From Candidatus Saccharimonadales bacterium (GTDB lineage Bacteria; Patescibacteriota; Saccharimonadia; Saccharimonadales; OMJO01), in contig DATIID010000001.1 of NCBI GenBank assembly GCA_035480035.1, positions 201,323 through 265,322 on the forward strand: 64,000 bases of DNA, in the 5' to 3' direction. Positions 1-64,000 of the stretch are shown here, piece by piece; the stretch's first letter is position 1; each line of letters begins with the position of its first letter. A model generated the notes under the pieces. It made no database searches. It was not told the origin of the DNA and saw only the letters and a list, made by a program, of their open reading frames with translations. Both the position numbers and the translations under genes were made by a program.

Positions 1-270
1 GAGTTTGGAGCATGTATTGCCTACGGTGTTAACTTAAGCGCTGAAGCAGAATCACTGCTCACAAACAAACTAGTCGCTTCGTCAGGTGCTTTGATTACTA
101 ACTTAGGTGAACACGATAACTCGTCTGGAATCGACAAATTATGGACAATTTCGCATGCTGATCGGGTTGTTGATTTAAGACGACAACACATGCCCATTGT
201 TTACGATAATGGCGATATCGAAGAAGACGGTACGATTTTCTATTTGGCAGCCCGAAAATTAGGCACCTGA
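1..270 (+). CDS. 3' end (89 codons) of a CDS that starts upstream of the window; product unknown
   Basis: Frame 1 is open from base 1 to TGA at 268-270 (...IFYLAARKLGT*). It is missing from the ORF track because no start codon lies in the window. It converges on the next gene and overlaps its stop by 12 nt. Confidence 0.4.
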   Translation, partial: EFGACIAYGVNLSAEAESLLTNKLVASSGALITNLGEHDNSSGIDKLWTISHADRVVDLRRQHMPIVYDNGDIEEDGTIFYLAARKLGT

Positions 271-2610
271 TAATTTTTCGAGTTTAAATTGGGTGGCGCG
301 CTCGGCGGCTAAACGAGTTAATTCAGGATCTTCGCCTTTATTTACAAATTTCATGGCTTCGGCTAATAACGGATGTTTTTCGGCTAACTGCTCATGCATT
401 TGCTGGACTAGCTTACGATAGCCCGGGTGACCTTGTGGCGAAGTGCGTAGTTCATGCAAATGAAAAGCTTCACGGGCATTGTAGGTTACGGTCCAACGCA
501 TTTTATGCCCAAGTAAGGTGGCATATTGAGCTTCATAGGTATAACCGGTGGCTTGGAGTTGGCTGTAAAGCTGCGCCGACAAATCAAAACACCGCTCAAA
601 CTTATCATCAAGGCCTGCTTCACTAACAAGTTCAGGAACATCAAATCCATAACGTGGACTTAAAGCTTGCCATTCTAAGTCGTCAACCATGCGATGGCGT
701 TGCAAATCTCTGAAGATACCATAATCACAAACTAAATCCCATGTGTAATGGGCCTGTTCGAGTGCCCGGCCAGGTCGGTGACGGCGGTTTAAGCGTTCGC
801 CCACATAAGTTTCAAACACCTTCATTTTTTGCTCGATCGACCATTTTTCGGTAACCGATTGCAATTCTTTGATTGATAACGAACTGCTTTCGTATAGCAT
901 ATAGGGTATTAACTCCAGCTCATTGACGGGCCACGCTCGAATCAACTGAACAGCAGGTGGCATTTCACCGTAAGATTCAGTTAAATATTGCTTGGCTAAA
1001 TCGGCTACTTGGTGTCTGGTGTTTGCCAAATAAGCAGTTGTAGCGCCGCCTCGTTCGGGATTGTCGGCCCGTTCTAGAAAAGTCGGCATTGCCTTTCGGG
1101 CTTCTTCTAAGATTTGATCGCCAACCGTTTGAGCTTCTAGGCTGTCACTCGCTCTCAGATGCATTATCAAGCTTTCCAGGGCCTGAGCACTAGCAAAAAT
1201 GCCAACAGTTGACTTAGTAGCCACCGGTAATACTGGTCTGATGGCGTCACAGGCTTGGGCGCGAATGGCCGAGCGCCAAGCACCGTCTTGCTCAGCTTTT
1301 GGAACTGTCGATTTTCGACTGATATAATCAGTTAATTCGTGAACCATGTCTGAATAAAGGTCAAATATGGTATCCATCGTTTGTACGTAGTCGTCTCGAG
1401 TTTGATTATCTAATTGAGGCGGCAGGAAGTATTTGTACCGTCCATCAGCTTGGCGCTGGTCAAAGTAAATATAGCGTGTGGATTGCTCAAGGTATGCGGC
1501 CAACCGACCCCACTCTAACTGCTTGGTTAACAGATTACTGGCGTTTTCGACAACCACATGTAGTCCGGCAAGCTGTTGAACGGAATCGTCACCGTAAGCT
1601 GTGATAACCCTTTTTAGCAAATCAGCATCACGGCCCTCATTTCCGGCAAATTCATCAAGTAGAGTAATACGCATATCATCACCTCGTCGGCTAAGTCGGG
1701 CCATGGCTGCAGCAATCGTTATTGGGCTTAACTTGTCTGTAAAGGTGTATACATTACCGCTTATGTTGGTGACGGCTTGGTTTAAAAACTCTTGGCCATC
1801 AGGTGTGATAGCAAAGGTTTTATCGTCATTTTTAATAATGTACTGCTTTACTTCACTACTTAAAGAGGGTGTTGAAGTCGCCACAGCCGGTTGGCTAACA
1901 GCGTGGACTTGGGCTGGCAACAACGGTTCAATCGTTTTCCATAGAATATCTTGGATAGCCTCGATGCTAAGTAACGCCCCATCACGAACGCAATCAATCC
2001 TAGTAAAATCTTTCGGAAATAATTGACACAGATCATCATAGACCTCAACCGACTTTCGGAGGTGATTAATATCGGCTTCGTGGATGTCCCGTTTGTTAAC
2101 GGTGTAACTACGTGATGGTTTTTCATCGACGAGTTTTTGTGCTACCTCGGCCGGAACCCTTAACACAAAAGATTTATCCGGCCTGGGGATGCCCAACATT
2201 TCGAACTCTAAATTATCAAGCCATATGAAATAACCACGCCGCTCCTCAGCGTTTTGAAATTTACCACCCTGGTGAGCCATGTTTGACCCGGTAAACCGAT
2301 TTGCTAATACGACTTTTCCAGCTGCTAAGGCTTCTTTAATTTGAAATGAAATATCATATCGATTAAGTGCAAAAAATAATGAGGCAGTGTAAGGCCCGAC
2401 TTGATCCCCGCTACCATAATGGCCGTTTAGGTATTCTCGTACAAAGTAGCTGGACGGTTCTTCATAAAGCGGAAAATCAAACATCGCAACATCGTAGCCC
2501 TCAGACTCGAGTTTTTCAGCCAACAACTTAAATTGAGTACCCTTGCCAGAACCATCAGTGCCTTCTATGACAAAAAATACACCACGTTTAACTTGACTGC
2601 TATCATTCAT
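259..2610 (-). CDS. thyX: Fusion protein: N-terminal thymidylate-kinase-like P-loop domain (aa 1-230) plus two ThyX-like (flavin-dependent thymidylate synthase) repeats (aa ~255-783)
   Basis: 783-aa ORF. P-loop IEGTDGSGKGT with Tmk-like architecture at the N-terminus. ThyX signature RHR-x10-SPRY at aa 638-654 and a degenerate copy WGR-x7-STRY at aa 367-380. Each half has a ThyX-like LR...AQ C-terminal motif. The ATG overlaps the dcd stop (ATGA). Confidence 0.75.
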   Translation of the reverse strand: MNDSSQVKRGVFFVIEGTDGSGKGTQFKLLAEKLESEGYDVAMFDFPLYEEPSSYFVREYLNGHYGSGDQVGPYTASLFFALNRYDISFQIKEALAAGKVVLANRFTGSNMAHQGGKFQNAEERRGYFIWLDNLEFEMLGIPRPDKSFVLRVPAEVAQKLVDEKPSRSYTVNKRDIHEADINHLRKSVEVYDDLCQLFPKDFTRIDCVRDGALLSIEAIQDILWKTIEPLLPAQVHAVSQPAVATSTPSLSSEVKQYIIKNDDKTFAITPDGQEFLNQAVTNISGNVYTFTDKLSPITIAAAMARLSRRGDDMRITLLDEFAGNEGRDADLLKRVITAYGDDSVQQLAGLHVVVENASNLLTKQLEWGRLAAYLEQSTRYIYFDQRQADGRYKYFLPPQLDNQTRDDYVQTMDTIFDLYSDMVHELTDYISRKSTVPKAEQDGAWRSAIRAQACDAIRPVLPVATKSTVGIFASAQALESLIMHLRASDSLEAQTVGDQILEEARKAMPTFLERADNPERGGATTAYLANTRHQVADLAKQYLTESYGEMPPAVQLIRAWPVNELELIPYMLYESSSLSIKELQSVTEKWSIEQKMKVFETYVGERLNRRHRPGRALEQAHYTWDLVCDYGIFRDLQRHRMVDDLEWQALSPRYGFDVPELVSEAGLDDKFERCFDLSAQLYSQLQATGYTYEAQYATLLGHKMRWTVTYNAREAFHLHELRTSPQGHPGYRKLVQQMHEQLAEKHPLLAEAMKFVNKGEDPELTRLAAERATQFKLEKLSGA

Positions 2611-3320
2611 CGCGCTTTTAAACCAGGGATGGCCTCCGGCAATTGTCGATTATCCTTGTAAGCTCGTGGTAACATTTGTTCTGGCGTCCAATTTGCAATA
2701 ATCGTCGGCAAGTCACTACCGCTTTGGTACTTACCACTAAAACCATCATCACGGCCTTCACCATAACTGCCCTCCACTGGACCGGTCTCGTGAAATATAG
2801 CTTGACCAATCCGTTCGCCAACCGGTAATAATACGGTTTCTTTCTGGTTAAGGTTAAAAATTTCTAAAGTTAAGCGATTAATATAACCTGGATCAACCCA
2901 ACCAGCATCAAAACAAACAGCAATACCGTTACGACCCCAGCTGGAGCGTGACTTTAGCTCATAGGCACCGGGCGGCTTAATACCAAAAAACTCATGAGTG
3001 TGAGCTAAAATCCGTTCGCCTGGTCGGATTGGAATGACCGGATGATCTGGCGGTATACCCTTTAGTAAGCTGGCCCCATTTTTAAAACACCAATCTTGAT
3101 GAGTCACGGCTTGGTGTGGACCAGAAAAATAGCGGTTTACATCACTCTCGTCGAATGGATTATAAATGGTATGGTCGCCATCGCGTTCCGTTCGGTAATA
3201 GTAGTAGCCAAGTGTTACATCGAGACTGGCGTGAGCGACATGCTTTGGCATAAACGGCTCACAAACAATATGACCCTCTTTAATGGCTGCCCGAATTTGC
3301 TGATTGCTATAAACTCCCAC
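2607..3320 (-). CDS. dcd: dCTP deaminase / dUTPase-superfamily protein
   Basis: Motifs IRAAIKEGHIVCEPF and GWVDPGYINRLTLEIFN are typical of Dcd. I prefer the GTG start at 3320, preceded by AGGAGGG (3324-3330). The track TTG start at 3374 would translate a hairpin/promoter-like region. Confidence 0.75.
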   Translation of the reverse strand: MGVYSNQQIRAAIKEGHIVCEPFMPKHVAHASLDVTLGYYYYRTERDGDHTIYNPFDESDVNRYFSGPHQAVTHQDWCFKNGASLLKGIPPDHPVIPIRPGERILAHTHEFFGIKPPGAYELKSRSSWGRNGIAVCFDAGWVDPGYINRLTLEIFNLNQKETVLLPVGERIGQAIFHETGPVEGSYGEGRDDGFSGKYQSGSDLPTIIANWTPEQMLPRAYKDNRQLPEAIPGLKAR

Positions 3321-3344
3321 TAACCCTCCTAATAAACTAACTAC

Positions 3345-3387
3345 ATTGTACGGTTTGTCAAAACCATGACGCAAGCATAAGCGTCAT
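3345..3387 (-). promoter_or_regulatory. Intercistronic hairpin (3366-3387) plus candidate promoter between tmk and dcd
   Basis: Minus strand reads ATGACGC-TTATGCTT-GCGTCAT followed by GGTTTTG (7-bp stem). TTGCGT (3369-3374), an 18-nt spacer and TACAAT (3345-3350) lie upstream of the dcd SD and GTG. Confidence 0.3.
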
Positions 3388-3398
3388 ATTTTACATCA

Positions 3399-4025
3399 TT
3401 ACAACTCGTTTAATATGTTTTGATGGACGGTAGCTTTATCTGGTTCAGCATTGATCTCGACTACTTTGACCCCTAAATTAGATTGTTTCAAATACATTAG
3501 TCCGGCCATGTAGCCCTGACGGACATGCAAATGGTAATCTGACCCCTTTTTTTCAAAATAATCGGTATTGCCGCGGGCTTCACGCCGTTTATCAAGAATA
3601 CTTTGGGCGGCGGTAAGATAAATTAATGTATCAATCTGTAAACTTTTGACCATGTCCAAGCAGGACATTAAAGCTTCGTCTTTATTTGTCATTTGACTAG
3701 CAAAGGCGTTATAAGCGACCATAGCCAACGGACTGCGGTCAATGATTATCATTTCTTTAGATTTACGGTCATTAATATCTTCAGCAAGTGCTTGGCACAT
3801 GGCCCGGGAAATATAAAAGTCGGTTTGACCAGAACGTGGTAAATCGTCATTCAATGAAACTTGTCGCAGCGCTTCACCAATTGGCGTACCGCCAGACATT
3901 CGAGTAGCGTGAACGGTTTGACCCTGCATGTTAAAATACTCGGTTAAAAGCTTAACTTGCGAGGATTTGCCAGCTCCGTCAGGACCATCAATGGCAATTA
4001 CTCGGTTGTGGGCTTCAGCACTCAT
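3399..4025 (-). CDS. tmk: Thymidylate kinase (canonical bacterial type)
   Basis: P-loop IAIDGPDGAGKSSQ, TRMSGGTPIGEALR (TREPGGT-like) and a DRS (DRY-type) motif. The gene starts 9 nt after the rplA stop. Confidence 0.85.
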   Translation of the reverse strand: MSAEAHNRVIAIDGPDGAGKSSQVKLLTEYFNMQGQTVHATRMSGGTPIGEALRQVSLNDDLPRSGQTDFYISRAMCQALAEDINDRKSKEMIIIDRSPLAMVAYNAFASQMTNKDEALMSCLDMVKSLQIDTLIYLTAAQSILDKRREARGNTDYFEKKGSDYHLHVRQGYMAGLMYLKQSNLGVKVVEINAEPDKATVHQNILNEL

Positions 4026-4034
4026 GCTGATATT

Positions 4035-5000
4035 CTACACTTCGGCGGGGCTAACTAAAATTGACGGGCCCATTGTAGTGGTCACGTAAAGGCTGGTTAC
4101 ATAATTGCCTTTGATGCTTGAAGGTTTAGCCGATTTAATGCTACTTAAAATTGCCTGGCAGTTTTGAATTAACTTATCTTTGCCAAAACTAACCTTACCG
4201 CAGGCGACATGGATAATGCCGGTACTGTCAATTCGGTATTCAATACGACCGGCTTTGGCTTCGGTCACCGCTTTTTCGATATTGGTAGTAACTGTACCGC
4301 TTTTGGGGTTTGGCATTAGGCCTTGAGGACCAAGCAGACGAGCGAACTTGCCAAGTTTGCTCATGTTGGTTGGGGTAGCGATCAAAATATCAAAGTTAAT
4401 CGTGGCTTTTTCAAGCTGTCCCAAGAATTCATCGCTACCAGCAATATCGGCGCCGGCTTTCTTGGCTTTAGCGACGTCATCTGGTTCAGCAAAAACGGCT
4501 ACCCGTACTGTTTTGCCCGTCCCGGCTGGCAGAACTACGGTTTGACGAATATTTTGGTCGGCCTGTTTAGGATCAACACCTAATCTAACATGTAGCTCAA
4601 CACTGGCATCAAACTTAACTGGGCTGGTTTTTAGGGCTAGTTCAATAGCTTCAGCCAGGCTGTAAACCTTGCCTTTTTCAATCAATGTGGAGACTTTTTT
4701 ATAAGCTTTACTACGACGTTCTAAACGTGACCGGGCCGATTTAACGCTAACTTTAGGTTTAGCCGGTGACTCATCAGTTTTAGACGCAGTTTTACGCTCC
4801 TCTTTGGCTTGTTTTACTTCAGTCTCAACTAGTGCTTTGTGACTGCGCTTACCTGCTTTAGCCTTGGTTACTTCTCTTTGGACTGGCTTTTCAGCTGTTT
4901 TAGTCTCAGGCTGACTACTTTCTTGATCAATCCCATCTTTAATTTCTTCCTTTACTTTTTTAGCTACTTTAGCGTTTGCGACTTTCTTGGCTTCAGCCAT
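4035..5000 (-). CDS. rplA: 50S ribosomal protein L1 (uL1) with a ~105-aa K/A/E-rich N-terminal extension
   Basis: The uL1 core starts near aa 106 (SKAYKK..., LGPQGLMPNPKSGTV). ATG at 5000 is preceded by AAGGAGG with a 5-nt spacer. The track GTG start at 5042 is rejected. Confidence 0.9.
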   Translation of the reverse strand: MAEAKKVANAKVAKKVKEEIKDGIDQESSQPETKTAEKPVQREVTKAKAGKRSHKALVETEVKQAKEERKTASKTDESPAKPKVSVKSARSRLERRSKAYKKVSTLIEKGKVYSLAEAIELALKTSPVKFDASVELHVRLGVDPKQADQNIRQTVVLPAGTGKTVRVAVFAEPDDVAKAKKAGADIAGSDEFLGQLEKATINFDILIATPTNMSKLGKFARLLGPQGLMPNPKSGTVTTNIEKAVTEAKAGRIEYRIDSTGIIHVACGKVSFGKDKLIQNCQAILSSIKSAKPSSIKGNYVTSLYVTTTMGPSILVSPAEV

Positions 5001-5056
5001 GATTCCTCCTTCGTGGTTCAAACGGTAAAATTTACCTCCCACAAATTGTTTAATAA

Positions 5057-5485
5057 TTATTCGACTTCTACGCCCATACTTCGGGCCGTTCCAGCCACCA
5101 TTTTCTTAACCGCTTCAATGTCATCGGTATTCATGTCGCCAGCTTTGGCTTCGGCAATTTCTGTTAAAGCATTCTGCGATAGCTTCTTACTGACCTTTTC
5201 ACTGTTTGGTCGGCCTGAACCTTTCTGAATACCGAGTTTTGCCCGGATTAAATCATCAGTTGGTTCACCAACTACTCGAAAACTCATTGTTCGGTCTTCA
5301 TAAATAGCAATATGAACAGTTAAGTTCTTACCTTGTAAATCCTTGGTTCGTTCATTGAATGGTGTAACAAAGTCCATCATATTAACACCGTATTGACCTA
5401 AGGTACTACCAACAGGCGGTGCGGCACTAGCTTGACCGCCCCGTAATTTCATCTTTAAATTAGCTGTAATCTTCTTTTCTGCCAT
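5057..5485 (-). CDS. rplK: 50S ribosomal protein L11 (uL11)
   Basis: Hallmark AAPPVGSTLGQYGVN. Canonical position upstream of rplA. Confidence 0.95.
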   Translation of the reverse strand: MAEKKITANLKMKLRGGQASAAPPVGSTLGQYGVNMMDFVTPFNERTKDLQGKNLTVHIAIYEDRTMSFRVVGEPTDDLIRAKLGIQKGSGRPNSEKVSKKLSQNALTEIAEAKAGDMNTDDIEAVKKMVAGTARSMGVEVE

Positions 5486-5531
5486 AAAAAATACTCCTAT
5501 GGAGTGCGTAACTAGATAAGCTTACTACAAT

Positions 5532-5747
5532 TCACCCCTGTTGTCTAGCGAAAGCTTTACTAAGATAATAGCTGGCAGTGGCAAAAGTTGTGGCCGCAAT
5601 AGCCGGTTCATGAGCCAAAGTTGCCAATAAAGTTAAACCACCAAGCGCCATGACTTCTGGAGTGGCCATTTCCCGGATACTAACATCAGTTTCAGTAATA
5701 ATTGAATTTATTTCGTATGCAATTATGCGGTCTTCGATTTCACTCAT
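5532..5747 (-). CDS. Hypothetical 71-aa protein with a hydrophobic C-terminal half, lying between nusG and rplK
   Basis: ATG ORF with no recognisable SD and no motif I recognise. It could instead be part of an rplK leader. Confidence 0.3.
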   Translation of the reverse strand: MSEIEDRIIAYEINSIITETDVSIREMATPEVMALGGLTLLATLAHEPAIAATTFATASYYLSKAFARQQG

Positions 5748-5763
5748 GAATATTAACCGCGAA

Positions 5764-6306
5764 TTACACTCTTTTTACTTGCAAACTGTCAAGCTCGACT
5801 GGGGTTTCGCGGCCGAACATATTAACCAAGACCTTAAGCTTGCCCTTTTGGGGGTCAATTTCGTTGATTGAACCGTCAAAGCCTTTAAACGGACCATCAG
5901 TGATACTAACTACTTCACCAACGTTAAAGTCAATCTTATGCTTTGGTTCTTCACGGCCCATCCGCTTCATAATTTTTTCCATCTCATCGTTTTCAATTGG
6001 GCTCGGCTCGGAACCACTGCCAACGAAACCAGTGACTGATGGTGTATTACGAACAATGTACCAGGCATCTTCACTCATTTTCATCTGGACTAACACATAA
6101 CCCTGAAAAATACGCTTCTCAACAACTTTGCGTTTACCATTTTTAACTTCAATCATTTTCTCTTTTGGCACTAACACTTGAAAAATCTTGTCTTTCATAT
6201 CCAAACTTTCAGCCCTTTGCCGGATAGATTCAGCTACTTTTTCCTCATAACCACTGTAAGTGTGGATAGCGTACCATTGTTTGGATGTATCATAACGTTT
6301 ACTCAT
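5764..6306 (-). CDS. nusG: Transcription termination/antitermination factor NusG
   Basis: NGN domain (WYAIHTYSGYE) and KOW motif (GPFKGFDGSI). Follows secE. Confidence 0.95.
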   Translation of the reverse strand: MSKRYDTSKQWYAIHTYSGYEEKVAESIRQRAESLDMKDKIFQVLVPKEKMIEVKNGKRKVVEKRIFQGYVLVQMKMSEDAWYIVRNTPSVTGFVGSGSEPSPIENDEMEKIMKRMGREEPKHKIDFNVGEVVSITDGPFKGFDGSINEIDPQKGKLKVLVNMFGRETPVELDSLQVKRV

Positions 6307-6316
6307 ATGTAAGTTC

Positions 6317-6661
6317 CTACTTAAGAATTATGCTTCTAAATAATTTATCTAAACCGTAGTCGACAACAGCGATAACAATACCGAAAGCGATAGCAAAAAC
6401 AAACACTGCACTAGTCAGTTTCCAGGTTTCTTTGCGATCTGGCCAAGTCACCATCCCGAGTTCTTTGAAGGTGTTCCTTACAAAACCCGGTACAATTATT
6501 CGGCCAATTCGTCCAAATGGCTTGAAAACTGTTGCGCCCCTGATCGCGCCGGCTTTGACTCTAATGCGCCGCTGACGTTTTGGCGCGTCGGAACTGGCTT
6601 TTTGTGCGCGTTCACGCACAGTTTCTACCTTTTTGATAACTCGCTTTGGTTTATCTGTCAC
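6317..6661 (-). CDS. secE: Preprotein translocase subunit SecE with a basic N-terminal extension
   Basis: C-terminal ELGMVTWP motif followed by one TM helix. GTG start with AGGAG 6 nt upstream. Canonical position before nusG. Confidence 0.85.
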   Translation of the reverse strand: MTDKPKRVIKKVETVRERAQKASSDAPKRQRRIRVKAGAIRGATVFKPFGRIGRIIVPGFVRNTFKELGMVTWPDRKETWKLTSAVFVFAIAFGIVIAVVDYGLDKLFRSIILK

Positions 6662-6674
6662 TATCTTCTCCTAA

Positions 6675-6701
6675 TAAAAAATCTACCATATTTTGGTAGA
6701 T
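6675..6701 (-). terminator. Rho-independent terminator candidate downstream of the histidine kinase gene
   Basis: Minus strand reads ATCTACCA-AAATA-TGGTAGAT followed by TTTTT. The 8-bp stem is AU-rich. Confidence 0.45.
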
Positions 6702-6737
6702 GTCCACTGTCAATACTACTCTAACACTTTACAGTAG

Positions 6738-7874
6738 TCAAGCTAGATTTTTATTCGGTGCTGACTGCTCTAAATTAGGTATAAAAACTGTAAATGTGGT
6801 ACCTTTGTTAATTTCGGACTCTAAATTGATTTCGGCATGGAGTAAACGCACTAGTTTCATAGTAACGTAGAGACCAAGTCCGGTACCTTTATTTTTACGT
6901 GTCCGGAAGTCTTCACTGCGAAAAAACTTATCAAAAACCTTGTCTTTGTCACTTTTACTAATGCCAATCCCGGTATCACTAACGTAGAAAACCACACCTT
7001 TACCCTTTGGCTTGGCGCCAATCACCACATGTCCTGCCTCAGTATATTTAATGGCATTGGTGATAAAGTTCTGCAAGACTTCACGGACATATAATCGACT
7101 TGACTGAAGAACTTCTAATGACGGATCGATGTCGCTTTTAAGCTCCAATCCCTTTTTCTGAGCATCAGGTGCGTAGTTCTTAAGCAGTTCTTCAATTAAT
7201 TCGGCAACGTTAATTGATTCTACTTCAACAGCTAACTTACCTCTTTCAGCTCGCGATAGCGTCGACAGGTCATTAATCATACCAGCCAAGAAAATAATCT
7301 GATTGTAAGTTTCTTTTAAGGAGGCTTTAACAGCATTCAGATCGCCGCTTTTTTCTAGTATAAACTGGGCATTACCGACGTTACCCTCAGCAATGGCGAT
7401 GGGTGTTCGCAGTTCATGACTGACTACACTAATAAATTCGTCGCGCTCCTCCTCCAACGATTTCTCGCGTGTAATATCACGGAGTAAAATAACGTAGCCT
7501 CTCATACCTGCTTGGCCATAGCCCAGCCGTACCGGTGCGATACTAATATACAAACTAATGTTTTCACCATCAGGGTAAATTAATCGCCAGTTGCGTGAAG
7601 CTGTTGAAATTTTAGTTTCTAAAATTATCTTTGTGACGTCTATTGGTTGGTTATTTTTATCGACCAACTTTAAGACAGCATGTATTGGCTTAGCAGTTAT
7701 AGTACTATTGACATCCAAAATATTTAAGGCTGCGCCATTATAAAGTACCACGTTGGCCTGTTCGTCAATGGCAATAACACCATCGGCCATACTGTTAATT
7801 AGGCTGCGTAAACGTTCATGTTCCAGTTCGGCGGTCGATGCGGCAATCGATGGTGTCGTTTTGTCATCAAGCAT
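6738..7874 (-). CDS. Cytoplasmic PAS-domain sensor histidine kinase (orphan)
   Basis: H-box SHELRTP and HATPase_c boxes (DTGIGI, GTGLGL). No TM segment. No response regulator elsewhere in the window. Confidence 0.9.
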   Translation of the reverse strand: MLDDKTTPSIAASTAELEHERLRSLINSMADGVIAIDEQANVVLYNGAALNILDVNSTITAKPIHAVLKLVDKNNQPIDVTKIILETKISTASRNWRLIYPDGENISLYISIAPVRLGYGQAGMRGYVILLRDITREKSLEEERDEFISVVSHELRTPIAIAEGNVGNAQFILEKSGDLNAVKASLKETYNQIIFLAGMINDLSTLSRAERGKLAVEVESINVAELIEELLKNYAPDAQKKGLELKSDIDPSLEVLQSSRLYVREVLQNFITNAIKYTEAGHVVIGAKPKGKGVVFYVSDTGIGISKSDKDKVFDKFFRSEDFRTRKNKGTGLGLYVTMKLVRLLHAEINLESEINKGTTFTVFIPNLEQSAPNKNLA

Positions 7875-7911
7875 GGCCTTATTATGCCATAAGCTTTATC
7901 AGTTAATAAAT

Positions 7912-8610
7912 TCAGAAATAGAGACTAGGTCGGTGTCCGCGAATTTCCTTGCGTATCTCAGGAAGGTTTGGGATATATTTATCTAATTCTTTCCAAAACC
8001 GGGAGCCATGGGCCATTATTTTGGTGTGCGTTAGTTCATGGAGTAATACATAATCAATCAGGCGCCACGGTAGCTGCATTAGATAACAATTTAAAGTAAT
8101 GTTGCCAGACTGATCACAACTACCCCATCGACTCGACAGACGCTTAATTTGGACTGATCGATAGTTAAAACCATGTCGTTTAGCGACTTGCTGGAGTCGA
8201 TTAGGAAGTAATTGTTCGGCCTCTTGTTTGAGCGCTTTCTCGACCGCTTTATGGGCTAGACTTTGAGCTGCCACACTGATTGTTGTTAACTGTCTCGGTA
8301 AAATAACTTTGACGTCACTGCCATTGATTCTAGTTGATGCTCGTCCTGATGGTTTTTCGACAAAAACTAATTGATGGGCTTTCCCGATGCGCATCTTATC
8401 ACGTAAGAAACGTTTGGGTGGCTGATTTTCCTTAATCCAATCAATTTTACTGTGTAAAAAATTAATTCCTAACCGGTAGGGTGTCCAAGTTGGCATGGTT
8501 AGTCTGACTTGACCATTATTACTAATATTTATACGTAAACTGCGGCTCTGGCGTTTTTTTTGTAAACTAACCAGACCAATACCAGGGATATCAACTGTTT
8601 TAACCGGCAT
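7912..8610 (-). CDS. YgjP/DUF45-type (M48-like) zinc metallopeptidase family protein
   Basis: WGSC...HELTHTK zinc-binding motif near the C-terminus. The ATG overlaps the upstream stop (TAATG). Confidence 0.65.
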   Translation of the reverse strand: MPVKTVDIPGIGLVSLQKKRQSRSLRINISNNGQVRLTMPTWTPYRLGINFLHSKIDWIKENQPPKRFLRDKMRIGKAHQLVFVEKPSGRASTRINGSDVKVILPRQLTTISVAAQSLAHKAVEKALKQEAEQLLPNRLQQVAKRHGFNYRSVQIKRLSSRWGSCDQSGNITLNCYLMQLPWRLIDYVLLHELTHTKIMAHGSRFWKELDKYIPNLPEIRKEIRGHRPSLYF

Positions 8611-9272
8611 TAGCGAATCGAGATATTACGACGCGTAGAGTCAACTCGACCGCCATTAATGTTCGGTACTAAATTAACCAGGCCCGGTTTAATCAATTTA
8701 TCAGTGGCGGTTTTAGTCTGGATTAGACCAAGGTCGTAAAGTCTTTTAACGATCGCGGCCCGTTGGGTTTGATAATTATGCTTACCACTGATAACGACGT
8801 AATCTTCGCTGATTTGCGGATTTTGCATGCGTCCAACAAAATATTCGAAAGCGGTTCGATCATACTTTTTGGCATAACGGTCATCAACTTTACGATGATC
8901 GCGGCGAATCGCCCGGTCAAAGGCACTTTCTAGATCAATTTGTACCCAAATGATCAAGGTCTTAACTTTGTGTTTTTGAGCCAAATTACGCAAGTTGCGG
9001 CGTTGACCAAGGCCTAAAATATTAGCATCAAGAACGACACTTAAACCGGCCTTTAAAAATTCATCAACCATATATTCCGTCAAACGACTGACGTTGTCGT
9101 CTTCTTGTTTGTCATAGCGTGGTTGTTCAAATATCTCAGAGCGAATGCGATCTGATTGGATATTAGCAGCTAGTAGGTCATCACTTAGCTGGCGAGCTAA
9201 AAAGGTCTTACCGGCTCCCGGAAAGCCATAAATCATAATCAATGTTGGTCGTGACAGCTCTAACTTGCTCAT
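8610..9272 (-). CDS. Small P-loop kinase / AAA_33-like ATP-binding protein
   Basis: Walker A GFPGAGKT at aa 16-23. Its ~180-aa kinase-like fold length and a DANIL Walker-B-like segment fit this family. Confidence 0.65.
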   Translation of the reverse strand: MSKLELSRPTLIMIYGFPGAGKTFLARQLSDDLLAANIQSDRIRSEIFEQPRYDKQEDDNVSRLTEYMVDEFLKAGLSVVLDANILGLGQRRNLRNLAQKHKVKTLIIWVQIDLESAFDRAIRRDHRKVDDRYAKKYDRTAFEYFVGRMQNPQISEDYVVISGKHNYQTQRAAIVKRLYDLGLIQTKTATDKLIKPGLVNLVPNINGGRVDSTRRNISIR

Positions 9273-9327
9273 AAATTATATTGTATAACAGATTTTTGGT
9301 AATTTCTAAAGATGTTAACAAGATAAC

Positions 9328-9336
9328 TGATATAAT
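9328..9336 (+). promoter_or_regulatory. Extended -10 promoter candidate for tRNA-Trp
   Basis: TGATATAAT matches TGnTATAAT and lies ~30 nt upstream of the tRNA 5' end. Confidence 0.3.
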
Positions 9337-9365
9337 TATCAACACTATCCATAAGCTATAAATAT

Positions 9366-9442
9366 AGGAGTGTAGCTCAGGTGGCTAGAGCGTCGGTCTC
9401 CAAAACCGAAGGTCGGGGGTTCAAATCCCTCCACTCCTGCCA
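9366..9442 (+). tRNA. tRNA-Trp (anticodon CCA)
   Basis: Acceptor pairing AGGAGTG/CACTCCT, anticodon loop CTCCAAA, T-loop GGTTCAAATCC, encoded 3' CCA. Confidence 0.9.
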
Positions 9443-9504
9443 GATTGTATTCTTAGATAATCTGACGCATAATCAAGATAGTTAATATATTGAGGGTTAG
9501 TTAT

Positions 9505-9813
9505 ATGATCGATCCAGCATACAAGCAAATACATAACAAAGCTTTGCAGTTGCAATACACATTTCAAGACTTAATGGACGAGAAGAATCCAACGGCTAGT
9601 ATGTTGCACCGTGAAGCCAAACAATTAGTAGACGAGGTCGAAATGCAAAAAAATCCGCGTGATCTGGAATCTAGAATTAAAATGATTCAAAATCAGATTA
9701 AAATGTCTGAACATCAAGGCACTCATCTAATGAGTCTTGACCACGCCCAGTCCATCCATGAGAATTACGAACACCTGCGCCAAGATATACGAGGTTTATC
9801 GAATTATAGTTAG
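9505..9813 (+). CDS. Hypothetical helical protein (102 aa)
   Basis: ATG at 9505 has GAGGG 8 nt upstream. The track TTG start at 9490 is less likely. No recognised motif. The stop overlaps the rpmG stop convergently. Confidence 0.45.
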   Translation: MIDPAYKQIHNKALQLQYTFQDLMDEKNPTASMLHREAKQLVDEVEMQKNPRDLESRIKMIQNQIKMSEHQGTHLMSLDHAQSIHENYEHLRQDIRGLSNYS

Positions 9814-10016
9814 CCTTTGCGCGGTTTAACTTCATTACGACCAAGACTTTTCTTAGTCTCGACATATAGCGCATGACGCCGTAAAACTGGATCGTATTTA
9901 CGTAAACTTAATTTATCTGGAGTATTTTGGGTATTTTTAGTCGTGTAATAATGACGATGTCCACTTTCTTCGGACACCAAACCAACTACTTTGCGTTTGC
10001 CTTGCTTCTTTGCCAT
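9810..10016 (-). CDS. rpmG: 50S ribosomal protein L33 (bL33), Cys-less form
   Basis: Core YYTTKNTQNTPDKLSLRKYDP. No zinc-ribbon cysteines. Short C-terminal extension. Confidence 0.85.
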   Translation of the reverse strand: MAKKQGKRKVVGLVSEESGHRHYYTTKNTQNTPDKLSLRKYDPVLRRHALYVETKKSLGRNEVKPRKG

Positions 10017-10078
10017 AATAATAAAAATTAAATGTTTAACAACATTTTAACAGATTGAAGTTAATTATTCAAATAGTT

Positions 10079-10153
<75 letters not shown>

Positions 10154-10232
10154 TTATAACGGCTATATTCTACAGGTTAACTGTCCGCAAGCAAAGAAGT
10201 ACTACCGACTAGCTTAAGTCTACGGTACAATA

Positions 10233-10598
10233 ATGTTTATGCTATTCGAGTTAGTCACCTGGTGGTATGGCAAAGGTTGGCTAGACACCCTAAACCGTAT
10301 AAAACGTCAAATTCAAGGTATTTGGCGAATGTTTTCTATCTTGATACTACTCAAAACATTATTTGATCCATGGAAGCGCATTATTTCACCACCTGGTAAG
10401 AGTCTGGATGCCATGTGGCGAGCTTTGGTCGATAACCTTATTTCAAGGCTAATCGGTTTTGTTGTACGAGTACTTGTTATAATTGCCGCCTTTGTTGTCA
10501 CTACTATGGCGGCCATTGTGGGTGCGGTTATGGCAATCGGTTGGGTCTTGTTACCACCAGCCATGCTTTTCTTCATATTTAAGGTTATCGTGCCATGA
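10233..10598 (+). CDS. Small membrane protein (121 aa), translationally coupled to the downstream AAA+ gene
   Basis: Long hydrophobic C-terminal region (IGFVVRVLVIIAAFVVTTMAAIVGAVMAIGWVLL). The stop overlaps the next ATG (ATGA at 10595-10598). Confidence 0.6.
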   Translation: MFMLFELVTWWYGKGWLDTLNRIKRQIQGIWRMFSILILLKTLFDPWKRIISPPGKSLDAMWRALVDNLISRLIGFVVRVLVIIAAFVVTTMAAIVGAVMAIGWVLLPPAMLFFIFKVIVP

Positions 10599-12970
10599 AT
10601 TACGACATTAACTTTACTAGTTTGCGCGCCAAAAAAGTTCGTTTTGGCCAGAGTTTGGGTACTTTTGTTGGCAGTGCCTTTACGATCGTTATTATTTTAA
10701 TCCTCGGAGTGGTTTGCGCTTATTTAATAATGTCCAAGGCTGATCCTCGTTTAACTTATCTACTTTTGAGCATTACCTCGGCTTATTTGACTTTAACTTT
10801 GTGGTATCGATATGACTTAAAGGCTCCGAGCCCAGTTATGCCGCCAAGTCGATTGGACGATATTTTAGGTCCTAGTCTGTTTAAGGCCTTAAGTCGTAAT
10901 TTAACACCAAAGACCGTTTGGCAGTCAGCTGTTACTACACACGAAGGTATTTTCATGTGTAATCGGCTTCAGCTGAACACTAATGAAATTTTGCCACTAC
11001 TTAGCGATAATCCGACAGAATTGATGCCAATCTGGCAATTGGCCGACCAACTACGTACCCAGTGCAACGACTCGCAACTTCATGGTGATGCGGTCATCAC
11101 AGCGTTTTTAAGTATTTACCCAACCTTAAAAACTTATCTTGATACTCACAAGTATAAATCTGAAGACATCACAGAAGTTTATGCCTGGTCAGAGCGTTTG
11201 CAAGATTATTTAAGGCAAAAACGACCTTACTTTGGTGGTATTGGCCGTGATTGGGCGACTGGCTTTACGCCAACCCTAGAACAGTTTAGCCAGAATGTCA
11301 GTGGCGAAATTGAAGCCGGCAGTAAACACTTTCATTTCTTGGCTCATGCCGATGTTGCCGATTCGATAATTCACGATCTTAGCCAAGGCACCGGTGGGGT
11401 GGCGATTGTCGGACCAGTTGGAACAGGTAAAACTTCTTTGGTTTACGGTCTAGCCGAACGATTGTTGGAAGGCCACGACGAGGTGTTAAAGCACTACAAA
11501 GTAGTTAGTCTTAATGCTTCCCAAATTTTATCAGCCGATAAAAACCAACTTGAGAAATTAATGTTAACGCTTTTTGCGGAAGCGACTGCCGCAGGTAATA
11601 TCATTCTGTTTTTAGATGAGGCCCACTTATTCTTTGGCGAAGGCATGGGCATGTTTAATATGTCGCAGGTACTACTACCGATTATTCAAAACCGACAACT
11701 TAAAATTATTGCTGCTTTTACGCCCAATGATTTCCAAAAACTTAAAGGCACTAATGAAGCCTTAACCAGTAGCCTAGCTGTAATTAATGTCGGCGAACCA
11801 GAGGTTGCGAATACGCACAAGATTTTAGAAGACTCAGCCCTAACATTAGAGGCTCGAACCGGCTTATTGGTGACTTATGACGCTATCCGTGAAACTTTTC
11901 GCTTGAGTGACCAATATATGGGCGATCAATCATTTCCTGGTAAAGCCATTAATTTAATGGATCAAGCAGTGCCTTACGCCCAAAATCAAGTGATTACAGC
12001 TCAATCCGTTCAGCAATCGATTGAAAAAACGCTTGGCGTTAAAACCGGCGTGGCCGAAGCCGCTGAAGTTGATGTTCTATTGCATTTAGAGGATAAAATT
12101 CATGAACGCATGATTAATCAAGTCGAGGCTGTCAATGTTATTGCCGCCGCCTTGCGTCGAATGCGCGCCGGTGTGACTAATACTTCGCGTCCAGTTGGCA
12201 GTTTTCTATTTCTTGGTCCAACTGGTGTTGGTAAAACCGAATTAGCCCGGTCACTAGCCGCCACCTACTTTGGTGATGCCCGAAATATGATTCGTTTGGA
12301 CATGAGTGAGTACCAGCGCCCCGAAGATGTTACACGTATCTTGTCAGCTGGTGATGAAGGTGGCAGTTTGATTATGTCAATTCGCAAACAGCCATTCGCC
12401 GTGGTTTTGCTTGACGAAGTTGAGAAGTCTAACCCAGGCGTTTTAAATCTACTACTACAACTGCTTGATGAAGGTCAACTAACTGATTCTAATGGCAAGA
12501 CCGCTTCGTTTCGAAATGCTATAATCATTGCCACTTCTAATGCCGGCGCTACCGATATTATCAAGCAAATCGAAGCTGGTAATAACTTATCCGAGTTTGA
12601 GCGGCCCCTACTAGACAAATTGATTCAAGCTGGAACTTTTAAGCCGGAACTTATCAATCGTTTTGACGAAATTGTATTATTTAGGCCGCTACAAGAAACT
12701 GAAATCGCTCAAGTTGCTCGACTAATGATTAATGGCGTAAATAAGAATCTAGAGAAGCAAAATATACGAATTGAACTTACTGAGGCCGCTATCACCGCTT
12801 TGGTTAAAGCTGGCTACGATCCGGAGTTTGGTGCACGTCCAATGCGTCATGTTATTCAAAAACAAGTTGAAGACCGGGTAGCCACCAAGATATTACAAGG
12901 TGTTGCCCAACCCGGTGGTACTATCAAATTTGACATCAATGATATTTATCCAACACCAACTCAAAGTTAA
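10595..12970 (+). CDS. Membrane-anchored Clp/Hsp100-family double AAA+ ATPase
   Basis: Two N-terminal hydrophobic helices (aa ~24-46 and 53-71). D1 has Walker A GPVGTGKTS and Walker B LFLDEAH. D2 has GPTGVGKTELARSLA and VLLDEVEKS, plus a ClpB_D2-small-like C-terminus. No M-domain coiled coil. Confidence 0.85.
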   Translation: MNYDINFTSLRAKKVRFGQSLGTFVGSAFTIVIILILGVVCAYLIMSKADPRLTYLLLSITSAYLTLTLWYRYDLKAPSPVMPPSRLDDILGPSLFKALSRNLTPKTVWQSAVTTHEGIFMCNRLQLNTNEILPLLSDNPTELMPIWQLADQLRTQCNDSQLHGDAVITAFLSIYPTLKTYLDTHKYKSEDITEVYAWSERLQDYLRQKRPYFGGIGRDWATGFTPTLEQFSQNVSGEIEAGSKHFHFLAHADVADSIIHDLSQGTGGVAIVGPVGTGKTSLVYGLAERLLEGHDEVLKHYKVVSLNASQILSADKNQLEKLMLTLFAEATAAGNIILFLDEAHLFFGEGMGMFNMSQVLLPIIQNRQLKIIAAFTPNDFQKLKGTNEALTSSLAVINVGEPEVANTHKILEDSALTLEARTGLLVTYDAIRETFRLSDQYMGDQSFPGKAINLMDQAVPYAQNQVITAQSVQQSIEKTLGVKTGVAEAAEVDVLLHLEDKIHERMINQVEAVNVIAAALRRMRAGVTNTSRPVGSFLFLGPTGVGKTELARSLAATYFGDARNMIRLDMSEYQRPEDVTRILSAGDEGGSLIMSIRKQPFAVVLLDEVEKSNPGVLNLLLQLLDEGQLTDSNGKTASFRNAIIIATSNAGATDIIKQIEAGNNLSEFERPLLDKLIQAGTFKPELINRFDEIVLFRPLQETEIAQVARLMINGVNKNLEKQNIRIELTEAAITALVKAGYDPEFGARPMRHVIQKQVEDRVATKILQGVAQPGGTIKFDINDIYPTPTQS

Positions 12971-13010
12971 TTTCAGACTTGGTGCAGTGTGATTGCTGTC
13001 GTCAGAACTA

Positions 13011-13286
13011 TTATCGTCTCGCAAGCTTCTGTTTGTCCATAGACTCTACAACAAGCAGGGTCAATGCTTCGTCCGTTTCACCAGTTGTACCTTCAACAAT
13101 CTCTATAAATGTAGTACCTCGAACACTAGTAATGCCTACCACAACAGTAGTAGCAATTCTTTCAATAAACGTTCCAAGATCTTCATCTGCTTCTCTGGGC
13201 CTGTAGTAAGATGGATTACCGTCACCGTCCTGAAGCACCGCAAACTCAGCTGGTGGCCATTGTGTGTCTCGATTTCTTTCACTCAT
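13011..13286 (-). CDS. Hypothetical 91-aa protein downstream of the tRNA-Thr/tRNA-Tyr pair
   Basis: ATG ORF without an SD. The region is open in three frames across both strands, so the coding call is weak. Confidence 0.3.
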   Translation of the reverse strand: MSERNRDTQWPPAEFAVLQDGDGNPSYYRPREADEDLGTFIERIATTVVVGITSVRGTTFIEIVEGTTGETDEALTLLVVESMDKQKLARR

Positions 13287-13336
13287 AATAGTTCAATAAT
13301 GTGTTATGTTCTTATTTAACGCAAGCATAACAAATC

Positions 13337-13421
13337 TGGTGCAGGGAGAGGGATTCGAACCCCCGTAGGCTAAGCCAAGTGATTTACAGTCACCCCTCGT
13401 TGACCGCTTGAGTATCCCTGC
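13337..13421 (-). tRNA. tRNA-Tyr (anticodon GTA)
   Basis: 85 nt with a long variable arm. Anticodon loop CTGTAAA, T-loop GGTTCGAATCC, encoded CCA. Confidence 0.9.
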
Positions 13422-13429
13422 ACATAACA

Positions 13430-13505
13430 TGGAGCCGACGGAGGGATTCGAACCCACGACCCGCTGTTTACAAAACAGCCGCTCTAGCCACTGAGCTACG
13501 TCGGC
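13430..13505 (-). tRNA. tRNA-Thr (anticodon TGT)
   Basis: Minus strand reads GCCGACGTAGCTCAGTGGCTAGAGC... Anticodon loop TTTGTAA, T-loop GGTTCGAATCC, encoded CCA. Confidence 0.9.
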
Positions 13506-13537
13506 CTAACATCTTGAAAAGTTTAACAAAACAGAGG

Positions 13538-14191
13538 TTAAATAACAACTCTTTTCGCTCGAACTAAGCGTTTTGGCTTATGTGAAGGTAAGATCAATTT
13601 CTTGAGTTTTTCCTTAGTAATGTCAGCTTCAGCCTGCATATCCAAATCCTCATAAGTTTTAATTAACAGAGTGTAGCTTTCATTGTTCGGCTCTAATTCA
13701 ACTGCCCGCTCAAGTTCATGAACCATTAACTTATGGTTACCTAACTTTTCTTGGACTTTAGCATAGGCAATATGTCGTGCGGCTAAATCGTCTTCTAGTT
13801 TTAAAGCTTGCTCAAATGCTGTGGCGGATTTGTTATAGTTCTCGGTTTCATAATAAATAAGTCCTAAGTTATGTAAACTTGAGGCCGTCGGTTCAATACT
13901 AGATGCAATTTCGAAACAGTCGATGGCATCCTTATATTCCTTTTGCTTGGCATATAAAATACCGAGCCGGTTATAAGCAGCAGCATTTTTCTGATCTATC
14001 TTCAGAATTGTTAATAATGCTTTTTCGGCGCGCAAAAGTCGATTTTCACGCATGCCATGATGGGCAATGTCCCATAATTTACCTAGTTTATCGCTAATCC
14101 GACGCGGTATCTCCGACAGTTCATCGTCTTGAATATTAATTGCCCGATAGGCTAAAAATCCAAAGACGACTACTAGAATTAGTTCAAGCAT
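13538..14191 (-). CDS. TPR-repeat protein with an N-terminal membrane anchor
   Basis: N-terminal hydrophobic helix followed by repeated A..YN.LG..Y....Y..A...F..A TPR patterns. Confidence 0.8.
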   Translation of the reverse strand: MLELILVVVFGFLAYRAINIQDDELSEIPRRISDKLGKLWDIAHHGMRENRLLRAEKALLTILKIDQKNAAAYNRLGILYAKQKEYKDAIDCFEIASSIEPTASSLHNLGLIYYETENYNKSATAFEQALKLEDDLAARHIAYAKVQEKLGNHKLMVHELERAVELEPNNESYTLLIKTYEDLDMQAEADITKEKLKKLILPSHKPKRLVRAKRVVI

Positions 14192-14205
14192 GTCCTTTAA
14201 TTATA

Positions 14206-15069
14206 CTACATCTGTAAAAATAAATCGGTTATGACTAGTTTTGGGCTAGCCGAGTTTAGTAAACGTTTTTCGGCTAAGTAAGCTTGATTGTAAAGATTAT
14301 GCCAGCGCTTAATATCTTCACCTTGTTTACTATCAGCTAATTTTTCTATCGTGATTTTACAAACCTGTTTAAGGGCAAAAATCAAACGATTTAACTGGTC
14401 TTTATCTCTAGAAATTTCATCAACTTTTAATAATCGTTCAAAAACCGGCGCTGTTAGCAGTTCCTTGACCATAACAATGGCAGTAAATAGCGGGTTAGTT
14501 TGATTGTCTGACAAAATATCACTCATCATACCGGGCCAACCTGAACTTAATTGGTAGGCACGATTAACACTCTCAGTGGTTTTACTACTATAAAAATTAT
14601 TAATTTGATCAAGCGTTGGTCTTTTGATTTCAATCTGTTGAACTCTCGATAATATGGTCGGTAAAATTGACTGGGCGTGGCTGGCGGTCATAATGATTAC
14701 CGTATCGGTCGGTGGTTCTTCCAGGATTTTTAAAAATGAATTTTGAGCTTCTTCGCTCATTAGATGAGCGTTTTCAACAATAATAATCCGTCGGACAGTT
14801 GCCTGACCTGTAGTTTTAAGTTTTAAAAAAGTGTGGATTTGTCTAACTTCATTTATTCCAATGTTATTAGCGGCCGTAGTAATGTGCTTATAAAATGGGT
14901 AGTTCATCAATGACTCAACGTTTTTATTTAATAATTGACTGGCGACATGCTGTGCAACATATAACTTACCGGCGCCAATTGGCCCGCTAATTAGTAATGC
15001 GTGGCCTTGACCGACTAAATAATTATCAATATCAACCTTGGTTTGACTATGTAATAGAAGCTCAACCAT
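14206..15069 (-). CDS. holB: DNA polymerase III subunit delta'
   Basis: P-loop-like GPIGAGK, FLKILEEPP and SRVQ motifs characteristic of HolB. Confidence 0.8.
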   Translation of the reverse strand: MVELLLHSQTKVDIDNYLVGQGHALLISGPIGAGKLYVAQHVASQLLNKNVESLMNYPFYKHITTAANNIGINEVRQIHTFLKLKTTGQATVRRIIIVENAHLMSEEAQNSFLKILEEPPTDTVIIMTASHAQSILPTILSRVQQIEIKRPTLDQINNFYSSKTTESVNRAYQLSSGWPGMMSDILSDNQTNPLFTAIVMVKELLTAPVFERLLKVDEISRDKDQLNRLIFALKQVCKITIEKLADSKQGEDIKRWHNLYNQAYLAEKRLLNSASPKLVITDLFLQM

Positions 15070-15925
15070 CGTTTTTAATTATAGAGGCAAATTCTTTGGG
15101 TGGTTTTATAACAAAAGTTTGCCGCTGACGGTTTGGTAAGGTTAGTTCTAGCGACTGAGCATGAAGGTATAATCGATCTGCATCAGGCCCACCGTATAAT
15201 AGGTCACCGACAATCGGATGGCCTTGTTGTTTTAAATGAACTCTCAGTTGATGAGTTCGCCCGGTTTGGGGCTTTAGTTCAACTAAATCATAGTTTTTTG
15301 AACTTTTTAATACTTTATATTCAGTGTTAGCTGGTTTACCGCCAACACCAACACGAAACAGTTTAGGAGTTTTGGGGTGGCGTTCAATCGGCATATCAAT
15401 AATGGCTTGCTTCGGCTCAATATGGCCACTAATTACAGCTATGTACGTTTTTTTGACCTTTCGCTGGGCAAATTGTTTTTGCAACCAACTAAGAGCGGTT
15501 GAGGTTTTAGCGGCAATGATTACACCTGATGTTGGGCGATCAAGACGATGGACAATACCGGCTCTTTCTCCGGATAAGCCATGTAGCCTATCCTGGATAA
15601 AACTTGCGACAGTTGCCTCCGGGTTAAACGCACCCTTACTATGGGACAATACACCAACCGGTTTGTTGATAACAATGCAGGCATCATCTTCATAGATAAT
15701 TGGCAAATTAATCTTAGGTATCGAGGGTTGTAAGTCGTAATCCAGAGTAACCCGATCGTTAAGTTTTAATTTGTAGCTTGGCTTTTCTGGAGAATTATTA
15801 ACCTGAACTTTGGTATTTTTTATAAGTTTGGCAATCGATGAGCGACTTAACAATGCGATCTTGTCGGCCAAAAATTCATCAAGTCGTTGTCCAACTTGAT
15901 CGGCGTTTACTTTGAAACTTTTCAC
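15062..15925 (-). CDS. RluA-family 23S rRNA pseudouridine synthase (RluD-like) with an S4 domain
   Basis: Catalytic HRLDRPTSG motif and an N-terminal S4-like segment. The GTG start overlaps the trpS stop (GTGA). Confidence 0.85.
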   Translation of the reverse strand: MKSFKVNADQVGQRLDEFLADKIALLSRSSIAKLIKNTKVQVNNSPEKPSYKLKLNDRVTLDYDLQPSIPKINLPIIYEDDACIVINKPVGVLSHSKGAFNPEATVASFIQDRLHGLSGERAGIVHRLDRPTSGVIIAAKTSTALSWLQKQFAQRKVKKTYIAVISGHIEPKQAIIDMPIERHPKTPKLFRVGVGGKPANTEYKVLKSSKNYDLVELKPQTGRTHQLRVHLKQQGHPIVGDLLYGGPDADRLYLHAQSLELTLPNRQRQTFVIKPPKEFASIIKNDG

Positions 15926-16953
15926 GCTGGTCGTAATCCTACGGCTTTTTGAACTTTTAATAATGCCAGATTAGCCACTTTATTCATGGCTTTTTCGTCA
16001 GTTTCGAGCTTTGCTTGTAATTTATTAGAATCAACTTTAACCAACTTGGCTTGGAGATTATGTAAAAACTCTTTAACTTGATCAGCTACTTCTTGTTTTA
16101 GCTCGCCATAATTCGTCTGCTGGGCGTGGTGCTTGGCCACTGCATCAAGCGTCTCGCCAGATAATAAAGCATGGATTTGAAGTAAGTTACTGATGCCAGG
16201 TTGTTTTTCCCAATCGAGGTTGACCTTGCCAATCGAGTCTGTTGTAGCACCCATGACTTTTTTAGCAGCTTCCTCGGGTTGATCATTCAACATAATGGTG
16301 CCGGCCGGATCATCAACGCTTTTACTCATTTTCTTCTCTGGATTTCGTAGTGACCGAATACGTACGCTACTACGATTAGTAAACTCAAGTTGCTTTTGCC
16401 ATGACTCTGGCACTTTGAATAGTTCACCGAATTTGTTATTCATTCTAATGGCTAAATCTCGCGCTAATTCCAAGTGCTGTTGTTGATCATCGCCTAACGG
16501 GACATACTTTGCGTCGTACAATAATATATCAGCCGCCATTAGTATCGGATAGTTAAACTGACCAACGCTAACCGTGTCATTACCGAGTTTTTGAGATTTA
16601 TCTTTAAATTCAATCATCCGACTGGCTTCACCAAAATATGTGAAACAGTCCAAAATCCATGCCAGTTCGCTATGCGCAGGAATATAGCTTTGACGATAAA
16701 TAAAGGTGTCTGGGTCATTGATATCAAGTCCAGCGGCCACAAAAACCTTAAGATTATCTAGAGTATTCTGAAAAAGTTTGCCATGATCAATCGGAGTCGT
16801 GAAGCTGTGTAAATCGGGGATAAACATATTAATTTGATATTTACCGGCATGTTTCTGCTGAAGTTCTAACATTGGTAAAATGGCACCTAAGTAATTACCA
16901 ATATGAAACTCACTATTAGCTCTTAGACCGGTTAAAATAACTGGTTTACTCAT
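15922..16953 (-). CDS. trpS: Tryptophan--tRNA ligase
   Basis: HIGN (HIGH-class) motif FHIGNYLGA, a KMSKS motif, and TrpRS length. Confidence 0.95.
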   Translation of the reverse strand: MSKPVILTGLRANSEFHIGNYLGAILPMLELQQKHAGKYQINMFIPDLHSFTTPIDHGKLFQNTLDNLKVFVAAGLDINDPDTFIYRQSYIPAHSELAWILDCFTYFGEASRMIEFKDKSQKLGNDTVSVGQFNYPILMAADILLYDAKYVPLGDDQQQHLELARDLAIRMNNKFGELFKVPESWQKQLEFTNRSSVRIRSLRNPEKKMSKSVDDPAGTIMLNDQPEEAAKKVMGATTDSIGKVNLDWEKQPGISNLLQIHALLSGETLDAVAKHHAQQTNYGELKQEVADQVKEFLHNLQAKLVKVDSNKLQAKLETDEKAMNKVANLALLKVQKAVGLRPA

Positions 16954-16992
16954 TAGCTAATATTATAACTGGTTTTTAGCGAAATGAATGAT

Positions 16993-17388
16993 TTAACGCT
17001 TAGTGAACTGACGTTGTTTGCGAGCACCACGTAAACCAAATTTCTTGCGTTCTTTTTCGCGCGGATCACGGCCAAGTTGTTCAGCACGTCGCAGCGTATT
17101 CTTAAGATCTTCGTTCATAATCGCTAAAGCTTTGGCAATGCCTAATCGTATGGCATCAGCTTGGCTGCTGTGACCGCCACCACTGACTCGGGCACTGACA
17201 TCGTACTTGTTCTCAATTTCCAGAACCTCAAACGGACGCTGAAGTTGATGAAAAGTTGATTTGCTGCCATCAAAATATTCAATAGCTGGTTGACTATTAA
17301 TCACAATGTCACCCTTGCCATTGATTAATCGAACGCGTGCTGTCGCGCTTTTGCGGCGTCCAAGTGCGTAAAAATAATTTTTAGCCAT
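16993..17388 (-). CDS. rpsI: 30S ribosomal protein S9 (uS9)
   Basis: uS9 sequence ending ...RKQRQFTKR. Follows rplM. Confidence 0.95.
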   Translation of the reverse strand: MAKNYFYALGRRKSATARVRLINGKGDIVINSQPAIEYFDGSKSTFHQLQRPFEVLEIENKYDVSARVSGGGHSSQADAIRLGIAKALAIMNEDLKNTLRRAEQLGRDPREKERKKFGLRGARKQRQFTKR

Positions 17389-17390
17389 AG

Positions 17391-17825
17391 CTACTTACCT
17401 ACCTTTATTACTTCCGGTTTTTGTGCTTCATGCTGATGATCGACTCCAGAGTAGACTTTAAGACGGGCAAGTCGCCCGGCTCTTAATTTGTTAACCGGCA
17501 ACATGCCGCGGACTGCTTGAATAATTGCGAAGGTTGAATCCTTGGCCAGGACATCCTTTAGTGCTCGCTCGGTTAAACCACCAGGATAGCCACTGTGTTT
17601 ATAATAAATTTTGCTAGTCAGTTTGTTGCCTGTCACAACTAATTGGTCTGCATTAATCACAATCACGTAATCACCACAATCAATATGATTAGTAAACATT
17701 GGCTTATTTTTGCCAGTTAGCAGTAAAGCAATTTGCGTAGCCAGACGACCGAGCGGTAATTCACTGGCATCAACAACGTACCATTTGCGGTTTACATCAG
17801 TTGGTTTGGCGCTGTAGGTTTTCAT
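17391..17825 (-). CDS. rplM: 50S ribosomal protein L13 (uL13)
   Basis: N-terminal KWYVVDA and the GRLA motif of uL13. Confidence 0.95.
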   Translation of the reverse strand: MKTYSAKPTDVNRKWYVVDASELPLGRLATQIALLLTGKNKPMFTNHIDCGDYVIVINADQLVVTGNKLTSKIYYKHSGYPGGLTERALKDVLAKDSTFAIIQAVRGMLPVNKLRAGRLARLKVYSGVDHQHEAQKPEVIKVGK

Positions 17826-18247
17826 GACTTGGTCTCTTTCTTGGCGACAGTCTTGTCTGACTTATCTTCAGATTTAGCTTTTACTTTTAAATCGTCAACA
17901 AAACTTAGGCGGGCCATTTGAGTATTATCGCCACGTCGAACGACGGTGCGCTCAATTTTTAAATGTCCGCTTTGACGATTCTTTAGTTTCGGAGCAATGT
18001 CATCGACTAATTTGTGGGCACTCTCAATAGTTTGTAACGAGCTGATAATTTGGCGACGATTATGTAAATCACCTTTTTTCGCTTTGGTTATCAACTTTTC
18101 GGTATATGGTAAAACTTCCTTGGCCTTCACCAAAGTGGTTTCAATTGATTCATATTTTATTAGTGAATCAGTCAAACCCTTAATCAAAGCTGAACGCTGG
18201 TCACGCTCGCGATTAAACTTCTTGCCTTTGTAACCGTGACGATGCAT
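17822..18247 (-). CDS. rplQ: 50S ribosomal protein L17 (bL17) with a K-rich C-terminal tail
   Basis: bL17 core (IETTLVKAKE..., ERTVVRRGD). Follows rpoA. Confidence 0.95.
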   Translation of the reverse strand: MHRHGYKGKKFNRERDQRSALIKGLTDSLIKYESIETTLVKAKEVLPYTEKLITKAKKGDLHNRRQIISSLQTIESAHKLVDDIAPKLKNRQSGHLKIERTVVRRGDNTQMARLSFVDDLKVKAKSEDKSDKTVAKKETKS

Positions 18248-18249
18248 TA

Positions 18250-19191
18250 CTAAAGCTCCAACTCCGCCATCTTCTCTTTAACCTCATCTAAAGCTTTACT
18301 ACCAAAACCTTTGAGCTCACGTAATTCCGAATCACTTAAGCTAAACAGATCTTTAAGTGTATGAATTTCGTTGTTAATTAAGGCGTTGGTTGTCCGGGCC
18401 GAGAGGTTAAGGTCTTCAATCGAGGTCATTAAGCCGGTACTGTCACTCTCGTCTTCGTCATCGGTGCCGTCTGCTTTAAAACCAACCGGTTGAGATATGT
18501 CAACGCGGGTTTGGCCAGCTAAAGCAGTATATTGGTTAACCAAGATGGCCGCAGCTTCTTCGAAGGCGTCTTTGGGGGTGATTGAACCATCGGTGTCAAT
18601 AGTAATGAGCAATTTGTCTAAATTAGTCATCTGCCCAACACGGGTGTTCTCGACTTTATAGCGGACTCGAGAAACTGGGCTAAAGATGGCGTCAATGGCA
18701 ATCATATCACTTGCCTTTTTCGAAGCCCCTTCCTCAATGGTACGATAACCACGACCGGTTTCAATCGTTAAGTCCATGACCAAACTGGTTTTGTCGTCTT
18801 CAATATTGGCAATTAATTGGTCAGCATTAACTACTTCAACATCGGCATCAGTTTGAATATCTTTAGCACTTACTTTGCCTTTGCCTTTTTTCACAATGCG
18901 TAGGGTATGTACTTGATCATCAAATACTCGAAAACGAATATTCTTAAGATTAAGCATGATGTCAACGACATCTTCTTTAACACCCTTTAATGTGGTGAAT
19001 TCATGACTGGCACCATCAATCTTAAAGGCCGTAACTGAAGCGCCGGCAATACTAGATAGTAAAACTCGTCGCAAGCTATTACCAAGTGTCATACCGTAAC
19101 CAGTTTGGAGTGGCTCAATTTCAAAGGTAGCACTTAAACTACTGTGCTCATCAACTTTTACTACTCCTGGTGTGTGAATCATTTTTGACAT
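18250..19191 (-). CDS. rpoA: DNA-directed RNA polymerase subunit alpha
   Basis: Alpha NTD (GYGMTLGNSLRRVLLSSI) and CTD (LSARTTNALINNEIHTLKDL). Confidence 0.95.
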   Translation of the reverse strand: MSKMIHTPGVVKVDEHSSLSATFEIEPLQTGYGMTLGNSLRRVLLSSIAGASVTAFKIDGASHEFTTLKGVKEDVVDIMLNLKNIRFRVFDDQVHTLRIVKKGKGKVSAKDIQTDADVEVVNADQLIANIEDDKTSLVMDLTIETGRGYRTIEEGASKKASDMIAIDAIFSPVSRVRYKVENTRVGQMTNLDKLLITIDTDGSITPKDAFEEAAAILVNQYTALAGQTRVDISQPVGFKADGTDDEDESDSTGLMTSIEDLNLSARTTNALINNEIHTLKDLFSLSDSELRELKGFGSKALDEVKEKMAELEL

Positions 19192-19213
19192 ATTCTTCTC
19201 CTTGCCTATTAGC

Positions 19214-19831
19214 TTAACGTGAGTAATATTCCACGATTAGTTGTTCATTAATGTCTGGCTCGGCCTCTTCACGAGACGGCAAACCAGTAACTATAACCTC
19301 AAATTTCTTACGATCAACCTTTAACCAACTTGGTATATCGGTTGGAACCGGACTAACTTCGTCGAGTTTTTTAAAGTATTCGTTGGTTGTACTGCGATCA
19401 CGAAGCTTTAAAACATCTTTAGGTGTTAATCTAATTGATGGTATGTCAATTCTACGGTCATTTAAGGTGAAATGGCCGTGAGTTATTAATTGTCTGGCGG
19501 CTCGACGACTAGTCGCAAAACCAGCACGGTAAATAGCATTGTCGGCTCGTCTTTCTAAATATTGTAAAAGTAGTTCGCCCGTTTGACCTGGTCGTTTGGC
19601 GGCTTCGGCCATCATCTTAGCAAATTGCCGTTCAAGTAACCCATAAAGCCGTTTAACTTTCTGTTTTTCACGAAGTTGCAACGCGTATTGGCTGGCTTTA
19701 CCACGTTGATTGCGTCCACCGTGAAAGCCCGGTATTGTCGTACGCTTAACAAGGGCCTTATATGCTTTGGGATGCAAGGCATAGCCTTCACGACGACTCA
19801 TTTTGACAATACTTTGAGTATCTCTCGCCAT
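19214..19831 (-). CDS. rpsD: 30S ribosomal protein S4 (uS4)
   Basis: uS4 sequence with an S4 RNA-binding domain. Position in the alpha operon. Confidence 0.95.
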   Translation of the reverse strand: MARDTQSIVKMSRREGYALHPKAYKALVKRTTIPGFHGGRNQRGKASQYALQLREKQKVKRLYGLLERQFAKMMAEAAKRPGQTGELLLQYLERRADNAIYRAGFATSRRAARQLITHGHFTLNDRRIDIPSIRLTPKDVLKLRDRSTTNEYFKKLDEVSPVPTDIPSWLKVDRKKFEVIVTGLPSREEAEPDINEQLIVEYYSR

Positions 19832-19833
19832 AA

Positions 19834-20271
19834 CTAAACTCTCCTTGCCTTAGGTGGACGTACGCCACCATGCGGCATGCCGGTGACATCCTTAATAGAT
19901 TCGACGTGCATATCCAAATTTTGCAAACTTCGAATTGCTGACTCACGTCCTAAACCAACACCTTTGACAAAAACTTCAACTTTAGATAAACCAAATTGTT
20001 GTTTGGCAATCTGACCGGCTTTTTCCATAGCTACTTGCGCTGCATAAGCTGTACCCTTTTTGGATCCACGAAAGCCACAACCACCGGCACTAGAACTGGC
20101 TAATGTGCCGCCCTTATTATCAGCAAAGGTCACAATTGTGTTATTAAATGAAGCTAAAATATGAACCTGCCCAACCGGAACAGAGCGTTTAACCTTCTTC
20201 TTGCGAACGACTTTTGGTGCTTCAGCCGTTTCGACGGTTGTTTCAACTACTGGTGTTTCTTCATCTGCCAT
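19834..20271 (-). CDS. rpsK: 30S ribosomal protein S11 (uS11) with an acidic/basic N-terminal extension
   Basis: Core HILASFNNTIVTF...GSKKGT. Confidence 0.95.
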   Translation of the reverse strand: MADEETPVVETTVETAEAPKVVRKKKVKRSVPVGQVHILASFNNTIVTFADNKGGTLASSSAGGCGFRGSKKGTAYAAQVAMEKAGQIAKQQFGLSKVEVFVKGVGLGRESAIRSLQNLDMHVESIKDVTGMPHGGVRPPKARRV

Positions 20272-20283
20272 ATAAAATTATCC

Positions 20284-20670
20284 TTACGTCTTTGATGGTG
20301 ACTTTTTAGCGGTGCCACCGACCGTTAGACGCTTACCACGCCTAGTTCGAGCATTGGTCCGGGTACGCTGACCACGACTTGGTAAATTTGCAGCATGGCG
20401 GCCACCCCGATAACTATTAATATCTTTCAATCGTTTGATGTTACCGACCACAATTCGTTGTAATTCACCTTCAACAATGTATTTTTCATTGATGGCATCT
20501 TGAATGCGCGAAATTTCGGCGTCAGTCAGATTCTTGACACGGACTGTCGAGTCGACTTTGGCTTGAGTTAAAATATCAGCACTAGTCTTAGGACCAATAC
20601 CATAAATATAGGTTAAAGCCACATGAACTTGCTTGCCATCAGGAATTGTAACTCCGGAAATCCTAGCCAT
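20284..20670 (-). CDS. rpsM: 30S ribosomal protein S13 (uS13)
   Basis: MARISGVTIP... and ALTYIYGIG motifs. Confidence 0.95.
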   Translation of the reverse strand: MARISGVTIPDGKQVHVALTYIYGIGPKTSADILTQAKVDSTVRVKNLTDAEISRIQDAINEKYIVEGELQRIVVGNIKRLKDINSYRGGRHAANLPSRGQRTRTNARTRRGKRLTVGGTAKKSPSKT

Positions 20671-20673
20671 TAA

Positions 20674-20790
20674 CTAACCCTGCCTCTGTTTGTGCTTTGG
20701 CTTGAGCTTATTAATAACATAAACCCGCCCTTTTCGGCGGACAATTTTGTCATCGGGACTGATTTTCTTAACACTGGCACGCACTTTCAT
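20674..20790 (-). CDS. rpmJ: 50S ribosomal protein L36 (bL36), Cys-less form; not in the supplied ORF track
   Basis: Manual translation gives [43 protein letters not shown] lies upstream. It sits in the canonical infA-rpmJ-rpsM slot. Confidence 0.9.
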
Positions 20791-20844
20791 GCGGATCATT
20801 GCTCCTAGTCTGCATTGGTCAATGACACACTGCTTAATTGATGA

Positions 20845-21063
20845 TTACTTGCGATAGGTGATTCTGCCCTTCGTGAGATCGTAAGGGGTCAACTCAACCG
20901 TCACACCGTCGCCGGGGACTAAGCGAATGTAATGTTTCCGCATCTTTCCAGCAACATGAGCTATAATTTGATGACCGTTTTCGAGCTCGACACGGAACTG
21001 CGTTCCAGGCAAGGCCTCGACGATGGTACCGCCTAACTCGATTACTTCCTTATTTTTGGCCAT
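20845..21063 (-). CDS. infA: Translation initiation factor IF-1
   Basis: 72-aa S1-like fold sequence ([20 protein letters not shown]...). Confidence 0.95.
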
Positions 21064-21083
21064 AAATATAACGTCAGTGCGTT

Positions 21084-21113
21084 ATTATATCATTCAAACT
21101 TAACCTTTGTAAA
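21084..21113 (-). promoter_or_regulatory. Candidate sigma70-type promoter upstream of infA
   Basis: Minus strand reads TTTACA (21108-21113), an 18-nt spacer, then TATAAT (21084-21089). Confidence 0.35.
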
Positions 21114-21118
21114 GTGTT

Positions 21119-22630
21119 TTACTTCTTTTTTCGGCGACTTATTTTAGGTAAAAAACGTAATCGCCGTCCACCGGTGCCAGCTTGAGCTGGTTCAGAGGTG
21201 TCATAAAAGAAATCCGATTCGGCATACTGATCATAAGTTACCATTAAGGCTCTTGACTCAATTGCCCGCAGCGTCTCGAGAGATACAGCAACCAAAATCA
21301 ATATACTAGTGCCGCCTAAGGCGATGTTGGATTTTAGAAATATCTCACCAATAATTGGCAAAAGCGCTAGTAAACCTAAGCTAATCGCGCCGAAGAAAGT
21401 CAGACGATTAACCACTTTACTGAGGTATTTCTCGGTTTCACTACCACCACGGGTATCTTCAATAAAGCCACCTTGTTTTTGCAGATTTTCAGCTATTTCT
21501 TTAGCGTTAAAGGTAATGCTGGTATAGAAAAAGGTGAACACAAAAACTAGCAAAAAGTAAACCAGTGGATATATGTAAGGTGTAAAGCCATGCTGTGAAA
21601 AACTGGTCGCACTAGGCGTTTGAAACCAAAGCGATAATTTGGCACCCAGTTGCTGTAAACGTAAACTATGTGAACCAGTCATTATTTGTCCAGTGAAGCT
21701 AGGTACACTCAAAAAGGCCACCGCAAAGATAATTGGCACTACGCCAGCGGTAATTAACTTAACCGGCAAGATAGTGGTTACTCCGCCATAAGCCCGATTG
21801 CCCTGGACACGTTTAGCATAGTGAATTGTAATTTTTCTCGAAGCTTCATTTAATTTTACGACTATAACGGTGACGGCGACTGTAATCGCTAAAATCAATA
21901 GTCCATATAACAGTGACCGACTATCAACCGGCAAAGTGTGCCCAAATAAGGTCATACGATTGCTTTTATTAAGTATCGACGAGGTCACACTAGAAATAGT
22001 TGACGGCAAGCGGCTAACAATGCCGACAGTAATAACCAATGAGATACCATTACCGATACTTTGTTCAGTAATTAGCTCACCAAGCCACATCAAGATCATT
22101 GATCCGCCAGTTAAAGCTGCAACCATCAACACCCACTGGCTTAAATGGGCATTGGCGGTAATGTCGCCGATACCACTAATGCGGGCAGCCGATTGACGAA
22201 CTAAATAGATTGCGCCAACTGATTGAATAATAGCAAGAGGAAAAGTCAGAAGACGAGTGTATTGATTGATTTTTTTGCGACCAAACTCGCCTTCTTTATT
22301 GAGCGCCTCTAATTTCGGGATAGCTTTTGTCAGTAGTTGCATAATAATTGATGCGTTAATGTACGGTCCCATGCCAACCAACATTATCGAGAAGTTGGCT
22401 AAAGCACCACCGGATAAAACGTCAATAAAACTCAGTAGTTGTGGTGTTTTAGAAGAGGTTAGTAGGTTGTCTAAAATTTGCTTGAGGGTGTGAGGGTCAC
22501 TGATAGGGATTGGTATATGTGCAAGAATACGAAAAACTAAAAGCATACCGACAACCGCCAAAATACGATTGCGCATTTCGCTGTTTTTAAGGGATTGCCA
22601 GATAATTTTCCAACTCATAAACTTAATCAC
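21119..22630 (-). CDS. secY: Preprotein translocase subunit SecY with a ~40-aa basic C-terminal extension
   Basis: Ten-TM SecY sequence. The start is GTG at 22630 (alternative ATG at 22618). infA follows directly, with no adk or map. Confidence 0.93.
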   Translation of the reverse strand: MIKFMSWKIIWQSLKNSEMRNRILAVVGMLLVFRILAHIPIPISDPHTLKQILDNLLTSSKTPQLLSFIDVLSGGALANFSIMLVGMGPYINASIIMQLLTKAIPKLEALNKEGEFGRKKINQYTRLLTFPLAIIQSVGAIYLVRQSAARISGIGDITANAHLSQWVLMVAALTGGSMILMWLGELITEQSIGNGISLVITVGIVSRLPSTISSVTSSILNKSNRMTLFGHTLPVDSRSLLYGLLILAITVAVTVIVVKLNEASRKITIHYAKRVQGNRAYGGVTTILPVKLITAGVVPIIFAVAFLSVPSFTGQIMTGSHSLRLQQLGAKLSLWFQTPSATSFSQHGFTPYIYPLVYFLLVFVFTFFYTSITFNAKEIAENLQKQGGFIEDTRGGSETEKYLSKVVNRLTFFGAISLGLLALLPIIGEIFLKSNIALGGTSILILVAVSLETLRAIESRALMVTYDQYAESDFFYDTSEPAQAGTGGRRLRFLPKISRRKKK

Positions 22631-22706
22631 TCACCTAGTTTGGTATTTATAACTGAGTTTAATTATACAGGACGAAAGCGTCACTTATAACAGTGTGCTG
22701 TAAAAC

Positions 22707-23180
22707 TTACTTGTCAGTTTTTTCAATTGGTTTTTTGGTACGTTTAACTTGGCGTGTGGCTGTAAAATTGCCACCGGCCTTTTTGACTTGATCAATCGCT
22801 GCCTTACTGGCAACTTGCAGTTTGACATCAACCTTATGTTTTAGCTCACCTTTGACGATTAATTTGGCTTTGACGTAAGGATTGGAGATCAGACCTTTTT
22901 CATAAGCAATAAAATTGTCAATTTTGGCCCCAACTAGATTGAGTTCTTCGGTCTTAATAATCTCAATCGTTGGACGAATTGAACGAAAACCTGGTCGTTT
23001 CGGTAAACGTTGCATTAATGAACTCTGGCCACCTTCAAAACCGGGTCGACGACGACTACCAGTACGTGACTTTTGACCCTTGGTACCACGACCAGCGGTT
23101 TTACCTTGGCCAGCTGCGATACCACGACCAATACGATGCGAGCGACGTTGTCTGGTTAATTCAAGTTCATTAAATTTCAT
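22707..23180 (-). CDS. rplO: 50S ribosomal protein L15 (uL15)
   Basis: G/R-rich uL15 N-terminus (GRGIAAGQGKTAGRGTKGQ). The ATG overlaps the rpsE stop (ATGA), which leaves no room for rpmD. Confidence 0.95.
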   Translation of the reverse strand: MKFNELELTRQRRSHRIGRGIAAGQGKTAGRGTKGQKSRTGSRRRPGFEGGQSSLMQRLPKRPGFRSIRPTIEIIKTEELNLVGAKIDNFIAYEKGLISNPYVKAKLIVKGELKHKVDVKLQVASKAAIDQVKKAGGNFTATRQVKRTKKPIEKTDK

Positions 23181-23722
23181 GATTTAACTCCGGTTTTGTT
23201 GGATGAAACTTCTTGAATTCGAGTTTGCCAATTTTTGGCTGGTTCAATGCTTTGCAGGGCAGCGACTGTAGTATAGGCGACGTTAATTTTATTACTTGAA
23301 CCAAGCGACTTCGATAAAATATTGCGGACACCGGCAACTTCTAAGACAGTCCGCACTACACCACCAGCTATCAAACCAGTACCTTCGCTCGCTGGCTTGA
23401 GTAGAATTCGAGCACCGTTACGCCTAATTTCAGCATCGTGCGGGATTGTGCCTTTATATAAATGAACCTTGGTAAAGTTCTTCTTCGCTACTTCAACCGC
23501 TTTACTGACTGCGGCTGTCACATCAGCACCCTTAGCAATACCAATACCTACTTTACCTTTATGGTCGCCAACTACGACCAATGCTCGGAATCGAAAACGG
23601 CGACCGCCTTTAACCACTCGAGCAACGCGGTCAATATGAACTACGCGCTCATCATACTGTTTTTCCTCTTGAGCTGGGTTGTTGTTTGGTCGGTTGAATT
23701 GTTTGCCTCGTTCGTTTACCAT
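23177..23722 (-). CDS. rpsE: 30S ribosomal protein S5 (uS5)
   Basis: uS5 dsRBD and C-terminal domain (RVVKGGRRFRFRALVVVGD). Confidence 0.95.
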   Translation of the reverse strand: MVNERGKQFNRPNNNPAQEEKQYDERVVHIDRVARVVKGGRRFRFRALVVVGDHKGKVGIGIAKGADVTAAVSKAVEVAKKNFTKVHLYKGTIPHDAEIRRNGARILLKPASEGTGLIAGGVVRTVLEVAGVRNILSKSLGSSNKINVAYTTVAALQSIEPAKNWQTRIQEVSSNKTGVKS

Positions 23723-23723
23723 C

Positions 23724-24080
23724 TTAAAACTTTAATCCTTCCGTACGAGCCGCATCAGCAAAAGCCTTAACTCGACCGTGAAATAATTTACTATTACGAT
23801 CAAAAACGACGTTACTTACTTTAGCAACCTTGGCTTTTTTAGCAAGGCTAGCGCCAAGCCAAATGGCTTTTTCAGTCTTAGTGTTGCCAACATCCTTTTG
23901 TCCAACAGTAGTTAAATGAACTAGAGTTTGACCACTGCTATCGTCAACAATCTGCGCCGTCAGATTCAAATTACTAACAAAAACTGTCAAACGCGGTCGC
24001 TTACTGGTGCCAACGATCTTGGATCTAACACGGTACTTGCGACGAGCAGCATTAGTTGATTTTTGAATTAATCGATTCAT
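23724..24080 (-). CDS. rplR: 50S ribosomal protein L18 (uL18)
   Basis: uL18 sequence (RPRLTVFVSNLNLTAQIVDD). spc operon order. Confidence 0.95.
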   Translation of the reverse strand: MNRLIQKSTNAARRKYRVRSKIVGTSKRPRLTVFVSNLNLTAQIVDDSSGQTLVHLTTVGQKDVGNTKTEKAIWLGASLAKKAKVAKVSNVVFDRNSKLFHGRVKAFADAARTEGLKF

Positions 24081-24089
24081 GTCAGTTAC

Positions 24090-24629
24090 CTACTTATCCT
24101 TACCAGATTTACCGCTTTTACGAATAATGTGTTCGCCAGAATACTTAATTCCTTTACCTTTGTAAGGTTCAGGTTTCTTAAGTGCCCGAATCTCGGCAGC
24201 AACTTGGCCAACTTGTTGTTTGTTAATGCCACTAACCGTAATGACGTTTTGCTCAACACCAATCGTGATGCTTTCAGGAATTTGATACGTAACTTCATGC
24301 GAGAAACCGAGGTTAAGTTTAAGCATATTGCCAGCCAACGCTACTCGGTAACCAACACCATTAATTTCTAACTTTTTAGAAAAACCTTCGGTTACACCAA
24401 CTACCAAATTATTGATCAAAGCCCGCATTAAACCGTGCTGAGCCCGGACTTTAGGTTGATCATTTGGTCGACTAAAAATTAACTGTTCACCTTCTTGGGT
24501 AACTTTGATGTCCGGCAATTTGACCTGAGTTAATACGCCCTTAGGGCCAGTCACACTAATCACATCACTATCGACAGTTATCGTGACTCCGCTCGGAATT
24601 TTAACTGGTTGTTTGCCGACTCGACTCAT
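24090..24629 (-). CDS. rplF: 50S ribosomal protein L6 (uL6)
   Basis: MSRVGKQPVKIPSGV... N-terminus typical of uL6. Confidence 0.95.
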   Translation of the reverse strand: MSRVGKQPVKIPSGVTITVDSDVISVTGPKGVLTQVKLPDIKVTQEGEQLIFSRPNDQPKVRAQHGLMRALINNLVVGVTEGFSKKLEINGVGYRVALAGNMLKLNLGFSHEVTYQIPESITIGVEQNVITVSGINKQQVGQVAAEIRALKKPEPYKGKGIKYSGEHIIRKSGKSGKDK

Positions 24630-24630
24630 C

Positions 24631-25032
24631 TTAATACACCTTACAAATTAATTCGCCACCGAGGCCTTGTTTTTTTGCTTCATTGCCAGTCATTAAGCCT
24701 TTAGAAGTTGAAACAATCACAATTCCGCGTCCACGCTTAACGACTGGAATTGTTTTTACACCAGAATAAGTTCTTCGACCGGGCTTGCTTAAACGTACAA
24801 TTTCAGTAATGTGAGCGCCGTTTGATGGTTGATTAATTACAATCGTCATGGCTTTGCCAACCGACAAATCATTAACCTTAATATCTTCAATAAAACGATT
24901 TTGCTTCAGCAGCCGAGCCACTGATTCCTTAATTTTGGAATGTGGCAAAGTCACCTCGCTTTGTCGAACGGCAACAGCATTGCGGATTCGGGTTAGCATA
25001 TCAGCGATGGGGTCTGTAGATACTCTTGACAT
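24631..25032 (-). CDS. rpsH: 30S ribosomal protein S8 (uS8)
   Basis: DPIADMLTRIRNA motif. Confidence 0.95.
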   Translation of the reverse strand: MSRVSTDPIADMLTRIRNAVAVRQSEVTLPHSKIKESVARLLKQNRFIEDIKVNDLSVGKAMTIVINQPSNGAHITEIVRLSKPGRRTYSGVKTIPVVKRGRGIVIVSTSKGLMTGNEAKKQGLGGELICKVY

Positions 25033-25042
25033 AGTTAACTCC

Positions 25043-25312
25043 TTACCAACTTGACTTTGTTACGCCAGGTATTTCACCCTTGCTAGCATGCTCACGAAAT
25101 GAAATACGACTCAGGCCAAACTGCCTCATATAACCATGTGGTCGACCGGTTTCACTACAGCGGTTCTTTAGGCGGGTCGGCGATGAATTACGTGGCAATT
25201 TATGCAAACCTTCTAAATCACCCATGGCCTTCAATTCTTTACGCTTAGCAGCATATTTTTGAATCATTTTCTGGCGTTTTAAATCACGCTGGACAATTGA
25301 TTTCTTAGCCAT
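25043..25312 (-). CDS. rpsN: 30S ribosomal protein S14 (uS14), long Cys-less form
   Basis: 89 aa, ending ...[11 protein letters not shown]. Confidence 0.95.
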
Positions 25313-25908
25313 TAGTTTGTCTCCTTATCTGTTTGGCTTTTTTCAAACGGCATTCCAAATTTAGTTAGCAAAGCCTTGGCATGAGCCGGACTTTGAGAAT
25401 TTATTACAAATACTACCTGTAAGCCGTGCGACATAGTGGTTTCTTCAAAGGTTAATTCCGGGAAAACTGATTGATCCGGAATACCTAAGCTGTAATTACC
25501 AGATTTATCAAAAGCCCTGTTACTGACGCCGTGAAAATCCCGCAATCTAGGCATGACCAGATTGATTAAGCGATCTAGGAATTCATACATTCGCTCACCA
25601 CGCAGTGTCACTTTAAGGCCAATTTTGTTACCTTCACGTAGTTTAAAGGCGGCGATTGATTGTTTGGCGATAGTTTCAATCGGCTGTTGGGCAGTAATTT
25701 TACGTAAGGTAGTGGACGCTGCTTCAAACGCTCGTTTATCATCTTTGGCCTTGCCAAGTCCAACATTCAAGACAATCTTTTCTAACTGCGGCACTTCGTA
25801 GATGTTCTTCAAACCCAGCTCTTTTAACAGTTCTTGGCGATACTGTTCAAAGTATAGTTGTTTTAAACGTACAGTGGTTGATTTTGTTGGAGTTTTGACT
25901 TCAGCCAT
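25312..25908 (-). CDS. rplE: 50S ribosomal protein L5 (uL5)
   Basis: uL5 sequence. Stop and start overlap with both neighbours. Confidence 0.95.
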
Positions 25909-26240
25909 TATTTAATCTCCTTGCCGGATGATTTGAAAATACGGGTCTTCTTGCCATCTTTGTCAACTTTGTAGCCAATTTTAGATGGTTTCTTGGAAGT
26001 CGTTTCAATAATAGATAGCTTACTAACCCAAATCGGTTTGGTTAGTTCAACTATAGCGCCTTGCGGATGTTCGCGGTTCGGTTTAACGTGACGCTTAACA
26101 ATGTTAATACCTTCGACAGTAACTTTATTAAGCTCTGGGTGGGTAGTTGTGATCTTGCCAGTTTTACCCTTGTATTTGCCACTTCGAACAATTACGGTGT
26201 CGCCTTTTTTCAGCCGGATTTTATAAACTGTTGTCTTCAT
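25908..26240 (-). CDS. rplX: 50S ribosomal protein L24 (uL24)
   Basis: KOW motif (KGDTVIVRSGKYKGKTGKI). Confidence 0.95.
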   Translation of the reverse strand: MKTTVYKIRLKKGDTVIVRSGKYKGKTGKITTTHPELNKVTVEGINIVKRHVKPNREHPQGAIVELTKPIWVSKLSIIETTSKKPSKIGYKVDKDGKKTRIFKSSGKEIK

Positions 26241-26608
26241 TACAGAACCTCCGGAGCTAAGCTTATAATTTTGGCGTAGCCCAATTCACGTAGCTCTCTT
26301 GGTACCGGGCCAAAAATACGGGTAGCCTTTGGTAGTTTGTCCTCACCAATTATTACTGCAGCATTGTCGTCAAACCGAATGGTGGAGCCATCCTTACGTC
26401 TAATCATATCTTGAGTCCTCACTACCACTGCCTGTACGACTGATTTACGTCGGACATTGCCAGTTGGACTAGCTTGTTTGACTGTGGCTGTAATAACATC
26501 GCCAACACGAGCATAGCGACGCCTAGTGCCGCCAAGTACACGTATGCACAAAATTTCTTTAGCACCTGAGTTATCAGCCACCACTAGTCTGGACTCTTGT
26601 TGGATCAT
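26240..26608 (-). CDS. rplN: 50S ribosomal protein L14 (uL14)
   Basis: [18 protein letters not shown]... N-terminus. Confidence 0.97.
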
Positions 26609-26967
26609 TTAGAGTCTCCTTTGGCTTTTTTAATCGGTTTGTCAGCTTTAGTCTCAGTGGTTTTCTTTGGTTCCGACTTTTCAATAACCTTTTCTTCTAA
26701 AACTAATTCTGGCTCCTCGTGTTTGATGGCGGCCGTTTCAACAATTTGATCAAGGGTATAACGCTTACGAGTACTCAATGGTCGAGTTTCCGAAATAACA
26801 ACTTTATCACCAATCTTGGCTTCATTCTTAGCATCATGGGCCATAAATTTACGGCTAAAGCTGTATTTCTTCTTGTAAATCGGATGTGTTTTATCGGCCT
26901 GAACTGTCACAACAATGGTTTTATCAGTCTTGTCTGAAGAAACGATACCGGTAATTGTCCGTGCCAT
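26605..26967 (-). CDS. rpsQ: 30S ribosomal protein S17 (uS17) with a ~45-aa E/K-rich C-terminal extension
   Basis: uS17 OB-fold core ([14 protein letters not shown]...[11 protein letters not shown]). Confidence 0.93.
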
Positions 26968-27167
26968 TAGTTGTTCTCCTTAACTAATTGTTCGCTCAAA
27001 ACTGTTAACATACGCGCTAGGTCTTTCCGCTTTGTTCGTAAAATACGTACATTTTGTGACTCACCCATATGTAATCGACGCCGTAATTCAGCAATTTCCT
27101 CACGCATTTTGGTGGTTTCGTTAGCCAGTTCAGCGGTACTAAGTTTGCGGATTTCAACAATTTTCAT
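26967..27167 (-). CDS. rpmC: 50S ribosomal protein L29 (uL29)
   Basis: 66-aa helical protein in the L16-L29-S17 slot. Confidence 0.9.
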
Positions 27168-27577
27168 AGCTCATCCTTTACTAAAAACTTAGTCTTAACC
27201 GGCAACTTATGGGCAGCTAGGCGCATGGCTTCACGGGCGGTATCTTCGCTAACACCTTGCATTTCAAAAAGAATGGTGCCGGGGCGGACTTTGGCAACGA
27301 AAAATTCTGGATTGCCCTTGCCACTCCCCATTTTAACGTCTTGTGGTTTCTTGGTGACAGCTGTATGTGGAAAAATTCGAATCCAAATCTTACCACCACG
27401 TTTAATATAACGAGTCATGGCTTGACGAGCTGATTCGATTTGACGACTGGTAATACGATAGCCTTCAGTTGATTGCAGAGCGTATTGGCCAAAAGCAATA
27501 TAATTACCACTACTAGCCACGCCATTAATCCGACCTTTGCGGATTTTCCGGTACTTGGTTCGACTAGGCATCAACAT
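27164..27577 (-). CDS. rplP: 50S ribosomal protein L16 (uL16)
   Basis: [11 protein letters not shown]... N-terminus. Confidence 0.97.
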
Positions 27578-27578
27578 T

Positions 27579-28211
27579 TTAAACTACCTCCCCTTTGTAG
27601 ATCCAAACTTTCACACCGATTAAACCCGATCCCGGGTACTGAGCAGCGGCTTTGTGAAAATCAATGTCAGCCCGAAGAGTGTGAAGTGGTACGCTTCCCT
27701 GAACTTCTTTTTCGCGACGCGACATTTCAGAGCCACCCAAACGACCTGCTAGTTCAATACGTACACCTTTGGCACCGGCCCGCATTGTAGCGGCAGCCGA
27801 TTGCTTCATAGCACGTCGAAAGGCAATACGTCGCTCTAACTGATGGGCAATACTCTCGGCCACTAGCTTGGCGTATAATTCAGGCTTTTTAAGCTCTTCA
27901 ATGTTAACTCGTGTTGGCACACCATAGATCTTTTCAATAGAATCTTTGAGTTCCTGAACGCCCGTGCCACCGCGACCAATTACAACGCCAGCTTTAGCTG
28001 TACTTATGGTTACTGACACTAGATTAGGCGAACGTTCAATATCAACCTTATTAATGGATGCACGCGTACCAGTCTTGTTTTCAATTAACTTACGAACCTT
28101 AAGGTCTTGAGTCAAGAATTTAGAATAATCACGCTTATTAGCGAACCATTTACTGCGCCATTCCTTATTAACTTGAAGACGCATGCTAATTGGGTTAACT
28201 TTTTGTCCCAT
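27579..28211 (-). CDS. rpsC: 30S ribosomal protein S3 (uS3)
   Basis: [12 protein letters not shown]... with a KH domain. Confidence 0.97.
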
Positions 28212-28585
28212 TATTTAGTCTCCTTCTTAACAGGTGGCTTTTTAGCGACTCGTTTTTCACCGTCAACCACCACACGAATGTGGGAACTTCGTCGTTGGAA
28301 CGGCAAAGCCCGTCCGCGGGCAGCTGGCCGATAACGTTTGAGCGAGCGGCCGCCAGTTACACTAATTTCGACAATTTGTAGACTCTCAGGTTTGTAACTA
28401 TGGTTATGGTCAGCGTTAGCCTTAGCGCTCTCGATCGTCTTCTTTACAGCCATAGCAGAACGTCGTGGAGTATGTTCTAAAATTGTAATTGCATCTTTAA
28501 CTGAACGACCTCGCACTAAAGCCGCTACGACGCTAACTTTACGAGGACTAATTCGAACGTTTTTGGCTACGGCTAAAACTGACAT
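28211..28585 (-). CDS. rplV: 50S ribosomal protein L22 (uL22)
   Basis: uL22 core (RISPRKVSVVAALVRG). Confidence 0.95.
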   Translation of the reverse strand: MSVLAVAKNVRISPRKVSVVAALVRGRSVKDAITILEHTPRRSAMAVKKTIESAKANADHNHSYKPESLQIVEISVTGGRSLKRYRPAARGRALPFQRRSSHIRVVVDGEKRVAKKPPVKKETK

Positions 28586-28863
28586 TAGGCGGTGCCTCCC
28601 TTGGCCATTTTACCGCCATGTCGACGGAATTTCCGGGTTGGTGAAAATTCACCTAACTTATGGCCGACCATGTTTTCGGTCACAAAAACTGGCACATGAA
28701 CTTTGCCGTTATGAACAGCAATGGTCCGACCGACAAAATCAGGTGAAATCGTAGAGGCTCGAGCCCAGGTTTTTATGATGGTTCGATCTTCCGCACCTAA
28801 AGCTGCAACTTTCTTAGCTAATTTAGGGTCGATAAACGGGCCTTTCTTCAGCGATCTACTCAT
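28585..28863 (-). CDS. rpsS: 30S ribosomal protein S19 (uS19)
   Basis: [12 protein letters not shown]... N-terminus. Confidence 0.97.
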
Positions 28864-29123
28864 GACTTTAACTCCCTTACTTGGCTCATTGGCATATCAA
28901 TTCCCAGACCGTACCAAACGCCCTGGCCTAGGTTTTTATGAATCTGGTCTTTATCTATTGCTTCGATAACTCGTCTTCCCACTTCTATATGGAGTTGGAA
29001 TGGTGCGTTAGTATAGACAAGCGCGTCTTTCACAGCGTTACCAATCTGCTCACCTGCAGCCAATAAATCATGTCTGGCTCGATCTTCGTGTTTAGTCATT
29101 TCGTCTAAAGTTTTGCCTTCCAT
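28860..29123 (-). CDS. Hypothetical 87-aa protein inserted between rplB and rpsS
   Basis: The ATG lies 2 nt after the rplB stop, with GAGGAG 6 nt upstream. The TGA overlaps the rpsS ATG (ATGA). The ORF exactly fills a 262-nt gap that is normally near zero. No motif recognised. Confidence 0.6.
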
Positions 29124-29125
29124 AA

Positions 29126-29962
29126 TTATCTCCTCTTAGCCGTATGCCGGCTCCTGACAATAAACTTAGTGGAAATCTTGCGGCGACGGGTCTTATAGCC
29201 CAATGTCTTCTGACCCCACGGTGTTCGTGGTGCTTTGCCCATACCGTGTCTACCGCCGTCACCACCACCATGCGGGTGGTCAGCGGCGTTCATAACTACA
29301 CCACGGACTGACGGACGGATGCCTTTTAGCCGGTTACGACCAGCCTTGCCGATCTTGATGTTCTGGTGTTGAACGTTGCCGATTACACCAATACTGGCAC
29401 TACATTCGACACTAACCATTCGAACTTCACCGCTAGGCAAGCGAATTTGGGCATAATCACCCTCTTTAGCCATTAGTTGAGCACTGTTGCCCGCCGAGCG
29501 AACCAATTGAGCACCCTTGCCAGGAATAAGTTCAACAGCGTGAATCACGCTACCAACAGGAATATTCTTTAGTTTGAGTCGATTGCCGGGTTCAATAGCT
29601 GACTCTTCGCCGGATACAATTTTGTGGCCAACTTTCATGATACTAGTAGCCAAAATATAATGATATTGACCGGTATTATCCTTAATTCGAGCAATCCGAG
29701 CGCTACGGTTAGGGTCATATTCAATGGCTTCGACGGTGGCTGTTAAGTTTGGCTGTAAGTTGAAGTTAACCAAACGATAAAACTGACGAACTCCGCCGCC
29801 CTTGTGACGGGTAGTAATACGACCTTGATTATTGCGACCGCTAGTCTTTCGTTTAACGGTCACCAATGACTTCAAGGGTTTTTTGCTGGTAATGCGTGCA
29901 AAATCTTGCGTTGTCATGCCACGACGTCCAGGTGTCGTCGGATTATAGGTTTTAATGGCCAT
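29126..29962 (-). CDS. rplB: 50S ribosomal protein L2 (uL2)
   Basis: uL2 hallmarks (GRNNQGRITTRHKGGG, HPHGGGDG). Confidence 0.97.
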   Translation of the reverse strand: MAIKTYNPTTPGRRGMTTQDFARITSKKPLKSLVTVKRKTSGRNNQGRITTRHKGGGVRQFYRLVNFNLQPNLTATVEAIEYDPNRSARIARIKDNTGQYHYILATSIMKVGHKIVSGEESAIEPGNRLKLKNIPVGSVIHAVELIPGKGAQLVRSAGNSAQLMAKEGDYAQIRLPSGEVRMVSVECSASIGVIGNVQHQNIKIGKAGRNRLKGIRPSVRGVVMNAADHPHGGGDGGRHGMGKAPRTPWGQKTLGYKTRRRKISTKFIVRSRHTAKRR

Positions 29963-30324
29963 TACTTCTTACCTCGTTTGGTCTGAACTTTTGTTGGATC
30001 TTTGCTTTTCTTAGCATCGTCGGCTTCCTCGGCGGCAAAAATAGGCAAGCTGTCACCTTGCTTGAGTGTTACATAAGCAAATTTACGATTTACGCGGTGA
30101 CCAGTTACTGAACGGCCAGTTTTACGAACTGAACGTTTAGTTTTACCTTTTTGATTAAGCATTTTAATGTTAGTCACTGTGACTTTAAACTGTTCAGCCA
30201 CAGCTCGACTAACAGTTAACCGATTAGCTTCAGCAGGAACATGAAAAACGTAAACATTGGTACTTTGGCTCAAGCCGTAGGCTTTTTCGCTAATTCTTGG
30301 TCGTAGGGTCATAGTTTTACTCAT
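29962..30324 (-). CDS. rplW: 50S ribosomal protein L23 (uL23) with a K-rich C-terminal tail
   Basis: uL23 core in the L4-L23-L2 slot. Confidence 0.92.
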   Translation of the reverse strand: MSKTMTLRPRISEKAYGLSQSTNVYVFHVPAEANRLTVSRAVAEQFKVTVTNIKMLNQKGKTKRSVRKTGRSVTGHRVNRKFAYVTLKQGDSLPIFAAEEADDAKKSKDPTKVQTKRGKK

Positions 30325-30980
30325 GATTTAGCCTCGACTTTTGCCTTAGCTTGACCAAGCCATTCCGAGATAATACCTAAAGCCTTCTGACTGATTATAA
30401 TCTGATCGGCGTTAAGGATATCATAAACGTTTAAATACTTCGCTTGGACGGCCTTGACGTTGCTTAGATTTCGAGTGGCTCTTTCGACTAGCTCATTTTT
30501 AACACTCACCACAATTAAAACATTACCTTTAGCCTCCAGCTTCTCAAGTAATTTTACGGTTGACTTAACTAACCCATCCTTGCTATCAAATGTCTCTATA
30601 ACTTTAAGTTGGTCAGATTTGGCAGCTAAGCTTAGGGCTTGACGAAGGGCTTGACGTTTGGCTGACTGGTTAAGTTTATGTGAGAAATTTTCTTGACCAG
30701 TTGGCCCAAAGACAATACCACCGCCACGCCAAATTGGGTTTCGTGACGAGCCAAAACGAGCTCGGCCGGTACCTTTTTGGCGCCATGGCTTACGGCCACC
30801 ACCCCGAATTAGCCCGCGGGTCTTTGTAACCGCCAAATTACTTCGACCATTGGCTAGATATGTAACATAAGCTGCTTTTAGTGAGTCGTGGTTTTTTATT
30901 GTTAAGTCAAAAATTGACTTATCTAATTTAATGCTAGCCGAGGCTTTATTGCCAGACTTAGTGTAAGTACTGACACTCAT
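30321..30980 (-). CDS. rplD: 50S ribosomal protein L4 (uL4)
   Basis: uL4 loop region (GGGRKPWRQKGTGRAR). Confidence 0.95.
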   Translation of the reverse strand: MSVSTYTKSGNKASASIKLDKSIFDLTIKNHDSLKAAYVTYLANGRSNLAVTKTRGLIRGGGRKPWRQKGTGRARFGSSRNPIWRGGGIVFGPTGQENFSHKLNQSAKRQALRQALSLAAKSDQLKVIETFDSKDGLVKSTVKLLEKLEAKGNVLIVVSVKNELVERATRNLSNVKAVQAKYLNVYDILNADQIIISQKALGIISEWLGQAKAKVEAKS

Positions 30981-31591
30981 GACCCTATACCCCTAACAAC
31001 TACAATACTTTTACGAGGACCTGGTACTGCTCCAGAAACACCAATGACATTTAGCTCTGGATCAACCAAAGCAATGGATAAATTCTTAATAGTCACTTGT
31101 TCATGACCCATCTGGCCGGCCATTTTCTTACCTTTTAGGATGTGTTGGGGATACATTGAACCAATTGAGCCGGGACGTCGATAACTACGACCACCGTGCG
31201 TTTTACGACCACGATGAAAATTATGCCGTTTAATTGTGCCGGCAAAACCCTTACCCTTACTAGTGCTCGTAACATCAACCTTGTCACCAACATTAAAAGT
31301 GTCGGCTCCTAAACTTTGGCCGACACTGATGTCTTCTGAGATGTCATTGACTCGAATTTCGCGCGCAATCTTTGGCATTATTTTGGCTTTCTTGAAATGA
31401 CCGCTAAGCGCCTTGCCGAGATTTTTGGTCGTTTCACTGCCGAGTTGAATAGCTTGATAACCATCGTTATCGGTGGTTTTTATTTGAGTAACTACATTTG
31501 GGTTAACCGATAAAATAGTGACAGCTTGAACAGCACCGTTATCACTTATGGTGCTAGTCATGCCAACTTTTCGAGCAATTAAAGCCTTCAC
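30977..31591 (-). CDS. rplC: 50S ribosomal protein L3 (uL3)
   Basis: GTG start. MKALIARKVGMTS... and the FAGTIKRHNF motif. Confidence 0.95.
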   Translation of the reverse strand: MKALIARKVGMTSTISDNGAVQAVTILSVNPNVVTQIKTTDNDGYQAIQLGSETTKNLGKALSGHFKKAKIMPKIAREIRVNDISEDISVGQSLGADTFNVGDKVDVTSTSKGKGFAGTIKRHNFHRGRKTHGGRSYRRPGSIGSMYPQHILKGKKMAGQMGHEQVTIKNLSIALVDPELNVIGVSGAVPGPRKSIVVVRGIGS

Positions 31592-31620
31592 TATTAAAAA
31601 TTTAACCCTTATTTAGACAT

Positions 31621-31684
31621 AAAAAGCCTTGGTGCTTGCTAGTTTCTACCTCTGTTAATTGGTAGACTTGGCAATTCACCAAGT
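31621..31684 (-). terminator. Long imperfect hairpin plus U-run, 35 nt upstream of the rplC start (terminator or attenuator)
   Basis: Minus strand: CTTGGTG...(GGTAGA/TCTACC inner stem)...CACCAAG, then GCTTTTT. A perfect TTGACA -35-like hexamer lies upstream at 31735-31740. Confidence 0.45.
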
Positions 31685-31762
31685 ACAGATTATGTTTTTG
31701 ATACCGTTACAGAGTAACACCTGAACGCTACATCTGTCAATGCGTTGATTATTCTACAACGC

Positions 31763-32053
31763 TTACTTTAAGACTCGTAAATATATGCCGACTTGTGACC
31801 AAAAGCCGATCAACATTGAGATAAGCAGTATCACATATTCTAATTTACGATCAATCTTAAATTTATCTCGACTGGCGATAATCAAACCAATAATTAAACC
31901 CACCGGAAGTGGCAATTGTTTAGTCGCGTCAACATTAACTAATCGGACCCATTGAAAACCAACTATCAAATATATGACCAATTTTAGAAAAAACGCCCCG
32001 TCGGCTTCTGTTTGGGTGTATTTACGCTTAACTGTTTTAGACATTAGTAACAT
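31763..32053 (-). CDS. Hypothetical small membrane protein (96 aa, ~3 TM helices)
   Basis: Three hydrophobic segments. Lies between rpsJ and rplC. No SD seen. Confidence 0.55.
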   Translation of the reverse strand: MLLMSKTVKRKYTQTEADGAFFLKLVIYLIVGFQWVRLVNVDATKQLPLPVGLIIGLIIASRDKFKIDRKLEYVILLISMLIGFWSQVGIYLRVLK

Positions 32054-32083
32054 TAAAGCACATGCTTAAATATTTGTGGGATT

Positions 32084-32767
32084 TTAAGGAGTCGTTAAGC
32101 ACTCGATGTGCTCATCAATTAAACCGTTTACAATTTCTTTATCAATTGAACGCCATGGGTGTAAATCACCTAAGTTTCCATTAACACCATCTAGCGCTAA
32201 GACTTGCCCGTCGTGCTTATCACCGGGCGTTATGGCTACCCCAGTGAAAAGCGGCACGATAGTAGCACCAGGTTTTTCTTTAGTTTGACCTTCGGGTGTA
32301 TAGCCATTTAAGTCATATGGTGTATCCCGTAAACAGCTGTTGGTTTTGGCGGCAATCTCATGTTCATCATGACGATCCAATTCACCAAGCCAACCAATAA
32401 CACCTTTGCCATCATATTTTGGCCAACCGTCAGGCGGATTAATGTAGGTCATATTATATCTAGCAACAAAATTTGATTGTTGATAGTTATCATTAGCGTT
32501 AACTCTTATGGCTTCACGAGCTTGACGAGTGAATTCCGGCGTTGGTTTTGGCATATGGCCAAAAAAACCAGTATTTTGTTGAATCGGCACAGTAGCAACC
32601 AGAGCTGCAGCTAAGACCAAAGCTCCAATCCGGTGATTACGTACACGGTGTTTTTCAGGACTAAATTGGTCTTTAGCGATATCAAGCAGAGTCGGATCTT
32701 TTGCAATGACTCTAGTATCTGCGTCTTGATCATAGAGCATCGTTCCATTGCCTTCGGATTTAGTCAT
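32084..32767 (-). CDS. Hypothetical single-pass membrane protein (227 aa) with an extracytoplasmic C-terminal domain
   Basis: TM helix IGALVLAAALVATVPI at aa ~47-62. No recognised catalytic motif. Lies between rpsJ and rplC. Confidence 0.65.
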   Translation of the reverse strand: MTKSEGNGTMLYDQDADTRVIAKDPTLLDIAKDQFSPEKHRVRNHRIGALVLAAALVATVPIQQNTGFFGHMPKPTPEFTRQAREAIRVNANDNYQQSNFVARYNMTYINPPDGWPKYDGKGVIGWLGELDRHDEHEIAAKTNSCLRDTPYDLNGYTPEGQTKEKPGATIVPLFTGVAITPGDKHDGQVLALDGVNGNLGDLHPWRSIDKEIVNGLIDEHIECLTTP

Positions 32768-32779
32768 ACTTTAATTTGA

Positions 32780-32808
32780 ATTATAGACTTTGATTTTGGG
32801 TTTGGCTA
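32780..32808 (-). promoter_or_regulatory. Candidate promoter for the inserted 227-aa gene
   Basis: Minus strand reads TAGCCA (32803-32808, overlapping the rpsJ stop), a 17-nt spacer, then a perfect TATAAT (32780-32785) 12 nt before the ATG. Confidence 0.35.
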
Positions 32809-33225
32809 CATCTTGATTTCGGCATCACAACCAGCTGGCAGTGATAGATTCATAAGCGAATCAATGGTCTTGGTGGTTGGGTCAGTAATGTCAATTAAAC
32901 GTTTGTGAACCCGCATTTCAAACTGTTCACGGCTTTTTTTGTAAACATGTGGACTTTTAATGACTGTGTAAACTGTTTTTTTAGTTGGTAGTGGAATTGG
33001 ACCAGAAATCGTTGCGCCAGTACGAAGGGCAGTATCAATAATTTGCTTAGCCGACTGGTCAATTACCTTATGATCATATGCCTTTAGACGGATCCTAATC
33101 CGCTGCTTAACTGGTGCGTCAGCTTTTTTGGGTGCGTCTTTTTTGATTGTTACGTGAGCTTTGGCTGGCGATTCAACTGACTTTGTATCTTCAACTTTAT
33201 CTGCAGCTTGTTTAGCTTCGGCCAT
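32806..33225 (-). CDS. rpsJ: 30S ribosomal protein S10 (uS10) with a ~40-aa K/A-rich N-terminal extension
   Basis: uS10 core [19 protein letters not shown]... AAGGAG lies 5 nt upstream of the ATG. Confidence 0.93.
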
Positions 33226-33330
33226 AATTACTCCTTGTGGTGTAACATCTTTGCAACGTTATTGAGAACTTTACAACGACTTTTAGTCACCACGATTACT
33301 TTATAATTAGATTGTACAATAATAATGCTT

Positions 33331-33363
33331 AAAAGAAAAGAGCGCCTCATTATCGACGCTCTT
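33331..33363 (-). terminator. Rho-independent terminator candidate after tuf
   Basis: Minus strand reads AAGAGCG, a 12-nt loop, CGCTCTT, then TTCTTTT. It begins 24 nt after the tuf stop. Confidence 0.55.
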
Positions 33364-33386
33364 TGGCTTCTCGGTAATCTAATAGA

Positions 33387-34568
33387 TTACTTGTTTATCT
33401 TGGTAACGACACCAGCACCGACGGTTCGGCCACCTTCACGAATAGCGAAGCGTAGACCTTGTTCCATGGCGATTGGCGCTAGAAGCTTAACTTTGAAAGT
33501 AACGGTATCGCCTGGCATAACCATCTCTTTGTCAGCCGGAAGTTCGACTTCACCAGTTACATCAGTAGTTCGAAAGTAAAACTGGGGTTTGTAACCTTTG
33601 AAGAATGGGGTATGACGACCGCCTTCTTCTTTGGCCAGAATATAAACTTCAGCGTCAAATTCGGTGTGTGGAGTAATAGTACCTGGCTTGCATAGCACCT
33701 GACCGCGTTCAATGTCATCACGTTCAATACCGCGAAGCAGAACACCGACGTTGTCACCAGCTTGACCTTGGTCAAGATTTTTCTTGAACATTTCAACGCC
33801 AGTTACAACTGATTTTTTAGTTGGGCGAAGACCGACAATTTCTACTTCTTCGTTAACTTTAACGATACCTTGTTCAACACGGCCAGTGGCGACAGTACCA
33901 CGACCCTTAATTGAGAAAACGTCTTCGATTGGCATTAAGAATGGTTTATCCAGCTCACGTTTGGGCTCTGGAACGTTTTCATCCATAGCTTTAACAAGTT
34001 CCATAATTGCATCTTCGTTAGCAGCATCGCCTTCGAGAGCTTTGGTAGCTGAACCTTTGATGATTGGCGCATTCTCGTCGTAACCGTTCTTAGCCAACAG
34101 CTCGCGAATGTCCATTTCAACAAGTTCAATCAGTTCAGGGTCAGCTAAATCCATCTTGTTTAGGAAAACTAAGATGTAAGGTACGCCAACCTGCTTAGCT
34201 AAAAGCACGTGCTCACGAGTTTGCGGTAACGGACCATCGTTCGCGGCAACTACTAAAATAGCACCATCAATCTGAGCGGCACCGGTAATCATGTTCTTAA
34301 CATAGTCAGCGTGACCTGGCATATCAACGTGGGCATAGTGACGCTTTTCCGATTCATACTCCTGGTGAGAAGTAGCAATGGTAATACCGCGAGCTTTTTC
34401 CTCAGGTGCATTGTCAATTTCATCATATTTAACCGGCTTGTTTACGTCGCTGGGAAGCTTTTTAGCCAAAACAGCCGTAATCGCAGCCGTTAGGGTTGTC
34501 TTACCATGGTCAACATGGCCCATTGTACCGACGTTTACATGTGGCTTACTCCTGTCAAAATCTGCCAT
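33387..34568 (-). CDS. tuf: Elongation factor Tu
   Basis: [18 protein letters not shown] and NKMD GTPase motifs. 393 aa. Confidence 0.98.
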
Positions 34569-34643
34569 TTGTAGTTCTCCTAAAGTTAGTTATTTAATAA
34601 GTTTTCGCATAAATATAACAATACTCACACGAGTTACCGCATA

Positions 34644-34672
34644 ATCTTATCTGAATCTAAGCGTTTTGTAAA
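34644..34672 (-). promoter_or_regulatory. Candidate promoter upstream of tuf
   Basis: Minus strand reads TTTACA (34667-34672), a 17-nt spacer, then TAAGAT (34644-34649). Confidence 0.35.
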
Positions 34673-34675
34673 GAG

Positions 34676-35188
34676 TTAGACGGCCCGTAATTTATCATAT
34701 TGTTCAACTCGGTTTTTTTCGTCAACCAGCTCAACCGATAAATTGCCTTGGTTAGCTAAGTATCTTAAAGCTTTTTGGCCATAAGAAGCCCATTTCAAAG
34801 CTAATTCTGGATCTTCAAGTCTAGTATAACCAAGATCGTAATACTGCCAATTGTCATCATCTGAAATCGATTGGTCAGGGTGGACAATGGTGGTGGCGAT
34901 AATAATATGGTCTTCGGTTAATAGCGAATGGGTTTGGTACTCACCACTACCAATTTGACGTTTTTGAATATCAAACAATACACCTCTAAAAAAATAACCT
35001 TCATCAGTATAATTTTCAATGTCTTGATCATCAGGTAATACAATTTTGGGCAAGGTTAATGGGTTTAGATTGTCAACGTAATTAGTTATTAAATCACGCG
35101 CTAGCTGGCCGAGTAGTAATTTGGTCTCGTCTGAGGCCTCTAAATACATCTCAAGCATAGCCTGCGGTTCAGTTGGCAAATCCTCCAT
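34676..35188 (-). CDS. Hypothetical acidic protein (170 aa) between fusA and tuf
   Basis: Clean ATG ORF, D/E-rich, with no TM segment, no recognised motif and no clear SD. Confidence 0.65.
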   Translation of the reverse strand: MEDLPTEPQAMLEMYLEASDETKLLLGQLARDLITNYVDNLNPLTLPKIVLPDDQDIENYTDEGYFFRGVLFDIQKRQIGSGEYQTHSLLTEDHIIIATTIVHPDQSISDDDNWQYYDLGYTRLEDPELALKWASYGQKALRYLANQGNLSVELVDEKNRVEQYDKLRAV

Positions 35189-35234
35189 TGTAAACTTTAT
35201 TAAACTATAAAGTTGAAATTTCTACAAACGAGTT

Positions 35235-37322
35235 TTATTTAGCATTTTTGGCAATGATGGCTTCGGCGACGTTGTTTGGTACGTCAGCATAGTGGTCAAG
35301 TTCCATGCTAGAACTGGCCCGGCCTTGGGTCATACTGCGCAAGTTAGTTGTGTAGCCAAACATTTCGCCCAGGGGTACGAAAGCTGTAATTTCTTTAATG
35401 CCAGCCTGTAAATCTTCCATTGATTCAACACGACCACGCTTACTATTCAGGTCGCCAATCACATCACCCATGAAGTTTTCGGGCGTAACAACAACGACTT
35501 TCATAATTGGCTCGAGCAACACGGGGTTGGCCTTTTTGACACCTTCTTGAAGCGCCATCGAGCCAGCAATTTTGAAAGCCATCTCACTCGAGTCTACGTC
35601 GTGATAACTACCAAAGTACAGTTCGGCTTTTATATCAACAACTGGATAACCGGCCAAAACACCGTTGGCCATGGCTTCTTTAATACCTTCTTCAACCGGC
35701 TTAATGTACTCTTGCGGAACCACACCACCTTTAATCGAATTTATAAACTCAAAACCTTTGCCAGCCTCGTTTTGGCTAAGTCGTAACCAAACATCACCGT
35801 ATTGACCACGACCACCAGATTGACGAATAAATTTACCTTGAACTTCTACGCCGTCCTTGCGAATGGTTTCGCGATAAGCTACTTGCGGCTGACCAACATT
35901 GGCTTCAACGGTAAACTCGCGCTTCATTCGGTCAACAATAATCTCCAGGTGCAGCTCGCCCATTCCGCTAATAATGGTTTGGGTTGTTTCATCGTCTACG
36001 CGGATTCTAAAAGTCGGATCTTCTTCAGCCAAACGTTGAAGTGCCAGGCTCATTTTCTCCTGGTCGGCTTTGGTTTTGGGCTCGATGGCAATGGAGACTG
36101 GTGGTTCAGGGAAGGTTATGCTTTCCAGAACAATTGGGTTATTTGGGTCACAAAGCGTATTGCCGGTAGTTGTACCCTTTAGCCCAACAACAGCCGCAAT
36201 ATCACCAGCGTCAACCTCGGTTACATCTTCGCGTTTGTCAGCTTGCATACGAACAATGCGGCCGACGCGTTCTTTTTCACCAGTTGAGCTATTCAATATG
36301 TAGCTGCCGGCGGTGACTTTACCAGAATAAACTCTGAAGAATGCCAACTTACCGACAAATGGATCGGTCGCAATCTTAAAGGCTAAGGCTGCAAAGGGTT
36401 CGCTAGAATCAGGCTTACGCTCGATTTCGTCGCCAGTTTTTGGGTGTGTCCCCCAAGTTGAACTGCGATCTAGCGGCGAAGGCAAGAAATCGTTAACGGC
36501 ATCAAGCAGTTTTTCGACAATTACACCACGACCATCTCCACCGCTTACTGCAAAGAATTTACCAGTCAAGACAGCCGAGCGAATGGCTTGTTTAATGTCA
36601 TCTTCAGATAAACCATCTTCGCCAACCTCAAAGTATTTCTCAAGCATCTTCTCGTCTTCAGCCACGGCGTTTTCAATCAGTAAACTTCGGTATTTCTTGA
36701 CTTGATCGGTCATGTCTTCTGGAATTTCACTTTCAGTCAGTTCATGGTCGACAAATTCTTTGTAGGTGTAGGCCTTCATGGTAATAAGATCAACTACACC
36801 TTTAACGCTTTGTTCAAAACCAATTGGTAAGTGGATTGGGAAGGCTCGTTTGTTCAGGCGGTTGTGAATTGAGTCGAGTGACTTATAAAAATCACCACCA
36901 GTTTGGTTAATCTTGTTAATAAAGCAAATTCGAGGTACTTGGTACTTATCGGCTTGGCGCCAAACTGTTTCGGACTGCGATTCAACACCCATTTTGCCGT
37001 CGAAGACTACCACTGCGCCATCGAGTACACGCAATGAGCGCTCCACTTCAACTGTGAAGTCAATGTGACCAGGCGTATCGATAATGTTGATTTTGTGGTC
37101 TTTCCAATAACAAGTCACTGCAGCGCTGGTAATGGTAATGCCACGCTCTTTTTCCTGGGCCATCCAGTCAGTGGTGGTTTCGCCCTCATGAACAGCACCA
37201 ATTTTGTGTTTTAACCCTGTTCGATAAAGGATACCTTCGGTCGTTGTAGTTTTACCGGCGTCAATATGAGCAATAATGCCAATGTTCCTAAACTGTTTTA
37301 AATCGTATTTCTTCTCTGCCAT
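35235..37322 (-). CDS. fusA: Elongation factor G
   Basis: [17 protein letters not shown] and NKIN motifs. 695 aa. Confidence 0.98.
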
Positions 37323-37556
37323 TTACTGTTCCTCAGCTGTTAATCTAGCTAATTCTTCTAACATACCTAAGTGTTCACCAGAATCGTTAACATCACGTCC
37401 AGCAGACCTAACTTCGTTTCTTGCCAATATTTGACTGATAAAACCCCCCGCTTCAAGCCGTCTTGCATAAGCTTCATCCAAACGATCTTCAGCCGCGTTC
37501 ATTTGTGCACGCGCTGCTTCAAGATCTGGACTGATGAGACCTGCCTCGCCAACCAT
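37323..37556 (-). CDS. Hypothetical 77-aa helical A/E/R-rich protein wedged between rpsG and fusA
   Basis: The ATG overlaps the rpsG stop by 1 nt (TAATG). Its TAA is immediately followed by the fusA ATG (TAAATG). Its 3' end supplies the GAGGAA SD for fusA. Confidence 0.55.
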   Translation of the reverse strand: MVGEAGLISPDLEAARAQMNAAEDRLDEAYARRLEAGGFISQILARNEVRSAGRDVNDSGEHLGMLEELARLTAEEQ

Positions 37557-38035
37557 TAGAACCTTGCGAAGTGAGCAAAAGCTCGGTTAGCATCGGCCAT
37601 TTTATGAACGTCTTCGCGTTTTTTAACAGCGTTGCCGGTGTTGTTATAGGCATCAACGAACTCTAAGGCCAATCGATCTTCCATGCTCATGCCCTTACGA
37701 TCCCGAGCGGCCGAAACCAACCACATAAGTGTAAGGTGCTGCTGACGCTGACCTTTTACTTCAAATGGAATTTGATAGTTAGCGCCACCAACTCTACGCG
37801 AACGAGTTTCCAAATGAGGCTGAATGTTTTTAATTGCTTGGTCAAATACCTCAATCGGGTTCTTGACCTTAACTTTGTCGGCGGCTTTTTGCATACCGTT
37901 ATAAACTAAGCGCTCGGCGATTTGTTTCTTGCCATTGAGCATCACACGATTAATCAAGCGTTGAACCATGACACTGTTATATAAGCGATCTGGCGGAATT
38001 TCTCGAACTAATGATTTAGTCTTATGTCTAGGCAT
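37556..38035 (-). CDS. rpsG: 30S ribosomal protein S7 (uS7)
   Basis: uS7 sequence (LINRVMLNGKKQIAERLVY...). Confidence 0.97.
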   Translation of the reverse strand: MPRHKTKSLVREIPPDRLYNSVMVQRLINRVMLNGKKQIAERLVYNGMQKAADKVKVKNPIEVFDQAIKNIQPHLETRSRRVGGANYQIPFEVKGQRQQHLTLMWLVSAARDRKGMSMEDRLALEFVDAYNNTGNAVKKREDVHKMADANRAFAHFARF

Positions 38036-38445
38036 TATTTACCTTTCTTGGCACCGTATTTAGAGCGACCACGTTTGCGGTTGGCTACTCCTTGAAGATC
38101 TAATGTGCCCCGTACGATGTGATAACGCACACCTGGTAAGTCTTTAACACGGCCGCCACGGATGGTTACTACGGCGTGCTCCTGGAGGTTGTGACCTTCA
38201 CCACCAATATAAGCCCAGACTTCATAACCGTTAGTTAATCGAACACGAGCAACTTTACGAAGCGCTGAATTTGGCTTTTTTGGAGTCTTGGTCGTAACTT
38301 TAACGCAAACACCACGCTTGAATGGTGACGGTTTCTCGTAGTGCTTGGTCTTTAGGTTATTGACCACGCGCTGAAGCGCCGGTGACTTGCTTTTTGACGT
38401 CACTGGCTTACGCGGTTTACGCACTAACTGATTAATTGTCGGCAT
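38035..38445 (-). CDS. rpsL: 30S ribosomal protein S12 (uS12)
   Basis: [12 protein letters not shown]... and [24 protein letters not shown]. Confidence 0.98.
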
Positions 38446-38521
38446 TTATTCTCCTTGATTTGTAATCTACTGCGGCGCGCGAATGCCGGCACGTGGCTCA
38501 GATTACTTAGTTGTTCTCTAA

Positions 38522-38550
38522 ATTATAGCAGTTTTAAGCTTCAGCGGCAA
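38522..38550 (-). promoter_or_regulatory. Candidate str-operon promoter overlapping the rpoC 3' end
   Basis: Minus strand reads TTGCCG (38545-38550), a 17-nt spacer, then a perfect TATAAT (38522-38527). A GC-rich leader follows before rpsL. Confidence 0.45.
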
Positions 38551-41500
38551 CTGCGTGTTCAGCTTCTTCGGCTTCCAGCTCTTCTTCGGTACGATAGCCG
38601 GTACCAACTGGAATGCGGCGACCAAGAATGACGTTTTCCTTCAGACCAAACAAATGATCGACTTTGCCACTAGTGGCAGCGGCAATTAGAACTCGAGTGG
38701 TGTCCTGGAAACTGGCGGCACTTAGGAATGAATCAGTCGATAAACTGGCTTTGGTAATGCCCAGTAGCAACTGGGTAAATTTGGCTGGTTGTTTGCCGTC
38801 GGCAGTTAGTTTTTCATTAGCTTCAACAACCGCTAATTTACTGACAATATCACCGGTGACAAATTCGCTATCACCTGATTCCTCAATTTGAACTCGACTA
38901 AACATCTGACGAACGATAATCTCAAGGTGTTTATCGGCAATGTTTTGACCCTGACTGGCAAAAATTCCCAAAATTTCGTTCATGATGTAACGTTGAGTTG
39001 CTTCAACGCCCTGTAAACGCATTAACTCGTGAAGGTTGATTGAACCATTCGTCAGCTTCTGACCGGCTACAACCGTGTCACCGTCATTCACAACCAAGTT
39101 TTTAAAGCCTGGGATCTCATAACGAGCGGCACTTTTACTGGTCGGTGAGATGGTAATCAGCTTTTTAGTAATGTGAACTTTGCCGGCTATAGGAGCGGTG
39201 ATCGGATCTGCGCCTTCGTCATTTGCGGCCAGAACATCTCCAGCATTAACTTCACTATTGTTGGCAACTTGAGGTTTGCGGTTATCGAGTGGCAATTCGA
39301 TCTTTTCATTTTCGTCAGCTGTAACCTGGACTACATAGTGATCGCCCTCTTCCCAAGCTTTTACAGCTCCGGAAATTTCAGATAGGTAGGCTTGGCCTTT
39401 TGGCGTACGCACCTCGAATAACTCTTCGACACGAGGCAGCCCGGTGGTAATGTCTTCTCCGACTACACCACCAGAGTGGAAGGTTCGAAGTGTTAACTGA
39501 GTACCAGGTTCACCAATACTTTGAGCAGCTATTACACCAACCGGATGGTGCGGTGCAACTAATTCGCCGGTTGCCGGATCGATACCATAAGATTTACGGC
39601 TAATGCCACGAACGCTACTACAGCTCAAGACACTCATGATTTTAACGCCATCCAGACTTCCGTCAGCATCAATCTTATCGGCAATTTCTTGAGTTATGAG
39701 ATGGCCTTTTTTAGCTATGTCGCCGACTTTTTCGGCGGTAAACCGCCCAACTAAACGTGAGGCGTACGGTACGCCAATATCAGCTGAATCGCTGCGGTAA
39801 ATTGCAAAACCGGGGTCAGCGTAATCCTCGTCAATGGTAAAGACATCTTGGCTAACATCGACTAAACGACGGGTTAGGTAGCCAGAGTCGGCTGTCTTTA
39901 GAGCAGTGTCGATCATACCTTTTCGAGCACCACGAGTAGCCGTAAAGTACTCAAGTGGAGTTAGGCCATACTTATAGTTTGAGCGAATTGGCAATTCAAT
40001 CGCCCGGCCGGTAGCATCAGTGGTGACACCAAGCAACCCAACAGCGGTCATCACCTGGCCAATGTTACCTCGTGCCCCAGAGACTACCGCAATCGACATG
40101 GAACTGTCTTCTTCGGCAAATTGCTCACTTAAGGTCTGCTGTACGGTAGAAGTAGCATCAGTCCAGGTTTCGACGGTCAAGCGGTGTCGCTCGTCGTCTG
40201 TGATGAAACCCTGATCATATTGAGCACTAATGTCAGCAGCCTTGACTTCACCTTCTTTAAGGATTTCCTTAAGGCCTTTAATGTCATTGAAGTCTCCCAT
40301 ACCCATCGACAAGCCAGAAATCGTCGCATAAACAAAGCCAATGTCTTTGAGGTCGTCAGCAATTTCGGCAGTTTTGTCTTGACCGTATTGGCTATAGGCT
40401 AACGCCATAGCCGCACCAAGACGTTTTTTGGTCATGGCTTCATCAAGAAATGGAAAGTCTTCAGGAAAAATCTCGTTGAACAAAAATCGACCAAGTGTTG
40501 ACTTATAAACTTGGCCTCGAAACGGTAAACTAACTCGGCTTTGAAGGCTGATAACCTTAGCGTCGTAAGCCATCAAGGCTTCAGCTAAACTCGAATAATT
40601 CCTGACTGTCTTGTCAATACCGGGTCGGTCATAAGTTAAGTAGTAACAGCCCAGTACGATATCTTGGTCAATATGTAGAATTGGCGATCCGTCGGCCGGT
40701 TTCAGCAAGTTGCGATTGCTGGCCATGATGTCTTGGGCTTCTTGTTGGGCATAATCTGACAATGGCAAGTGAACAGCCATTTGGTCACCATCAAAATCAG
40801 CGTTAAAACCCTTACAAACTAAGGGGTGTAGCTGTATGGCCTTACCTTCGATTAGTACCGGTTGAAATGCTTGAATACTCAAGCGGTGAAGACTGGGTGC
40901 CCGGTTCAGCAAAACGTATTTGCCCATAATGACTTCGTCCAAAGCGTCCCAAACTTCGACTTCGCCAGTCTCAATCATGCGGGTAGCGCTTCGAATGTTG
41001 TGAGCATGCTCGTTAATGATCAAATAACCAATGACAAACGGCTTGAACAATTCCAGCGCCATCATTTTAGGCAGGCCGCATTGGTAAATCTTTAGTTCTG
41101 GACCAGCCACGATGACCGAACGACCGGAGTAGTCAACCCGTTTGCCAAGTAGGTTTTGACGAAAACGACCTTGTTTACCTTTAAGCATATCACTCAGACT
41201 TTTGAGCCGGCGTCTTTGGCCAGTGGCGGCTACAGCTCGGCCGGAACGAGCGTTGTTATTGTCAATTAAAGCATCGACTGCCTCTTGAAGCATACGTTGT
41301 TCATTACGACGAATGACTTCCGGAGCATTGAGCTCAATTAACTTCTTTAATCGGTTGTTGCGATTAATCACTCGACGGTACAAATCATTCAAGTCGCTGG
41401 TTGCGAACCGGCCACCGGTTAGTTGAACCATTGGTCGGAGGTCTGGTGGGATAACTGGTAGGACAGTCATGCACATACTGTTCGGTTTAATGCCAGCCCG

Positions 41501-42352
41501 ATCCATACTTTCAAGTAGTCGTAAGCGCTTCATGATTTTCTTTTTGCGCTGACCCTTGGCCTCTTCGGCTTCGGCACTTAACAGTTTAATTAGTTTGGTT
41601 AAGTCAATCTCATCAAGCAGTTCTTTAAGTGCTGCGCCACCCATACCAACTGTAACCAACGAACGAAGCTCATCAGGGAGATCACGGTATTCAGCTTCAC
41701 TGATTAAACGTAGCTTCTCTAGACTTTCAATTTGAGTACGAAAAGTGTCGTATTCAGCAGTTAAGTCATCTGTTTCTTTAGTCTGAGCTTCGGCAATCGC
41801 CTTAACATCACCACCTTCATTGCTAGCTTCTTTTTCGTAGCGTAATTTAATGGCTTCTTTGGCGGCGGTAAATTCGGCCTCTTTATCTTGGGAAATCTTG
41901 ACTAGCTTGTCAGACTCAACCGACTTGATAATGTAACTAGCAAAGTAAGCCACGCGCTCCAGGTTCTTTACTGTCATACCAAGCAATAAGCCGATAGCCG
42001 ATGGTGTACCTCGCAAAAACCAGATGTGAGCAACAGGTGTCGCTAAGCTAATATGGCCCATGCGTTCACGTCTAACGATTGATTTAGTAACAATCTCGCC
42101 GTTTTTATCGACAGCTGCTTCACGAGAGCGAACACCCTTATACTTGGCATCGTGGGGATTGATATCTTTAACCGGTCCAAAAATCCGTTCACAAAACAAA
42201 CCATCACGCTCAGGTTTTTGAGTTCGGTAATTAATTGTTTCGGGCTTTGTAACTTCGCCATGACTCCATTCCAAAATGTCCTCAGGGCTAGCCACAGCTA
42301 AACGTACTGCATCAAAATCAGCAATATTGGTTCCATATGAATAGCGTCGCAT
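38534..42352 (-). CDS. rpoC: DNA-directed RNA polymerase subunit beta'
   Basis: NADFDGDQM catalytic motif. ATG at 42352 is preceded by AAGGAGG with a 6-nt spacer, 1 nt after the rpoB stop. The track TTG start at 42379 is rejected. Confidence 0.97.
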
Positions 42353-42353
42353 G

Positions 42354-45300
42354 TTAGGCCTCCTTGCTTTCGTCTTCAATACTTATTAGATTGACACCGT
42401 CCGTGCCATCAGTAGCTGGCAACTCGTCATCGAGCCCCATATTATCGAACTCGCCCATGACGGCATCTTCAGTGACATCGACATCTGAGGTTACTGGTGT
42501 CGGCACATCAACATCTGATTGATGAGCAGCTTCGTCCTTAATGTTTTCGGCTAAGACCGCTTCAGCATCGATTACCGCATTTGAGGTAATTAAGTCAACC
42601 TTTAGACCTAAGCCCTGTAGCTCTTTAACCAAAACGTTAAAGCTTTCAGGAACTTTCGGACCAACAATTTCAGTACCCTTAATGATTGATTCGTAAGCTT
42701 TACTACGACCATAGACATCATCAGATTTAATCGTCAGCATTTCTTGGAGAGTATGCGATGCGCCATACGCTTCCAAGGCCCAGACTTCCATTTCGCCAAA
42801 ACGTTGGCCACCATTTTGCGCCTTACCGCCTAACGGCTGCTGGGTCACCATAGTGTAAGGCCCGGTCGATCGCGCATGAATCTTATCAGCAATCATGTGG
42901 TTAAGCTTGATCATATACATACTGCCGACGGTAGTGCGCTCCGTAAATGCATCGCCAGTCCGACCATCGAAGAGTTGCTGCTTACCGTCATCCGGCAAAT
43001 TAGCTTCTCTAAGCAGTTGTTTGATTTTGGTTTCGTCAACACCATCAAATGAGGGGCTGGCGACTTTCATACCCAACGCTCGGGCGGCCATACCAAGATG
43101 AGTTTCGAATAACTGGCCAATGTTCATACGCGATGGTACACCAAGCGGGTTAAGCACAACTTCAACCGGCGTGCCATCTTCCATGAAGGGCATATCTTCT
43201 TCTGGTAAGATTCGGGCAATTACACCCTTGTTACCATGGCGACCACCCAACTTGTCACCGACCGCAATTTTGCGCATTTGAGCTACAAAGACTTGGATTT
43301 GCATGATCACGCCAGCTTTTAGTTCATGGCCATTAGCTCTCGAAAAGACCTTTACGCCAACAACTTTGCCATGCTTACCATTACTCATTCGCTGTGAGGT
43401 ATCACGAACTTCCTTGGCTTTTTCGCCAAAGATTGCTCTTAGCAATCGTTCTTCGCTACTAAGTTCTTGCTCACCTTTAGGCGTAATCTTGCCGACCAGG
43501 ATGTCGCCAGGATGGACTTCAGCGCCGATGCGGACAATACCTTCTTCGTCTAAGTGACGCAGGGCATCCTCACTAACGTTTGGAATATCACGAGTGACAA
43601 TTTCCGGACCAAGCTTGGTTTCACGGACTTCAACCATAAAGTCAACAATATGAACACTGGTTAGGGTGTCGTCTTCGACTAATTTACGGGACACAATAAT
43701 CGCATCTTCAAAGTTGTAGCCACTCCAAGGCATGAAGGCTATAATCAAATCTTTGCCCAGGGCAAGTTCACCATCGGCCACTGACATACCTTCAATAAGA
43801 GCGTCACCTTCTTTGACGGCTTGGCCACTGGTAACCACTACTTTTTGATTAATGCTAGTACCCTCGTTGCTCCTAACATAGTGTTGAGGTCGATAGGTTT
43901 TAGTATGACCTTTGTACTGGATCACTACCTCGTCAGCAGAAGCTTGTTTAACAGTACCGCGGCCTTCTGCCACAATTAATTGGCCGCTGTTACGGGCGGC
44001 TGTAGTTTCCAATCCGGTACCAACAATCGGCCCACTTGGCCTAACCAAAGGTACGGCTTGTCGTTGTTGGTTACTGCCCATAAGCGAGCGGTAAACGTAG
44101 TTCTTTTCGATAAATGGGATCAAGCCGGCGCTTGAACCAATGATTTGTTTGCGACTGGCGTCCATGTGTGTGACTTCGTCAGCATCAACTTCCCCGGACT
44201 TCAAATAACTACGAGCTGATACACGTGGATTAACAAAATGACGACTAGAATCAAACTCTTCGCTGGCGTTAACAATAACAGCTGACTCTTCTTCGGAAGC
44301 GTCAAGGTAGATCACTTTGTCGGTTACCTCGGCTTTAATCGGCCATGTCACTCTGGTCTTGACAGTCGCTAAACGCTTAGCTTGAACGGCTGTAATTTTC
44401 TGACCGGCCTTAACAATTGTTCGGCCTTTATCATCTTCCAAGTTAACACTGGCAATATGGCCTGGTGTATCTTTGGCGACCGCGGCATTTAGAACGACCC
44501 GATAGGGTGTTTCAATAAAACCATAGTCATTAATTCGAGCATAGCTGGCTAAGTTAAGAACCAATCCTATGTTAGCCCCTTCAGGTGTTTCGACAGCACA
44601 AATCCGGCCGTAGTGGGTAGCGTGGGCATCTCGAACCTCAAAACCAGCTCGTTCGCGACTTAAGCCACCTGGGCCCATCGAGCTCAGACGACGTTTGTGG
44701 GCAAGCTCACTTAATGGGTTAATCTGATCCATAAATTGGCTGAGCTGGGAACTGGCAAAGAATTCGCGAACAGCGGCAACCACTGGTCGGGCATTAATTA
44801 ATTGAGCTGGGGTAACTGTTTCGATTTCACTCATGCTCATGCGATCTTTGGTATTACGTTCCATTCGCAATAACCCAATTCGGAATTGGCGTTGGACTAA
44901 CTCGCCGACTAGTTTAACCCGACGGTTAGCTAGGCTATCGATATCATCGGCTGGCTCCTGGGTATTATTCAGGCGAATGATCTCAGCAATAATCGCAATC
45001 AGATCTTCGAGCCGCATAATACGGTTCTCGATTGTATTCGTTATATCCAGATTTAGACGTTTATTAATCTTGTAGCGTCCGACACGGCTAAAATCAAATC
45101 TTTTAAAGTTATAGAACATGTTTTCTAGTAAGCTACGGGCATTATCAACAGTGGCTAAGTCGCCAGGACGAAGTCGTCGATAAACCTCGATTAAAGCGTC
45201 GTTAGTGCCGCTAGTTGGATCTTTATCAAGTGTGGCTTGAACATAATTAAGTTGACCTTGATCAACATGAGCAAAACTGTCTTTGACTTGGTTTTCGGTC

Positions 45301-45920
45301 ATACCGAGAGCCCGAAGTAAAGTGGTGACGGCAATTTTACGTTTACGGTCAATTTTGACAAAAATTGCGCCGTTGGCAGCTGTTTCAAACTCTAGCCATG
45401 CGCCTCGTCCGGGAATAACTTTTGCACCGTAAAGATTTCTAGCACCTTTAGCATCAGCCGTGAAGAACACCCCGGCCGAGCGAATTAATTGCGATACCAC
45501 CACTCGTTCAGCTCCGTTAATTACAAAGGTGCCTCGCTCAGTCATCCATGGATAGTCACCCAAGTAAATTTCTTGCTGTTTAACCTCACCAGTAACTTTA
45601 TTAGTTAGTTCAACAGTGGCTTTTAAGGGAGCGTCGAAGCTAACATTATTCTCACGCGCTTCGGCCTCGGTCATCTTGGGTGCCTCAAACCGGTAATCTT
45701 TAAAAGTCAGTGATAATTTGGTGCCAGTATAGTCGTCAATCGGACTAATCTCGGCTAGTAGCTCACCCAAGCCCTCATCAACAAACCATTGAAACGAACG
45801 GTTTTGATGATCAACTAAATTAGGTAAGTCTAAAATGTCTTTGGTTTTGTTAAAGAATTGACGCGTCTTCGGCGCGGTTGCTAGTTTGGTGGTTTTGGCC
45901 ATAAGCGAATTTACTCCCAT
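42354..45920 (-). CDS. rpoB: DNA-directed RNA polymerase subunit beta
   Basis: Full-length beta subunit (e.g. GDKLGGRHGNKGV). An alternative ATG at 45902 (MAKTTK...) is possible. Confidence 0.97.
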   Translation of the reverse strand: MGVNSLMAKTTKLATAPKTRQFFNKTKDILDLPNLVDHQNRSFQWFVDEGLGELLAEISPIDDYTGTKLSLTFKDYRFEAPKMTEAEARENNVSFDAPLKATVELTNKVTGEVKQQEIYLGDYPWMTERGTFVINGAERVVVSQLIRSAGVFFTADAKGARNLYGAKVIPGRGAWLEFETAANGAIFVKIDRKRKIAVTTLLRALGMTENQVKDSFAHVDQGQLNYVQATLDKDPTSGTNDALIEVYRRLRPGDLATVDNARSLLENMFYNFKRFDFSRVGRYKINKRLNLDITNTIENRIMRLEDLIAIIAEIIRLNNTQEPADDIDSLANRRVKLVGELVQRQFRIGLLRMERNTKDRMSMSEIETVTPAQLINARPVVAAVREFFASSQLSQFMDQINPLSELAHKRRLSSMGPGGLSRERAGFEVRDAHATHYGRICAVETPEGANIGLVLNLASYARINDYGFIETPYRVVLNAAVAKDTPGHIASVNLEDDKGRTIVKAGQKITAVQAKRLATVKTRVTWPIKAEVTDKVIYLDASEEESAVIVNASEEFDSSRHFVNPRVSARSYLKSGEVDADEVTHMDASRKQIIGSSAGLIPFIEKNYVYRSLMGSNQQRQAVPLVRPSGPIVGTGLETTAARNSGQLIVAEGRGTVKQASADEVVIQYKGHTKTYRPQHYVRSNEGTSINQKVVVTSGQAVKEGDALIEGMSVADGELALGKDLIIAFMPWSGYNFEDAIIVSRKLVEDDTLTSVHIVDFMVEVRETKLGPEIVTRDIPNVSEDALRHLDEEGIVRIGAEVHPGDILVGKITPKGEQELSSEERLLRAIFGEKAKEVRDTSQRMSNGKHGKVVGVKVFSRANGHELKAGVIMQIQVFVAQMRKIAVGDKLGGRHGNKGVIARILPEEDMPFMEDGTPVEVVLNPLGVPSRMNIGQLFETHLGMAARALGMKVASPSFDGVDETKIKQLLREANLPDDGKQQLFDGRTGDAFTERTTVGSMYMIKLNHMIADKIHARSTGPYTMVTQQPLGGKAQNGGQRFGEMEVWALEAYGASHTLQEMLTIKSDDVYGRSKAYESIIKGTEIVGPKVPESFNVLVKELQGLGLKVDLITSNAVIDAEAVLAENIKDEAAHQSDVDVPTPVTSDVDVTEDAVMGEFDNMGLDDELPATDGTDGVNLISIEDESKEA

Positions 45921-46107
45921 CCGATCAGAGCTAAAAATAAAGATTTAGCTGAAATTGCCTTAATTGATTCACGTGATTAATAATTGTTGTAATTTTTCGC
46001 GCGAAGACCACTACTTGGAGTTTTTGGTGCTCATTTGATGACAACATCAGCACTGTCCGTCGTATACTACTTCTTAAGTTATAGTTTGATAGATTAAAAA
46101 GCTAAAG

Positions 46108-46719
46108 TCAAGCCTTTTTTGGTAGCTGTTCGATGATCTTGTCAACTACGCCATATTTTTTGGCTTCATTAGCATCCAACCAATAATCGCGTTCCATGTC
46201 TTGTTCAATTTTTTTAACTGATTGATTAGTGTTTTTAGCCATAATTTCATTTAGACGACGTTTTAATCTTAGGCTTTCTTTAAGATCAATCTCCATGTCA
46301 GTAACCTTGCCTTTGGTGCCACTACTAGGCTGGTGAATCATCACTGTACCATTTGGTAAAATAACGCGTTTACCTTTGGTGCCACTGCTAAGCAGGAAAG
46401 CTGCGGCACTAGCTTGAATGCCAATACCAACCGTTTGAATATCACTTTTGACATACTTCATAGTGTCATAAATCGCTAGTGCATCATAAGCACTGCCGCC
46501 GGGACTGTTGATATAAATATAGATGTCTTTATTTGAGTCCTGGTTATCCAAGAAAAGTAGTTGAGCCACTACTAGATTAGCGGTGTGATGGTTAATGTCA
46601 TCGCCGATAAAAATAATTCGATCGCGTAACAACCGTGAATAAATATCATAAGCGCGTTCAACTCGACCCTCGTTTTCAATTACTGTTGGCACTAAAATTT
46701 GAGATGTTACGTCATTCAT
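46108..46719 (-). CDS. clpP: ATP-dependent Clp protease proteolytic subunit
   Basis: Ser-His-Asp context retained (IQASAAAFLL, MIHQP, RDYWLDANEAKKYGVVD). Confidence 0.95.
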   Translation of the reverse strand: MNDVTSQILVPTVIENEGRVERAYDIYSRLLRDRIIFIGDDINHHTANLVVAQLLFLDNQDSNKDIYIYINSPGGSAYDALAIYDTMKYVKSDIQTVGIGIQASAAAFLLSSGTKGKRVILPNGTVMIHQPSSGTKGKVTDMEIDLKESLRLKRRLNEIMAKNTNQSVKKIEQDMERDYWLDANEAKKYGVVDKIIEQLPKKA

Positions 46720-46773
46720 AACAACTAGTATAAGCTGCTAATTAGCACTCGTCAAGTGTGAGTGCTAACTTTA

Positions 46774-48051
46774 TTAGCTATTCAGTTCGACCAATCGTTT
46801 AATCGTCTTTTCGGTTATGATTCGTCCGGCTATTTCGCGTCTGGCACTGGCTTTATTAAGCTCAGCTTGCATTTGCTGGTCTTTATATTGGGACTTCAGT
46901 TCATCCATTCGGGCAATAAGCTCAACTTCGCTAACATCAATGTTTTCCTGTTCGGAAATTTCCGACAGAATTAGTCCGGCTTTAACTTGTTCAGTAGCCG
47001 CCGGTTCTAGGCGTTGGCGATTTTGCTCGTCACTAATTTTCTCCTGATCCAAATATTCTTGATAGGTTTGACCACGATAAACAATATCTCGCTTTAATTC
47101 CTCAAGGGTTTTATCGACCTGTTCATCAACTAAAACCTGTGGTACTTTGACTTGGCTCTTATCAGCAACAGCTTTTATAAGCGCGCTTTCGAAATCATTT
47201 TGAACAGCTGTTTGCCGCTCAAGGACTAGTTGTTGTTTAATATTAGTTGTTAATTCTTTCAAGTTTTTAAACGGACCGGCCTTAACTGCCAATTTATCAT
47301 CGACTTTAGGTAAGCTAAGCTCCTGCACTTGATTAACCTTCACCTCAAACTCGACCGTTTGGTTAGCTAGCGACTTAACTCCGTAATCTTTTGGAAACTT
47401 AAGCTTAAAAGTCTTGTTTCCGCCGGTTGTTAGACCAATCAAATTATCCTCAAATCCAGGAATAAACGACTTACTGCCAAGTATTAGTGTATAGGCTTTG
47501 GCAGCGGCTCCGCTGATTGGCTCACCTTTAGCGTCTGTACCAGTAAAATCAATCGACAGTTCATCGCCATTTTTAGCCGGACGTTTAACCTCAGATTTAT
47601 CAGCCAAACGGCTGCGCAATGACTCTAAAACATCTTCGACATCTTTATCACTAACTGTAACTTTGGCTTTTATAACTTTAAGTTTTTTGTAATCTGGTAG
47701 TACAATTTCGCCGATAACTGATAACTTGGCTTCGAATTCTAGAGTGGTGAATGGTACAAACTTTTTAATAATAATCTCGGGTTGTTCAATAGGTCTGAGC
47801 TTAGCTTGATCAATGGCCTGTCGGTAAAAACTATTAACTGCTTCCTCTAAGAACTCACTCTGAAGCTCATTGGCGTCAATTTGCCGCTCGATCAGCGACA
47901 AAGGCGCTTTACCGCTTCGAAAACCCGGCACTTTAATTCGGTTTATAAAATGACCGACCACGTGGTCCTTAAGTGTCATTAGCTCGTCCGGTTCGCCACT
48001 AATTGTTAAAGCGACTTTGGTATCGGATAGCAGCTTATTTACTAATTTCAT
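46774..48051 (-). CDS. tig: Trigger factor
   Basis: N-terminal ribosome-binding region with GFRSGKAP (GFRxGxxP) and a central FKBP-like domain. Canonical position before clpP. Confidence 0.93.
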   Translation of the reverse strand: MKLVNKLLSDTKVALTISGEPDELMTLKDHVVGHFINRIKVPGFRSGKAPLSLIERQIDANELQSEFLEEAVNSFYRQAIDQAKLRPIEQPEIIIKKFVPFTTLEFEAKLSVIGEIVLPDYKKLKVIKAKVTVSDKDVEDVLESLRSRLADKSEVKRPAKNGDELSIDFTGTDAKGEPISGAAAKAYTLILGSKSFIPGFEDNLIGLTTGGNKTFKLKFPKDYGVKSLANQTVEFEVKVNQVQELSLPKVDDKLAVKAGPFKNLKELTTNIKQQLVLERQTAVQNDFESALIKAVADKSQVKVPQVLVDEQVDKTLEELKRDIVYRGQTYQEYLDQEKISDEQNRQRLEPAATEQVKAGLILSEISEQENIDVSEVELIARMDELKSQYKDQQMQAELNKASARREIAGRIITEKTIKRLVELNS

Positions 48052-48089
48052 AGCTTGTTACTCTAACAGATGATAGCAGTTTTACCAAC

Positions 48090-48539
48090 CTAGGACGACA
48101 AGACCGGTATTAATAAAGTCAGACCAATAATGAAATAAGCTAGCTCCAACAACCAGCCCCATGGCAATTCAGCCCACTGAACCCATGATAAAAAACGTGA
48201 GATAGGCCCAATTGATTTAGTTTGTCTACGGAGTTCGGCTATCCAATACGGCAGCCATAGTAAATCCGGGCTGGCCGCCAAGACGCCGCAAATTAGCATT
48301 AGCTGCCAATTACTTGGCCGTACGATCAATACCACCAATAGAACGGTCAGTGCTATTAATGAGTCGGCACCTAAAATGGCCAAGTATTGGTGGCTACGAC
48401 GACTAATCTTAGTATTACCAAAGTGCGGCAGAGCGTCTAAAGCAATATGCGAAGCTAAGGCTAGCGGAATGGCCAACATCGGCCGTGGCCAAGTCGCGGC
48501 AACTAAAGCACCGGCGATGGTATGGTTGGTGGCGGTCAT
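48090..48539 (-). CDS. Polytopic membrane protein, possibly a DUF457/YdjM-like membrane-bound metal-dependent hydrolase
   Basis: Four to five hydrophobic helices and a SHIALDALPH motif. The ATG overlaps the hisS stop (ATGA). Confidence 0.45.
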   Translation of the reverse strand: MTATNHTIAGALVAATWPRPMLAIPLALASHIALDALPHFGNTKISRRSHQYLAILGADSLIALTVLLVVLIVRPSNWQLMLICGVLAASPDLLWLPYWIAELRRQTKSIGPISRFLSWVQWAELPWGWLLELAYFIIGLTLLIPVLSS

Positions 48540-49843
48540 GACTTGCGAAAATCTTTGACAATACTAACGACACGTTGCAAACTATGTTTTTCTTCGCTAT
48601 TGGAAGCCAGATTTCTTAATACGAATTGTTCACTGTCAAGCTCTTTGTTGCCAATAAATAAAGCGTATCTAATGTTTTTCTTAACGGCGGTTTTGAGCTG
48701 TTTCTCGGTTTTTTGGCTAACACTACCCATAACTACATTAACTCCCATTTCTCGGAGTTCGGCGATTACTTTTTGCGCCGGCTTATAAACGTCGCCGATT
48801 AAAATCGCAAAAATATCAGCTTCAACATTTAGCACCGGCATTAATTCGTGTAACTCTAGGAAGTTGGCTAGCGTCACATCACCCATGCCAAAACCAACAG
48901 TTGGCACTGGCTCAACGTCAAACTGAGCAATCAGACCATCGTAACGACCACCGCCAAACATGGATCGGTTATTGTCAGGATGGTTATCGAATACTTCGAA
49001 GACAATATCGTTATAATAGTCAAAACCCCTCATTAGCGATGGATCAAATTCGATATTGGTGACGCCAATATCGGTCAATAATTTAATTAACTGTTTTAAT
49101 TCCTCGACTGAGCCAACTGATTGCAAAGCTGTGGGTAGCTCATCAAGCGAAGTCAATTTCAAAAAATCAAGTAGTTGTTGTGGTGAACTTTTGTCTCGTT
49201 GGGCTGGGTTAAATAAGCCTTCAACTTGCCCAGCAAATTCAGCGTAATCCATTTTATGCAGTTTATCGATCAAATGGATTAAGGTTGATGCTTGAACTTG
49301 ATCAAGCCCTAAAATATCTTTAATTAATTTATCGATCAATTTGCGGCTGTTAAGTTTAATCGTGTAACTACTGCGCTTAGCACCAAATGCTTGCATGATG
49401 GCGTCAGCCACTTCAATAACTTCGACTTCAGCTTGGATGTCGGCAACTCCAAACACATCTATATTTAATTGCCAAAATTCTCGCAGCCGTCCACGTTGGG
49501 GTCGCTCGTAACGCCAAAAGTTAGGGATTGAATACCACCTTAGTGGATACACTAATTGCTGGCGTTTAGCGGCGACCATCCGAGTGACAGACGGTGTCAT
49601 CTCTGGACGAATAGTCACACTACGGCCACCGCGATCGATAAATGTATACGTTTGTTCATCGACAATTTCATCGCTGGTTTTAGATACAAACAGTTCAGTT
49701 AACTCCAAAATTGGGGCATCATATTCTTCGTATCCATAACTCTCCGCAACACGACGCATCACACTGAAGATATACTTTTGTAAGCGTTTATCTTCCGGGT
49801 AAAAATCGCGCGCACCCTTATATGGTTGAGTTGATAGAGCCAT
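48536..49843 (-). CDS. hisS: Histidine--tRNA ligase
   Basis: Class II motifs (KGARDFYPED, RYERPQRGRLREFWQ, GGGRYDGL). Confidence 0.95.
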   Translation of the reverse strand: MALSTQPYKGARDFYPEDKRLQKYIFSVMRRVAESYGYEEYDAPILELTELFVSKTSDEIVDEQTYTFIDRGGRSVTIRPEMTPSVTRMVAAKRQQLVYPLRWYSIPNFWRYERPQRGRLREFWQLNIDVFGVADIQAEVEVIEVADAIMQAFGAKRSSYTIKLNSRKLIDKLIKDILGLDQVQASTLIHLIDKLHKMDYAEFAGQVEGLFNPAQRDKSSPQQLLDFLKLTSLDELPTALQSVGSVEELKQLIKLLTDIGVTNIEFDPSLMRGFDYYNDIVFEVFDNHPDNNRSMFGGGRYDGLIAQFDVEPVPTVGFGMGDVTLANFLELHELMPVLNVEADIFAILIGDVYKPAQKVIAELREMGVNVVMGSVSQKTEKQLKTAVKKNIRYALFIGNKELDSEQFVLRNLASNSEEKHSLQRVVSIVKDFRKS

Positions 49844-49893
49844 GCTTAATACCGATTATAACCTATATCGTTTTTAGTATTTAAATCAATGCC

Positions 49894-51447
49894 CTAGAGT
49901 ATTTCTTCTTGCTTCTGGTCCATAAAACTCATCCATTGACGAATCAGTTTAAGAACTGTCTTCAAAGGCAGCTCAATCATAATATCCAGTATGTTGCCAA
50001 TAATGTTAATCTTGGCGTATCTTCCAGATAACCACTGACCGACAATAATAAAAGGTAAGTAAAAATAATCTCTAATCGAGGCTAATAAACCGCTCGATCG
50101 ACGCGTACCAAACTCAACCTCCCTGATTCGACCACCCAATCTGAAGCCTAAAAAGCTAGCTGTTGATAAAAACGTAAAGAAAATGATAACTTGCGGTACC
50201 GTAAAGTGAAGCAATCTAAGTACATAAACTACAATCGCAAAGGGAATTAATATAACAATTGTATGAATCCAACCGGCTATAGCACTTGGTGAAGTCGACT
50301 TTTTCATAAGTAACAAAGGCGGTTGGTCATCGGTATAAAGGGCGGTGTCGATATAACTTTCTAGCGTGGCAACATTATCGTGGTCAGGTAGACGGAGACC
50401 TAGTTTTAAACTGGCCATATAAAGTGGCGGTGTGGCTAAATTTATAAACAGCGGCAAAACACCTATGGCACCACTAGTTAATAAATCATATGGTATTTCA
50501 ATACCCAGACCAATAATTGTCTTAGTGATTAAGATAAAAATTATACTTTTAATAATTCCGCGGTCAACGCGCTGCCTAACTTGTGAGAACTCAATTTCAA
50601 TTTGACGCTTATATAGAGACAGAAATTGTTTTCGGTTAGCTAGTACGTCAACAAAATCTGGATAGTCATCAGCCAGACTGTTTAAAATCCGAAATGGTGC
50701 ACCATTTTTAAGTATTAATCGGCGTAGTCGCCCGGTTAACTTTAAACTATAGAGTTCGTTAACCTTTTGGTTGAACAAAATAAAGCCTTTTATGTCTTTT
50801 TGATCCTGATGATAAACTCGAACCAAATCATGCCGGATAACCGCAGTATCCGACTTGAACAATGCTAAGTGAATGGCCACATATAAGGCAATCTCAAATT
50901 GTTCAGCCTCAGTTTGATTAAAGACTAGTTGGTCTTTGGGTAACAATTTTAAAAAGTGTTGGTGAGCGACATATAGCACTACCGAATGGTAGCTGTGCGG
51001 GTTAAGCAGGCTCTCAATTTCGATCGACAAAATCGACAGTATCCAGTCTTGAGCCTGATCTTTATGAACTCTGGCCCGGCGTAAGCTATTGTAGGTCTTT
51101 AGATAATCATCAACTAGCTCATTAATTTGGCCGGCAATTTTCTGGCCGAAATCGGCATCTTTTAAATAACCGGCTTGGACTAATTCGATAATCAAGTCCT
51201 CGCCCAGGTCCGATAAGTCGAGTTGGCTAAGATACATCCGGCGTTTTAAAAAACGTCTAATCGCTCGTTGCAATAACAGATGATCTTCAGCATATTCAGC
51301 AGCGTTTCGGAGTTGTTCGTAGGCTAATGAAATTGTTTTGCCTGTTTTGGGCACTACTATTTTTTTGCCAACCGTCGCGTTTTTCTTTAGCGATAGGTCG
51401 TTTTGACGAGCATAAATTAACTGTTGATGTAATAAATCAAATAGCAT
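49894..51447 (-). CDS. Hypothetical large membrane protein (517 aa)
   Basis: Soluble helical N-terminal ~290 aa followed by several TM helices. No motif recognised. Confidence 0.7.
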   Translation of the reverse strand: MLFDLLHQQLIYARQNDLSLKKNATVGKKIVVPKTGKTISLAYEQLRNAAEYAEDHLLLQRAIRRFLKRRMYLSQLDLSDLGEDLIIELVQAGYLKDADFGQKIAGQINELVDDYLKTYNSLRRARVHKDQAQDWILSILSIEIESLLNPHSYHSVVLYVAHQHFLKLLPKDQLVFNQTEAEQFEIALYVAIHLALFKSDTAVIRHDLVRVYHQDQKDIKGFILFNQKVNELYSLKLTGRLRRLILKNGAPFRILNSLADDYPDFVDVLANRKQFLSLYKRQIEIEFSQVRQRVDRGIIKSIIFILITKTIIGLGIEIPYDLLTSGAIGVLPLFINLATPPLYMASLKLGLRLPDHDNVATLESYIDTALYTDDQPPLLLMKKSTSPSAIAGWIHTIVILIPFAIVVYVLRLLHFTVPQVIIFFTFLSTASFLGFRLGGRIREVEFGTRRSSGLLASIRDYFYLPFIIVGQWLSGRYAKINIIGNILDIMIELPLKTVLKLIRQWMSFMDQKQEEIL

Positions 51448-51505
51448 CGTTCTAATAATGACTTTGTCTTAGTTGGAGGTCAAATCGTTCGCTGATACTT
51501 GGCCA

Positions 51506-51590
51506 TGGTGCGCGAGAAAGGACTTGAACCTTCACGCCTTGCGGCACTAGCTCCTAAGGCTAGCGTGTCTACCAATTCCACCACTCGCGC
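51506..51590 (-). tRNA. tRNA-Leu (anticodon TAG)
   Basis: 85 nt with a long variable arm. Anticodon loop CTTAGGA, T-loop GGTTCAAGTCC, encoded CCA. Confidence 0.9.
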
Positions 51591-51603
51591 TTGCCTGCCT
51601 ATT

Positions 51604-52140
51604 CTAACCTGTTCGCTGATAAAAAACTAGCTTGGCATCGCCATATGATTTAACGCTAATCAGATGAAATAACGACTCATCCAACTCAGCGTCAGCTAAA
51701 GGTGGCAATGATATAACAATGACACTAGGAATTTTAGTATGACTAGCTAGCTTTCGAAGCTGATCACGACGAATGTCATTATACGGTGGATCCATAACCA
51801 CAATGTCAAACTTGTGGTTCGGATGTCGCTGTGACCAACTTTTAACTGTCAGACGATTAGCCGTCACTTGTGATTCTAGGTTTAGGGCCTTAATGTTTCT
51901 ACCTATGGCCTTAAAGGCTTCCCCATCTTGTTCAATCGCAACGGCGCTTTTAGCACCCCGACTAATGGCTTCGAAGCTAATTGCCCCGCTCCCCGCATAG
52001 GCATCTAGTAAAGTTAAGCCATTTATGTCACCTAAGCTGTTAAACAAAGCACCTCGTATTTTATCACTCATTGGGTGTGTTCGATGACCGTGCGGACTAT
52101 CGAATTGGCGACCACCTAATTTGCCGCCAATCACTCTCAT
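51604..52140 (-). CDS. rsmD: 16S rRNA (guanine966-N2)-methyltransferase RsmD family
   Basis: SAM-binding LDAYAGSG and catalytic DPPY motifs. ~180 aa. Confidence 0.85.
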   Translation of the reverse strand: MRVIGGKLGGRQFDSPHGHRTHPMSDKIRGALFNSLGDINGLTLLDAYAGSGAISFEAISRGAKSAVAIEQDGEAFKAIGRNIKALNLESQVTANRLTVKSWSQRHPNHKFDIVVMDPPYNDIRRDQLRKLASHTKIPSVIVISLPPLADAELDESLFHLISVKSYGDAKLVFYQRTG

Positions 52141-52952
52141 TTAACTAAGCCCGCTTCAATGAGGGCTGAGTACCAAGCTAACGTAACCATTTGCACCATG
52201 GCCGGACCAAGTCGATGCCGGACTTGGTAAGCTAGTTTCGGCGTCCAGCCTTTTTTGTAATAAAGTCCGTACATATCAAGCACCGCAATTTCACGGGCGG
52301 TATGCTTAAACCGCTCGATCAAACCAATGTCTTCTAACTCCTTTAAGTCTTCCTTATTTGGCATTACGTCACCAAAGCCTAGTGGGGCAATTATGGTAGC
52401 TACGCCCATTTCGAACAATCCATGGGTAGTAAACAAGCCTTTAGGCCCCCACATTTTCCAATTATTGCGAACTTTTTGGCTGGTCGTCACACCTGGCATG
52501 ACAATCTTTTCTTTAATTGAATTGCGACTCTCCAGACCCTCGCCACCACGCAGTTCAAGTAGTTTTTTTTCGTATGGATAGTGGTGGGCTGGCGTCAAAC
52601 CGTCAACAATGGCATGAGCCAGCCAGGCAGCTTCAAAGGCGACTCGCTCATTGTTATGGGCTTTTAATTCTTGAACCAGCTTTTGATAATGGCCATTAAT
52701 CAGCTCAATCAGCTGTGAATCATTCTCATCGAACGGGCTGAAGTAATGCCAAGGCTCATCTTTAGCCGGACTCTTTCGTTTAATCGCATCTGGACCATTC
52801 CTGCCCTCAAACTGCAAAATTGCCTTGGTTTTTGGAAATACTGAATTATCTTTTAATAATTTAGCAAGGTGGTTACGGGCCACTCGGTCAATCTTTTGAT
52901 GACCACCCATGAGACGACCGGACATTTTAGTTAAGGTTGTGCCGCTATACAT
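52137..52952 (-). CDS. Hypothetical protein, possibly of the zinc-dependent phospholipase C / S1-P1 nuclease-like fold
   Basis: His/Asp-rich spacing (GGHQKIDR, WHYFSPFDE, LAHAIVDGLTPAHH). The assignment is tentative. Confidence 0.4.
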   Translation of the reverse strand: MYSGTTLTKMSGRLMGGHQKIDRVARNHLAKLLKDNSVFPKTKAILQFEGRNGPDAIKRKSPAKDEPWHYFSPFDENDSQLIELINGHYQKLVQELKAHNNERVAFEAAWLAHAIVDGLTPAHHYPYEKKLLELRGGEGLESRNSIKEKIVMPGVTTSQKVRNNWKMWGPKGLFTTHGLFEMGVATIIAPLGFGDVMPNKEDLKELEDIGLIERFKHTAREIAVLDMYGLYYKKGWTPKLAYQVRHRLGPAMVQMVTLAWYSALIEAGLVK

Positions 52953-52963
52953 AATAAAAATTT

Positions 52964-55000
52964 TTAGTTCAAACTGGTAACTGCTCGGAGCGATAAAATC
53001 CGCGCGGATAGATGTTTGTATTTTACCAGATTTTCACCCTTATCGATGAACATTTGTGCCGCACTACGAGCCGCCGAAATCAATTTAACATCGGTTAGCT
53101 TGGCCACCCGTAGATCCAGGACACCATGCTGAATTGTGCCATAGATCGCACCTGGCCCACGAATTTCTAGATCTAATTCAGCCAATTTAAATCCATCATT
53201 GCTTTGTTCAATAGCCTTGAGACGTCGACTGGGCGATTGGCTGTCACCAAGCATCAAGTAGCAGTAGCCCTGTTGATGGCTACGACCAACCCGACCGCGC
53301 AATTGATGAATTTGGGCCAAGCCAAACCGTTCGGCGTTTTCAATTAACATGACCGATGCGTTGGGCACATCAACCCCAACTTCAATAACTGTTGTGGTCA
53401 CCAACATATCAATTTGACCAGCCGAAAACTGGCTCATAACTTTGTCTTTTAAGTCATTTTTTAATTTACCGTGCAGTAAGCCTAGTCTGTATGATTTAAA
53501 TGGGCCAGTCGATAATTGCTGATAGAGGTGTTCGGCCGATTCGACCGCCAGACTAGTTGACTCAGTAATAATTGGGCAAACTACAAAAACTTGTCGCCCG
53601 CTGTCAAGTTCTTGCTTAATGGTTTGGTAGAGTTGAGGCCGCGAATTTGGCGAGTAAAGTTTGGTGATAATTGGCTGACGACCGGCTGGTTTAGTGGAGA
53701 TAACCGAGATATCTAATTCGCCATAAAGCGTCAGCGCAAGGCTGCGCGGAATTGGTGTAGCCGTTAAACTAAGAATGTGAGGCATATGGCCGGCTTTAGC
53801 CTGAAGTTTTTTACGTTGTTCGACGCCAAAACGATGTTGTTCATCAATAATAATTAAACCCAGCCGATGGATGTCGACCTTTTGGCTGGTTAAAGCGTGA
53901 GTGCCGACTATAAACTGAGTACGACCAGCTTTGATATCTTGTTGGATTTTGGTTTTTTGGTTCGGCTTTAGACTACCAACCAGTAGACCGACTCGGTCAG
54001 CTAATCCCAAAGGTTTTAATAGTTGTTGGATAGTTTCGGCATGTTGTCGAGCCAACAACTCAGTCGGCGCCATAAAAGCAACTTGAAAATCTTGTTTAAT
54101 AGCCATCACTGCGGCCATCGTAGCCACCACAGTTTTACCAGAGCCAACGTCACCTTCAACTAATCGGTTCATCGGCTGGTCACGACCAATATCTTGATAA
54201 ATTTGCCAGATAACTTGACGTTGGTTATCGGTCAATTGAAACGGTAGGTGTTTAATAAAGTCTTTGGCCAGATTTAAGTCAAATTTAATATTTAGAGCAT
54301 GCTCGCCAGTTAATTCCATTTTGTTTAGTAAAGCGGCTAGAGTTAATTCAAAAACCTCTTCAAAGCCCAGCCGACGCCTAGCTTCATCAAGCATTTGCTG
54401 ATCACCTGGAAAGTGTATTGCTATAATCGCCTCGGCTCGGCTGATTAGTTTTTGGCTTGTGATTAGCCAGCTCGGTAGTGTTTCGGGCAGACTTTTAATA
54501 ATTGGTGCAATTTGTCTAATTAATTTACGTACTTGAAATGAACGTAGGCCCTTTGTTTCTCGATAAATTGGCACGATTCGAGCAGTATTAACCGGGAAGG
54601 CACTGACTAGTTCCATTGACGGATTCATGATAGCCAACCGCTGTCGACTAAGCTCAAAATCACCCGATATATAATAATTGGCATCTAATTTAATGGCTTT
54701 GGCACGATATGGTTGATTAAACCAAACCAAGCGAACACTGGCCGATTGATCACTGGCTACTGCCTCAGTTATATGCAGACCGCGTCGGACGTAACGGCCT
54801 CGGGCTTGTTTGATTTTAGCTTGAATCGTTACATGGCCAGGCTTAATTTGTTTAATCGATTCCACTTTCGAATAGTCGTCATAACGACGCGGATAAAAAT
54901 TAATTAAGTCATCGACAGTATTAACACCAATTACGTCATACTTTTTGGCTAAAACACTACCGACACCTTTAAGCTCATCTACTGGATTACTTAACTTCAT
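52964..55000 (-). CDS. recG: ATP-dependent DNA helicase RecG
   Basis: Wedge/OB N-terminus. Helicase motifs GDVGSGKT, DEQHRFG and QLRGRVGR. Confidence 0.95.
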   Translation of the reverse strand: MKLSNPVDELKGVGSVLAKKYDVIGVNTVDDLINFYPRRYDDYSKVESIKQIKPGHVTIQAKIKQARGRYVRRGLHITEAVASDQSASVRLVWFNQPYRAKAIKLDANYYISGDFELSRQRLAIMNPSMELVSAFPVNTARIVPIYRETKGLRSFQVRKLIRQIAPIIKSLPETLPSWLITSQKLISRAEAIIAIHFPGDQQMLDEARRRLGFEEVFELTLAALLNKMELTGEHALNIKFDLNLAKDFIKHLPFQLTDNQRQVIWQIYQDIGRDQPMNRLVEGDVGSGKTVVATMAAVMAIKQDFQVAFMAPTELLARQHAETIQQLLKPLGLADRVGLLVGSLKPNQKTKIQQDIKAGRTQFIVGTHALTSQKVDIHRLGLIIIDEQHRFGVEQRKKLQAKAGHMPHILSLTATPIPRSLALTLYGELDISVISTKPAGRQPIITKLYSPNSRPQLYQTIKQELDSGRQVFVVCPIITESTSLAVESAEHLYQQLSTGPFKSYRLGLLHGKLKNDLKDKVMSQFSAGQIDMLVTTTVIEVGVDVPNASVMLIENAERFGLAQIHQLRGRVGRSHQQGYCYLMLGDSQSPSRRLKAIEQSNDGFKLAELDLEIRGPGAIYGTIQHGVLDLRVAKLTDVKLISAARSAAQMFIDKGENLVKYKHLSARILSLRAVTSLN

Positions 55001-55017
55001 GGCCTAAGTATAAAGGA

Positions 55018-55779
55018 CTAGGCTTTTTTGATAAGGAAGAAGATGCTAGGGCCAAAGTAGGTTTTGGCCAGTAGTGGCTGGAGGCCAGTTTCAATAACTA
55101 GCATTAATTGTTTGTGCATCACTTTTTTGAGCGCCGGGCTCCTTAAGTTTGACACCGATAAGACCTTTTCAACCTTTAGGCCGGCATGAGCTAACTGATT
55201 AATGACAGTTTTAGGATTGTGATTAACAAAAGCAATCTCTTCATTTCGGCGATTAGCTTTGGAACGAATATCAACTGGTAACTCCGGTAATTTTTGGCCG
55301 CGAATAAAATGCTTGAAACGATTTTGGGCGTGAGCATAATTAGCCACTTCTAAAATTAAGTAACCATCTTTATTCAAAACTCGGGCCAATTCCTTAAACT
55401 CAGCACTAGGGTCAGGTAAGTGGTGCATTACGCGCACCATGGTAATCAAATCTACCGAATTATCAGCGAACTTTAAATCGTCGGCCTGCATTAGTTGACG
55501 ATCAATCTTGGGATGATCCTTTAAAAAGTCAGCCGCAATATCAAGTTGCTGCTGTGACGGTTCAGCTAAGATAACCTTGTCGGCAAATTTTTCAAGCAAA
55601 ATACATAGCCGGCCGTAGCCACCACCGATATCTGCGGCTAACTTAAAGTGCTTACCACCGAGTAGACGTTTGATAGCAATCGCTTCGGATTCGTTCTCGT
55701 AATCACGACCGTCCCAATAATGCAGATAATTGTGGTTTAGATCATTATATTGGTCAGCTTTTTTATGGGCTTTAGTCAT
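55018..55779 (-). CDS. Class I SAM-dependent methyltransferase
   Basis: Motif I DIGGGYGR plus downstream methyltransferase motifs. The ORF overlaps the tyrS stop. Confidence 0.8.
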   Translation of the reverse strand: MTKAHKKADQYNDLNHNYLHYWDGRDYENESEAIAIKRLLGGKHFKLAADIGGGYGRLCILLEKFADKVILAEPSQQQLDIAADFLKDHPKIDRQLMQADDLKFADNSVDLITMVRVMHHLPDPSAEFKELARVLNKDGYLILEVANYAHAQNRFKHFIRGQKLPELPVDIRSKANRRNEEIAFVNHNPKTVINQLAHAGLKVEKVLSVSNLRSPALKKVMHKQLMLVIETGLQPLLAKTYFGPSIFFLIKKA

Positions 55780-56989
55780 GAAGTTTAAGTCTAATTACAG
55801 CTGTGTTTTTGAGAGTCTTGCCCCTTCTTAGAAGTATAAACCCATTGTTAACATCCGATTGCTCAAAACGCTCTTTTGTAGTCTGTTTTCCGTTAATATA
55901 AACGCCACCGGACCCTAAAAGTTTACGAGCTTCGCTTTTAGAATTTGCTAAGCCCGAATCTATTAATGCTGAGGCAATGTCTCCATCACTTATATAAATA
56001 TCAGGTGGCAGTGTCGTTGTAGTTGTTGATGTAATAGTTTGTGCGCGAGATCTTGCTTTTTCTGCTTCGTCCTCTCCATGGACAATCTTAGTCACTTCGT
56101 AAGCTAAAGTTTTTTGAGCCCATCTACTGGGTTTGTCTTTTTCAAAATCAGTCATAACTTTGGCGATATGCAGTTGGTCAAGTTCGGTGTAAATCTTGAG
56201 ATATTCGCCCACACTATCATCATCAACATTAACCCAGAACTGATAAAAATCATGAGGTGAAGTCATGGATGGATCGAGCCAGATCGCGCCAGCTTCACTT
56301 TTGCCAAATTTTTGGCCGGTTGCATTATCTATAACCAAGTTCATTGTCATGGCATCAACTTCTTTACCCCGAACTTTGCGAATTAGCTCCACACCGGACA
56401 AGCAATTACCCCACTGGTCCGAACCGCCTAACTGAAGAGTTGTACCGTAATTATCAAATAGGTGAAGATAATCATAGCCCTGCAAAATGGTGTAGCTAAA
56501 TTCGGCGTAACTAATGCCACTGCCTCCCAGACCTAGACGTGTTGTAATGTAATCCCGTTGGATTAGTGGCGTCATCGAAAAATGCTTACCAACATCCCGC
56601 AAAAACGGCAGAACTTTTAGATCTTTAGTCCAATCCAGGTTATTTACTAACGTAAATTTATGCTCATTAAAAACTTGTTTAAGCTGGTCCTCAGCAGCAG
56701 CGACATTTTGGGCAATAGCAGCTTCGCTTTGTAATTGCCGTTCTTCATATTTGCCACCTGGATCACCTATTAAGCTAGTTGAACCGCCAGCCAAGATAAT
56801 TGCCTGATAACCATGTCGCATAAACACTTTGTCAAACATCATGGCCGCCAAGTTACCAATAGTTTGGGAATTAGCTGAGGCGTCATAGCCGTGATAAAAA
56901 GTCCGTTTGGCCTTATCAAGTTGTTTTAAGTCTTTGAGCGTAGTCTGATTAACAAAGCCGCGCCAAGTTAATTCTTCAGATAGTGTCAT
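55772..56989 (-). CDS. tyrS: Tyrosine--tRNA ligase with a C-terminal S4 domain and a non-canonical TIGN in place of HIGH
   Basis: Aligns by eye with bacterial TyrRS (ELTWRGFVNQTT, LIGDPGGK, KFGKS). The HIGH position reads TIGN (56852-56863). Confidence 0.9.
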   Translation of the reverse strand: MTLSEELTWRGFVNQTTLKDLKQLDKAKRTFYHGYDASANSQTIGNLAAMMFDKVFMRHGYQAIILAGGSTSLIGDPGGKYEERQLQSEAAIAQNVAAAEDQLKQVFNEHKFTLVNNLDWTKDLKVLPFLRDVGKHFSMTPLIQRDYITTRLGLGGSGISYAEFSYTILQGYDYLHLFDNYGTTLQLGGSDQWGNCLSGVELIRKVRGKEVDAMTMNLVIDNATGQKFGKSEAGAIWLDPSMTSPHDFYQFWVNVDDDSVGEYLKIYTELDQLHIAKVMTDFEKDKPSRWAQKTLAYEVTKIVHGEDEAEKARSRAQTITSTTTTTLPPDIYISDGDIASALIDSGLANSKSEARKLLGSGGVYINGKQTTKERFEQSDVNNGFILLRRGKTLKNTAVIRLKLHD

Positions 56990-56999
56990 GCTAATCCAA

Positions 57000-57041
57000 A
57001 GTATACCTTTGTCATTGCCTACCAGGCAAATTTGCTATAAT
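57000..57041. promoter_or_regulatory. Divergent promoter region between tyrS and the PBP gene, containing a palindrome
   Basis: Palindrome TTGCCT-ACC-AGGCAA (57015-57029). Plus strand: TGCTATAAT extended -10 (57033-57041). Minus strand: TTGCCT, 18 nt, TATACT (57000-57005). Confidence 0.3.
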
Positions 57042-57093
57042 GGGTCTACATGAATATTGCTGGGCTTTCAAGTAGTGGGGACATAATTAAGCT

Positions 57094-60000
57094 ATGAGTT
57101 TATCCAAGCCAAAAGGCCGTAAACCGAAGGGTAATACTTACGTCACCCGCAGCGGTCAGACTATTAAACTCAATCGTAATTTAATTGAAAGATTTAAGGC
57201 CAGTAAAGAATCTCGTTCGATTGAACGGGCTAAACGCTTAGCCGGATTACCTAAATCACGCTTCAAACGACTACTCTATCACCTTCAACCCAGCCGAATG
57301 TACCACTATTGGTTCAGCCGTGAGGGAGCCGTTATGGCCCTTAAAATTACTGGCATTGGCATTGTGGCTTGTTTTGTTTTACTGGTTGGTGCGTTTGCTT
57401 ATTTCAGAAAGGATCTGCCCAACATTGCTGATATCTCGGGCAAGAATATTGGTGGCAGCGTCCGTTATTATGACCGCAGTGGCAAAGTTTTACTCTGGGA
57501 AGACGTTAACGGCGTTAAGCGAATTCCGGTTAAAAATGATGACATCTCCCCATATATTAAGGATGCTACGGTATCTGTCGAAGATAAAGACTTCTTTCAC
57601 CACGGTGGATTTGATATTCGAGGCATCATTCGCGCGGCACTTAATAACTTGCTCGGCCACGGTTATACCCAAGGTGGTTCGACAATCACCCAGCAACTTG
57701 TCCGTCTTACTAATACCAAGGTTGGTTATCAACAAACTATCACCCGTAAGATTAAAGAACTCATTTTAGCAGTTGAGTTGGAGCGGGAATATTCTAAAAA
57801 AGACATCTTGGTTGGCTATCTTAATACCGCGCCGTATGGTGGTATTGAATACGGCGTCGAAGCCGCAGCTCGTGACTACTTCCATAAATCAGCTAAAGAC
57901 CTAACGCTTGATGAGGCAGCCATGTTAGCGGCTATTCCAAAAGCCCCTTGCTACTATTCTTTTTACTGTACTGATGGTTTTGATAAACAAGCCTTGGTCG
58001 GGCGACAACATTATATTTTGGACTTGATGGCTCAACAACATATGATTACTGACAAGCAGCGTGATGCCGCTAAGAAAGTTGATACGGTGGCGACCATCAA
58101 GCCACGGCCTGCCCAGTATGAAGGCATCCGGGCGCCCTGGTTTGTGTTAGCCGCTCGTAACGAGTTGGAAAATCGTTACGCCGAAAATGCTAACCGCAGC
58201 GGCTGGAATATTGTCACAACTCTTGATTTAGGACTTCAGAAAAAAGCCGAAGATACCGTGGCCGCCAACATCCCAAGTTTAACCACTAAAACCCGTGGCG
58301 CGGCTGATGAAGAAGCGATTGTTATGGAGGACGTACCAACCGGACAAATTGTCGCCTTAGTTGGTGGAACGGATTTTACTAACCCCGATCATGGACAAAA
58401 CAATTATGCAGCCCAAATATTAATTCCGCCGGGATCGAGTTTTAAGCCTTACGACTACACGACTTTAATTAACAACAATAAAAACATTGGCGCTGGCTCG
58501 GTACTTTATGATAGAGAGGGCCCACTGCCAGGTTATCCGTGTACCACTCATTTTATTAATTCCAGAAATGTTGGGAACTGTTTGAGAGACTATGATGGTT
58601 ATCAACCCGGGCCTCTGACCTTACGTTATGCACTGGGTGGCTCACGTAATATTCCGGCCGTAAAAGCCATGCTTAGTGCCGTACCAAACGACACGAGTCC
58701 GGGTCGAGTTGATTCAATTAATAAGACAATCTCTACTGCCAGTGCAATGATGGACAATCCTTATAACTCCAGTACTTATAATTGTTATGCCGATGAACAA
58801 TTGAAGACTAAGTCACAATGCTATGGTGCTTCAGCCATTGGTGATGGTGCTTTTTTGCACCTTGATGATCATGTTAATGGGCTAGCTACTTTGGGACGTT
58901 TAGGTCAAGCTATTCCTAAAACCTACATTTTGAAAATTCAGGACTCAGGCAATAAGACCTTATTCGAATACAAGCAACCCAAAGGTAAGCAAGTCATCCA
59001 ACCCGACACCGCCTACATCGTTGACGATATGGCCAGCGACCCGCGAGCTAGTTACCTACCTGGTCATTGTACTGACTCCAACTGTAGCGCGTTACCCAGT
59101 TTCGGTTATAAGTTCCACCGCTTTAACGGCTGGAAATTTGCAATCAAGACTGGCACGACTAACAATGGTTTTGACGGTTTAATGACAAGCTGGTCGACTA
59201 AATATGCCGTTGTATCCTGGGTCGGTAATCATTTTCGTAATCTAGATCTGAACCGCTATGGCTACTCAATGGAGTACCTGACTGAACCACTAACCAGACC
59301 AATGATGGAAGCCGGCCACACTGGGTTGCAAGCTCAAAATTGGGCTCAACCAGCTGACGTTAAATCTATGCCAGCTTTCGTAGTACGTAACCATGTTCAC
59401 TACGGTGATATTGAACCTAGCCCAAGTAACGATTTGTTCCCATCTTGGTACAATGCTCCGAGTCGCTCCAGTAGCTCGCAGACCATTGATATAGTGTCGA
59501 ATAAAATCGCGACTGACTGTACGCCTCAACTGGCTCGCAAGACTGATAGTAACGCCAACTCCAACATTTATTCGGTTGACGTCTTCGTCGGTGGCGGCAA
59601 CAGTAATAGTGGCACCAGCGCCAAAGATGATGTCCACAGTTGTGATGACATTAAACCGTCGATTAGTATTGTCAGCGCACCGCAAAGTTGTAACGGCAGT
59701 TGTACGATTGTGGTATCGGTAAATGCCGGCACTCATCCTTTATCCAGTGACACTTATAAAGGTACGGTTAATATAATCATTGATGGCCAGACTATCCAAT
59801 CATTTGAAGTCGATGACTCAGGTACAACATCATTAACTTTTAATTATAACGGTGGTGGCACCAAGGATGTTTCCACTCAAGTCATTGATAGTGTACTCTA
59901 TGATTCAACCTCAGATTCGGCTAGTATTGATTTTTCATCTGGCGGCGGCGGTACTTTAACCTTCAATACTGCTCATGCCGCCGGCGGACACACTAACTTT

Positions 60001-60183
60001 AATTGGTCGGGTGGCACACCAACTTATACAGTTTATTTAGGTGCGGTATCGCCAGCTAACCAATTACTTAATTGTACCGATGTCAACACGTCCAACTGCC
60101 AAACACCCGCTGCACTGCCTAACGGTACGACTGTGATTGTTCAAGACAGCGATGGCAATACTGACAGCCGACAAGTTAACTAG
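57094..60183 (+). CDS. Class A penicillin-binding protein (glycosyltransferase + transpeptidase) with a ~240-aa C-terminal extension
   Basis: N-terminal TM anchor. GT51 motifs (EDKDFFHHGG, GGSTITQQL). Transpeptidase motifs SSFKP and KTGT. The C-terminus is G/S/T/N-rich with paired Cys. Confidence 0.93.
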   Translation: MSLSKPKGRKPKGNTYVTRSGQTIKLNRNLIERFKASKESRSIERAKRLAGLPKSRFKRLLYHLQPSRMYHYWFSREGAVMALKITGIGIVACFVLLVGAFAYFRKDLPNIADISGKNIGGSVRYYDRSGKVLLWEDVNGVKRIPVKNDDISPYIKDATVSVEDKDFFHHGGFDIRGIIRAALNNLLGHGYTQGGSTITQQLVRLTNTKVGYQQTITRKIKELILAVELEREYSKKDILVGYLNTAPYGGIEYGVEAAARDYFHKSAKDLTLDEAAMLAAIPKAPCYYSFYCTDGFDKQALVGRQHYILDLMAQQHMITDKQRDAAKKVDTVATIKPRPAQYEGIRAPWFVLAARNELENRYAENANRSGWNIVTTLDLGLQKKAEDTVAANIPSLTTKTRGAADEEAIVMEDVPTGQIVALVGGTDFTNPDHGQNNYAAQILIPPGSSFKPYDYTTLINNNKNIGAGSVLYDREGPLPGYPCTTHFINSRNVGNCLRDYDGYQPGPLTLRYALGGSRNIPAVKAMLSAVPNDTSPGRVDSINKTISTASAMMDNPYNSSTYNCYADEQLKTKSQCYGASAIGDGAFLHLDDHVNGLATLGRLGQAIPKTYILKIQDSGNKTLFEYKQPKGKQVIQPDTAYIVDDMASDPRASYLPGHCTDSNCSALPSFGYKFHRFNGWKFAIKTGTTNNGFDGLMTSWSTKYAVVSWVGNHFRNLDLNRYGYSMEYLTEPLTRPMMEAGHTGLQAQNWAQPADVKSMPAFVVRNHVHYGDIEPSPSNDLFPSWYNAPSRSSSSQTIDIVSNKIATDCTPQLARKTDSNANSNIYSVDVFVGGGNSNSGTSAKDDVHSCDDIKPSISIVSAPQSCNGSCTIVVSVNAGTHPLSSDTYKGTVNIIIDGQTIQSFEVDDSGTTSLTFNYNGGGTKDVSTQVIDSVLYDSTSDSASIDFSSGGGGTLTFNTAHAAGGHTNFNWSGGTPTYTVYLGAVSPANQLLNCTDVNTSNCQTPAALPNGTTVIVQDSDGNTDSRQVN

Positions 60184-60185
60184 AT

Positions 60186-61529
60186 TTATTTTTCAAGAAA
60201 CTTATTTAGGGCACTCCGGACGTCTTTCATGCCAACATATTTAGCTGGCGTTTTGGTGCCCTTAGTAACCGGCCCAATAGCTCCATCAAAACCAAGTTTC
60301 TTAGCTTCGGCCAGTCGTTTATCGATAAATGGTACGTCGCGAATTTCACCCGACAAGCCAACCTCACCAAAAACTACGGCATTGGTCTTTAACTGCAACC
60401 CCCTGGTGGCTGAGGCAATCGCCATGCAAATGGCGAGATCAGCGGCTGGCTCGGTTAAAACAATGCCACCAACGATATTAATATAGATATCCATGTCGGA
60501 CAGATTAAGACTGGTACGGCGCTCGAGCATAGCGACCAACAAGTTTAAACGATTCAAACTTAGGCCGCCAGATGCCCGCTTAGGATAACCATAATTAGTT
60601 TTATTAACCAAAGCTTGAACTTCAACCAAGACCGGGCGGGTACCTTCCATGGTAGCTAGAACAACTGAACCATCACTAATTTGACGCTCTGCTAACAATG
60701 CCGCCGACGGGTTAGTAACTGGCTGAAGACCCTTATCAGTCATTTCAAAAATACCAGCTTCATTGGTTGAGCCATACCGATTTTTAACGGCCCGAAGTAC
60801 TTTGAAACCACCATAGCGATCGCCTTCCAGTTGTAACACCACGTCAACTACATGTTCCAAAACTTTTGGACCAGCAATCGAGCCTTCTTTAGTAACATGG
60901 CCGACTAAAATCAAAGCACAACCGGATTGTTTGGCGGCAACAGTTAAAAGTGTGGTGCTGTTTGTGATTTGGCTGACGCTACCTGGTGCTGAAGCAATTG
61001 CTGAACACGTAATGGTTTGGATAGAATCAACAATAACTAATTTGTAATCATTTTGGCTAATCGTTAAAGCAATGTCATCAGCCGAGGTGCTAGTTGCTAA
61101 TTGGAGGTTTTTACCGATCGTACCGAGACGTTCAGCTCGAAGGCCAATCTGATGGGCTGACTCTTCACCGCTAATATACAAGACCGGATATTTTTTGGCT
61201 AAGATATAAGCTAACTGAAGGAGTAATGTGCTTTTACCAATGCCGGGTTGACCGGCAATTAAGTTAACACTGCCGGCCACTATGCCACCCCCAAAAACGA
61301 TATCAAATTCACCTAAACCCGAAACTAACCTAGCCTGGTCTTTAGCTAGCGAAGCGGTAACCGTTTGGGTTTTTAAGGCTTGGCCCGTACGATTACTGCC
61401 AGAACTGCCAACGTTTAATTTTTCTTCTAAAGTATTCCACTCACCACAACTAAAACAACGACCACTCCAGGTTGAACTGACTGCCCCACAATTTGAGCAA
61501 ACATATTGAACTGTATCCCGTTTGGCCAT
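60186..61529 (-). CDS. radA: DNA repair protein RadA (Sms)
   Basis: N-terminal zinc finger CSNCGA...CFSCGEW, Walker A GQPGIGKST, KNRYG motif and a Lon-like C-terminus. Confidence 0.95.
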   Translation of the reverse strand: MAKRDTVQYVCSNCGAVSSTWSGRCFSCGEWNTLEEKLNVGSSGSNRTGQALKTQTVTASLAKDQARLVSGLGEFDIVFGGGIVAGSVNLIAGQPGIGKSTLLLQLAYILAKKYPVLYISGEESAHQIGLRAERLGTIGKNLQLATSTSADDIALTISQNDYKLVIVDSIQTITCSAIASAPGSVSQITNSTTLLTVAAKQSGCALILVGHVTKEGSIAGPKVLEHVVDVVLQLEGDRYGGFKVLRAVKNRYGSTNEAGIFEMTDKGLQPVTNPSAALLAERQISDGSVVLATMEGTRPVLVEVQALVNKTNYGYPKRASGGLSLNRLNLLVAMLERRTSLNLSDMDIYINIVGGIVLTEPAADLAICMAIASATRGLQLKTNAVVFGEVGLSGEIRDVPFIDKRLAEAKKLGFDGAIGPVTKGTKTPAKYVGMKDVRSALNKFLEK

Positions 61530-61570
61530 ATATGTTATTGTAGCCTATTTAATTCGACAAACTGTAAATT

Positions 61571-62539
61571 TTATTGCCCCTGAACCGTATCTGGCCGACT
61601 GTCTATGGCCTTTATTAGCTGGTTTTCCTCAAGTGCCAAGTTATTACGCTCTCGAACTAGTACATTATACTGATCAATCAAAGCTCTAACGGCGGCCACA
61701 TCATGATTGTATTTAGTAACAAGATCGTTAAATGGACCGACCGCAGCGTTATAAGCCTGATAATTCTTATCATTTAGTAATCGTTGCATCTGCTGGCGCT
61801 GAGAGTTTAGGTTATTAAGTTGCTGACTAAGTGAGTTTTCAAGTTGATCAATGTTCTTTTTAAGTGTATTTATCTGGAAATCATAATCTTTAACGGCTTT
61901 TTGTCGCTCAGTAAAAGCCTGTTCATACTGCTGGGAATATTTAACTATCTTGGCTCGGTCATCAAAGTAACGTTTATAATAGTTTTCTAACTCCGGCGGT
62001 AAATTAGAGACTTCAGTACCCAAAATGGAGTGCAGTTCGTTGGTTGTGTCAGCGCCAGCTTTTTTATAATCGGCAATCGTGTCACGAATTCGCTGATCGG
62101 TAACGCTTGTATAAGCTTTCAAAATTAAACCATCAACGTGACTTTTATCGGCTGGGCTAAGCCGATCGTAGGCAGCATGTAGCATTTCATGAGCAGCAGT
62201 AACTTGCAAAACCCCATTGAGACGCGAATCAGCCACGTTATAAATGTAGATACCTCGTCTGTTAACATAACAGCCCAGTACAATTGTTTGCTCATTTTGA
62301 GTACAACTATCACTAAACTGATCTTTGTTCTCAATCAACGGATGATAAACATAGAATAAATGACGTGCACGACTATTCATTGTCGTATCGGTCGCTAGTT
62401 CGGTAACTTGAACCGATGGCTGATAGTTATATAGACGCAACCAATCAAATATGGCTTGGTGTTGCCACCAACCTACTGCCAGCAATAGCCATAACAACAC
62501 AACAATAAATAACGACCAACGGCGACCTGATGTCTTCAT
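61571..62539 (-). CDS. Hypothetical membrane-anchored protein with an HEMLH motif and a Q/N-rich coiled-coil C-terminus
   Basis: N-terminal TM helix (WSLFIVVLLWLLLAVGWW). HExxH (AAHEMLHAAY). The C-terminal ~110 aa show a heptad-like, Q/N/L-rich pattern. Confidence 0.7.
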   Translation of the reverse strand: MKTSGRRWSLFIVVLLWLLLAVGWWQHQAIFDWLRLYNYQPSVQVTELATDTTMNSRARHLFYVYHPLIENKDQFSDSCTQNEQTIVLGCYVNRRGIYIYNVADSRLNGVLQVTAAHEMLHAAYDRLSPADKSHVDGLILKAYTSVTDQRIRDTIADYKKAGADTTNELHSILGTEVSNLPPELENYYKRYFDDRAKIVKYSQQYEQAFTERQKAVKDYDFQINTLKKNIDQLENSLSQQLNNLNSQRQQMQRLLNDKNYQAYNAAVGPFNDLVTKYNHDVAAVRALIDQYNVLVRERNNLALEENQLIKAIDSRPDTVQGQ

Positions 62540-62563
62540 GCTTAATTAGTATACCAACCTGGC

Positions 62564-64000
62564 TCAAGCTTTAGCCGACTGCAAATGTTCGCTGACAATT
62601 GAATAATCCAGCTCGCCATTTTTGATACTAACTTGAATAATGTCGCCGGCTTTGTATTTATCATCTAGTAAACCAGTTGCAACTTGATCTTCTAGTGTCT
62701 CAGTAATCAAACGCCTAAGTGGTCGAACCCCGTTTTTGGCGTCATAACCATTATCCAGTAAGTACTGTTTGGCGGTCATTGATAAGTTAATTCCAATGCC
62801 TTTTTTAACAATCCTTTGTCTTAATTCGTCAATTTGTAGATCCAAGATTTTTAGAACATCTTTTTTGGTCAAGGCTCGAAAAACAATTATTTTATCAATG
62901 CGATTAAGTAGTTCCGGTCGCATCATTTTCTTAACTTCATCCATAACCTTATCACGGTTACTGTTGTGGAGGGCATCAAGATCTTTTAGATCACTGGTAC
63001 GATTAGCTTGAAAACCAAAATTGGCTTCTTTCTGAAGTTTTTCAGCCCCCAAGTTGCTGGTCATAATAACTATAGTGTTACTAAAATCAATCTTACGGCC
63101 TTTGGCGTCAGTTAGGACACCATCTTCCAAGATCTGAAGCAACATATTAAAAACTTCCGGGTGGGCCTTTTCAATTTCATCAAACAACACCAGACTGTAG
63201 GGTTGTCGTCGGATTTTATCGGTTAACTGGCCGCCGTCATCATAACCAACGTAACCGGCCGGAGCACCGACTAGACGTGAAACAGTATGATGTTCACCGA
63301 ATTCGCTCATATCAATCTTAACCAGAGTATCTTCGCTACCGAAGAATTCCCTGGCTAACACACGGGCTAATTCGGTTTTACCCACGCCAGTAGGTCCCAT
63401 AAAGATGAACGAGCCAATTGGCCGTTTGCTGTTACCAATACCAACGCGGTTGCGTCGAACTGCTTTCGAAACAGCCGAGACTGCTTCTTGTTGGCCAATG
63501 ACATAACGGGCTAGATTCTTCTCTAGATTAAGTAAATATTTAGCTTCTGAACGGATTACTTTAGTAACGGGCACGCCGGTCATTCTAGCCACTACCTCAG
63601 CTACGTCATCACTGGTCATGGTAAGGCTATTAGCGCCTTTGCCGCTCGCTGATAGCTTTTTCAATTCGTCCTGAATTTGGCTAGCGCGTTGCTTGTATTT
63701 AGCGGCTTGCTCATAATCTTCGGCTTCACCGGCTTCGTCTTTACGGACATTGACTAGTTTAAGTTCTTTTTGAAGCTTGCGAACTTCCGGTGAGGTTTTG
63801 CCTTTATCAACTCTTAGATAGGCAGCAGTTTCATCCATTAAATCAATGGCTTTGTCGGGCATAAAACGATCATTTACATAGCGCTTGGCCAAAGCTACAG
63901 TATCTTCAATCACTTCATCACTAATCTTAACGTTATGAAACTGTTCGTAGTGCTTACGCAAGCCCTTTAAGATGGCATTTGACTCGCTGACAGTGGCTTC
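62564..64000 (-). CDS. clpC: ATP-dependent Clp protease ATP-binding subunit ClpC (5'-truncated by the window edge)
   Basis: The frame stays open to base 64000 (…EATVSESNAILKGLRKHYE…), and the track's start at 63961 is an internal TTG. UVR-like linker (EDYEQAAKYKQRASQIQDELKKL). D2 has GPTGVGKTELARVLA and LVLFDEIEKAH. Confidence 0.93.
   Translation of the reverse strand, partial: EATVSESNAILKGLRKHYEQFHNVKISDEVIEDTVALAKRYVNDRFMPDKAIDLMDETAAYLRVDKGKTSPEVRKLQKELKLVNVRKDEAGEAEDYEQAAKYKQRASQIQDELKKLSASGKGANSLTMTSDDVAEVVARMTGVPVTKVIRSEAKYLLNLEKNLARYVIGQQEAVSAVSKAVRRNRVGIGNSKRPIGSFIFMGPTGVGKTELARVLAREFFGSEDTLVKIDMSEFGEHHTVSRLVGAPAGYVGYDDGGQLTDKIRRQPYSLVLFDEIEKAHPEVFNMLLQILEDGVLTDAKGRKIDFSNTIVIMTSNLGAEKLQKEANFGFQANRTSDLKDLDALHNSNRDKVMDEVKKMMRPELLNRIDKIIVFRALTKKDVLKILDLQIDELRQRIVKKGIGINLSMTAKQYLLDNGYDAKNGVRPLRRLITETLEDQVATGLLDDKYKAGDIIQVSIKNGELDYSIVSEHLQSAKA

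Follow-up and report, generated by a model that had tools for sequence, protein, structure and literature searches.

We have found that a single gene of a Saccharibacteria (CPR) bacterium joins a thymidylate kinase (Tmk) domain to two diverged copies of the FAD-dependent thymidylate synthase ThyX, and that the two copies hold complementary parts of the ThyX catalytic residue set. The best reading of this pattern is that the halves build composite active sites in trans. One polypeptide probably makes dTMP and then dTDP.

The fusion ORF occupies positions 259..2610 on the minus strand of the window, by which we mean the whole 64-kb stretch of DNA that was analysed. It starts with ATG and encodes 783 amino acids plus a stop; all features described below lie on the same strand. 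A thymidylate kinase domain of the M. tuberculosis-like type (1915..2583, aa 10-232) is followed by an Ala/Ser/Thr/Pro-rich interdomain linker (1858..1914, aa 233-251), by ThyX half A (1021..1857, aa 252-530), a putative dUMP-loop donor with a degenerate FAD/RHR site, and by ThyX half B (262..1020, aa 531-783), the putative FAD-binding catalytic core. Pfam identified Thymidylate_kin (PF02223) at aa 15-206 (68 bits, above the cutoff of 27; E=1e-18) and Thy1 (PF02511) in two stretches (E=8e-39, 133.8 bits against a cutoff of 24.8), of which the one in half A spans aa 296-510. The protein scores below the NCBIfam equivalog cutoff for thyX (TIGR02170, 64 versus 87.9 bits). An AF2 model of the full-length protein had a pLDDT of 93.6, with values below 50 at aa 238-251 of the linker, whose sequence shows no conservation across 120 homologues. 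The original prediction of a 783-residue protein with a Tmk-like domain fused to a tandem ThyX thus agrees with both the ORF and the Pfam domains, and the coordinates it gave for three motifs (WGR..STRY, RHR..SPRY and NRF) were reproduced when recomputed from the ORF.

The assignment of both halves to ThyX depended on treating them separately. A single-sequence search of the PDB with the fusion found Tmk and no ThyX, and the best 50 Foldseek matches of the full-length model were Tmk only, with no ThyX among them. Per-half profiles (A1, A2) were required to reach the sequences of ThyX structures, and a separate model of the tandem part was required for Foldseek to return ThyX. With these, half A matched M. 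tuberculosis (Mtb) ThyX 3gwc at E=7e-9; half B matched the ThyX proteins of H. pylori, PBCV-1 and T. maritima (Tm), with an hhalign probability of 91% for the last. Modelled alone, the tandem part is predicted as one compact pseudo-dimeric unit (pLDDT 94.7, pTM 0.90) that matches Mtb, Tm and PBCV ThyX with Foldseek TMt values of 0.62-0.73, both halves having the ThyX fold. The same search found no tandem ThyX among solved structures (best TMq 0.34). As a profile comparison of half A with half B is barely significant (hhalign E=1e-3), the duplication is supported because each half separately matches ThyX, not because the halves resemble each other.

Half A appears to carry the loop side of the active site. 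Its motif W367-G368-R369 ... S377-T378-R379-Y380 (1471..1512, aa 367-380) has the RHR degraded to WGR and retains S-x-R-Y. In the alignment made with the half A profile, 'ALEWGRLASYLEQSTRY' pairs with Mtb ThyX 'ELIRHRHFSYSQLSQRY', and the WGR..STRY motif aligned to Mtb 'RHRHFSYSQLSQRY' and, by hhalign, to Tm. A second hhalign pairing, of 'AIRPVLP' with Tm 'VARIVLP', places R458 (1237..1239) as the equivalent of Tm R147, a residue retained in half A only. In a census of 252 proteins, this loop-donor set (S377, R379 and Y380 for Tm S88, R90 and Y91, and R458 for R147) was conserved at about 100%. The three loop residues are about 100% conserved in kinase-fused and kinase-less families alike, and R458 is Arg in 120/120 close fused homologues and 98/98 kinase-less proteins. 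The census found no equivalents of Tm R78 and H79 in half A. The Tm R165 position is Q476; the R174 position is R486 here, Arg in 61/120 close homologues and variable in the family. Half A also keeps R369 and K363.

Half B appears to carry the other side. Its motif consists of R638-H639-R640, a 10-residue spacer and S651-P652-R653-Y654 (649..699, aa 638-654). By hhalign, 'RHRMVDDLEWQALSPRY' pairs with T. maritima 'RHRIAS---YNELSGRY', which reproduces the predicted insertion: the spacer is 3 residues longer than the canonical one. A further segment, N711-A-R713-...-H717-...-L-R722 (445..480), corresponds to Tm N163/R165/R174; it pairs with H. pylori 'NARSLQNLLTLR' in the profile search and also with Tm by hhalign. 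The core/FAD set of RHR, R713 (Tm R165) and R722 (Tm R174) was conserved at about 97-100% in the census of 252 proteins. At the Tm R147 position half B has Q695, not Arg.

Both motifs therefore register against solved ThyX sequences (Mtb, T. maritima) as originally predicted, and neither half contains the complete RHR-x7-S-x-R-Y signature (WGR-x7-STRY in half A, RHR-x10-SPRY in half B). The claim that the signature motifs themselves are complementary needs amendment. Half A has indeed lost the RH, but half B keeps S-P-R-Y, and the full pattern emerges only when R147, R165 and R174 are considered: half A has R458/Q476/R486 and half B has Q695/R713/R722 at these positions, so that each domain is incomplete. 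Only the two halves together supply the full residue set (RHR, S-x-R-Y, R147, R165, R174). Conservation of the split sets is about 100% both among 120 close homologues and among 98 kinase-less tandem ThyX proteins, and none of the 43 species loci that share the gene order of the fusion has lost any residue of the split catalytic set. The retention of S-P-R-Y in half B is a separate observation; a model with two sites has no need for it.

Published structures show how such sets could cooperate. RHR and R174 are contributed by one subunit, the S-x-R-Y loop by a different one (PMC6514825, PMC3498832). In the Mtb and H. pylori structures, RHR and R199 come from subunit A, S71 and R190 from subunit B, and R87, S105, R107 and Y108 from subunit C (PMC6514825); in PBCV-1 ThyX, monomer A contributes Q75 and R182, and monomer B contributes S88, Q89 and R90 (PMC3498832). 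As the two sets act in trans in these enzymes, we predict that tandems dimerise to give two composite sites. The 'third-subunit' residues are themselves split here, with the equivalent of Mtb S71 in half A only (S343) and that of R190 in half B only (R713). We infer from conservation alone that the halves act in trans, and likewise which subunit is the third. At the aligned position of the folate-stacking His (Tm H53), half A has D341 and half B has P613. Folate must therefore be bound in a non-canonical way unless H611 takes over this role.

Based on these results, we propose a model in which the fusion would catalyse, as a bifunctional enzyme, the final steps of thymidine-nucleotide synthesis. 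The C-terminal 530 residues would be an anciently duplicated ThyX whose halves share out between them the tasks performed by the canonical homotetramer. Half B would give the FAD-holding and uracil-activating residues (R638-H639-R640, R713, R722), and half A would give the dUMP-binding loop and phosphate clamp in trans (S377, R379, Y380, R458). Two polypeptides would thus form a pseudo-tetramer in which two composite sites are competent and two are vestigial. The N-terminal Mtb-type Tmk, held on a flexible linker of 15-20 residues, would convert the dTMP product to dTDP, and channelling from dUMP through dTMP to dTDP is plausible. As a whole, we hold this model with moderate confidence.

The gene neighbourhood is consistent with the model. 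Directly upstream lies a dCTP-deaminase-like gene (2607..3374, 255 aa; Pfam DCD E=1e-30, TIGR02274 87.8 versus a cutoff of 92.8), the presumed supplier of deoxyuridine nucleotides. Its stop codon overlaps the fusion start codon as ATGA, and the translationally coupled deaminase may feed the pathway. The order rplA-(tmk)-dcd-fusion is conserved across Saccharibacteria, and in about 38 of 43 loci dcd immediately precedes the fusion. A stand-alone conventional tmk (3399..4025, 208 aa; PF02223 64.5 bits, TIGR00041 82.8 versus a cutoff of 83.25) lies 789 nt upstream of the fusion, where a separate tmk had been predicted at about 800 bp. It resembles the fused kinase around the P-loop only.

The fused kinase looks functional, and its residues do not make it obviously degenerate or repurposed. 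Its best sequence match in the PDB is Mtb TMPK (1g3u/4unn, E=3e-15), and Foldseek aligned it with solved Tmk structures at TMt 0.80-0.88 (0.84 for 1G3U). The P-loop GTDGSGKGT (2536..2562, aa 17-25) aligns with Mtb GVDGAGKRT and has both GxxGxGK[ST] and the acidic residue that contacts the dTMP 3'-OH (G17-T-D19-G-S-G-K23-G-T25). The end of the LID, 'KRDIHEAD' (2071..2094, aa 173-180), aligns with Mtb 'ARDNYERD' and includes D175 and E178 (Mtb D163, E166). Together with these, Y49, F80, R84, R105 and N110 match the Mtb catalytic positions Y39, F70, R74, R95 and N100. Every one of 120 close homologues keeps D19, K23, Y49, R84, R105, N110, D175 and E178, and position 80 is always aromatic (Tyr in 96, Phe in 24). 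As predicted, N104-R105-F106 (2293..2301, aa 104-106) stands at the D-R-(Y/F/H) position, aligned with Mtb D94-R95-Y96; the Arg and the aromatic residue are retained and Asp is replaced by Asn. Position 104 is Asn in 119/120 close homologues, and Asp in 13 and Asn in 12 of 30 distant fusions. We set aside the idea that the kinase is degenerate, as the residue census shows the other catalytic residues to be present.

The original prediction had also raised the possibility that the kinase domain was repurposed. It might act on dUMP or another dNMP, or sense nucleotides as a regulator of ThyX, with the stand-alone tmk as the real dTMP kinase. Besides N104, the domain differs from Mtb TMPK in having H113 for Y103, the aromatic residue adjoining the sugar, G24 for R14, and fewer arginines in the LID, and it scores under both dTMP-kinase equivalog cutoffs (NF005923, 111.1 versus 193; TIGR00041, 66.5 versus 83.25). 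A conventional tmk lies nearby, and some lineages (L016, L032) have a decayed P-loop or DR motif in the fusion and keep a separate tmk. We nevertheless regard repurposing as unlikely. Asn and Asp interchange at position 104 among fusions, the other catalytic and dTMP-contact positions of Mtb TMPK are kept, many fusion loci have no stand-alone tmk nearby, and the kinase is the best-conserved part where ThyX decays, so it is not merely a ThyX regulator. A second, conventional tmk in the operon does weaken the assignment of dTMP as the substrate of the fused kinase.

A further alternative concerns the two sites that our model treats as vestigial. All four sites of the pseudo-tetramer might bind nucleotide. 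The 'vestigial' pair, which would combine the core of half A with the S-P-R-Y loop of half B, could then retain dUMP or dTMP, either as regulatory ligands or to be passed on to the kinase. Conservation of the half B loop [ST]-P-R-[YF]-G-[YF] and of the segment that follows it (aa 648-705) is confined to fused proteins: R653 is present in 120/120 close and 29/30 distant fused forms versus 22/98 kinase-less ones. The loop also survives in fusions whose RHR and SxRY catalytic residues have decayed, and half A offers R486, R369 and K363. However, half A is unlikely to hold FAD, as it lacks R78 and H79 and has Gln at R165; half B lacks the R147-equivalent phosphate clamp; and residues 648-705 might just as well form an ordinary interface between domains or within a dimer. 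We therefore consider nucleotide binding at all four sites quite unlikely. Confinement of the 648-705 segment to fused proteins and its persistence in thyA-bearing relatives that have lost every ThyX catalytic residue do suggest nucleotide binding or kinase docking. We tentatively raise the possibility that the kinase-fused ThyX module has a role beyond catalysis, in which its vestigial site or surface would bind nucleotide or dock the kinase, making the module an obligatory scaffold, an allosteric partner or a hand-off device serving an essential dTMP kinase.

Related fusions bear on whether both predicted activities are real. Three fusion loci (L081/L082, L083, L084) adjoin thyA, DHFR and dCMP deaminase and have no dcd. 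Their fusions have lost nearly all ThyX catalytic residues; their kinases are 53-72% identical to the kinase described here, and half A is 28-38% identical. Two other loci (L012, L023) speak against the model, as they have thyA and DHFR alongside intact ThyX motifs. We argue that decay of ThyX beside thyA, DHFR and dCMP deaminase, with the kinase kept, means that both activities are real. It implies that the ThyX part would normally serve as the thymidylate synthase and that the kinase may be independently essential. The identity of the kinases in the ThyX-decayed lineages points to purifying selection on that domain.

The ThyX part of the present fusion could in principle be a non-catalytic scaffold or pseudoenzyme as well, with the kinase alone at work and thymidylate supplied by salvage or by a thyA elsewhere. 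Related fusions tolerate the loss of all ThyX catalytic residues, the canonical H53 is missing from both halves, and the window covers 64 kb of the genome, so that thyA could sit outside it. We find this very improbable for the protein described here, because the split catalytic set is complete both here and in 43/43 loci of like gene order, because the syntenic position is held by dcd and not by dCMP deaminase with thyA and DHFR, and because tblastn queries for thyA, DHFR and dCMP deaminase had no match within the window.

The fusion gene is real and widespread in Saccharibacteria. A database search returned more than 4096 homologues; the best 120 of these are 764-798 aa long, and all contain both PF02223 and PF02511. 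The reading frame is kept in 43/43 full-length Saccharibacteria species loci examined. The idea of an artefact joining separate tmk and thyX genes by misassembly or frameshift can be dismissed, as thousands of independent assemblies (NCBI, JGI, ENA, Logan) and 43 species-representative genomes show one and the same ORF.

The complementary degeneration of the halves is real, but it is not peculiar to the fusion. It characterises a very large tandem-ThyX family and forms the ground plan of kinase-less members. These are about 510-560 aa long, come from Actinomycetota (Acidimicrobiia, Bifidobacterium, Microthrix), Acidobacteriota, other CPR bacteria and DPANN archaea (the P0222 subgroup is DPANN archaeal by database search), and are annotated in databases only as 'FAD-dependent thymidylate synthase'. 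They share the two-half layout and the residue split, with 33-55% identity across the whole tandem. Unlike the fusion, they lack the kinase domain, the spacer in their half B is shorter by one residue, and R90/Y91 are degenerate in half B (Arg in 22/98; Leu or His for Tyr). The Chlamydia ThyX, of about 529 aa, was reportedly characterised biochemically by Griffin et al. in 2005.

Compared with canonical homotetrameric ThyX/FDTS (T. maritima 1O26, M. tuberculosis 2AF6/3GWC, H. pylori 3AH5, PBCV-1 2CFA/4FZB), whose active sites are already assembled from three subunits, the fusion replaces identical subunits with two strongly diverged copies, each with a subset of the residues. It also differs in the insertion in half B, in the absence of H53 and in its score under TIGR02170. 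Bifunctional DHFR-TS of protozoa and plants likewise places consecutive or coupled thymidylate enzymes on one chain, and channelling is commonly invoked for it. Its folds (ThyA, DHFR) and chemistry are unrelated to those of the fusion, and the partner in the fusion would act on the nucleotide product rather than on the folate by-product.

Our literature searches found no paper on tandem ThyX or on a Tmk-ThyX fusion, and the fusion appears unstudied. The protein is common and already catalogued under a generic name: database protein P0001, 'FAD-dependent thymidylate synthase [Ca. Saccharimonadales]', is 100% identical to it. The advance would thus be mechanistic, not one of gene discovery. ThyX is an antibacterial target, and its catalysis relies on sites built from three identical subunits. 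The fusion would offer a ready-made asymmetric ThyX in which individual subunit roles can be separated, and it would test whether a half-of-sites architecture is sufficient for activity. The comparative series, from intact fusion to fusion with thyA and DHFR to fusion with decayed ThyX, is a clean case of non-orthologous displacement in which a pseudoenzyme domain is left joined to an essential partner; some lineages present the converse, a decayed kinase. If the ThyX module does act as a scaffold, the transition from enzyme to pseudoenzyme could be followed at several stages within one phylum. For the ultra-small symbionts that carry it, with their streamlined nucleotide metabolism, the protein is likely a pathway fusion leading from dUMP through dTMP to dTDP.

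The fusion is encoded by a single open reading frame of 783 aa on the minus strand (259-2610), in which Pfam recognizes Thymidylate_kin at aa 15-206 (E=1e-18) and matches Thy1, the ThyX domain, in two stretches (E=8e-39), called here half A (aa 252-530) and half B (aa 531-783). When coordinates were recomputed from the ORF, every motif fell where the original prediction had placed it: WGR-LAAYLEQ-STRY at aa 367-380 (nt 1471-1512) in half A, RHR-MVDDLEWQAL-SPRY at aa 638-654 (nt 649-699) in half B and NRF at aa 104-106 (nt 2293-2301) in the kinase domain. A conventional stand-alone tmk (3399-4025) lies 789 nt upstream of the fusion, in line with the roughly 800 bp first reported. Between them is a dCTP-deaminase-like gene (2607-3374, minus), whose TGA stop overlaps the fusion ATG as ATGA; rplA, rplK and nusG are located farther upstream.

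Several features of this neighbourhood deserve mention. The dCTP-deaminase-like protein is long at 255 aa, with a TTG start as listed, and scores just under the TIGR02274 cutoff (87.8 versus 92.8). Alignment to its homologues at other loci begins only near residue 25, so the real start may be downstream of this TTG. Ribosomal protein L1 (4035-5042, minus) carries a Lys/Glu/Ala-rich N-terminal extension of about 136 residues before its Pfam L1 domain (aa 137-326), and L1 at L083, one of the retrieved loci with a fusion relative, is likewise long (366 aa). An AAA_33/KTI12-like small kinase of 220 aa (8610-9272, minus) abuts a YgjP-like metallopeptidase (7912-8610, minus), with base 8610 common to both ORFs. 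Downstream of the metallopeptidase gene, after a gap of 37 nt, comes a PAS histidine kinase (6738-7874).

An assembly or frameshift artefact is ruled out: a search of a 5.8-billion-protein collection gave >4096 matches to the fusion, the best 120 of which are all 764-798 aa long with both Pfam domains, and in all 43 full-length loci the fusion stays in one reading frame with both ThyX motifs retained. Nor is the fusion rare. A scan of species-representative genomes confirmed at least 596 relatives, the best 45 of which are Saccharibacteria loci; the named sources among the best 120 protein matches are Candidatus Saccharibacteria or Saccharimonadales, and Saccharibacteria loci share the conserved gene order rplA-(tmk)-dcd-fusion. 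The component enzymes are already known and databases already annotate the architecture (JGI labels such proteins ‘thymidylate kinase/thymidylate synthase ThyX’). Chlamydia ThyX, about twice the normal length, has been characterized enzymatically. The literature searched yielded no paper describing a Tmk-ThyX fusion or a tandem ThyX.

The motif registration proposed for both halves is correct, including the three-residue insertion in half B, as judged from profile and hhalign alignments to three reference enzymes. The half A profile aligned ‘ALEWGRLASYLEQSTRY’ to Mycobacterium tuberculosis ThyX ‘ELIRHRHFSYSQLSQRY’ (E=7e-9). The half B profile paired its RHR with that of Helicobacter pylori ThyX, and ‘NAREAxHLxELR’ with H. 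pylori ‘NARSLQNLLTLR’. With hhalign, half B ‘RHRMVDDLEWQALSPRY’ aligned to ‘RHRIAS---YNELSGRY’ of Thermotoga maritima ThyX (probability 91%; the reference sequence is 100% identical to 1KQ4).

We then mapped the T. maritima functional residues onto each half and counted them in 120 close homologues, 98 kinase-less tandem ThyX proteins and 34 more distant fusions. Half B keeps the equivalents of R78, H79, R80, R165 and R174 (R638, H639, R640, R713 and R722; 97-100% each), together with R615, E618, H717 and H728 (92-100%; H717 in 90 of 98 kinase-less forms). Half A keeps those of R80, S88, R90, Y91 and R147 (R369, S377, R379, Y380 and R458; about 100% each), as well as D341 and S343 (about 100%). 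At the remaining positions half A has W367 for R78 (W, R or D in the family), G368 for H79 (His is never seen), Q476 for R165 and R486 for R174 (variable in the family), and half B has Q695 for R147. S88, R90 and Y91 correspond in half B to S651 (T or S in about 70% of kinase-less forms), R653 and Y654 (the last two in fused forms only). The H53 position is not His in either half: it is D341 in half A and P613 in half B, with a conserved H611 two residues before the latter. Residues of the third subunit are also divided, S343 being in half A and R713 in half B. Compared directly, the halves resemble each other only marginally (E=1e-3), so the ThyX duplication is ancient.

This division can be read against known structures. 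The ThyX active site forms where three subunits meet (PMC5954106). In the M. tuberculosis and H. pylori enzymes, the RHR of subunit A holds FAD and its R199 (T. maritima R174) touches dUMP, S71 and R190 of subunit B bind the FAD phosphates, and subunit C provides R87, S105, R107 and Y108 (PMC6514825). In PBCV-1 ThyX, one monomer gives Q75 and R182 and another S88, Q89 and R90 (PMC3498832). What half B has kept is precisely the subunit A set plus the R190 equivalent, and what half A has kept is precisely the loop of subunit C. The simplest reading, whose geometry is inferred, is that two tandem chains would form a dimer equivalent to a pseudo-tetramer. Pairing of the half B core with the half A loop would give two competent composite sites, and the two reciprocal sites would be vestigial. 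The lack of His at the H53 position and the division of the third-subunit residues between the halves are caveats to this reading. AlphaFold2 modelled the tandem part alone as one compact body (pLDDT 94.7, pTM 0.90) and the whole fusion with a disordered linker at aa 238-251 (pLDDT 93.6). Foldseek with the tandem-part model matched single-domain ThyX chains only (TMt 0.62-0.73, TMq <=0.34), indicating that no tandem ThyX has been solved.

Of the original interpretation, complementary degeneration is real and composite sites are supported, but the pattern is not unique to the window protein; judged by the residue census, it is a family trait of tandem ThyX. In an exhaustive HMMER search, 3687 cluster representatives matched the tandem part (722 at E<=1e-30), and many were proteins of 510-560 aa without a kinase, from Acidimicrobiia and other Actinomycetota (including Bifidobacterium and Microthrix), Acidobacteriota, Rokubacteria and Binatia. 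The kinase-less proteins show the same residue split, if anything more cleanly, because their half B loop is degenerate (the R90 position is R in 22 of 98, and the Y91 position is L or H). As half B of the fusion still reads S-P-R-Y, complementarity is partly masked there. Kinase-less tandem ThyX also includes a distinct DPANN archaeal subgroup (P0222 and P0272-P0389 among the homologous proteins), marked by half A ‘LEDxRIGxSPLEKSTRY’ and present in large numbers in Micrarchaeota, Aenigmarchaeota and Anstonellales; all 8000 scored candidates fell at E<=1e-10. The split-role tandem enzyme is therefore common to ultra-small archaea and bacteria.

The two-site model has no need of the half B S-P-R-Y loop. 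Yet [ST]-P-R-[YF]-G-[YF] is kept in all kinase-fused forms and is not conserved in kinase-less ones, and the loop and the segment up to about aa 705 persist even in fusions whose ThyX part has decayed (R653 in 29/30). The loop may mark a surface for docking the kinase or for dimerization, or else be what is left of a nucleotide-binding site, now in the service of the kinase.

The NRF motif had suggested a degenerate kinase, a reading that the other catalytic positions argue against. The nearest relatives of the kinase domain are M. tuberculosis-type TMPKs (PDB 1G3U, E=3e-15; Foldseek TMt 0.84), whose D9, K13, Y39, R74, R95, N100, D163 and E166 correspond to D19, K23, Y49, R84, R105, N110, D175 and E178, all present in 120 of 120 close homologues except Y49 (119 of 120). 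F80, equivalent to F70, is always aromatic (Y 96, F 24). N104 occurs in 119 of 120 close homologues and alternates with D in other fusions (D 13, N 12); it thus looks like a tolerated substitution. The domain does differ from M. tuberculosis TMPK in having H113 for Y103 and G24 for R14, and it falls under both NCBIfam dTMP-kinase cutoffs. A second, more conventional Tmk type (GPxGVGKTT...C[LIV]xDRNYL; PF02223 up to 108 bits), about 20-25% identical to the window's fused kinase, is found on orthologous Saccharibacteria tandem ThyX (L019-L022, L024-L030, L033, L034, L037, L041, L043; P0122, P0123, P0160 and others). This points to domain replacement or two independent fusions. In L016 and L032 (fusions from 4001), the kinase P-loop or DR motif has decayed (‘GIEGQTKDA...SNY’ and ‘GVEGSGKDT...NYNYL’) and both ThyX halves are intact. 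In many Saccharibacteria loci (L083 2770-3531; L001, L004-L006, L016, L022, L024, L027 and L037), rplA is followed by a P-loop protein of 250 aa that weakly matches DNMK (deoxynucleotide monophosphate kinase); it sits where the window has its stand-alone tmk, and no homologue was found in the window.

In several more divergent fusions, almost none of the ThyX catalytic residues is left in either half. Relative to the window protein, their kinase domains are 53-72% identical, half A 28-38% and half B 38-49%. Loci were retrieved for three of them, P0147, P0153 and P0213, with kinase domains 67-72% identical to the window's (fusions at L081/L082 8001-10253, L083 10001-12298 and L084 10001-12241). 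All three share the ribosomal-protein neighbourhood, have dCMP deaminase, DHFR and thyA near the fusion, and lack dcd. At L083 the thyA match (4938-5694, minus) comes in two tblastn pieces, where the called gene has 195 aa and no Pfam match; thyA may be frameshifted or a pseudogene in that genome. In the 64-kb window, tblastn found no thyA, DHFR or dCMP deaminase. At L012 (fusion 4001-6310) and L023 (4001-6295), labelled Saccharibacteria/Parcubacteria, thyA and DHFR adjoin a fusion with intact ThyX motifs and dcd is absent; these may be caught midway through the displacement, or may use both synthases. Earlier papers discuss how CPR bacteria came to acquire thyA and folA (PMC12455944, PMC11974145).

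ThyX decay therefore coincides with displacement by the ThyA/DHFR route. We consider this good comparative evidence that the intact tandem ThyX normally acts as the thymidylate synthase. As the kinase is retained where the ThyX part has decayed, the same comparison provides good evidence that the fused kinase is required in its own right, independently of ThyX. The decayed fusions look like a ThyX pseudoenzyme domain still attached to its kinase after ThyA took over.

What the first reader, a model, noticed from the sequence alone, without database searches (positions are those of the whole stretch)
37323..37556. A 77-aa helical ORF sits with no spacer between rpsG and fusA
The ATG shares one base with the rpsG TAA (TAATG), and the ORF's TAA directly abuts the fusA ATG (TAAATG). 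The ORF contains the GAGGAA SD used by fusA. It therefore replaces the usual S7-EF-G intercistronic spacer, which in E. coli is where S7 autoregulates translation of the str operon. The protein is A/E/R/L-rich and probably an alpha-helical hairpin. It may be a coupling device, a regulator or a new ribosome-associated factor.
Basis: partly seen in the sequence, partly recalled or inferred. Interest (0 to 1): 0.6.

Follow-up and report, generated by a model that had tools for sequence, protein, structure and literature searches.

The report
Small coupled gene between rpsG and fusA
A real but dispensable 77-residue helical protein gene sits between the ribosomal protein S7 and elongation factor G genes of a Saccharimonadales bacterium, in a fast-changing slot that most relatives fill with unrelated small genes, so even this very conserved operon has a hotspot of gene turnover.

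Summary
A 77-codon ORF (37323-37556, minus strand) shares one base with the rpsG stop (TAATG), abuts the fusA start (TAAATG) and carries fusA's GAGGAA. It is a real protein-coding gene. Five clear homologues and one remote homologue exist, all in Saccharimonadia and all directly after rpsG. The frame is conserved. pN/pS is about 0.5 in the annotated frame and about 1.0-1.3 in the shifted frames. There is no RNA-structure signal. AlphaFold predicts a two-helix hairpin (pLDDT 88). No known family matches.

In E. coli, S7 represses at the rpsL-rpsG spacer, not at the 27-nt rpsG-fusA spacer.

The wider picture is the real finding. In 67 of 78 Saccharimonadia genomes and 55 of 70 metagenome loci, the rpsG-fusA gap is at least 150 nt. 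It is usually filled by small, mostly acidic, ATG-initiated ORFs coupled at both ends. They are extremely divergent: 116 of 203 are singletons, and many share a four-cysteine pattern. Copies of the S7 3' end and the fusA 5' end inside multi-ORF gaps mark duplication or recombination.

The function of ORF77 is unknown. It is most likely a dispensable trans-acting binding protein.

The parts
38035..38445 (-). rpsL (ribosomal protein S12, 136 aa). Its stop overlaps the rpsG start, so this genome has no S12-S7 spacer.
   Evidence: ORF list. The same gene in the identical contig L087 carries PF00164.
37556..38035 (-). rpsG (ribosomal protein S7, 159 aa).
   Evidence: Pfam PF00177, E=1.2e-55.
37562..37565 (-). 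SD-like AAGG inside the last codons of rpsG (Ala-Arg = GCA AGG), 5 nt upstream of the ORF77 ATG. It is the probable ribosome-binding element for ORF77.
   Evidence: Sequence. Across relatives, an AGR Arg codon at this position goes with a start codon within 10 nt of the S7 stop (51/66 against 4/17 for CGN; Fisher p=7e-5, not corrected for phylogeny).
37323..37556 (-). ORF77, a 77-aa acidic protein (pI 4.45). It is predicted to form a two-helix antiparallel hairpin. It founds a 5+1-member family found only directly downstream of rpsG in Saccharimonadia.
37329..37334 (-). GAGGAA Shine-Dalgarno for fusA, embedded in the last codons of ORF77 (GCT GAG GAA CAG TAA ATG).
   Evidence: Sequence. An SD-like tetramer lies 4-18 nt upstream of fusA in 89 of 111 long-gap loci.
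35235..37322 (-). fusA (EF-G, 695 aa). It is contiguous and in frame with ORF77, separated only by the TAA stop.
   Evidence: Pfam GTP_EFTU, EFG_III, EFG_IV and EFG_C.

Best explanation
ORF77 is a real, co-transcribed and translationally coupled small-protein gene. It is not a regulatory spacer.

It is one cassette in a variable slot between rpsG and fusA that is typical of Saccharimonadia. Ribosomes finishing S7 probably re-initiate at the overlapping ATG, helped by the SD-like AAGG that S7's own Ala-Arg codons provide. Ribosomes finishing ORF77 stop one base before the fusA ATG, on top of fusA's GAGGAA. The insert therefore keeps the S7-to-EF-G translational chain intact.

The product is an acidic two-helix hairpin. 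Its conserved positions (L12, E13, A15, AEDRL22-26, AGR52-54, V56, DSGE58-61) lie in two segments that should face each other in the middle of the hairpin. I infer that it acts in trans as a small binding module, possibly as a dimer. By genomic context its partner is most plausibly part of the translation machinery, but it is dispensable and lineage-restricted.

Slot contents turn over through rapid divergence and through duplication or recombination anchored in the conserved S7 3' and fusA 5' ends.

Shown here: coding constraint, positional conservation, junction anatomy, slot statistics and recombination scars. Predicted only: the hairpin fold. Inferred: re-initiation, any dimer, and the binding partner.
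For: Homologues: exhaustive phmmer and profile searches find five clear members (40-60% identity), each directly after rpsG. One remote member, L139, is in the same place.

Coding constraint: pN/pS is 0.43-0.65, against 0.09-0.17 for S7 and EF-G in the same genome pairs. Mean pN/pS is 0.52 in the annotated frame and 0.98 and 1.31 in the shifted frames. The ordering holds in all 10 pairs, and the other frames contain 4-13 stops. Substitutions rank third > first > second codon position. Twenty-two columns are invariant.

No RNA signal: MFE z-score +0.21. The alifold consensus is -6.9 kcal/mol over 255 columns. There is no Rfam hit at E<=10.

Fold: AlphaFold predicts helices 8-35 and 39-76, pLDDT 87.8.

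Operon context: no terminator or promoter signal above chance.

Slot statistics: the gap is >=150 nt in 67/78 genome loci and 55/70 metagenome loci. An ORF starts within 13 nt of the S7 stop in 51/67 and 48/55 of these. One ORF spans the whole gap in 40/67 and 30/55. Of these first ORFs, 99 of 103 start with ATG. The sense-strand open frame covers >=80% of the gap in 46/71 loci, against 11/71 for the antisense strand.

Coupling signal: the S7 Arg codon choice covaries with the downstream start.

Scars: copies of the S7 3' end or fusA 5' end lie between cassettes in L063, L081, L082, L130, L140 and L142.
Against: There is no expression evidence (Ribo-seq or proteomics) for any slot ORF.

Synonymous sites are saturated (pS 0.58-0.90), so the strength of selection is only bounded.

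The family is tiny, with five clusters of one sequence each. Eleven of 78 related genomes have no slot ORF, and close relatives carry unrelated ORFs. Any function is therefore non-essential.

GC3 of ORF77 is 0.28 against 0.43 for rpsG and fusA. This fits a young or weakly expressed gene.

Helical hairpins are easy for AlphaFold to predict with confidence. Foldseek finds only generic hairpins, none at E<=0.001.

The binding-partner idea rests on genomic context alone. The SD covariation test and the NJ tree are not corrected for phylogeny.
Confidence: 0.6

Rival explanations
1. The ORF is a translated spacer and acts only in cis. What matters is that ribosomes travel from the S7 stop to the fusA start, which sets the EF-G:S7 translation ratio or keeps the mRNA unfolded. 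The peptide itself is incidental.
For: Position and tight coupling at both ends are conserved across about 150 loci, while the sequences are not: 116 of 203 slot ORFs are singletons. SD-like elements sit in the S7 3' end and in the ORF 3' ends. ORF77 has low GC3.
Against: The ORF77 family has 22 invariant columns, and pN/pS is about half that of the shifted-frame controls. The other major slot class keeps a four-cysteine architecture. Lengths range from 47 to 274 aa, and gaps hold 1-4 ORFs. Eleven genomes couple fusA directly to rpsG without any insert.
Confidence: 0.12
2. The ORF is a hitch-hiking accessory cassette unrelated to translation. Examples would be a factor in host-symbiont or phage conflict, or a selfish insert. 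It would exploit the strong constitutive expression and the recombination-friendly conserved flanks of the str operon.
For: The slot is hypervariable and shows clean presence/absence between close relatives: L029 against L043 have flanks 88-89% identical. Relatives carry tandem cassettes and recombination scars. The distribution on the EF-G tree is patchy. The proteins are small and mostly acidic, with median pI 5.0. Similar slots occur at rpsL-rpsG and fusA-tuf.
Against: There is no match to PADLOC, PHROGs, Pfam or NCBIfam. My reading of the translation shows no signal peptide or mobility gene. The slot is specific to junctions of translation genes, though other genomic regions were not surveyed.
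Confidence: 0.2
3. The region is a non-coding regulatory spacer, for example an S7 operator or another structured RNA, and contains a chance ORF.
For: The rpsG-fusA gap is unusually long compared with the 27 nt in E. coli.
Against: The fold is no better than shuffled sequence (z=+0.21). There is no consensus structure and no Rfam hit. The frame is conserved in six loci with a codon-position substitution pattern. The E. coli S7 operator lies between rpsL and rpsG.
Confidence: 0.03
4. The ORF is an extension of a neighbouring protein. It would be a C-terminal extension of S7 by frameshifting, or an N-terminal extension of EF-G by TAA readthrough (ORF77 and fusA are in the same frame), or an assembly error.
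For: ORF77 and fusA are contiguous and in frame. An SD-like element lies upstream of the S7 stop.
Against: In the other family members the spacing and frame relative to S7 and fusA differ. In L085 the spacers are 16 nt on each side, and three loci have a second ORF before fusA. My reading of the sequence finds no slippery heptamer. The DNA is identical in three assemblies.
Confidence: 0.02

Closest known systems
E. coli str operon autoregulation by S7 (S7-interacting RNA in the rpsL-rpsG spacer; coupled S12-S7-EF-G translation)
   Same: Same operon and gene order. Both rely on translational coupling between adjacent cistrons.
   Different: The E. coli operator is a structured RNA between rpsL and rpsG (PMC3616713). 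Here rpsL and rpsG overlap, and the element lies between rpsG and fusA. It encodes a protein and has no structure signal.
Unknown-function genes embedded in r-protein operons, e.g. GU_19737823 between rpsF-rpsR and rplI in Pseudomonadales (Vanni et al. 2022, PMC9132574) and, from my own knowledge, ybxF (L7Ae-like) upstream of rpsL in the Bacillus subtilis str operon
   Same: A lineage-restricted extra gene at a fixed position inside an otherwise conserved ribosomal gene cluster.
   Different: According to the paper, the gene order around GU_19737823 is highly conserved across the genomes analysed. Here the position is conserved, but the occupant changes between close relatives and is often unrecognisable.
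Small helical-hairpin proteins that act as dimers or binding modules, such as Rop, and the phage anti-activator Aqs1 (6v7u, rank 46)
   Same: Similar size and the predicted two-helix antiparallel fold.
   Different: Similarity is only generic. No Foldseek hit reaches E<=0.001 and there is no sequence relationship. This is a resemblance, not membership.
Variable gene slots between conserved core genes, such as phage morons and flexible genomic islets (my own knowledge)
   Same: Conserved flanks, a hypervariable insert, presence/absence polymorphism and tandem cassettes.
   Different: The slot lies inside a core translation operon, is translationally coupled at both ends, and has no associated mobility genes.

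Membership tests
Protein-coding gene (as opposed to a chance ORF) | The reading frame is conserved in relatives at the same locus. | tested here: met
   Five clear members and one remote member all lie directly after rpsG. The other frames carry 4-13 stops.
Protein-coding gene (as opposed to a chance ORF) | Purifying selection at the codon level. | tested here: met
   Mean pN/pS is 0.52 in frame against 0.98 and 1.31 in the shifted frames. Substitutions rank third > first > second codon position. Synonymous sites are saturated, so the magnitude is uncertain.
Protein-coding gene (as opposed to a chance ORF) | Evidence of translation (Ribo-seq or peptide detection). | not testable with these tools
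   No expression data are available. PGAP annotates the ORF as hypothetical protein VLF39_01425.
Translationally coupled cistron | Stop and start codons overlap or abut at both junctions, with an SD inside the upstream cistron. | tested here: met
   TAATG and TAAATG junctions. AAGG lies 5 nt before the ORF ATG, and GAGGAA lies 6 nt before the fusA ATG. The Arg codon choice covaries with the downstream start across relatives.
Translationally coupled cistron | Downstream translation depends on upstream translation. | not testable with these tools
   This needs reporter or ribosome-profiling experiments.
S7 autoregulatory operator RNA (E. coli type) | Located in the rpsL-rpsG intercistronic region. 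| tested here: not met
   The element lies between rpsG and fusA, and rpsL and rpsG overlap here. The operator's location comes from PMC3616713.
S7 autoregulatory operator RNA (E. coli type) | A conserved RNA secondary structure. | tested here: not met
   z=+0.21. The alifold consensus is -6.9 kcal/mol. There is no Rfam hit at E<=10.
Known ribosomal proteins, translation factors, and EF-G-binding proteins | A match to a curated family profile. | tested here: not met
   ORF77 matches no Pfam family at E<=1 and no NCBIfam family at E<=10. The PDB profile search gives only coiled-coil noise, best E=0.05.
Anti-phage defence or phage protein families | A match to PADLOC or PHROGs profiles. | tested here: not met
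   PADLOC gives no hits. The best PHROGs hit is E=0.13 to a family of unknown function.
Alpha-helical hairpin fold | Two long antiparallel helices. | tested here: met
   AlphaFold2 with a 5-sequence alignment predicts H8-35 and H39-76, pLDDT 87.8, pTM 0.71. This is a prediction only.

The most novel reading that the evidence does not exclude
The junctions of the Saccharimonadia str operon (rpsG-fusA, and less often rpsL-rpsG and fusA-tuf) form a dedicated, translationally coupled cassette site. There, small proteins are born, duplicated, exchanged by recombination in the conserved flanks, and diversified. These proteins include helical hairpins like ORF77 and a four-cysteine, possibly zinc-binding class. 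They would act as lineage-specific modulators of S7, EF-G or the ribosome, perhaps driven by conflict with hosts, phages or translation-targeting toxins.
Probability: 0.2. Interest if true: 0.8.

Novelty: new variant of a known kind. Interest (0 to 1): 0.5.

Why it matters
The str operon is among the most conserved and compact gene clusters in bacteria, and its genes serve as phylogenetic markers. A whole class of ultra-small episymbiotic bacteria routinely carries hypervariable, coupled small ORFs inside it, with scars of cassette duplication and exchange. This shows that core translation operons can host rapid gene turnover.

The slot offers a defined natural system for three questions: how small proteins are born and decay, how translational coupling tolerates inserts, and whether candidate phyla radiation (CPR) bacteria tune their reduced translation apparatus with lineage-specific small proteins.

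There is also a practical point. These ORFs are easy to miss or misannotate, and the variable gap affects marker-gene synteny assumptions in metagenome-assembled genomes (MAGs).

Tried and rejected
1. Family searches of ORF77 found nothing informative: Pfam, NCBIfam, PHROGs, PADLOC and PDB sequence profiles.

3. A metagenome scan with the family alignment found no relative. A second scan, using S7 as the query, gave 80 loci and one remote member.

4. An HMM and iterative searches tried to link ORF77 to the other Cys-free slot ORFs or to rpsL-rpsG slot ORFs. Only L139 was found.

5. There are no paralogues of ORF77 in the 64-kb window.

6. S7-ORF77 frameshift fusion or ORF77-EF-G readthrough was rejected, because frames and spacing differ among family members.

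7. I considered an analogy to FusB-type EF-G-binding proteins (helical domain plus a Cys4 domain). Neither ORF77 nor ten Cys-class ORFs matched any EF-G-binding Pfam family at E<=1, so I did not pursue it.

8. A possible metal site in VHDSGEH was rejected, because neither His is invariant.

9. Literature searches found no description of ORFs between rpsG and fusA in Saccharibacteria.

10. Comparing L087 and L088 with the window for population variation was uninformative, because they are 100% identical.

11. The first automated estimate of the fusA-tuf gap was unusable for most loci, because the EF-Tu query hit the GTPase domain of EF-G.

Full report
**Observation**

The genes in question are on the minus strand: rpoC 38534-42379, rpsL 38035-38445, rpsG 37556-38035, a 77-codon ORF at 37323-37556, and fusA 35235-37322. 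Pfam confirms S7 and EF-G.

Reading the sense strand:
- The rpsG stop TAA (37558-37556) shares base 37556 with the ORF's ATG.
- The ORF's TAA (37325-37323) is followed at once by the fusA ATG.
- GAGGAA (37334-37329) lies in the ORF's last codons.

An open frame covering 228 of the 233 gap bases was reached by 0.5% of shuffles. The same DNA is 100% identical in two further independent assemblies.

**Is it a gene?**

ORF77 has no Pfam, NCBIfam, PHROGs, PADLOC or PDB relative. The word-indexed protein search found only ORF77 itself, annotated as a hypothetical protein of a Candidatus Saccharimonadales MAG.

The exhaustive phmmer search of 1.84 billion representatives found two small homologues. 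A profile search added two more. All four lie directly downstream of rpsG and upstream of fusA:
- In L085 the gene stands alone, as in the window.
- In L081, L082 and L084 a second, cysteine-containing ORF follows it.

Constraint in the alignment:
- There are 22 invariant columns, including AEDRL and AGR-V-DSGE.
- Between the same genome pairs, ORF77 proteins are 40-60% identical with pN/pS 0.43-0.65. S7 and EF-G are 82-92% identical with pN/pS 0.09-0.17.
- As an internal control, mean pN/pS is 0.52 in the annotated frame and 0.98 and 1.31 in the two shifted frames. The ordering holds in all ten pairs, and the other frames carry 4-13 stops.
- Substitutions rank third > first > second codon position.

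The RNA alternative fails:
- The MFE z-score is +0.21.
- The consensus structure of five members is -6.9 kcal/mol over 255 columns.
- Rfam gives nothing at E<=10.

So the frame is conserved and the constraint is at the codon level. No expression data exist, and synonymous sites are saturated, so the strength of selection is only bounded.

**The protein**

AlphaFold2 with the five-sequence alignment predicts two long antiparallel helices (8-35 and 39-76) with mean pLDDT 87.8.

Foldseek against PDB and BFVD returns only generic hairpins, none at E<=0.001. The protein is acidic, with pI 4.45 and net charge -8.

By my reading of the alignment, the invariant positions include small and hydrophobic residues at heptad-like spacing, flanked by conserved charges. 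They lie in two segments that should face each other in the middle of the hairpin. This fits a tightly packed hairpin with a conserved surface patch. It does not identify a partner.

In E. coli, S7 represses by binding the rpsL-rpsG intercistronic region (PMC3616713). That spacer is 96 nt, while the rpsG-fusA spacer is 27 nt. ORF77 therefore does not replace the S7 operator. In this genome rpsL and rpsG overlap, so there is no S12-S7 spacer at all.

**Context: a variable slot**

With S7 as the query I fetched 80 Saccharimonadia genome loci and 80 metagenome loci.

| Measure | Genome loci | Metagenome loci |
|---|---|---|
| rpsG-fusA gap >=150 nt | 67 of 78 (median gap 320 nt) | 55 of 70 (median gap 328 nt) |
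| ORF of >=40 aa starting within 13 nt of the S7 stop | 51 of 67 | 48 of 55 |
| One ORF spanning the whole gap | 40 of 67 | 30 of 55 |

Further features of the slot:
- 99 of 103 of these first ORFs start with ATG.
- The sense-strand open frame covers at least 80% of the gap in 46 of 71 loci, against 11 of 71 for the antisense strand. It beats 99% of shuffles in 51 of 71 loci.
- The proteins are almost all unrelated by sequence: 71 of 95 are singletons by BLASTP, and 116 of 203 remain singletons after all-against-all jackhmmer.
- The largest family has 21 members and belongs to a class with an N-terminal Cys pair (often C-x2-4-C-P) and a C-terminal Cys pair. Ten of these match no Pfam family.
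- The ORF77 family, with six members, is the second largest.
- Most slot proteins are acidic, with median pI 5.0.
- Eleven of 78 genomes have a short gap and no insert. On a rough EF-G NJ tree these are scattered.
- On that tree the window, L084 and L085 share a clade with genomes carrying other ORFs, and L082 sits elsewhere.
- L029 has no insert and L043 has a 92-aa Cys4 ORF. Their flanks are 88-89% identical, and they differ by a clean presence/absence exactly between the S7 stop and the fusA start.

**Coupling**

S7 ends with ...F-A-R-[FY]-stop. Where the next start codon lies within 10 nt of the S7 stop, the Arg codon is AGG or AGA in 51 of 55 loci. This creates GAGG or AAGG about 5-10 nt upstream of the start. 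Where the next start is further away, CGN is as common as AGR (13 against 15). Fisher p is 7e-5, without phylogenetic correction.

In the window, AAGG (37565-37562) lies 5 nt before the ORF77 ATG. An SD-like tetramer lies 4-18 nt upstream of fusA in 89 of 111 long-gap loci. No terminator or promoter signal exceeds chance.

I infer that ORF77 is translated by ribosomes coming off S7 and that it hands ribosomes on to fusA. This is anatomy and covariation, not an experiment.

**How the slot changes**

Inside multi-ORF gaps there are copies of the flanking gene ends:
- L142 has a chimeric mini-ORF made of fusA codons 1-26 fused in frame to the last ~11 S7 codons.
- L140 has the fusA SD plus its first 17 codons (94% identical).
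- L063 has a perfect 17-residue copy of the S7 C-terminus.
- L130 has a weaker fusA-start remnant.
- In the ORF77-family loci, L081 has an S7 3'-end copy and L082 has a degenerate fusA 5' copy. In each case it lies exactly between the ORF77-type gene and the Cys-type gene.

These scars are what tandem duplication or unequal recombination of the unit [S7 3' end - ORF - fusA 5' end] would leave. They suggest that ORF77-type and Cys-type genes are alternative cassettes that were joined in some genomes. The remote member L139 keeps only part of the family signature. This shows that rapid divergence also contributes to the lack of recognisable similarity.

**Best explanation and rivals**

I conclude, with confidence about 0.6, that ORF77 is a genuine, translationally coupled, dispensable small-protein gene. 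It is one cassette of this slot, and its hairpin product acts in trans as a binding module. Its partner is unknown. The translation machinery is the most plausible partner by context only.

The rivals are:
- **Translated spacer acting in cis (0.12).** The positional conservation fits, but the amino-acid constraint and the insert-free genomes do not.
- **Hitch-hiking conflict or accessory cassette unrelated to translation (0.2).** The turnover and scars fit, and no family evidence argues either way.
- **Non-coding regulatory RNA (0.03).**
- **Extension of S7 or EF-G by recoding or error (0.02).**

**Novelty**

Searches of the held literature found no description of ORFs between rpsG and fusA in Saccharibacteria.

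The closest precedents are unknown-function genes fixed inside r-protein clusters, such as GU_19737823 between rpsR and rplI in Pseudomonadales (PMC9132574). Patescibacteria are also generally rich in species-specific unknown genes, with 42,710 such clusters in the same paper. That richness lowers the surprise of one more orphan gene.

What is unusual here is the combination of four things: a fixed, coupled position inside the str operon, occupancy in about 80-86% of genomes, extreme turnover, and recombination scars. I rate it a new variant of a known kind, with interest 0.5.

Noticed in passing
window 34676-35188 (-): A 170-aa acidic orphan ORF lies between fusA and tuf. It has no Pfam family and no homologue in the fetched loci. 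At least 15 relatives also have 328-609 nt between fusA and tuf, and L082 has a 230-aa unknown ORF there.
   Followed up: partly
window 31763-32767 (-): Two orphan ORFs interrupt the S10 operon between rpsJ and the ORF at 30977-31591, which I take from its position to be rplC (not checked against Pfam). One is 227 aa. The other is 96 aa and hydrophobic, so probably a membrane protein. Neither has a Pfam match.
   Followed up: partly
window 32806-33225 (-): Ribosomal protein S10 is 139 aa. It has a Lys/Ala-rich N-terminal extension of about 43 residues ahead of the Pfam S10 domain (residues 44-138).
   Followed up: no
L003, L004, L016, L018, L024, L031, L032, L038, L045, L047, L062, L067 and others, just upstream of S7 (about 2690-3010 in loci with S7 at 3001): A second slot exists in relatives. 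Of 80 loci, 26 have 150-306 nt between rpsL and rpsG. In most of them a 56-104-aa ORF starts 1-5 nt after the S12 stop and abuts or overlaps the S7 start. About half have a four-Cys pattern, for example (T)LCER(G/D)xC ... C ... CP. The window lacks this slot.
   Followed up: partly
rpsG-fusA gaps of L004, L010, L015, L017, L043, L046, L057, L069, L077, L079, L081 (550-960), L082 (4325-4843) and others: The main class of slot ORFs is 75-170 aa long. It has an N-terminal Cys pair (often C-x2-4-C-P) and a C-terminal Cys pair (often C-x3-8-C-G-A/V). It is possibly zinc-binding or disulfide-bonded. jackhmmer links 21 of these ORFs. Ten tested ORFs have no Pfam match.
   Followed up: partly
L142 3351-3512; L140 about 3223-3273; L063 about 4469-4519; L081 about 527-545; L082 about 4271-4351: Copies of the fusA 5' end or the S7 3' end lie inside multi-ORF gaps. 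One is a chimeric fusA(1-26)-S7(C-terminal 11) mini-ORF in L142. These are scars of tandem duplication or recombination of slot cassettes.
   Followed up: yes
window 42354-42379: As listed mechanically, rpoC (TTG start, 1281 aa) overlaps the end of rpoB (42354-45920) by 26 nt. The true rpoC start is probably further downstream: the gene call in the identical contig L087 gives 1272 aa.
   Followed up: no
L139 1254-1496: An 80-aa ORF starts 2 nt after the S7 stop and is a remote ORF77-family member (HMM 19.6 bits). It keeps A-x3-IGR-x-LA-x-R-x-V but lacks the AEDRL and AGR-V-DSGE motifs. This shows how quickly the family decays beyond recognition.
   Followed up: yes
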